Positions 1 through 27,828 of a stretch of DNA of 27,828 nucleotides are shown piece after piece. Under the pieces are notes generated by a model, which was not told the origin of the DNA, did no database searches, and worked only from the letters and a program-made list of their open reading frames with translations. The DNA comes from Patescibacteria group bacterium (GTDB lineage Bacteria > Patescibacteriota > Dojkabacteria > SC72 > T1SED10-24): assembly GCA_007136035.1 (NCBI GenBank), contig SLHS01000035.1, forward strand, positions 1 through 27,828, written 5' to 3'. Every line of letters starts with the position of its first letter. Positions within the stretch are counted from its first letter, which is position 1. The position numbers and the translations under genes were made by a program.

Positions 1-316
1 AAAAATTCTCCCCTATGAAAGTTGTAGGTGCCATAATCCCATATTCTTCAATTTCATATTTGTCTGCTATTTCGTGTAGTTTTTCAGTATCAGAGATAGA
101 GTATATATGTAATTCCATCTCAGGATATTCATCCTGAATTTCTAACATAAAATCTTTTTGGTCTCTACAAACCGGACAAAGCCTATCTTCAAAAAAATGA
201 ACTTTTAATTTATCTTCTTGTTCTAATTCACCCTCATCTGCAAATACAAAACCACTCCCTAAAAAAGGCAAAAGCAAAGAAAAAGTGAGTAAAAATAGTG
301 TTATTTTTTTAAGCAC
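1..316 (-). CDS. Exported thioredoxin/glutaredoxin-fold protein (CPVC), 3'-truncated by the window edge
   Basis: Not in the ORF track; translated by hand from GTG at 316: (M)LKKITLFLLTFSLLLPFLGSGFVFA-DEGELEQEDKLKVHFFEDRLCPVCRDQKDF...YGIMAPTTFIGENF. It has a signal peptide, a CxxC after a beta strand and a cis-Pro-like APT motif, and the frame stays open to base 1. Confidence 0.8.
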   Translation of the reverse strand, partial: MLKKITLFLLTFSLLLPFLGSGFVFADEGELEQEDKLKVHFFEDRLCPVCRDQKDFMLEIQDEYPEMELHIYSISDTEKLHEIADKYEIEEYGIMAPTTFIGENF

Positions 317-334
317 AATTACAGGATTCAAAAT

Positions 335-679
335 TTAAATTTCACAACCTGTTAACTTTGAGAAATCTTCTATCGAACTAACGCTTTCTAAAAGTTCTCC
401 ACTGTGTTGAATCTCAGGGACATAGTCTGTCTTCATCTGAACATCACAAATTTCTGGTTTTTCATTACAATTAACAAAAAGCTCCCCTGCAACATCATAA
501 CCTCCAAACTCATCTGCCAAATTTGTACAAGCTGGACACGTATCAGATACATATATTACCACACCCGAGTCTACAAGACATTGTACAAAATCCTCGCTAT
601 TATTCATAGGAAAAAATGAAAACACGAAAAAAGCCGAAGCCAACAAAAAAACGAAGACCAGAAAGGCTAACTTTTTCAT
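335..679 (-). CDS. Membrane-anchored thioredoxin-fold protein (CPAC), resembling VKOR-associated Trx domains
   Basis: N-terminal hydrophobic segment, IYVSDTCPAC, YVP cis-Pro motif, extra Cys residues (QCL, VNC, EIC, terminal TGC). Paralog of 696..1154. Confidence 0.8.
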   Translation of the reverse strand: MKKLAFLVFVFLLASAFFVFSFFPMNNSEDFVQCLVDSGVVIYVSDTCPACTNLADEFGGYDVAGELFVNCNEKPEICDVQMKTDYVPEIQHSGELLESVSSIEDFSKLTGCEI

Positions 680-695
680 ATGAAGAATCTAAAAA

Positions 696-1154
696 TTAAA
701 GCTCACAACCTGTTAAATCAGCAAAAGCTTCCATCGATCTTCCTCCTTCAAAAACCTCCCCATTATATTGAACCTCAGGGACATAGTTTGTTTGCATCTC
801 AGCTTCACATTTCCCCCAATCATCCCCACATAGAACAAAAAGATTTTCTACAGCTTCATAACCTCCAAATTCATCTGCAAGGAAAGTACAAGCCGGACAA
901 GTTTTAGAAGCATATACCACCATTCCTGAATCTGCAAGACATTGTATAAATTCTTCACTTGGCAAATTAAAAGATTCTTGATCTTCCTGCTCACCTAAAA
1001 CTTCATCCATATCATCAAGAACAACCTCCTGTTGAGCTACTTCATCACTAATTTCTTCCACTTCAGTCTCTTCCCTATCAATAAAGAAAAAAATAGCAAG
1101 GATAACTAAAAAAACAACTGCTGTTGCTAAAAAGGTCGTGATCGTTTTATTCAT
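696..1154 (-). CDS. Membrane-anchored thioredoxin-fold protein (CPAC) with acidic linker
   Basis: N-terminal TM, acidic spacer, VYASKTCPAC, NYVPEV, terminal LTGCEL. Clear amino-acid and nucleotide similarity to 335..679. Confidence 0.82.
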   Translation of the reverse strand: MNKTITTFLATAVVFLVILAIFFFIDREETEVEEISDEVAQQEVVLDDMDEVLGEQEDQESFNLPSEEFIQCLADSGMVVYASKTCPACTFLADEFGGYEAVENLFVLCGDDWGKCEAEMQTNYVPEVQYNGEVFEGGRSMEAFADLTGCEL

Positions 1155-1195
1155 AAAATTTAGCCAATAAAGTTAAACTAACAGTCAATAGTTTA

Positions 1196-1825
1196 CTAAA
1201 AAACAGGATATTTATCAAGAATTTCTTTAATCTTCTTTTGTAAGCTTTTTTTAAGCTCCCTCGATTGTTCTCTTACTTTTCCCAGCTCATATTCATCTAA
1301 TTTGTTAAAAACCTTTCCAAATTCAGGATAGTACCAAATATGAGAGAGCCATTTGTCTTCAGGGATATTTTTGTCCGGCAATTTTTTTGCAATATAACCT
1401 CTTTCTACAACTTTCTCATTAGACCAAAGAAGTTTTCCTTTTTTGGCAAGAGCAAGAGCATGATGAAATTCTACTCTTCTTTCTTCATTATCCAAACCTT
1501 TCATCAGCTTCAAAAGTTTTTCAGCCTTTTGAACATCACTTTTTTCTTTCCCAATCGTTCTTTCATTCTTCAAAAAATTCCAATCTTGGTTCAAAGCAGG
1601 TATATCAACTCCACCATCGGAAGCTAAAACTAAAAATTTCGTTTTCTTTGAAATCTCAATCGCCTTCTTTTGAGCATTTTCTTCCAAAGTATTACCATCT
1701 TCCAAAATATCAACTTCAATATCCTGGTCTCTTAAAAGATGGACTTTAATAAATTTCATGTCTTCAAGATAAAAACGAAGTTCATCAACCTTGTAATTAT
1801 TTTTTGTGCCTATGAGGATATCCAC
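1196..1825 (-). CDS. Divergent HAM1/RdgB-family non-canonical NTP pyrophosphatase
   Basis: N-terminal ILIGTKNNYKVDEL, EDGNTLEENAQKKA and LASDGG (cf. ADDSG) match the HAM1 fold. The C-terminal specificity motifs do not match. GTG start. Confidence 0.75.
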   Translation of the reverse strand: MDILIGTKNNYKVDELRFYLEDMKFIKVHLLRDQDIEVDILEDGNTLEENAQKKAIEISKKTKFLVLASDGGVDIPALNQDWNFLKNERTIGKEKSDVQKAEKLLKLMKGLDNEERRVEFHHALALAKKGKLLWSNEKVVERGYIAKKLPDKNIPEDKWLSHIWYYPEFGKVFNKLDEYELGKVREQSRELKKSLQKKIKEILDKYPVF

Positions 1826-1829
1826 TTTT

Positions 1830-2093
1830 TTATGAAGACAAAAAATACAAAAGTATTAAACCAAAAATTGGGGGATTTAAAAAAAGCAATATTTTGGTCG
1901 AAAAATTTAATTTCGCCCTCTCTTCATAAAGAAATGCAAAGTAAAAAAGCAACAAACAAGCTAGAGGGTAGGCAATCAACCAAATTGTCGTTCCAGAGAT
2001 AAAATATATAAGTCCAAGAAAAAGTATCGTTAGAAAAAGATAGTTCCCCTTCAAATGAGCCCTTATCAACAGTACAGAGGATTCCATTTTCAA
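1830..2093 (-). CDS. Small integral membrane protein (2-3 TM), function unknown
   Basis: 87 aa and very hydrophobic. Stop lies 4 nt before the HAM1 start, and a good promoter lies upstream. Start is TTG 2093 or ATG 2087. Confidence 0.55.
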   Translation of the reverse strand: MKMESSVLLIRAHLKGNYLFLTILFLGLIYFISGTTIWLIAYPLACLLLFYFAFLYEERAKLNFSTKILLFLNPPIFGLILLYFLSS

Positions 2094-2126
2094 ATAAAAG
2101 TTAAAAATAATACTGTGTATTAGTTC

Positions 2127-2155
2127 ATTATGGTTGAAGAAAAAAGGAAAGTCAA
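2127..2155 (-). promoter_or_regulatory. sigma70-type promoter TTGACT-N17-CATAAT
   Basis: Read directly on the minus strand: -35 at 2155-2150, -10 at 2132-2127, 17-nt spacer. Points toward the membrane protein/HAM1/Trx genes. Confidence 0.65.
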
Positions 2156-2175
2156 GATTTTAAAAATTCTTTGAT

Positions 2176-2649
2176 TTAGTAATCTGTCTTCATCTTTATG
2201 CCTTTTATATTATACCCTGTCCTCCTATACTTTTCTTCATCTACTTCCCTCAAGAAGGCTACCATAAACTTCTGGATTAATTTGCGTTCCCTTTCTGTAG
2301 TAGGATAACTATGTTTACCTTTTTTCATATCTTTCCTTTCATATTCAATACCATTTGATGGGAGTCCATATTTCATTCTAAAGTGATAGATTGTGCAAGG
2401 CTTTAAATCCAAAAAATTAGCCATGTCTATATCAGTCATCTTTTTATTACTATGTAAGATGATCTTTAACTCATCCTTTTCGCAAATCTCCTCCTGTGTA
2501 AAACTTTTTTTACCTGATTTCTTTATATCCCAATGTCTTTCAAGTAATTCATTCAAACGCTCTTCTATTTCTTCCTGTGAACGCGACAAGATACTTTCTT
2601 GTTCATTTTCATTTTCTTTTGTTTCAAATTTAGACACAGATTCCAACAT
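2176..2649 (-). CDS. Hypothetical protein with a possible helix-turn-helix
   Basis: 157-aa ORF on the coding strand. Segment MTDIDMANFLDLKPCTIYHFRMKYGLPS has an HTH-like pattern. Confidence 0.65.
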   Translation of the reverse strand: MLESVSKFETKENENEQESILSRSQEEIEERLNELLERHWDIKKSGKKSFTQEEICEKDELKIILHSNKKMTDIDMANFLDLKPCTIYHFRMKYGLPSNGIEYERKDMKKGKHSYPTTERERKLIQKFMVAFLREVDEEKYRRTGYNIKGIKMKTDY

Positions 2650-2659
2650 TTAAAAATGT

Positions 2660-3607
2660 TTAAATATTATTTATCAAAATATCCTTAAATTTTATAGGGC
2701 TTTCTAGCATTGGTAAATGTCCAACACTTTCAAGTATCTTTAATTGAGCACCTTCTATTCTTCTTTCTAAAGAATTACTCTTCGTCACAGATACCCAGGT
2801 GTCTTCCTCCCCCCATATTATTAAAACTGGGATTTCAATATCCGCAACGTCTTTTTGCAAAACATTACGATAGGAAGAAGAAGACATTTTAATTGCAACA
2901 TATTCCCACCCTAAAAATAATGTGGGATTAAGAAAAAAAGGTTCTTGAATATTTGTATTTTCCAAATCATAAACTGCACTATTAAGAAGATCGTTTACCC
3001 GTCCATCATTGAGAGAAAATTTTAAAATAATTCTTGCATACTCTCGAAGTATAGGATAATCTAAAATTTTTAGGGCATTTGTGCGTAATCTATCTACATC
3101 TTTTTGCTCCATTAATGCCGCTGAAACCAAAACTAATGTCTCAATCTTTTCTGGATATTTTTGATAATACATCGTAGCTACATTTCCACCCATACTATGT
3201 CCCACCAAAGTAATATTTCTTAATTCTAATTGTTCAACAAAGGAGTCTAAAAACTCGATTTGTGATGGATGTGAATAATCCACATCTACTCTTTTTTCTG
3301 AAAAACCAAAACCCTTTAAATCCACTGCTACCACTCTATATCCTTCATCTGCAAGCAATGGAATAGTTTTGAGCCAGTTTGTTGCAGAACCACCAAAACC
3401 ATGTAAAAGAAGAATTGTATTTTCAGATTCAGAATTAAAGTCTATATAAAAAGTTTTGTATCCATCTATTTCTAAAAAATTTCCATTCTCAATTTCAAAA
3501 TTTAAAGCATATTCCTCTGGTTCTAGGCCAGAATCGCCTATGAAAAAAGGAGATAGAAGTAAAGCAAAAAGGGAAATATAAAAAATTGGCTTTATTAAGT
3601 TTCTCAT
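2660..3607 (-). CDS. Alpha/beta-fold hydrolase with N-terminal signal/anchor
   Basis: LLHGFGGS oxyanion motif, DLKGFG, nucleophile elbow GHSMGG, WGEED acid and GHLP His, giving a complete Ser-Asp-His triad. Confidence 0.92.
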   Translation of the reverse strand: MRNLIKPIFYISLFALLLSPFFIGDSGLEPEEYALNFEIENGNFLEIDGYKTFYIDFNSESENTILLLHGFGGSATNWLKTIPLLADEGYRVVAVDLKGFGFSEKRVDVDYSHPSQIEFLDSFVEQLELRNITLVGHSMGGNVATMYYQKYPEKIETLVLVSAALMEQKDVDRLRTNALKILDYPILREYARIILKFSLNDGRVNDLLNSAVYDLENTNIQEPFFLNPTLFLGWEYVAIKMSSSSYRNVLQKDVADIEIPVLIIWGEEDTWVSVTKSNSLERRIEGAQLKILESVGHLPMLESPIKFKDILINNI

Positions 3608-3633
3608 AAAGTTGAATCTAAAAAATACAATAC

Positions 3634-4095
3634 TTATTGTTCCTCAGAGGTTCCAAATTTCTCTATTCTTGCCTCTCTAACTTCCTTAAACAGCCTTAAC
3701 TTCTCAAAGATATCATTTGGATCTGCGTAGGATGAACACTCTTGTAACAAAGTATCTAGAGTATAGTTTACCCACCATCTGTATTGTTTACTATTTGCCT
3801 CACAAACTAAATCTTTGTATTCTTCCTCTATTTTTTTCTGACTTTTAACGAAGTCTCCCTCTGTTACATCTACATCATCCGAAAGCAAATTCCGTCTCTC
3901 CATAAATAAATATACTTTTTTTTCATCAATTAATTGAGTTAAACCCCCTTCATAGATTTTAATTTTTTCCTCAAATGAAAGTTTCTCTTTAGAGAAATCG
4001 TACTCTATCAAATTATCCAAATCTTTTTTTCGAGGTTCATCCCTTCCCTCAGAGAGATCAACTTCGAAAGATTCTTCCACTATTGCTTCAGGCAT
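3634..4095 (-). CDS. Hypothetical acidic soluble protein
   Basis: 153-aa ORF on the dominant coding strand, Glu/Lys-rich like neighbouring genes, no recognisable motif. Confidence 0.65.
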   Translation of the reverse strand: MPEAIVEESFEVDLSEGRDEPRKKDLDNLIEYDFSKEKLSFEEKIKIYEGGLTQLIDEKKVYLFMERRNLLSDDVDVTEGDFVKSQKKIEEEYKDLVCEANSKQYRWWVNYTLDTLLQECSSYADPNDIFEKLRLFKEVREARIEKFGTSEEQ

Positions 4096-4134
4096 AAAAA
4101 AGATTTAAAAAATTACTTATTAGTTCCTTAAAAA

Positions 4135-4143
4135 AGTATAGCA
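4135..4143 (-). promoter_or_regulatory. Extended -10 element (TG-C-TATACT) upstream of 3634..4095
   Basis: TGCTATACT on the minus strand about 40 nt before the ATG. No convincing -35. Confidence 0.4.
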
Positions 4144-4181
4144 AAAAAAGCTAATTTAAACACAAATTTTCTAAAATTTGG

Positions 4182-4244
4182 TAGCAGCTCCTTCGTTCGT
4201 ATATAAATACGTTCGCTTTTAGCGAATTTACGAAAGAGCTGCTA
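4182..4244 (-). other. Three-way-junction (Y-shaped) inverted-repeat structure, possible structured RNA or 3' UTR element
   Basis: Minus-strand RNA: 15-bp P1 UAGCAGCUCUUUCGU/ACGAAGGAGCUGCUA (one U.G pair) encloses hairpins UUCGCU-aaa-AGCGAA and CGUAU-uuau-AUACG. Confidence 0.7.
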
Positions 4245-4258
4245 TAGTAAGGGGAACT

Positions 4259-4384
4259 TTAGAAAAACTTTTGAACAAAAAAGGAGGAAAGAGCATAGAA
4301 AAACACCGAGATTCCTAATAGCATTATGAAGCTACCCAAGACAATACTTACAATTATATAATTAAGCATCGAAACCTTTTTCAT
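4259..4384 (-). CDS. Unannotated 41-aa hydrophobic single-TM small protein
   Basis: Hand translation: MKKVSMLNYIIVSIVLGSFIMLLGISVFFYALSSFFVQKFF*. SD GGAGGGG (4396-4390) lies 5 nt before the ATG, and a near-consensus promoter is upstream. Confidence 0.7.
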   Translation of the reverse strand: MKKVSMLNYIIVSIVLGSFIMLLGISVFFYALSSFFVQKFF

Positions 4385-4420
4385 TTCATCCCCTCCATTC
4401 TAAATTTTGAAGAACGGCCC

Positions 4421-4449
4421 ATTATACTATGAGGCTCAACTTTTTTCAA
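4421..4449 (-). promoter_or_regulatory. sigma70-type promoter TTGAAA-N17-TATAAT for the 41-aa ORF
   Basis: -35 at 4449-4444 (overlapping the CapA stop codon), perfect -10 at 4426-4421, 17-nt spacer. Confidence 0.7.
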
Positions 4450-6161
4450 TATCTAGCATCTCGAAGAAGCTGCAAAAGCAGCTCCCTATCGTCATCTTCT
4501 GTTACATAAGGCCTCATATCATCATCATAAAGGGTTGTGGTTATTCTAGATTGAAGCAACCTATTCTCATAAATATAGTGGCTAAGTATCATCCCCTGTC
4601 TTGTACCAATCCAAGGAATTTGATCAAAAAAGATATTACCGGTTCCATAGAAAATCGGTTTTTCTTCATAAACTTCATAAGTTTGAGGTTGATGAGCTTG
4701 AGAACCAATTACAATATCAGCTCCATAATCTACTGCCGTTCTAAAAACTTCCCTTTGATCTGGATTCGAAAGAGGCTTGTAGCAAGGGGGGTATATTACA
4801 TCTTCAGGAGGATATGACCAACATTCTTCAAACTGGAAAGTAACAATAGTAAAGGCTCCCTTTTCCTTTGCCTCATTTATATCTCTTTCCATCTTTTCAA
4901 AAGAAAAGGAATTTGCACCAGCTCTATCCTCACCTGCTAAATTTGCATGGAAATTATGTATCGTATCGTAATAATTGTAACCTATGAATGCTATTTTAGA
5001 ATCTTTTTTCTCTTTAAAAAGTATCTCTGCTGCATCCTCTTCATTCAAACCACCACCATAATAACCCCAACCCCTTTCCTTATACATCTCTATCGTTTTA
5101 GTATTATATTGAGCTCCAAAATCATTGTTATGGTTACCTGTTAACTCAATTACATTAGCGTTAATAGCTTCCAAGGTAGCAATATAGTCAGGATGAGAAC
5201 AAAACCTCATACTACGCTCTGGTTGACAACCAGGGACAAAAGAAACTTCATTTGAAGTATGAACTAAGTCTGCATCACCCAAAAAATCTGCAATATATTG
5301 TGCAGGATATGCAGGGTCTCCTGACTCTTCAATCTTAAAAGCAAGATTCCTACTTAACGCAGTAACTCCCGACATATTAATTTTTAACAAATCGTTAGGT
5401 TCAAAAGTGCTATACAAATTCTTTGTATTGTTTTTTATAACATTAACGAGAAAATCTGGAGCGAAACCTTCATCAACACCTATATGGAAAACTAATCCTC
5501 CCTCCAAATCATCTAAAAAGTAACTATCGTCTAGATATAGTACTTGATATTTATGGTTAAGACTTTCTAGAGTTACAAAAGAAAGAGAACTTTCTTCATT
5601 TTCTTTGAGATACGAAAGCACATCCTCCTTCTCTATTATCTTAAAATCTTCGTCAAAATGTTTTTCTAAAACAGCGGATATAAATTCTAATTCTCCTTCT
5701 TGAACAACAATCTCTCTACTAACTATTTCATCTCGACTTATTGAATTCTCTATCCAATAGAAGTGGCCAACAGGTATCAAATAGTCTGTAAAAAGAGACT
5801 TCTCTTCACTTGCCAAAGTTATTTTTATAGCATTTTCATCATTTTCAAAAGAGAATCTTTTTTTACCATTATGCTCTATTCTCAATAATTGTGTTTTTAC
5901 ATCTTCACGTATATTTTCCGAAACCGAGGAGGAGAAAGTAACTGGGAATGTATCATATCTAATCTCCCACTCGTTTAAAGTAATTAAAAAATTTCTGTAC
6001 ATTACCTCGTTTACAGAAAAAAAGACTAAGAGAGCGATCAGAGGTATTAAAAGAAAAAACACATATTTCCATTTATTCGACCTTTTAGATTCATCAGAGA
6101 TATAAGACAAGCTATTACCTCCGCTAGAGGAAATGTTTAAAGTTTTTCTTGCACTGACCAT
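4446..6161 (-). CDS. CapA (PGA_cap)-family metallophosphoesterase-fold protein with N-terminal TM and extracellular domain
   Basis: C-terminal half has CapA-pattern motifs SNE, ELTGNHNNDFG, YYGGGLN, FIGYN, DIVIGSQAHQPQ, FYGTGNIFFDQ. The ORF track starts at 6242, but ATG 6161 (MVSARK) is more plausible because TTACAA-N17-TAACCT lies between the two starts. Confidence 0.8.
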   Translation of the reverse strand: MVSARKTLNISSSGGNSLSYISDESKRSNKWKYVFFLLIPLIALLVFFSVNEVMYRNFLITLNEWEIRYDTFPVTFSSSVSENIREDVKTQLLRIEHNGKKRFSFENDENAIKITLASEEKSLFTDYLIPVGHFYWIENSISRDEIVSREIVVQEGELEFISAVLEKHFDEDFKIIEKEDVLSYLKENEESSLSFVTLESLNHKYQVLYLDDSYFLDDLEGGLVFHIGVDEGFAPDFLVNVIKNNTKNLYSTFEPNDLLKINMSGVTALSRNLAFKIEESGDPAYPAQYIADFLGDADLVHTSNEVSFVPGCQPERSMRFCSHPDYIATLEAINANVIELTGNHNNDFGAQYNTKTIEMYKERGWGYYGGGLNEEDAAEILFKEKKDSKIAFIGYNYYDTIHNFHANLAGEDRAGANSFSFEKMERDINEAKEKGAFTIVTFQFEECWSYPPEDVIYPPCYKPLSNPDQREVFRTAVDYGADIVIGSQAHQPQTYEVYEEKPIFYGTGNIFFDQIPWIGTRQGMILSHYIYENRLLQSRITTTLYDDDMRPYVTEDDDRELLLQLLRDARY

Positions 6162-6265
6162 TTGAATTATTAGATATTTTACTGTTCTGAGGTTATCACA
6201 ATGATGAAAAATTTGTAAGAAGGGAGGGACTTGTAGTTGCACTATTCTTGCATTAATCCAAAGAT

Positions 6266-7087
6266 TTATTTCTCTCTAATAACTTTTTTCACAAAATTTT
6301 TATAAGCAGGGATGGGAGCTATAATTGGTAAAATGATAGCCTTAAGTTCTTCCTCTTCACGCAAACCTACTAGAGGATAATCACCTTCAAAATTAAAAAA
6401 GAACTTAGCTTTCGGAAATTCTTTTTTTAGACCTGCATAATACCTTCCATCAATTTGTACAAATTTCAATTTTTCAAAATCAGAAAATACTACTGATCTC
6501 TCCGCTACAAATCCTCTCTCTTTTAATTCCATTCTCTCACCCTCTTCTAGCCTTCCTATCATTTCTGTCAATTTATTTTTCAAACGGTCAAATAATAGTT
6601 CTTCCTTTTCAATTTTGTTTATAGTTTCTGAATCAAAAGGTTTTATACACTTAGAACGTTTTAACTCCTTTCTCAATAATTTCTCTGATACCTCCTCATC
6701 TAAAATTACAATACTAAAATCTGTATATATACCCTCTTTCAAACCACCCAATAAAATTTCTGGCATAGAAACAAACCTCTTTCTCATAATTCCACTCATA
6801 GTACCTAAACCTTTCCCTAATTCTATAAGTTCATTTTCGTCTTCTGTTATAACATATGCTCTTTCTTCATCATGGCTAGAAGCAATTTTTTTAAGAGTTG
6901 AAATTTTCTCTTTTGGGGATGACAAATGCCAAGTCTCTCCACAATAAAATCCTGCACATTTATTTAAAAAGTCTAATTGGGAGAATCTTGCTTCTTCAGC
7001 CTTTTTCTCAAAGACTTCTTCTACATCACTACAAGATGTATTTTCATAAAAAGGATTTTTATCACCATAGAAAGTATCTTCTCCCAT
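6266..7087 (-). CDS. Hypothetical soluble protein
   Basis: 273-aa ORF with host-typical composition and no recognised motif. Confidence 0.7.
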   Translation of the reverse strand: MGEDTFYGDKNPFYENTSCSDVEEVFEKKAEEARFSQLDFLNKCAGFYCGETWHLSSPKEKISTLKKIASSHDEERAYVITEDENELIELGKGLGTMSGIMRKRFVSMPEILLGGLKEGIYTDFSIVILDEEVSEKLLRKELKRSKCIKPFDSETINKIEKEELLFDRLKNKLTEMIGRLEEGERMELKERGFVAERSVVFSDFEKLKFVQIDGRYYAGLKKEFPKAKFFFNFEGDYPLVGLREEEELKAIILPIIAPIPAYKNFVKKVIREK

Positions 7088-7157
7088 ATATCAAAGGATT
7101 AAAAATTAGTTGAGGCGATTATACTATAAGTTTAGTTGGGAGTAAATATGAGCAAAA

Positions 7158-7230
7158 TGAGTGTGCAGGGACTCGAACCCTGAACCTAGCGATTAAGAGT
7201 CGCTTGCTCTACCGATTGAGCTACACACCC
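7158..7230 (-). tRNA. tRNA-Lys (anticodon CTT), CCA not encoded
   Basis: GGGTGTG-TA-GCTC AATCGGTA GAGC-A-AGCGA CTCTTAA TCGCT-AGGTT-CAGGG TTCGAGT CCCTG-CACACTC-A: complete 73-nt cloverleaf. Confidence 0.97.
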
Positions 7231-7244
7231 ACCAATTCCTTCGC

Positions 7245-7273
7245 ATAATATCACGATATTCGTGAACTTTCAA
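7245..7273 (-). promoter_or_regulatory. tRNA promoter TTGAAA-N17-TATTAT
   Basis: -35 at 7273-7268, -10 at 7250-7245, 14 nt upstream of tRNA G1. Confidence 0.6.
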
Positions 7274-7275
7274 CA

Positions 7276-10200
7276 CTAATTATCCCCCTTTTTTTCTAAA
7301 ACAATATTCTTTCTAACAAGTAGAGGTTTTTTAACACTACCTTTGAAAATCAAGTCTCGTTCTTTAAGATTTGTAATTTCATAACCAGGAGTCAAAAGTT
7401 CTAGCTGGTATTCACCACCAGGAACCAAAAATTTATAACGTCCCCTTTTGTCAGTTACTCTTTTAGCTATCAATTTTTCAAATTTCAATTCTCTTAATCC
7501 AAGAGATACACCTTCAATTAATTCACCTTTCCTATTCTTAACTAAGCCAAAACTATGTCTTTTAGACGTAGGGGAAGCCAAGAAAAGATGCAGACCTATT
7601 AAAGGAAGATAAATTATCAAAATTATGAGATTAAATGTGCTTGGATCTCTAACATACAAAAAGAGCGCTAGAAGGAAACCTAAACTTATGAAGATTTTCT
7701 GCAAAAACAAGAACATTTTACCCAGCTTATTTAATACATAAGTTTTGTAATATGCTAAATGGGAAGAATCTAGAGGATCAAGGGGTATAGAGTACTGTAT
7801 ATTGGAATCCTCCTTAATCACAAACCTACCCCCCCTATAGATATTTTCCAAAGGAGGATCTACTTTTCCTGTTATTAATTTTGAAGGATATGAATAATTA
7901 GGGCTGGAAACTTTTAAAAAATATTCCCCTCCCTCAAGACTCGCGGTAAAGATGCCATAAACATTTGTAACTGTTGTCGTTATTAATTTCTTCCCCTTGT
8001 ATATTCTAATGATAGCTCTGTTTATTGGTTCTTTAGATATAGCATCATATACATAACCATAGGGTAGAATCTTTTTCTTTTTTCTAAAAATAGCAAATAG
8101 GCCTAGAAGAAGTTGCCACAATGGATAGAGTGTTGCCGGACTTAATGCAATCGTAAGAAGAGTAGCTGGAGCCAAAGTAGAAACAAGAGCTATAGAACCA
8201 GTTCTAAATCTAAGCTCATCAAGTTCTAAATCTTGTATATATGAAATGGCTTCCTCCATATTTCTTCTGAAAGGCGGCAAGGGTTCTACTGGGACAGGTT
8301 CTTCTTCAACAATTTCTATTTCTTTAAGCAGATAAAAACGCTCCTCCTTACATAATGAACCTATATTACCTACAATATCTTCGGCTTCAACACAATATTC
8401 AAGCAAGTATTCATTATTACCTACTTCATAATTAAATAAATCACTTTCTTCAAAAACTATATAGTGGAAATCATTCATAGAGGAAATAGAGCCACAAGAT
8501 GCATATACTCCTTCATTTGGTATTTTACATTCAAATTTTACATTTGAAACACCAGATAAATCTTTTATCAGAAAAGTAAACCTTACAAAATTCCTTTGAT
8601 TTCGAGTAAAAGTTTCAAAATCGACCTTCTCTATATCTGGAGGTTCATCATCCTGTATACTAAAAACCACATTTGAAAAGGAGCTTTCTACACCTGCAGA
8701 GTTCCTTAACATTCCTCTATAAAAATAACCTTGAGCATGATCTAAATTTTTGAAGGTGAAAACATTAAAAGAAATCCAACCACTACTAGCTGGTGATATG
8801 AAATCAGCATTTCTTGAAATTTGGATATTATATTGATAATTACCCACTAAATTGTTCCAAGTTATTCTTCTCGTTAAACCTTTAGAATAATTTGGCAGAC
8901 TGTGTAGTTGTAATGTGGGTAATTGAGTTACTTGAAGCCAATCAAATGCGTCAATCGTAAAGTTGAGAGGTATTGTCCTATCCTGAGCCGTTACCCTAAC
9001 TGTTGCCACTTCAAAACCTCTTATCCTACCTTCAGCAACACCATTGCTGTTTGTTAAACCAACAGGTTGTTCAATATCCCACAGGGCTAAGTTAGGACGA
9101 TCTATTTGAAAGAAAATTCTCCTCCCAGGTAGAGGGTTTCCATTGGAATCAACAAGAGTTATTCTAACTCTTGACCACATACCTTTTTCAACAATTGGAT
9201 CTAAAACTTCAATCATTCCTTTAGGTTTCTCTGCCTGTATACTCGAGACTATATTTGAATATCCACTTTCTATCTCAGCAATATTTCTTGCCTTCCCCCG
9301 ATAATAGTATACTTGTCCATTCTGAAGATTGTGAAAAGTAAATCCACTCGAAGTTATCCAACCAGAAGTTTTCTCAATTGTATTAAAAGAAGCATCTAGA
9401 GAAGCTTCTATGAAATATTCATAGTTACCGCTGTGCGGACTCCAAGTTATCTCGCGAGATAAGCCAGAAGTATACATCGGTAATTGATTCAAAGTAATTG
9501 TTGGTACTTCGATTACAGTTAAATTATCAAAGTCTTTAATCTCAACATCTTGGGAAAAAGTTTTATCAATAGCACTTACATTGATTGTACCAGTAACAAA
9601 ACCACGAACTCTCGTCTGGAAGATACCATTGCTATTTGTTGTACCTGAAGGGTTCTCTATTTCCCAATTATTTAAATTTGCAACATCTAAATCTATCTCT
9701 ACTTGTCTACCTGGTATTGGATTACCCTGAGAATCTAAAACCGTAACCCTAACCCTAGACCAAATTCCTTTTTCAACGACAGGATCTAAAACCTCAACCC
9801 GTGAAAAAAAATCTTCATCTACAAATGCGGTAACAGTGACACCATCTGCAGATTGGAGATAAACAGCATAAGCAGCAGACTCCGTTATTAGACCTCTTTT
9901 TAAATCTACAATTATATTATTACTACCACTAAAAAGACCTGTAGACAAATTTGAACTTGGATCTATTCTTACTCCATAAGAAGTTCCCCCAACCAAAGAA
10001 TCTATACCTGTAATTTCAATTGTATCATTGGAATAATTCCCTCCTCCTTGATAACATACTGCTTGTAAATTACCAGGCAATGGAGCATCTATCTGCCAAC
10101 CCTCAATATTAATATTTGTCGCCACAGTACCTGAAACGGACAATGAAGCAGCATCTTCTTTACACCACTGGCCATAGCTGTTTACAGGGAAAGACACTGT

Positions 10201-10386
10201 CAACCCACTACCAGAACTAAAATCCTCACTGGGAGTAATTAGTAAAAGCATTTCAACATTCGTTGTATTAGTATAAAAAAAAAAAAAAAACAAATAACTT
10301 GGACTTAAACTATGAACAAAGGTTGCACTAAAAACGAAAAGCAGTAAAGAAAAAAGGATTAGTTTAAAAAAGACTTTTTTGTACAT
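7276..10386 (-). CDS. Large cell-surface protein: signal peptide, 2x (invasin/Big_1-type Ig + FN3-like) repeats, C-terminal TMs with carboxypeptidase-regulatory-like domains
   Basis: Signal peptide; duplicated VRVTVLDSQGNPIPGRQV / VRITLVDSNGNPLPGRRI (Big_1-like); FN3-like YYYRGKARN / YFYRGMLRN; TM then RKKKK; GYVYDAISKEPI...TNVYGIF and TDKRGRYKF (carboxypeptidase-regulatory-like). Confidence 0.85.
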   Translation of the reverse strand: MYKKVFFKLILFSLLLFVFSATFVHSLSPSYLFFFFFYTNTTNVEMLLLITPSEDFSSGSGLTVSFPVNSYGQWCKEDAASLSVSGTVATNINIEGWQIDAPLPGNLQAVCYQGGGNYSNDTIEITGIDSLVGGTSYGVRIDPSSNLSTGLFSGSNNIIVDLKRGLITESAAYAVYLQSADGVTVTAFVDEDFFSRVEVLDPVVEKGIWSRVRVTVLDSQGNPIPGRQVEIDLDVANLNNWEIENPSGTTNSNGIFQTRVRGFVTGTINVSAIDKTFSQDVEIKDFDNLTVIEVPTITLNQLPMYTSGLSREITWSPHSGNYEYFIEASLDASFNTIEKTSGWITSSGFTFHNLQNGQVYYYRGKARNIAEIESGYSNIVSSIQAEKPKGMIEVLDPIVEKGMWSRVRITLVDSNGNPLPGRRIFFQIDRPNLALWDIEQPVGLTNSNGVAEGRIRGFEVATVRVTAQDRTIPLNFTIDAFDWLQVTQLPTLQLHSLPNYSKGLTRRITWNNLVGNYQYNIQISRNADFISPASSGWISFNVFTFKNLDHAQGYFYRGMLRNSAGVESSFSNVVFSIQDDEPPDIEKVDFETFTRNQRNFVRFTFLIKDLSGVSNVKFECKIPNEGVYASCGSISSMNDFHYIVFEESDLFNYEVGNNEYLLEYCVEAEDIVGNIGSLCKEERFYLLKEIEIVEEEPVPVEPLPPFRRNMEEAISYIQDLELDELRFRTGSIALVSTLAPATLLTIALSPATLYPLWQLLLGLFAIFRKKKKILPYGYVYDAISKEPINRAIIRIYKGKKLITTTVTNVYGIFTASLEGGEYFLKVSSPNYSYPSKLITGKVDPPLENIYRGGRFVIKEDSNIQYSIPLDPLDSSHLAYYKTYVLNKLGKMFLFLQKIFISLGFLLALFLYVRDPSTFNLIILIIYLPLIGLHLFLASPTSKRHSFGLVKNRKGELIEGVSLGLRELKFEKLIAKRVTDKRGRYKFLVPGGEYQLELLTPGYEITNLKERDLIFKGSVKKPLLVRKNIVLEKKGDN
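8643..9798 (-). repeat. Intragenic tandem duplication, two units of about 195 aa (585-nt period)
   Basis: Unit 1 begins VEVLDPVVEKGIWSRVR (9798), unit 2 begins IEVLDPIVEKGMWSRVR (9213). The units end VSSIQ and VFSIQ. Confidence 0.85.
10275..10290. repeat. A16/T16 homopolymer inside the surface-protein gene
   Basis: 16 consecutive A on the plus strand, encoding FFFFF-Y in the ORF translation. Confidence 0.85.
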
Positions 10387-10987
10387 ACAAATCTATAAAT
10401 TTCGTTAAATTTTTTGATAGATAATTCATTTCACAAGATTTAATTAGTGCAGAATTATCCCTAAGGTTACTATCAAGATAACACTTTTCACAAAAAATCT
10501 CAAAATTCTCTAAATTAACATATTCTACACAATCAGCATTCCCACACTTTGAACAACTACTGTATGGTAAAAGTCCCATATTTTTCAAAAAACCCAAACG
10601 AAACTTATTAACATCCTCATCTTTAAAACCATTTTTGAGAACATAATAAAGTTTTTCATAAAAATCACAAGATTCATCGCCTTCTTCCACACACCTATTT
10701 AGAAGTGAAAGAATTCTTTCAATACCTTTCAAATTTGAAGAAGAGTAGTCTGGAGAAAAAACACTCTTCGTTTCCAGTAGTACACCCATACCTTTATTAC
10801 GATAAAAACTGATTTGCGAAACTGAAAGAGTTTGAATGTTTCCCCTATTTTTACTCTCTATTTTTCTAATTCCCTTTGCAATTAAAGGGAATTTACCATA
10901 ACTTTTTCCAACGACAGTAAGAATCTTATCAGCTTCTCTGTAATTTATTGACTTTATGACAATTACTTCATCCTTGAAAACGGGCAT
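10364..10987 (-). CDS. recO: DNA repair protein RecO
   Basis: IVIKSINYREADKILTV...IAKGIRKIESKNRG N-terminal OB-fold signature; C-terminal CSKC...CEKC Zn finger. Likely start MPVFKD (10987), next to the upstream stop; the ORF track starts at 11005. Confidence 0.9.
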   Translation of the reverse strand: MPVFKDEVIVIKSINYREADKILTVVGKSYGKFPLIAKGIRKIESKNRGNIQTLSVSQISFYRNKGMGVLLETKSVFSPDYSSSNLKGIERILSLLNRCVEEGDESCDFYEKLYYVLKNGFKDEDVNKFRLGFLKNMGLLPYSSCSKCGNADCVEYVNLENFEIFCEKCYLDSNLRDNSALIKSCEMNYLSKNLTKFIDLYVQKSLF

Positions 10988-10988
10988 G

Positions 10989-11660
10989 TTATTCGTAAGC
11001 TCCATATCTTGTAATTACAACAATAGGAGTTTTTAACAAAATTAATATATAAAAAATTATACTCTTTTTTTTAAAATATTCATAATCACAACCAATTCTT
11101 TCTGGTATTGTCAACGAGTTTCTTCCAGATATCTGCCAAAGACCCGTTATTCCAGGCTTAAGTTTAAGGACAGAATTTATTTTCTTTTTAAAAGAGGGGT
11201 ATTCCTTACGGTATAAATCTATCTCCTGCTTAAAATACGCCCTTGGCCCAACCAAACTCATCTCACCCTTTAGGACATTAAAAAGTTGAAGTAATTCATC
11301 AAGATCAAATCTTCTGATAATTTTACCAATAGGCGTAATCCTAATATCATCCCTTATTTTTAACTTCGCTCCTTCCTTATCATATTTTGCCTTTAAATTG
11401 GCAAAATCAGGATTAGTATGCAAAAGTTCATGAGCTCTGGGAACCATAGTTCTAAATTTGTACATAAAAAAAAGATCACCATTTTTACCCACACGCCAAT
11501 GATTATCTGCATATATTGGAGATTTAAAATCTGTTAATTTAATAGCTAAAGCAATAACTATTAAAAGGGGGAGGAAAAGAAAAAGTAAGATTAAAGATAA
11601 AACGATATCTAAAAACCTAAAAACAATTTCCAAAAGGTTAATCTTTTTTAAGAATTTCAT
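10989..11660 (-). CDS. Priming sugar transferase (Bac_transf; monotopic phosphoglycosyl transferase of PglC/WbaP/CpsE C-terminal type)
   Basis: FRFLDIVLS + TM, RVGKNG..F.MYKFRTM, DIRITPIGKIIRRFDLDELLQLFNVLKGEMSLVGPR, KPGITGLWQISGRN. Confidence 0.93.
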   Translation of the reverse strand: MKFLKKINLLEIVFRFLDIVLSLILLFLFLPLLIVIALAIKLTDFKSPIYADNHWRVGKNGDLFFMYKFRTMVPRAHELLHTNPDFANLKAKYDKEGAKLKIRDDIRITPIGKIIRRFDLDELLQLFNVLKGEMSLVGPRAYFKQEIDLYRKEYPSFKKKINSVLKLKPGITGLWQISGRNSLTIPERIGCDYEYFKKKSIIFYILILLKTPIVVITRYGAYE

Positions 11661-12792
11661 CCGTTAATTCAACCATCTTATTTTCAAAAACATCAAAACT
11701 AAACCTTTCTGCTTGCTCCTTGCATTTCTCCGGTTCAAAAGAATAACTATTCCATTTTTCTAACTCCCTTTGTAATGAATTCACTGTATGTTCTTTAAAA
11801 AATTTCCCCGTAACACCATCAACTATTGTTTCTAAAACACCACCACCAGCAAATGCAAGAACGGGGCAACCAGCCGCATTTGCTTCGATTGGCACAATAC
11901 CAAAATCCTCATCTTTTACTGGAAAAATCAGAGCTTTACATTTAAAAAGCAAGTTAGACTTTTCCTTATTATCAACATAACCAAGAAATTCAATTAAGTG
12001 TTCTCCACCTAATTCTTTAACTCTTTTTTTCAAATCTTCAACAAAAGACCCTTTACCTGCTATCTTTAATTTTTTCCCTGCATTTATACAAGCCTCAACC
12101 ATTAAATCAACCCCTTTATATCTTTCAACTCTACCCACATAAAAAAACCAATCTTCCCTACTTTTATATTGTGGATTAAATTTTATATAATCCATTTCAA
12201 CAGGGGGATAAAGGACCTTTGCATCCAATTCATAAAATTTCTTAACTCTTTTCGCAACCTCTTTCGAATTTGCCGCCACCATATCAGCTTGTCTAGCAGC
12301 ATTTTTGTCTTTCTTCCTCCAACATCCATGTAATACTGGTTTAAAAAGAGAATACATTTTATATGAAAATTTATGAGTATGACGATCAGACCTTGTATCT
12401 AACCAAAGATATCTTGGAGGAGTTAAACAGTAAAGAAAATGTTTTGTTTTTTTTGGTGTTTTAACAAATTTCGCAAAAGCAGAAGATACAGAAATTACCA
12501 AATCATAACCTTTTAAGTTTAACATTCTAAAAGCTAATGGGTACAAAAGAAAGTATTCCTCCCGAAATCTTTTCTCAAACGGCATTTTTTGAACAAAAGA
12601 AGCTCTAACATCTTTACCCTGAAAATGCTTTTCTAAAACATCCTTTTCATATATAGATGTATATATTGTCGAATTGGGAAAAAGTTTTGTAAAAGCAAGA
12701 ATATCATCTTGAGCACCTCCCCAAAATTGCAATTCGTCTGAAATTATTGCAACTTTCAAATCTTTAAATTTTTTCTTTTTTAAATTCTTCAT
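11638..12792 (-). CDS. GT4 glycosyltransferase, WbaZ-like
   Basis: VAIISD..WGGAQ, YDLVISVSSAFAK, YCLTPPRYLW, EDFGIVPIEANAAGCPV. Likely start ATG 12792; the ORF track starts at TTG 12816. Confidence 0.9.
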   Translation of the reverse strand: MKNLKKKKFKDLKVAIISDELQFWGGAQDDILAFTKLFPNSTIYTSIYEKDVLEKHFQGKDVRASFVQKMPFEKRFREEYFLLYPLAFRMLNLKGYDLVISVSSAFAKFVKTPKKTKHFLYCLTPPRYLWLDTRSDRHTHKFSYKMYSLFKPVLHGCWRKKDKNAARQADMVAANSKEVAKRVKKFYELDAKVLYPPVEMDYIKFNPQYKSREDWFFYVGRVERYKGVDLMVEACINAGKKLKIAGKGSFVEDLKKRVKELGGEHLIEFLGYVDNKEKSNLLFKCKALIFPVKDEDFGIVPIEANAAGCPVLAFAGGGVLETIVDGVTGKFFKEHTVNSLQRELEKWNSYSFEPEKCKEQAERFSFDVFENKMVELTDEILKKD

Positions 12793-13909
12793 ATTTTTTA
12801 CTTGCGAAATCTGCAAATTCTTTTAAAAACTTTTCTTCTGAGAAATACTGTGCTCGAGATTTTAAATCTTTTTCTTTAAAAGATCCTTTCTTAAAATTAG
12901 AAATTAGTTTTGAAAGTTCATCAACAGAAGAAAAAAAATGGCCTGTTTTTTTCTCCTCAACTGTTTCAGTTAAACCACCATAGTTATATGCGAGAACCGG
13001 ACATCCACAAGCCATGGCTTCCAATGGTACAAGCCCAAAATCTTCAATTCCAGGAAAAATAAATGCTGTAGCATTAGAATAAACGGCTTTTAGTTGCTCA
13101 TCTGATATATATCCTAAAAAGAGAATATTTTTTGACTTACCTGCTAATTTCTTAAGATATTTTACATCTGGGCCATCACCAACTATAACTAATTTTTTGT
13201 TTTCCTTCTTACATGCTTTAATTGCCCAATCAATCCTTTTGTAATCATAAAGTCTAGAAACTACAAGATAGTATTCTTTTTTAAATGACTTTGGTATTAA
13301 ATTGCCTAAGTGACAACTACCTTCTTGAAGCCAAAAATCTAAGATACCCGGATAAATTACTACAGAATCACGATGATATCGATGTTGAATTTTTCTTTGA
13401 ATAAATTTCGATATAGCAACAATTTCATCAATTCTTTGAGCCGCTGCATAATCCCATACTCTGTAAAAATTCGAAAAGAATGGAGAAAGAACATCTATCA
13501 AAAATTTCAACTTTGATGTTCTAAAACTTCTTTCTTTATCCCAATATGTTCGAGGTGGTGTTAAAAGTAAGCATATATGTAATTGCTCCATTGTTGTAAT
13601 AACACCTTTAGCAGAACCTGCAGATACACTTATCACAAGTTCATAATCTTTTAAATCAAGCATTTCAAAAGCCCAAGGTGTCAGAATGTTATAATGATTT
13701 TTTAGTATTTTTCTATAAAAAGGTTTTTGTAAAAATGTCGTATGAACATTATTATCAATATCTTTATATTCATCTTCATTAAATACTGCTGTATATATAT
13801 CTGCTTTGGGAAAAATCTTCAAAAGGGAATCAATATTCCTATCAGAGCCACCCTTTGCCAACATGGAATCTACTACTAAAGCTACTTTAAGTGAAGAAAT
13901 CTCTTTCAT
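12764..13909 (-). CDS. GT4 glycosyltransferase, WbaZ-like
   Basis: VALVVDSM..KGGSDR, YELVISVSAGSAKGV, TPPRTYWD, EDFGLVPLEAMACGCPV. Confidence 0.9.
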   Translation of the reverse strand: MKEISSLKVALVVDSMLAKGGSDRNIDSLLKIFPKADIYTAVFNEDEYKDIDNNVHTTFLQKPFYRKILKNHYNILTPWAFEMLDLKDYELVISVSAGSAKGVITTMEQLHICLLLTPPRTYWDKERSFRTSKLKFLIDVLSPFFSNFYRVWDYAAAQRIDEIVAISKFIQRKIQHRYHRDSVVIYPGILDFWLQEGSCHLGNLIPKSFKKEYYLVVSRLYDYKRIDWAIKACKKENKKLVIVGDGPDVKYLKKLAGKSKNILFLGYISDEQLKAVYSNATAFIFPGIEDFGLVPLEAMACGCPVLAYNYGGLTETVEEKKTGHFFSSVDELSKLISNFKKGSFKEKDLKSRAQYFSEEKFLKEFADFASKKYEEFKKEKI

Positions 13910-13916
13910 ACAAGAG

Positions 13917-13945
13917 ATTTTACCAAGAGTTAATTAAGAGTACAA
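13917..13945 (-). promoter_or_regulatory. Promoter TTGTAC-N17-(TGg)TAAAAT, probably leaderless
   Basis: -35 at 13945-13940, extended -10 at 13922-13917, ATG only 7 nt downstream. Confidence 0.65.
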
Positions 13946-13947
13946 CG

Positions 13948-14586
13948 CTATTTTATTTTCCCCATCATTAAACTTGTTTGTTTTCTACAGCGCTTGTTCA
14001 AAATCAATGGCATACAAATTAACCCAACACCAAGCATAATACCAAAAGCATTAAAAATTGACGTTCGGGGGAGAGGTACTGTTTCTTCTTGTCCCGATTC
14101 TGATTCGGGCTCAGATACTGATTCTTGTATTTGTAAAGTTGTAGTATAGTTCCCAGAACCATCGGTAATTTCTGCAACACCCGCAGTTTCGACAGAAACA
14201 ATTTCTACCACAGCTTGCCCTTCACCTGTAGATTCAAAATTTAGAGTAGCAAAAACCCCATCATTACCACTATATGGCTCGGTTAATATGAAGCAGTAAA
14301 GAAATATATCCTGGAATTCTGCAGTATCTCTTTCTAAACCATCTACCTCACAACCACTGATATTACCAGAATCAAAACTTGTAAAAGCTATATCACCACC
14401 ATATTCAACCGACATTTCAATACCGTTTATTTCACTACCACCGCTATTTACAACAATATTAATCGCTTTACCTGTTCCGTCTATCGTTCCACTAATGGGA
14501 TCCAGAAAGATTGAACCAGAAGCATGTACAACACCAGAGGAAACGGAAACAAAAAGAATTACCAAGAGAATTACTATTTTTTTCAT
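13948..14586 (-). CDS. Secreted cohesin-like domain protein with C-terminal LPRTS-IF / TM / basic tail
   Basis: Signal peptide ending VHA; beta-rich domain IFLDP..INIVVNSGGSEINGIEMSVEY...GVFATLNF (cohesin-like); acidic linker; LPRTSIF, hydrophobic helix, NKRCRK. Confidence 0.8.
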   Translation of the reverse strand: MKKIVILLVILFVSVSSGVVHASGSIFLDPISGTIDGTGKAINIVVNSGGSEINGIEMSVEYGGDIAFTSFDSGNISGCEVDGLERDTAEFQDIFLYCFILTEPYSGNDGVFATLNFESTGEGQAVVEIVSVETAGVAEITDGSGNYTTTLQIQESVSEPESESGQEETVPLPRTSIFNAFGIMLGVGLICMPLILNKRCRKQTSLMMGKIK

Positions 14587-14591
14587 TATTT

Positions 14592-16097
14592 TTAAAAAGA
14601 TAACTTATTTCTCATAGAAAAAGTTTCCTGACCATTCCTACTCTTGTATACTAGCAAAATACTTGAAATTAATACAAGTACAAACCCTATTAAAATTCCT
14701 GTGTTTTCAAAAATCGATGTTTCAGGCAATCCATCATCTTTAAGAGGCGTTGAATACCTAGAAGCAGAGCAGGAAATTGATTCTGAAGATGTAGCACATT
14801 GCCAAGTTACCCTTGAACCCGGCTCCGGGAATTCCGGGTTTAACGGGCTTACATCCCCTCCTAGACAAAATGAACCTGTAGGCCAAGTCATGGTTTCATA
14901 TGCAAAAATTTGACCATTTAAAGTACCACATGATAGTGAAACAGGGGGAGCAGAAGGGGCAGCATCTCTCTGAGCAGAACAAGAAACAGCCTCTGTCCCT
15001 GCAACACAGGACCATGATGTCTTCGAACCCTCACCAGGAAAACTTGGATTTGTAGGTTCTGAAACACCCTCTGAACAAAAAGTCCCTTGTGGCCAGGTTG
15101 TCGTTTGATATGCAAAGGTTTGATTATTTAATGTACCACATGAAGGCTGAGTATCCGAAACATCTAATGTTGTCGTATACTGACCATCACCACCAGTAAA
15201 GTTAACTTCTTGCCTATCATCTCTTACTGCATAATCAACCCTCGTAACATCAATTTCGCCCTGACCATAACCACCAATAGCTCTAAAAATAACGGAGGCA
15301 AAGACATCATCCTTCCCTTTATAAGTTGGTTGTGTAGCACTTATAAAACAATGTAAACCCCTAGAAGAACCTGAACCTGTCTCTTCAACCTCACAATTTT
15401 CTATTTCACCCTGTTCAAAACCAACATATTCTATATCACCAGAATATTCAAAAGTTACATCTATACCACTAACATCTTCACCTTGTGTATCAACAAGTAA
15501 ATCTATTTTTTTACCCTCACCTGGAATTATCCCACTCGAAGAATCCAAGACAACAGCTACCCCTGAAGACACTTGATAATCACCTCTACTTCCTAAAACC
15601 TCGACCTCCCTTCTACTATCTCTTACAGCAAAATAGACTTCAACAACTTCTATTTTAGCCGATTCACTGCCTGTTGAACGAAAACTAGCTGTTGCAAAAA
15701 CATCTCCACTTCCTTGATATGCTGAAGACTCTGGAGGGATAAAACAAAATAAATTCACCCTATTATCACCTTGAACAACATCCTCAACCTTACAATTTGG
15801 TATATCCCCATCAATAAAACTATCATAATGGATAGATTCTGTATATTCCAATGTTACTTCTACACCACTTATTTCTTCCCCATGGGTATCTATTATCAAA
15901 TCTATATCTAAACCCTCGTCCGATATAATTCCCCTACTAGGGTTTAATTCTATACCAACCTCTGAAAGTGCCCGACTTCTTTCATCAAAAGTTTCTGAAG
16001 TAAAAACAAAATATGCGGTTAGTGCAAGAACCAACACTAAAAGGCCTAAACCACCGAATAAAAGGAATTTTTTATGTTCATACTTTCTTCTCAACAT
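14592..16097 (-). CDS. Surface protein: N-terminal TM, two cohesin-like domains, two Cys-rich repeats, LPETS-IF / TM / basic tail
   Basis: Two homologous beta domains (IDLIIDTHGEEISGVEVTLEY / IDLLVDTQGEDVSGIDVTFEY), two SCGTLN repeats, LPETSIF, TM, YKSR. Start ATG 16097 preferred over TTG 16112. Confidence 0.82.
   Translation of the reverse strand: MLRRKYEHKKFLLFGGLGLLVLVLALTAYFVFTSETFDERSRALSEVGIELNPSRGIISDEGLDIDLIIDTHGEEISGVEVTLEYTESIHYDSFIDGDIPNCKVEDVVQGDNRVNLFCFIPPESSAYQGSGDVFATASFRSTGSESAKIEVVEVYFAVRDSRREVEVLGSRGDYQVSSGVAVVLDSSSGIIPGEGKKIDLLVDTQGEDVSGIDVTFEYSGDIEYVGFEQGEIENCEVEETGSGSSRGLHCFISATQPTYKGKDDVFASVIFRAIGGYGQGEIDVTRVDYAVRDDRQEVNFTGGDGQYTTTLDVSDTQPSCGTLNNQTFAYQTTTWPQGTFCSEGVSEPTNPSFPGEGSKTSWSCVAGTEAVSCSAQRDAAPSAPPVSLSCGTLNGQIFAYETMTWPTGSFCLGGDVSPLNPEFPEPGSRVTWQCATSSESISCSASRYSTPLKDDGLPETSIFENTGILIGFVLVLISSILLVYKSRNGQETFSMRNKLSF
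14757..15140 (-). repeat. Two 4-Cys repeats (70-aa / 210-nt period)
   Basis: CGTLNNQTFAYQTTTWPQGTFC...SWSC...SCSAQR versus CGTLNGQIFAYETMTWPTGSFC...TWQC...SCSASR. Confidence 0.85.
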
Positions 16098-16124
16098 ACC
16101 CAATAATATCAATAATTCAAATAT

Positions 16125-16598
16125 CTACAACTCTGGCAAATTTTCGACATCATCTTCTAAATCCTCATCTTCCTGATCCAATACATCCAACGCTGCTTCA
16201 AAATCATCACCCAAATCTCCAACATAAGTTCTTCTTCCATCTTCATCCTCTTCCTCTGGAAAAATTTCAGCTAATTCAACATCATCACTAGCCTGACCAG
16301 ATTCTTCTTCAACACCAAACTCTTCCGTTTCCTCCCCAGAAACAGAATCATCAAATTGCATAGTACCTACTTTCTTTTCTGGAAGTTTCCTCTTTTCTGC
16401 TTCATTTAAATTATCTAAATATTCATTTGCTTCATCCCCATACAATTCCGCTACTTGTATAACCCTCATTGGAGCATTACAATCTTTGCACATTTTCACC
16501 TCATCTACCTCTTCACCACAATTAGAACAAGAATAGTGCACAACGTGGATACTAACTAAGGGCTTCATAACTTGTTTCTTTGTCCTCTTTGATTCCAA
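16125..16598 (-). CDS. Zn-ribbon protein with very acidic C-terminal tail
   Basis: CSNC-x9-CKDC near the N-terminus; 32 of the last 70 residues are D/E. Start is TTG 16598 or ATG 16568. Confidence 0.78.
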   Translation of the reverse strand: MESKRTKKQVMKPLVSIHVVHYSCSNCGEEVDEVKMCKDCNAPMRVIQVAELYGDEANEYLDNLNEAEKRKLPEKKVGTMQFDDSVSGEETEEFGVEEESGQASDDVELAEIFPEEEDEDGRRTYVGDLGDDFEAALDVLDQEDEDLEDDVENLPEL

Positions 16599-16628
16599 AA
16601 ACAGGAAGCATAATTAAAATATACTTAC

Positions 16629-16657
16629 AGAATAATACACTTTAATTATATAGTCAA
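16629..16657 (-). promoter_or_regulatory. Promoter TTGACT-N17-TATTCT
   Basis: -35 at 16657-16652 and -10 at 16634-16629, in the secA/Zn-ribbon intergenic region. Confidence 0.6.
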
Positions 16658-16681
16658 TAAACCCTATAAAAAAGGAAAGCA

Positions 16682-19624
16682 CTAGCCGTACTTGGGGTAA
16701 CAACACTTCTTGTATTTTTTACCACTATCACATGGACACGGTTCATTACGTCCTACTTTTACAGCTTTTTTAACAGGTTCCGTTCTTTTTTCCTTGTCTG
16801 GTTTCAATGTTCCATATGATTGTATCTCTTTCTTCAATGTATCCATATTAGAAACTGGTAGTTCTTCTTTTCTTACCACTCGAACTTTAAAGAATCTCGT
16901 AACAATAGCATTATCAATATTATTTAACATCTCTTCAAACAAACGAAATCCTTCATTCTTGTACTCTACCAAAGGATCTTTTTGAGCAATATTTCTAAGC
17001 GAAATACCTTCCCTTAAATCAGTCATTGTATCTAAATGCTGCATCCAAAATTGATCAATTGTCTGTAATACAAGATGTCTCGAAAACTCGCTAGTCGCTT
17101 TTGAGCCAATGTAATGGAGATGATGGATAAATCCTACTACGGCAAGTAAAACATAGCTGTTTAATTGTCTAATACTATCTTGTTCTTTAGTTGCTTCTCT
17201 AAAAAATTCCGTTGAGTCTTTGTAACCTAGAGATTTACAAGCAATTTCTGTCAATTCTTCGGTCAACATAGATTTTAACTGAGCAACAGTTTTTCTTTCC
17301 TCCACATTATCAATTTGCATATCATCAGAAAGTTGAGCAGAAATTACAAAACGGATATTTTCAATAATTTTTTTTAAAATCCATAAACTAAGAGGATTAT
17401 TTACCAAAGGATATTTTTCAAAGGAATCTATTTTCCAAGTAGATTCATCTCTTAATGAGAACCTATCTAGTTCACTCATCACCTTACTTACATCAAGATT
17501 TTTAAGATATTTTTTGTTAAATTTAACAACTCTACCAGTATCCAAAGATTCAATAATGTAAAGAATTTTTCTTCTAAGCCCATAAATTATTTCTCTTTGC
17601 TGATTAAGTACGTCATCATATTCCACTAATCTTTTTCGAATATCATAATTACGTCCCTCTACCTTCTTTTGGGCTGATTCTATTGATTTACCCAAAACTC
17701 CAACAGAAATAGGCATACTATCATCCATACCTACTTTACCCATAATATTTCCGACATTATCTCCACCAAAAAGTCTCATCAACTCGTCTTCAAAAGAAAC
17801 ATAGAATCTAGACTTGCCTGGATCTCCTTGTCTACCTGAACGACCTCTCAACTGATTATCAATACGTCTTGATTCATGTCTTTCAGAACCTATTATGAAA
17901 AGACCACCTAGCTCTTTAACACCCTCACCTAAAGCAATATCTGTACCTCGACCTGCCATATTAGTGGCAATAGTCACTTGTTCCTTTTGACCAGCCTTAG
18001 AAACAATACTCGCCTCACTTTCATGATGCTTTGCATTCAAAACACTATGCTCCACACCTTCTTTTGAAAGCATATCAGAAAGTACTTCAGATTTTTCAAC
18101 AGAAGTTGTACCAACAAGGATTGGTTGTCCTTTAGCATTATGCTCTTTAATATCCTCAACTATCGCTTTGAATTTACCCATTTGGGTTCTAAAAACAGAA
18201 TCTGGTTGATCATCTCGAATAATTGGTTTGTTAGGAGGTATAACTACAGTATCTAGTTTGTAAATTTTAGAAAATTCCTCCGCTTCCGTTAAAGCAGTTC
18301 CTGTCATACCAGCAAGATAGTCATAGAGACGAAAATAATTCTGTAGAGTTATAGTTGCAAGAGTAATAGATTCTTTTTTAACTTCAACTCCTTCTTTAGC
18401 CTCAATAGCTTGATGAAGTCCCTCACTATATCTTCTACCCTGAAGAACTCTACCAGTAAATTCATCAACTATCAGGACTTCACCATTTCGAACCATATAT
18501 TCATCATCTTTTTTGTAAAGCTCTTTAGCTTTAAGAGCATTTTCCAAATGATATGCAAATATTGCATCCTCATATACATTCTCCTTGTTTAAAAGTTTTT
18601 CAACACGATCAATTCCTTCATCATTTAAAGAAACAGCATGAGATTTTTCATCAACAACATAATCTCTCTCATTTTCTAACTGACGCACTAATCTTGCAAA
18701 TTGCTTATACATTTCATTTGAGTCTTCAGCACCTTGAGAAATTATAAGGGGGGTTCTAGCTTCATCGATTAAGATTGAGTCAGCCTCATCAACTATTGCA
18801 TAATGTAAAGGACCTTGTACCCTCTCCCTAAAACTTCTAGCCATATTATCTCGCAGATAGTCAAAACCAAACTCATTGTTAGTACCATAAACAATATCAC
18901 AAGCATAGGCTTCGTGCTTTGTACACTCAATTAAATTCACCCCACTCATTTGATCATATTTCATAAGACCTCTTTCTTCCATTTTCTTTTTTCTTTCGGC
19001 TATCAAATCCTTACCTTCCTTACCCTTTAGCTTTGCAGCTTCGTCATCAGGAATAAATTTAAATTGTACTCCTGAATTAATAACGCCAACACTAATTCCA
19101 AGAGCATTTAAAATATGACCATTCCATTCTGCATCTCTTCTAGCAAGATAATCATTTACTGTGACAACATGAGCACCTTTTCCAGTTAAAGCATACATAT
19201 ACAAAGGCAAGTTAGCTGCAAGAGTTTTTCCTTCACCTGTAAAAAGCTCAACTATTTTGTTTTCAAAAAGAAAATACCCTGCCATTAATTGAACATCAAA
19301 GTGTCTATGACCTGCAACTCTCTTTGATGCTTCACGAACAACCGCAAATGCTTCTGGAAGAATTTCTCGTAACTGAGTTTTTCTTTTTTCCAATTGAACA
19401 GAGTTCTTTTCCTTAGTAGCATCAACAAGAATATTTTGCTGTGTTCTGGCTTCTTCTAAAATAACACCCAAAGTTTTTCTAAACTTTGAAGTTTTTTCCA
19501 TCAACTTTTCATCAGAGAGTTTTGATATTTTCTCTTCTAAATCATTAATTTCTTTAATTAATGGCTCTATCTTTTTCAGTTGTTTTTCATTTGAGTCAAA
19601 AAGACCTGAGAGGAAATTAAACAT
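16682..19624 (-). CDS. secA: Preprotein translocase ATPase SecA with C-terminal SEC-C motif
   Basis: TGEGKT, VTVNDYLARRD, YGTNNEFGFDYLRDN, IVDEADSILIDEARTPLIIS, ATNMAGRGTD, RRIDNQLRGRSGRQGDPG, GRNEPCPCDSGKKYKKCC. Likely start MFNFL (19624); the ORF track starts at 19651. Confidence 0.98.
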   Translation of the reverse strand: MFNFLSGLFDSNEKQLKKIEPLIKEINDLEEKISKLSDEKLMEKTSKFRKTLGVILEEARTQQNILVDATKEKNSVQLEKRKTQLREILPEAFAVVREASKRVAGHRHFDVQLMAGYFLFENKIVELFTGEGKTLAANLPLYMYALTGKGAHVVTVNDYLARRDAEWNGHILNALGISVGVINSGVQFKFIPDDEAAKLKGKEGKDLIAERKKKMEERGLMKYDQMSGVNLIECTKHEAYACDIVYGTNNEFGFDYLRDNMARSFRERVQGPLHYAIVDEADSILIDEARTPLIISQGAEDSNEMYKQFARLVRQLENERDYVVDEKSHAVSLNDEGIDRVEKLLNKENVYEDAIFAYHLENALKAKELYKKDDEYMVRNGEVLIVDEFTGRVLQGRRYSEGLHQAIEAKEGVEVKKESITLATITLQNYFRLYDYLAGMTGTALTEAEEFSKIYKLDTVVIPPNKPIIRDDQPDSVFRTQMGKFKAIVEDIKEHNAKGQPILVGTTSVEKSEVLSDMLSKEGVEHSVLNAKHHESEASIVSKAGQKEQVTIATNMAGRGTDIALGEGVKELGGLFIIGSERHESRRIDNQLRGRSGRQGDPGKSRFYVSFEDELMRLFGGDNVGNIMGKVGMDDSMPISVGVLGKSIESAQKKVEGRNYDIRKRLVEYDDVLNQQREIIYGLRRKILYIIESLDTGRVVKFNKKYLKNLDVSKVMSELDRFSLRDESTWKIDSFEKYPLVNNPLSLWILKKIIENIRFVISAQLSDDMQIDNVEERKTVAQLKSMLTEELTEIACKSLGYKDSTEFFREATKEQDSIRQLNSYVLLAVVGFIHHLHYIGSKATSEFSRHLVLQTIDQFWMQHLDTMTDLREGISLRNIAQKDPLVEYKNEGFRLFEEMLNNIDNAIVTRFFKVRVVRKEELPVSNMDTLKKEIQSYGTLKPDKEKRTEPVKKAVKVGRNEPCPCDSGKKYKKCCYPKYG

Positions 19625-19631
19625 AAATTTG

Positions 19632-19637
19632 ATTATA
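19632..19637 (-). promoter_or_regulatory. -10 box TATAAT 7 nt before the secA ATG
   Basis: TATAAT-caaattt-ATG on the minus strand; the -35 is weak (TGTAAA). Confidence 0.55.
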
Positions 19638-19737
19638 CAAGTTATATCCAAAAATTTACAGAGTTTTCAGAAGATTTAAAATTTCTTTTCAGATTCCACA
19701 GCTATTCTTAAAGCAACTAACTTCATAGGGACAAATT

Positions 19738-21885
19738 TTGAAAAAATATTTACTAGCAATAATTCTAACAATACTATGTTCTGCACAAACACATGCATCC
19801 ACAGAAGGAAGGATCTTTTTAGAAGTGAAGGATGGGAAAACAAACTTAGAAAAAATTTACCAAAGAGGTATTAAAGAAGAAAATCTTAGAAAAGCACTTT
19901 TATACACTGGAGAATTTTTAGATATCTCTGAAGATTTAAAAAGAAAATTAAGGGATGAAGAAAAAACACTCGAAATAGATATTAATCCTGAACCTGGAAA
20001 AAATCCATTTGTAAAAATACTCTACTCTTTCAACAACCCTCCTGAAATAGAATTACTTTCTCCAAAAAATGGTTCTTTAACAGAAAGCAATGAAGTTCTT
20101 TTAGAATGGAAGGGGAAGGATTACGATGGGAAATTTTTAGAATATTCTGCTGAAATATATAAAGACAAGGAGTTAGTTAAAAAAACTTCTTGGTCTTTAC
20201 AAAATTATCATAGTATCAATTTAAAGAGCGGGGAGTATTTTTGGAAAGTATATGTTAGAGACAATAGTTTTTTAAATAATGTTGTGATTTCTCAAACATT
20301 TAGCTTTGAAATTTACAAAGAACCTCTACTAGAACCTCAAATTGTTTTTCCAAAAAATGGTTTTTTAACAAATGAGAAACAAATTAATTTTGTAGCAAAA
20401 ACAAATGATGAAGTAATTAATCAAATTTTTCTAAATAATAAGCTATTAAAAGAAACAGTTTCAAGTGAAATTGATATCAAAATTGACCTTTTAAAAGAGG
20501 GGAAGAATGTTATTAAAATAATATCTTTAAGAAACGAAGAAAAAGCAAAAAAAACAGTTACATTTCAAACAAAATGGACTCCTCCAAGTAAGCCTGATTT
20601 TGAGTTCAAACTTGAAGGAGAGGAAGTATTTTTACGAATTAAAAACGAAGATTACACAAAAGCATATATATACATTGATTATGAATTTTTTAAAGAAATA
20701 GGCAAAACCTCTAATTGGATTTCTCTAGGACAAGAAATCTACGGAGAAACAAAAATCGGAGTTATACTCGAAGATGAATTTGGAAACAAAACAGAAATTC
20801 TCTACAAAAACTTCGTACCTGAAGATGAAGTTTTAGGAATCGGAAGCTCTGGTAGTCAGTTACCTAATCCACTAATCCCAAATCCTAGCATTTGTATGTA
20901 CAAATATAACAGTACACGTAAACGTTTCGAGGGAAGAAGATGTAATATAACTGCACCTAGAATTCTAACAGTCGAGAATATCAACCAAAATAATAATTAT
21001 AGTGTGAGTATCGTAGGAGTCTATAATCCTGATATGTTAATTTTAATTGATGAATACAAATGTACATTACCAATAGTGTGTAACGAAAAATTTGTCAAAA
21101 GAACCAGATTTATTACAAGCCCATATACTGCAATTAACGTTCACCTTAACGAGAGTTTTAAAAAAGTAAATGAATTTAGAAAAATCAACAAATATTTTTT
21201 TGCAACTAGATTCATCGAAAGAAACAATCCTATAGGCAAAAGAACAAACCTAAGATACCATATAAATCATGGGATTAGGTATGATGAGAATTGGATCAAT
21301 ATTAATTTCCTTTCACCATACTCAAACACTAGAGCTATTCCACCAGCCAGAAAAATCTCAAATAATACATCAAGCAGAATTTTTCGATTTCCATTTTCAA
21401 GAAATATCGGAGTTACACAATGGCACGGATATACAGCTTTTCAATCACCACACACCGGCATCGATTTTGGATCTTACAGGGAACCTATATATGCAGTTGG
21501 AAACGGAATTATTCGCGAAGCAAAGTGGGATGATTATGCAGGAGTTTGTCTTAGTGGAGGATATTTTGTAAGGATTGAGCATGATAACGGCATGAATAGC
21601 GTATATCTTCACTTAGAAAACTTTAGAAAAAGTAATGGTAGAAACTGGAGAGTTGGAGAAAGAATAAGAAGGGGAGAATTGATAGGGCGAAGTGGAAATA
21701 CCGGTGCGTTCAATTGCCAACCGCTAGGATATCATTTACATTTTGAACTCAGAAAAAATCATCTTCAAAGAAATCACGTAAATCCAGTTCCTTACATAAA
21801 TGTAAACTGGGATAACATACCAACATTAAATCATACAACATACCCTGATAGATTAACTGGAAACAATCCTCATCCAACATGGTAG
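19738..21885 (+). CDS. Secreted M23-family metallopeptidase with N-terminal Ig/FN3-like domains
   Basis: TTG start with AGGGA upstream; signal peptide ending THA; Ig-like PEIELLSP...YFWKVYVRD and EGKNVIKI; C-terminal HTGIDFG, YLHL and HLHFE (HxxxD, HxH zinc ligands). Confidence 0.88.
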   Translation: MKKYLLAIILTILCSAQTHASTEGRIFLEVKDGKTNLEKIYQRGIKEENLRKALLYTGEFLDISEDLKRKLRDEEKTLEIDINPEPGKNPFVKILYSFNNPPEIELLSPKNGSLTESNEVLLEWKGKDYDGKFLEYSAEIYKDKELVKKTSWSLQNYHSINLKSGEYFWKVYVRDNSFLNNVVISQTFSFEIYKEPLLEPQIVFPKNGFLTNEKQINFVAKTNDEVINQIFLNNKLLKETVSSEIDIKIDLLKEGKNVIKIISLRNEEKAKKTVTFQTKWTPPSKPDFEFKLEGEEVFLRIKNEDYTKAYIYIDYEFFKEIGKTSNWISLGQEIYGETKIGVILEDEFGNKTEILYKNFVPEDEVLGIGSSGSQLPNPLIPNPSICMYKYNSTRKRFEGRRCNITAPRILTVENINQNNNYSVSIVGVYNPDMLILIDEYKCTLPIVCNEKFVKRTRFITSPYTAINVHLNESFKKVNEFRKINKYFFATRFIERNNPIGKRTNLRYHINHGIRYDENWININFLSPYSNTRAIPPARKISNNTSSRIFRFPFSRNIGVTQWHGYTAFQSPHTGIDFGSYREPIYAVGNGIIREAKWDDYAGVCLSGGYFVRIEHDNGMNSVYLHLENFRKSNGRNWRVGERIRRGELIGRSGNTGAFNCQPLGYHLHFELRKNHLQRNHVNPVPYINVNWDNIPTLNHTTYPDRLTGNNPHPTW

Positions 21886-22592
21886 ACATTAAAAAAACCA
21901 CAATTTTGAAAATGTTCATATTTACTTCTCTACTAATTCTTTTTTTAATTTCATCCCTAATATTTTTCAAGAAAAATGAATTACCTATTAAAGAAGAAAA
22001 TATATTATTTCACCTTTATGAAATACAAAATCCAGACCAAATACTTTGGTATAAAGAGGAATTTTTTGTCACAAAGGATAGCAAGATCAAAAAATTAAAT
22101 ATTGAGAAAAGAACTCTCGAAGATTTTAAAGCTATCAAACAAAATCAAATTCTAGGAATTTACAAAGACGAACTTGTTCTAATGGAATACGAGAACTATA
22201 TTATAACCACACCGGAAGAAAATGCTACAGATATTGTAATTTTAAATTTGGAAGAAGAAGAAATTTTCTCCAAAAGTTTTCACGAAACTATAAAACCTTT
22301 GTATATAAAAGATAATTTCTTGTTTTTAATTGATAACTATCTAAATTCTCCAGAAAGAACTTACAGGGTTAATTTAGAAAAAGGAGAAATAGAATTTGTA
22401 AAAATTGAAACACAATTGATTCTAGAAGGAGATGAGAAAATTGAAGTTCTAGATAAGGATAATAATCTCCTTTTCAATATACCGAAAGTGAATGATATAA
22501 TGTCATTCAGTGTTAACGAAAATTTAGATAAAATTGCCCTAATAGATACACAGGGAACTATTTGGATATTTTTAAAAAATCCAAATAATTAG
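21879..22592 (+). CDS. Membrane-anchored hypothetical protein, possibly partial beta-propeller
   Basis: N-terminal TM followed by short beta-strand-like blocks; overlaps the M23 stop by 7 nt, suggesting coupling. Confidence 0.7.
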   Translation: MVDIKKTTILKMFIFTSLLILFLISSLIFFKKNELPIKEENILFHLYEIQNPDQILWYKEEFFVTKDSKIKKLNIEKRTLEDFKAIKQNQILGIYKDELVLMEYENYIITTPEENATDIVILNLEEEEIFSKSFHETIKPLYIKDNFLFLIDNYLNSPERTYRVNLEKGEIEFVKIETQLILEGDEKIEVLDKDNNLLFNIPKVNDIMSFSVNENLDKIALIDTQGTIWIFLKNPNN

Positions 22593-23069
22593 AAAAGCAA
22601 AAATAATTCCAAAACACAAAAATACCTTCAAAGCTATAGACAATATTATTCCAAGAAAGGAACCAGTACCAGCTCTAATAGCGTCACCTTTTTCTCTTTT
22701 TGCAACTAAATATTCTAAGGCAAAAGCCCCTAGAAATGGTCCCATTATTAAACCTGGCAAGCTAAAAAAAACAAATCCCAAAAAAGCACCAGCTACTCCA
22801 CCAAGCATACCCCATTTACCACCACCATATTTTTTTGCAGCAAGAGGAATTACAAGATTATCAATCAATGTGACAATTAAAGCTAAAAAGAACGTCAAAA
22901 TCAAAAACCAAAGAGGTATTTCAACCAATCCACGAACTATAGCTGTGAGAAGAATACCTGCCCAAATTAACCAAACCCCTGGTAAATTTACAAAAGTCAA
23001 AATTAAACCACCAAAAAGCAGTACAAAAACTGCCAAGAAAAAAAATACCTCACCTATTATTTCCCACAT
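22572..23069 (-). CDS. DUF456-family membrane protein
   Basis: LPG after TM1, KKYGGGKWG, GG..GA..G, GLIMGPFLGAFALE, C-terminal ALKVFL: the DUF456 pattern. Confidence 0.85.
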   Translation of the reverse strand: MWEIIGEVFFFLAVFVLLFGGLILTFVNLPGVWLIWAGILLTAIVRGLVEIPLWFLILTFFLALIVTLIDNLVIPLAAKKYGGGKWGMLGGVAGAFLGFVFFSLPGLIMGPFLGAFALEYLVAKREKGDAIRAGTGSFLGIILSIALKVFLCFGIIFAFLIIWIF

Positions 23070-24259
23070 AAACTTTTAAAAACTTCATAAGTTATGTTTC
23101 CCGTTTTCTCCCAATTATACCTCAAAGATCTTTCATATCCTTTTTGAGCGATATCATTTGTAAAATTTTCAGCAATGAAAGTTTTAAACAAAACCTCACC
23201 CACTTGTTTTTCTCGAGTACCATCTACAAATATACCCCCATCACCAATCACCTCTTTGTAAATATCACTCTCATGAACAACAACAGGAGTTTTACTACGC
23301 ATTGCCTCAACAACAGAAATACCAAAACCCTCATAAAGAGATAAGTGTATGAAAGCGAAAGAATTTTTCAAAAGAGAATATCTTTGTTCATCTTCATAGA
23401 ATCCTGTAAAAATTACCTTGTCCTCGATTTCTAGCTCTTTAATTAAATCCTGAATTTCTTGAACTTCAGGTTTTTCACTTTTTACAAAATCTCCACCAGC
23501 AATTACAAGATATGGACAATCCGAAAAAGTCATATCTTTTTTTTCTTGAAGATTATTTAAAAATTCATAATAGCCCTTGATAACTCCAATAGAATTCTTA
23601 CTTTTATTTATACCTCCTCCCAAATAAATAAGGTATTTTTTCTCAAAAGCATCAGAGGGTAAAAGTTTTGAAACATCTACTTCCTTTTCTTCAATATCAA
23701 CACCCAAATGAGAAACTACAACTTTCTGCTCAGGATATCGTGGGAAATATTTTAGAAAATCTTTCTTTGTAGCGTTTGAATTACAAAGTATTTTCTTACA
23801 AAAACGAGCTCTTCTCATAGTTCTCCAATATTGTATTTTGCGAAAAAAGTTAAAAAACTTCCCCTTTTGAGAATACATATTAAAACGTGGGAGATTCATA
23901 TCATGTACAAAGAGGACTGTTTTTAAAGAAAAAACTGGGAAATTTCTCCAAAAATATGGACAAAAATATATACTGCCTTTCTTTTTCTCTCTACGAATCA
24001 CCGAAAGGAATTGACTTGCATACCAGAAATTATTCAAATAGTTGTTGGATCTAAACTTACCTACTCTAGCAACTTTGCAATTTTTGAAATCGTTGAGATA
24101 ATTATCAAGAGTAGATTCTTTTCCATCAAAAAGTAAGACAGAAATTTCTAAGTTAGAGTGATTTTTCAAAAGAGAAAGAACGATATTTTTCGTATACTGT
24201 CCTATTCCATGGAAAGCCATTTCGTCCTGTGTTGTAGTCGCATCTATAATTACATGCAT
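23057..24259 (-). CDS. GT4 glycosyltransferase, MtfB/mannosyltransferase-like
   Basis: VIIDAT...GIGQY, FVHDM, CNSNATKKD, HLSLYEGFGISVVEAM. Confidence 0.9.
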   Translation of the reverse strand: MHVIIDATTTQDEMAFHGIGQYTKNIVLSLLKNHSNLEISVLLFDGKESTLDNYLNDFKNCKVARVGKFRSNNYLNNFWYASQFLSVIRREKKKGSIYFCPYFWRNFPVFSLKTVLFVHDMNLPRFNMYSQKGKFFNFFRKIQYWRTMRRARFCKKILCNSNATKKDFLKYFPRYPEQKVVVSHLGVDIEEKEVDVSKLLPSDAFEKKYLIYLGGGINKSKNSIGVIKGYYEFLNNLQEKKDMTFSDCPYLVIAGGDFVKSEKPEVQEIQDLIKELEIEDKVIFTGFYEDEQRYSLLKNSFAFIHLSLYEGFGISVVEAMRSKTPVVVHESDIYKEVIGDGGIFVDGTREKQVGEVLFKTFIAENFTNDIAQKGYERSLRYNWEKTGNITYEVFKSLCGK

Positions 24260-24260
24260 A

Positions 24261-26027
24261 TTACAATTCTAACACTTTTATGACATAAAGTGTTTTGTTT
24301 TTTAAAGAAATTTCTTTTTCAAGTTCTAACCAATCAACATCCCAAAAAACTTCTACTTCATCATTTTTCAATACAACATACCCTATTCTAGATATATCGT
24401 AACGTTCCACTTGTCTTTTTAAACGTTGTTCATCTCTAACTACAAACTTGTAAGTGTTTGCATTGCCAAGATTTTTCAAGTGCTCTTTTCTTGGGATCCA
24501 ATCACGAAGTTTCCATCTGAATTCTGGTTCGAAATCAGTATCTTTTCTGTAAACAAGAGGGAGAAGATCCCAACCTGGATCACTTAAAAATATATTTTCA
24601 TCTTCATCAAAATACTCCATTACCTCAACTACTTCATAATCTTTACCCCAATTAAGATATTGATATATCTGCCCTCTAGCATAGAAGAAATACATTACTA
24701 CTCCAAATGAGAAAAACGAAATTATTAGGATTAAAACAATCTTGAGAAAATATCTCCTTTGTTCCCAAAAAAGATATACAAGATAAAGTAGAGAGACAAC
24801 CAAATTTAAAATCACTTTTTGCCAGACATATTCCTCTTCAAAAAACAGCCCTGCTGTAGTCAATACTAAAGTTACCAAAACTATCGTAAGAAAAGCCTTC
24901 CTGTTTTTAACAAGGTCTTTCAAAAACATCAGGAAGAAAATTATGACTATTGGAGTTATGGGGAAAATATACCTGGTAAAAGATGACTTTACTACAAAGA
25001 TGAGAGCGTAGAAGAAAAGCATAAAGGTAAAAGCAATTAAATCGTATCTTTTTTGTTTTCGGAATTTAGGGAACAAAAAGAAACTAGTTAAAAAAGCAGG
25101 GAAGAAAATAATTTTTGGGATTGAAAGAAATGAAAAACTGTAAGGATACAAAAGTTTACCTATGTAAAGAATTATTGTGTTAAAAATATTTACAAAAACA
25201 TTCTCCTTCTCAACTTCATCCTCTACTGTTGTTTCAATTGTGGGAATTTGTCTTTGCTGCTCTGAACTCAGATTCCTAGTCGCTACTTCCGGTTCAAAAT
25301 GTCTTAAATGATATTCCACTCCAGATTCTGTAAGTCCTATGGTAGAAAGCAAAAATGTATTTATTGGTACAAGAGTTGTAAAAACCATCAGAACTATTAA
25401 AAGAGTTAATGGTAAAAAAGTTTTTACATTTTCAAGAACTATTTTTTTCCAATTACCCCACTCAGAAAAGAAAATGTATATCAAAAGCCCAGGAGCAATC
25501 ATCATCATTACATACTCCTTCGCATCAAGAACAAGTAGGAGTGATAATCCCAGCAACCAACGAGACTTTTCGTAAACAATACAGTACACAACAAGAAGTA
25601 AACACAACAAAACAGGTATTTCCCTCATGTATGTTGGATAGTTTAGTATGAATTGAAAATTTGTAAAAAGTAAAAGTACTCCTGCCAACGCCCAAAGGTT
25701 TGAGTGGAAAAGTTTTTGTAAAATTTTGTAAAAAATATACAGAGAAAAAACTCCCAAAATAATTGTCCAAACACTAGCGAGTATTAATGAAGGGCCAGTA
25801 AATATGAAAAGCAAAGCAACAGGAAGTTTAAAAAGGAATCCATGGATTCCAACAGCATAATTGCCAATCCACTGACCACTTTTCAAAACCTCAGTCATTA
25901 TCATTGTTTCTCTAAGATAGAGGTCATCGTCTAGAGTTGCGTTTTTGAAAAAGAGCATTGATATCCCAAAGGCAAAAGCTAGAATTAAAAAAATCCAAAT
26001 TCCTTTTTTTTCTAAAAATTCTCTCAT
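24261..26027 (-). CDS. GT-C (ArnT/PMT-like) polytopic glycosyltransferase
   Basis: TM1 followed by acidic loop TLDDDLY, GIHGFLFK, LLLVLDAKE, RYIFPI, about 12 TM segments and a C-terminal soluble domain. Confidence 0.8.
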   Translation of the reverse strand: MREFLEKKGIWIFLILAFAFGISMLFFKNATLDDDLYLRETMIMTEVLKSGQWIGNYAVGIHGFLFKLPVALLFIFTGPSLILASVWTIILGVFSLYIFYKILQKLFHSNLWALAGVLLLFTNFQFILNYPTYMREIPVLLCLLLVVYCIVYEKSRWLLGLSLLLVLDAKEYVMMMIAPGLLIYIFFSEWGNWKKIVLENVKTFLPLTLLIVLMVFTTLVPINTFLLSTIGLTESGVEYHLRHFEPEVATRNLSSEQQRQIPTIETTVEDEVEKENVFVNIFNTIILYIGKLLYPYSFSFLSIPKIIFFPAFLTSFFLFPKFRKQKRYDLIAFTFMLFFYALIFVVKSSFTRYIFPITPIVIIFFLMFLKDLVKNRKAFLTIVLVTLVLTTAGLFFEEEYVWQKVILNLVVSLLYLVYLFWEQRRYFLKIVLILIISFFSFGVVMYFFYARGQIYQYLNWGKDYEVVEVMEYFDEDENIFLSDPGWDLLPLVYRKDTDFEPEFRWKLRDWIPRKEHLKNLGNANTYKFVVRDEQRLKRQVERYDISRIGYVVLKNDEVEVFWDVDWLELEKEISLKNKTLYVIKVLEL

Positions 26028-27828
26028 TACAAATCAACTTCAAACAAATATACTTTCTTGTTTTGTAGTTTGTGAACTTCCTCTTTTACAAAAATTGGAT
26101 CTTCAATTAAAAAATCAATCGTTTTCCAATCTTCTACCCTACTCAGATATTCATACTCAAATAGTTCTTCATCGATTGTAGGTTCTACAAAGATTAAATA
26201 TTCTATCTCATTTTCCCCTAGGTAATTAATGAAAACTTCTGGATTAGTGTAGAATTCGTTATGTAGATATTTTTCACCGTATGCTTTTAACAAATCTTTT
26301 TTGGGGAGAAATTCCGCTAATTCCCATTTCCATTCAGGCCATGCGTATGTGTAGCCCATTTTAGTCTTAATTAGATCGAACGATCTTGTATTATTTATCC
26401 AAACATTTTCATTTTGAGGAACTATTTCAACTATTTCATTAATTTCCCTATTACTTCCAAATAATCTGTAATTGTAAATTTGTCCCTGAGTTAAAGAAAA
26501 GAGGATACTTGTACCAATCATTGCTATCATACAAAAAACAATTGTAGCTTTCTGGAAGAAGTTGTAAAAATATTTTGAATAAGGGAAGGGTTTTAAAACT
26601 GAAATTGCTATACATGCAAAAAGAAATGTTTCAATTGCAATCTTATGTATTAAATATGAGGTTTCAAAATAAAAACCAAAAGACATAAAAAGAAATGTTG
26701 CTATTAACACTCTGGTTATTTCCTTTTTATTTTCAAATGGATAATGTAGAAATTGAACAAAATATATTGCAACTAAAGGCATTATTGGGAGCAAATATCT
26801 ACCATGAGAAGCTCGTAGAATGTATATTAGTAGAAAAGTCAAAAGTAATATGGGTAAAATCTTTTTGAAATCTTCTGTCTTGCTTCTTAACACCTTAAAT
26901 GCCATGTACACCGCTGGAAGAATTATTATCTTAGGTATACCTATAAAAGAAAAAGTTCTCGGATAAAGAATCTTACCTATGTAAGAAAGTATTGTGTTTA
27001 AAAATCCCAATATCATCTGAACAATAACATGCATATCTTCAGTTATGGTAAATTGGAAAATTGTCCGTACTTCCTCATCTTTAAGCAGGTTTACCGTTGC
27101 ACTATCAACAGCAAATTGTCCAGTTACATGCTCTACCCCCACACTTATAAATCCTAAAATCGAAACCACAAACATATTTATAGGTATTAAAGATGTCGTA
27201 AACATCAAGAGAATATAAATTAAAGAAGGTGCATAAAGCTGAATTGATTCAAGAAATATTTTTTTAATATTCAAAGGTTTATAATATTTCGCTAAAACCC
27301 AAATAAAATACCCAAGACCAAACATAAAAAAAAGATATTCTTTTGCGTCGAGAAGAAGAACAAAAACTAAACCCAAAATCCAAGGTTTCCAGTTTTTAAA
27401 TATTCCATAAAAAAGCATCATCACAACAAACAAAGAGGGCATCTCTCGAAGATATGTAGGAGTTGATATTAGAAAGTGAAAGTTTGCAATTAAAAGGCCT
27501 GAAGCTAATATTGCCTTGTATCTCCAACCAAATGCTTCTTTAAGAAATTTATAGAAAAAATACAAAGATAAACAGGCTAATAATATGTTATACAAGGTAA
27601 GTAAAAATACTGATGGTCCAGTAAATATAAAGAGCAATGCAGGAGGAATTTTGAAAAGGAACCCATGCAAACCGACAGCGTAATCTCCAAACCAAACACC
27701 GTTTTTAATAAGCTCCGACATTAAAAATGTCTCATGTATATATATTGTTTCATCTGCTACTGCATCTCTGAACACAGAAAAAACAACAGATAATATTATA
27801 AACGTAAAAATAAGTGTATAAAAAAGAA
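26027..27828 (-). CDS. GT-C (ArnT/PMT-like) glycosyltransferase, 5'-truncated by the window edge; paralog of 24261..26027
   Basis: The frame is open from 27775 to the window end (LFYTLIFTFIILSVVFSV-FRDAVADETIY, i.e. TM1). GLHGFLFK, LLLDAKE, RYLLPI. TAATG stop/start overlap with the next gene. Confidence 0.8.
   Translation of the reverse strand, partial: LFYTLIFTFIILSVVFSVFRDAVADETIYIHETFLMSELIKNGVWFGDYAVGLHGFLFKIPPALLFIFTGPSVFLLTLYNILLACLSLYFFYKFLKEAFGWRYKAILASGLLIANFHFLISTPTYLREMPSLFVVMMLFYGIFKNWKPWILGLVFVLLLDAKEYLFFMFGLGYFIWVLAKYYKPLNIKKIFLESIQLYAPSLIYILLMFTTSLIPINMFVVSILGFISVGVEHVTGQFAVDSATVNLLKDEEVRTIFQFTITEDMHVIVQMILGFLNTILSYIGKILYPRTFSFIGIPKIIILPAVYMAFKVLRSKTEDFKKILPILLLTFLLIYILRASHGRYLLPIMPLVAIYFVQFLHYPFENKKEITRVLIATFLFMSFGFYFETSYLIHKIAIETFLFACIAISVLKPFPYSKYFYNFFQKATIVFCMIAMIGTSILFSLTQGQIYNYRLFGSNREINEIVEIVPQNENVWINNTRSFDLIKTKMGYTYAWPEWKWELAEFLPKKDLLKAYGEKYLHNEFYTNPEVFINYLGENEIEYLIFVEPTIDEELFEYEYLSRVEDWKTIDFLIEDPIFVKEEVHKLQNKKVYLFEVDL

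Follow-up and report, generated by a model that had tools for sequence, protein, structure and literature searches.

The window analysed here, the whole stretch of 27,828 nucleotides, comes from a Patescibacteria (CPR, Dojkabacteria-like) bacterium with a genome of 0.6-0.8 Mb. It contains two tandem genes on the minus strand, ORF A and ORF B, which are placed between secA and a glycosyltransferase cluster (Table 1). Signal peptides of both proteins were judged by eye from the sequence. ORF A begins with MKK, followed by a hydrophobic run and VHA before SG, and its AlphaFold model has a helix at residues 2-17. The N-terminus of ORF B is basic and is followed by a 20-residue hydrophobic segment; behind this segment come two cohesin-like domains, two Cys-rich repeats, for which no family was matched in the Pfam scan, and an LPETS sorting signal. 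Gene callers start ORF B at the ATG at 16097, which gives a protein of 501 aa.

Table 1. Features of the two tandem genes (positions in the window)
Feature	Position	Strand	Content or basis
ORF A, 212 aa	13948..14586	-	signal peptide, one cohesin-fold domain, acidic linker, LPRTS sorting signal
Sec-type signal peptide at the ORF A N-terminus (residues 1-22), VHA end before SG	14521..14586	-	by eye
ORF A cohesin-fold domain, about residues 23-150	14137..14520	-	profile search, model, Foldseek
ORF A acidic linker	14074..14136	-	orthologue alignment: length and sequence vary
ORF A LPRTSIF, residues 172-178, Ser (TCA) at P1'	14053..14073	-	sequence and 9 orthologues
ORF A C-terminal membrane helix, approximate bounds	13996..14052	-	hydropathy, model
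ORF A basic cytoplasmic tail, conserved LMxGKI end	13951..13995	-	orthologue comparison
ORF B, 506 aa, TTG start 16112	14592..16112	-	translation, domain scans, self-alignment
ORF B cohesin-like domain 1, residues 47-162	15627..15974	-	alignment to ORF A
ORF B cohesin-like domain 2, residues 180-326	15135..15575	-	alignment to ORF A; Pfam Cohesin E 0.013, below cut-off
ORF B two repeats, about 60 residues, 4 Cys each	14748..15134	-	translation
ORF B LPETSIF, residues 462-468, Ser (TCG) at P1'	14709..14729	-	sequence, orthologues
ORF B C-terminal membrane helix, approximate bounds	14646..14708	-	hydropathy
ORF B cytoplasmic tail, conserved FSMRNKLS end	14595..14645	-	orthologue comparison

A previous sequence-only reading of the window had reported that two adjacent, otherwise different proteins both end in LP(R/E)TSIF, a hydrophobic helix and a K/R tail. 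This C-terminal layout was recovered as described. The minus strand reads CTC CCC CGA ACG TCA ATT TTT (LPRTSIF) in ORF A and TTG CCT GAA ACA TCG ATT TTT (LPETSIF) in ORF B. The core tetrapeptides occupy residues 172-175 of 212 and 462-465 of 506, which places them in the range of 30-45 residues from the C-terminus. Behind each motif lies a hydrophobic stretch of approximately 19-21 residues with two or three Gly (Kyte-Doolittle maxima 2.4 and 2.9-3.1) and then a tail of 15-17 residues carrying four to six Lys/Arg (6 and 4 downstream of the helix). An LPXTG signal has Gly at P1', the position directly behind the predicted cut, whereas Ser was found in both ORF A and ORF B. The serine codons used, TCA and TCG, are one step from those of alanine (GCN). 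In the proteome, the pattern LP.TSIF was observed twice, both times at the C-terminal signal position, against 0.0085 occurrences expected by composition. ORF B matches the LPXTG-anchor models weakly and below threshold (best scores 11.5 bits for PF00746, cut-off 20, and 12.1 bits for TIGR01167, cut-off 15.9); no match of ORF A to either model was found in the Pfam and NCBIfam scans.

Instead of being otherwise different, ORF A and ORF B are paralogues: ORF A aligns at 37-38% identity with each cohesin-like domain of ORF B (E 8e-23 and 2e-17), and a further alignment joins the C-terminal tails (E 6e-4). Because of this paralogy, ORF A and ORF B share the tail by descent, and its significance derives from conservation among orthologues and from unrelated proteins that bear the signal in sister genomes. 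With regard to the domain itself, the core of the ORF A model had pLDDT values of 85-97, and the top 32 Foldseek matches were cohesin modules without exception (probability 1.00, target TM 0.55-0.75), including 2xdh (E 8e-8, target TM 0.75) and the ScaE module 2zf9. The ORF A profile also matched the cohesin chains 5nrm/5nrk (E 5e-5). On the basis of model, Foldseek and profile, ORF A has the nine-stranded jelly-roll cohesin fold, at an identity to solved cohesins of only 10-20%. The Pfam Cohesin family (PF00963) scored 16.1 bits in ORF B, below the gathering cut-off of 24.1, and was not matched by ORF A in the Pfam scan. A sortase-assembled pilus was considered and set aside, since the cohesin fold is not one of the CnaB/CnaA pilin folds and no clustered sortase is present.

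Comparison with relatives provided information on which parts of the tail are maintained. In nine orthologues of ORF A (45-100% identity), L, P, T and S were all invariant; the linker upstream drifts in both length and sequence. Sixteen orthologues of ORF B keep LP[ED][TA]SI[FLS], with Thr replaced by Ala in five of them, and over both proteins P1' was Ser in 24 of the 25 orthologues. Judged from these alignments, the LPxT core is under conserving selection. Past the P1' Ser the motif runs on as I-F-[DNE], and the cytoplasmic tail (15-47 residues) has a conserved end of the form hydrophobic-x-[EDN]-[KR]-hydrophobic; such a tail is longer than that of classical signals, from which the terminal motif is absent. 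Searched on its own by word index, the 49-residue signal retrieved nothing beyond the query and one orthologue, an uninformative result; a signal profile matched proteins in all five genomes of the family. Two of these five genomes read LPETN, LPETS, LPHAS or LPQTN, and in the same two the signal is carried by two small proteins that have no cohesin domain, which argues that it is modular. Thus, the possibility raised before, that the motif is limited to these two genes, holds within the genome and fails across relatives.

The signal also has continuity beyond the family. In other families of the order its extended form is LPETGIFDN, LPDTAIFDN, IPETGIDMN or IPETAIDMN, and the Ser/Asn form is limited within the order to the family studied here. 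Among 83 representatives of the wider cohesin family (at most 50% identical and with a recognisable signal), P1' was G in 42, A in 21, S in 19 and N in 1, and the motif Thr was replaced by Ala or Ser in 27, which is looser than in classical signals. We also built a tree of 89 signal-bearing single-cohesin proteins (≤300 aa, signal columns left out), on which the P1' state changes at least 24 times and G, A and S co-occur within well-supported small clades. Such repeated switching fits sortases that are tolerant of small P1' residues.

Examination of the genome assembly (76% complete) revealed five sortase-domain genes (PF04203) over the Pfam cut-off, all of which retain the catalytic His, the TxxTC-type Cys and the Arg, and a sortase was found in each of the 120 genomes of the order. 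The five genes lie at C1:3537-4238, C22:5439-6224, C92:2225-2896, C76:10145-10642 and C19:12603-end. None of the five reached a class-specific NCBIfam cut-off, the class A-F models all being unfitted. As stated previously, the window itself contains no sortase gene; nor was one found beside substrate genes in three syntenic contigs of other assemblies or at approximately 20 substrate loci. It should be noted that the only classical LPETG protein of the genome has its own adjacent sortase. A search for sortase, exosortase and rhomboid genes had been suggested earlier, and only the first were recovered: exosortase (PF09721) and rhomboid (PF01694) had no match in this 76%-complete genome. The same genome contains three Mur ligases, three PBP transpeptidases and two MraY-type genes, and an M23 peptidase is encoded in the window. 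The gene content of a peptidoglycan (lipid II) acceptor pathway is therefore present, and the proposal that a lipid or glycan would have to serve as acceptor if the host lacked peptidoglycan is not supported here.

Taken together, the tail is probably an ordinary sortase signal with Ser at P1', borne by tandem Sec-exported cohesin proteins that would be anchored to the wall in the manner of ScaE. The C-terminal 45 residues of ORF A and ORF B are most likely a mild variant of the known sortase system. The description of the tail as a sortase-like signal is supported by the conserved LPxT core, by LPETG and LPDTA in sister families and by the weak matches to LPXTG models; a separate, lineage-specific anchoring system, as had been proposed, is not, given five intact sortases, an order-wide sortase and P1' Ser/Asn documented in streptococci. 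In the proposed mechanism, the exported protein would be retained in the membrane by its C-terminal helix and basic tail; any one of the five sortases would then cut between Thr and Ser, form a thioacyl intermediate and pass the protein to a peptidoglycan precursor, the presumed acceptor. The cohesin modules would then be displayed on the wall like those of a ScaE-type anchoring scaffoldin, possibly as docking posts for the dockerin-bearing proteins of the genome, of which three ORFs were found. These dockerin ORFs lie at C26:174-479, C61:17-1366 and C84:470-847. When the ORF A cohesin domain was modelled in complex with the C26 dockerin, the score was 0.03, below the mark, which favours neither binding nor non-binding.

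Several known systems could be compared with this reading. Similar to the LPXTG signal of housekeeping sortases, the proteins combine a signal peptide, L-P-x-T approximately 40 residues from the C-terminus, a helix and a basic tail, in a genome with sortases and a peptidoglycan pathway. Unlike in that system, Ser (or Asn) is fixed across a whole clade and not just a rare exception, the motif is extended by I-F-[DNE], the tail of 15-47 residues has a conserved end, PF00746 and TIGR01167 stay below cut-off, and the sortases fall outside the class A-F models. A small P1' Ser has precedents in streptococci, where Ser or Asn at this position is documented in natural and in-vitro sortase A substrates: Streptococcus pyogenes SrtA tolerates LPXTS and LPXTA, and a crystal structure with LPATS exists (PMC9520033); both LPXTS and LPXTN proteins occur in S. 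agalactiae, whose SrtA is required to anchor the LPXTN protein ScpB (PMC8225981); and S. uberis has LPXTS proteins (PMC2657157). With regard to architecture, ScaE of Ruminococcus flavefaciens and Sca2 of R. bromii are sortase-anchored single-cohesin proteins of the same layout, from signal peptide through cohesin and linker to a sortase signal at the C-terminus (PMC4611034), and the Foldseek match to ScaE and the dockerin-bearing ORFs of this genome add to the likeness. In contrast to those scaffoldins, no cellulosomal or amylosomal enzymes are evident here, identity to solved cohesins is only 10-20%, dockerin binding is putative, and the genes lie between secA and a glycosyltransferase cluster in a CPR host of 0.6-0.8 Mb.

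Class D sortase signals are the LPXTA/LPNTA of Bacillus. They resemble the present signal in that the P1' Gly is replaced by a small residue, and Ala-type signals occur in this order; the difference is that none of the five sortases reached class D cut-offs (27-79 bits against 140-165) and that there is no sporulation link.

Some features do not fit the main reading easily, namely anchor models below cut-off, a loose Thr, a long tail and no adjacent sortase. The conserved motif at the extreme C-terminus and a small sortase restricted to the family may be new, and we regard both as leads rather than results. The sortase in question (C76-type, 165 aa) falls, when 54 sortase domains drawn from 15 genomes are placed on one tree, in a clade that holds this family only (SH-aLRT 99), and an order-wide search gave full-length matches of >100 bits in the five family genomes only, with ≤69 bits elsewhere. 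If both leads were followed to their end, the signal could represent an undescribed Patescibacteria-wide class, LPx[TAS][GAS] followed by [IL][FL][DSE], a helix and a 15-47-residue tail, whose terminal motif would be a second determinant for recognition or retention and whose Ser/Asn form would be read by the C76-type enzyme. We consider this doubtful; if true, sortase and signal would form a new pair, and the signal would not be just a variant that is tolerated.

The same unfitting features could also be explained without any cleavage, the helix being a permanent anchor and LPxTSIF a conserved juxtamembrane element such as a helix cap or a protein-contact site; the Thr to Ala changes in ORF B orthologues, the sub-threshold model scores and the lack of an adjacent sortase gene agree with this, and the long tail with its conserved end suggests that the cytoplasmic part is retained and has a role. 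However, the motif stands at the canonical place, grades unbroken into LPETG and LPDTA in sister families and is borne by unrelated N-terminal parts in an order in which sortases are universal, and a structural element would not be expected to mimic a sortase pentapeptide so closely. Thus, an uncleaved anchor appears unlikely.

The restriction of the C76-type sortase raises a further question, whether the Ser/Asn signal of the family is read by this enzyme instead of the order-wide housekeeping sortases, perhaps with an unusual acceptor. The signal form and the sortase are confined to the same family, and the LPETG protein with its own sortase indicates that substrate classes exist in this genome. 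On the other hand, this co-distribution amounts to one lineage and one evolutionary event, and we rejected the assignment of a cognate sortase by phylogenetic profile as too weak to claim. That G, A and S interchange freely in the rest of the cohesin family speaks for tolerant sortases and against dedicated ones, and the C76-type gene lies amid housekeeping genes (RF-1, DnaB); neighbourhoods of the C76-type and C19-type sortases contained housekeeping genes only and no substrate. A dedicated pair therefore seems quite improbable. Recognition by an exosortase, archaeosortase, rhombosortase or other protease, with which the tail shares only the tripartite layout common to all these systems, is very improbable, as this 76%-complete genome gave no match to PF09721 or PF01694, the motif belongs to the LPxT type and not to PEP, PGF or GlyGly, and five sortases are present.

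If the signal is indeed an ordinary sortase signal with P1' Ser, the sequences suggest that sortases of CPR bacteria can act on signals with Gly, Ala or Ser past the cleavage site. Annotation based on LPXTG models misses these substrates, since both curated models remain below threshold, and they would be recovered if the rule were relaxed to LPx[TAS][GAS] plus the I-F-D extension. How ultra-small CPR/Patescibacteria build their surface for host attachment is, to our knowledge, poorly known, and this locus provides one concrete piece of it: a conserved pair of predicted wall-anchored cohesin proteins.

Two adjacent genes of the window, ORF A and ORF B (see table), encode proteins ending in LPRTSIF or LPETSIF, a hydrophobic helix with two or three Gly and a tail rich in Lys/Arg; on translation, both motifs fell exactly where the sequence-only reading had placed them. 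The two proteins had been considered otherwise different. On sequence comparison they are instead paralogues: ORF A matched two separate regions of ORF B (37–38% identity; E = 8e-23 and 2e-17), both ORF B domains were matched by a profile of ORF A orthologues, and the tails could be aligned with each other (E = 6e-4). An AlphaFold model of ORF A, based on a 9-sequence alignment, showed a confident core (pLDDT 85–97, residues 22–150), whose best Foldseek matches in the PDB were all cohesin modules. These included a non-cellulosomal cohesin of Archaeoglobus (2xdh; E = 8e-8, target TM 0.75) and cohesins of Ruminococcus, Acetivibrio and Clostridium, with ScaE (2zf9) lower in the list. The ORF A sequence profile also matched cohesin chains 5nrm/5nrk (E = 5e-5), and neither ORF exceeded the cut-off of the Pfam Cohesin model. 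It should be noted that two starts are possible for ORF B (16097-16112): the frame is longest when read from TTG 16112, whereas the database gene calls and all orthologues start at ATG five codons downstream (MLRRKY..., 501 aa). No Pfam family match could be found for the Cys-rich repeats of ORF B.

Positions of the features discussed (window coordinates unless a contig is given)
Feature	Position	Strand	Description
ORF A	13948-14586	minus	212 aa; signal peptide, cohesin, acidic linker, sorting signal
ORF B	14592-16112	minus	506 aa; N-terminal hydrophobic segment, two cohesins, two Cys-rich repeats, sorting signal
LPRTSIF	14053-14073	minus	ORF A
LPETSIF	14709-14729	minus	ORF B
Tail-motif sites	13951-13995 (ORF A), 14595-14645 (ORF B)	minus	also in proteins P0027-P0171
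Cys-rich repeats of ORF B	14748-15134	minus	two in tandem, ~60 residues and four Cys each (CGTLN...W.C...SCSA type), between second cohesin and sorting signal
secA-to-Big_1 gene order	7276-19651		includes a Bac_transf priming transferase and a Big_1/CarboxypepD_reg surface protein (1036 aa)
Signal peptide and type I dockerin only	G000 C26:174-479		101 aa; Pfam E 1.4e-13; among loci L095-L097
Cys-rich secreted protein, C-terminal dockerin	G000 C61:17-1366		449 aa; among loci L095-L097
ORF ending in dockerin	G000 C84:470-847		125 aa; 5' end uncertain; among loci L095-L097
LPETG protein and C92 sortase	G000 C92:196-2896		locus L037
Sortase catalytic domain, sister genus	G001:C20:1289-1660		locus L042

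In the proteome of the host genome (G000), LP.TSIF occurred twice, against 0.0085 expected from amino-acid composition. Within this genome the signal is thus limited to the two paralogues, as simple duplication would have it, but this does not hold across relatives. L, P, T and S were invariant in eight ORF A orthologues (45–80% identical; x = R, Q or D), among which the acidic linker upstream of the motif differed in length and sequence, and 16 ORF B orthologues showed LP[ED][TA]SI[FLS]. A profile of the 47-residue tail found matches in all five genomes of the host family. Its two more distant genera carried LPKTSIF, LPQTSLA, LPQTNLL, LPETNVF, LPHASIF, LPETSMF and LPETNII, and here the signal was also present on proteins of 174 and 107 aa without a cohesin domain. 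The motif kept in orthologues, together with these carriers, indicates that the extended signal (an LPxT-type motif running on as I-F-D-like residues, then helix and long tail) is modular and under selection.

Weaker matches of the tail profile in the order's other families (120 genomes) were LPDTGI, LPETGIFDN, LPDTAIFDN, IPETGIDMN, IPETAIDMN, VPDTAID and IPETGLFDN. By this comparison those families have the same extended signal, with Gly/Ala in place of the host family's Ser/Asn. The sequence-only reading was right in kind to propose a sortase-type signal, which grades into the LPETG/LPDTA signals of sister families. A search with the ORF A profile over 1.84 billion cluster representatives yielded 181 relatives, and residues were counted in 83 representatives with a recognisable signal, close ORF A orthologues being left out. 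The residue just after the predicted sortase cut (P1') was Gly in 42, Ala in 21, Ser in 19 and Asn in one, that just before it (P1) was Thr in 56, Ala in 16 and Ser in 11, and the three positions after P1' were mostly I/L, F/L and D/S/E. On a tree of 89 single-cohesin proteins, made with the signal columns excluded, the P1' state changed at least 24 times versus 36–41 with shuffled labels. Well-supported small clades mixed G, A and S at P1', and ORF A lay within a supported clade of 19 with Ser fixed (one Asn). A single base change would turn the P1' Ser codons of ORF A (TCA) and ORF B (TCG) into Ala codons (GCN). Most simply, the sortases of such bacteria would tolerate any small P1' residue, the ORF A clade having settled on Ser.

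Ser or Asn after Thr is an already known sorting-signal variant. SrtA of S. pyogenes, whose P1' site has been called unselective, accepts LPXTS and LPXTA and was crystallised with LPATS (PMC9520033). Two proteins with LPXTS and two with LPXTN occur in S. agalactiae, where anchoring of ScpB, one of the LPXTN type, needs SrtA (PMC8225981); LPXTS proteins also occur in S. uberis (PMC2657157). Single-cohesin proteins anchored by sortase are exemplified by ScaE and Sca2 (PMC4611034), and ORF A and ORF B share the cohesin plus sorting-signal plan of ScaE-like proteins. Two features set their tail apart from the strict definition of a sortase sorting signal, the lack of Gly at P1' and scores below the curated HMM cut-offs. 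We therefore class it as a variant of that signal, carried by ScaE-like proteins, and not as a full member.

No sortase gene could be found in the window, as had been noted before, or next to the ORF A/ORF B pair in any contig examined. Five sortase-domain genes above the Pfam cut-off were identified in G000 (C1-, C19-, C22-, C76- and C92-type, named by contig), each with the catalytic-triad His, Cys and Arg; three passed the generic TIGR01076 cut-off and none reached the class A–F specific cut-offs. These enzymes and the streptococcal Ser/Asn variants argue against the separate lineage-specific processing system that had been proposed. All 120 genomes of the order contained sortase (1–6 copies each), in line with a report that the enzyme is widespread in CPR and almost universal in Microgenomates (PMC6744442). 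Among the other enzymes considered earlier, exosortase and rhomboid were not found in G000 (76% complete), and Mur ligases were (three), along with three PBP transpeptidases, two MraY-type transferases and an M23 peptidase encoded in the window. Therefore, the suggestion of a lipid or glycan acceptor for a host lacking peptidoglycan does not apply.

The only classical signal in G000 (LPETG, short helix, KRKKKN tail) was on a 652-aa protein without a Pfam domain, immediately upstream of the C92 sortase. The two look like a dedicated sortase-substrate pair apart from the extended-signal class, so G000 has two or more classes of sortase substrate. In a phylogeny of 54 sortase domains (15 genomes, four families), the C1- and C22-types were order-wide, the C19-type clade was nearly confined to the host family and the C76-type clade (165-aa enzyme) was found in that family alone. 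The C1-type gene lies upstream of trigger factor and ClpP, and the C76 gene is surrounded by housekeeping genes. Order-wide, full-length C76 matches above 100 bits occurred only in the five family genomes (best elsewhere, 69 bits). This range coincides with that of the Ser/Asn form, but as evidence of pairing this co-distribution is weak because it involves a single lineage. One open frame of a sister genus (1035 codons) ends in a sortase catalytic domain and may join a large surface protein to sortase.

After the helix, extended-signal tails had a median of 19 residues (maximum 47), exceeding classical signals, and recurring endings such as SMRNKL, LMxGKI, KLEKKF and SMREKL. When a permissive pattern was applied (hydrophobic, x, [EDNQRKG], [KR], hydrophobic, anywhere in the last 14 residues), 37 of the 83 representatives matched; among shuffled tails the rate was ∼9%, and among other G000 C-termini 9%. 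Non-cohesin carriers showed similar endings (FEEKVV, FENRIV). In classical sorting signals positive charge suffices in the tail, and they are not known to carry anything resembling this terminal motif, which no curated Pfam or NCBIfam model captured. Thus, the longer tail with its recurring motif may be new. Other families of the order also have a second group of small proteins with [LIV]P[DE]T[GA]I.. signals (loci L027, L031, L033, L034 and L035), whose tails close with a conserved motif of their own, RRGTVV / RGTIVL. The endings would appear to differ from family to family.

The host genome comprises 591 kb in 99 contigs (76% complete, ∼32% G+C), the window being contig C62. Proteins related to its own occurred in MAGs that carry the labels Candidatus Dojkabacteria, Patescibacteria group and Saccharibacteria, and the host is therefore a CPR/Patescibacteria bacterium. 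Around the pair, the gene order is secA, a Zn-ribbon acidic protein (157 aa), ORF B, ORF A, two GT4 genes, Bac_transf, recO and a giant Big_1 protein. Its conservation in three other assemblies (loci L010, L012 and L013) suggests a neighbourhood devoted to the export and glycosylation of surface proteins. Three dockerin-bearing ORFs of the same genome are candidate partners of the ORF A/ORF B cohesin modules, which makes a small cohesin-dockerin display system in this organism plausible.
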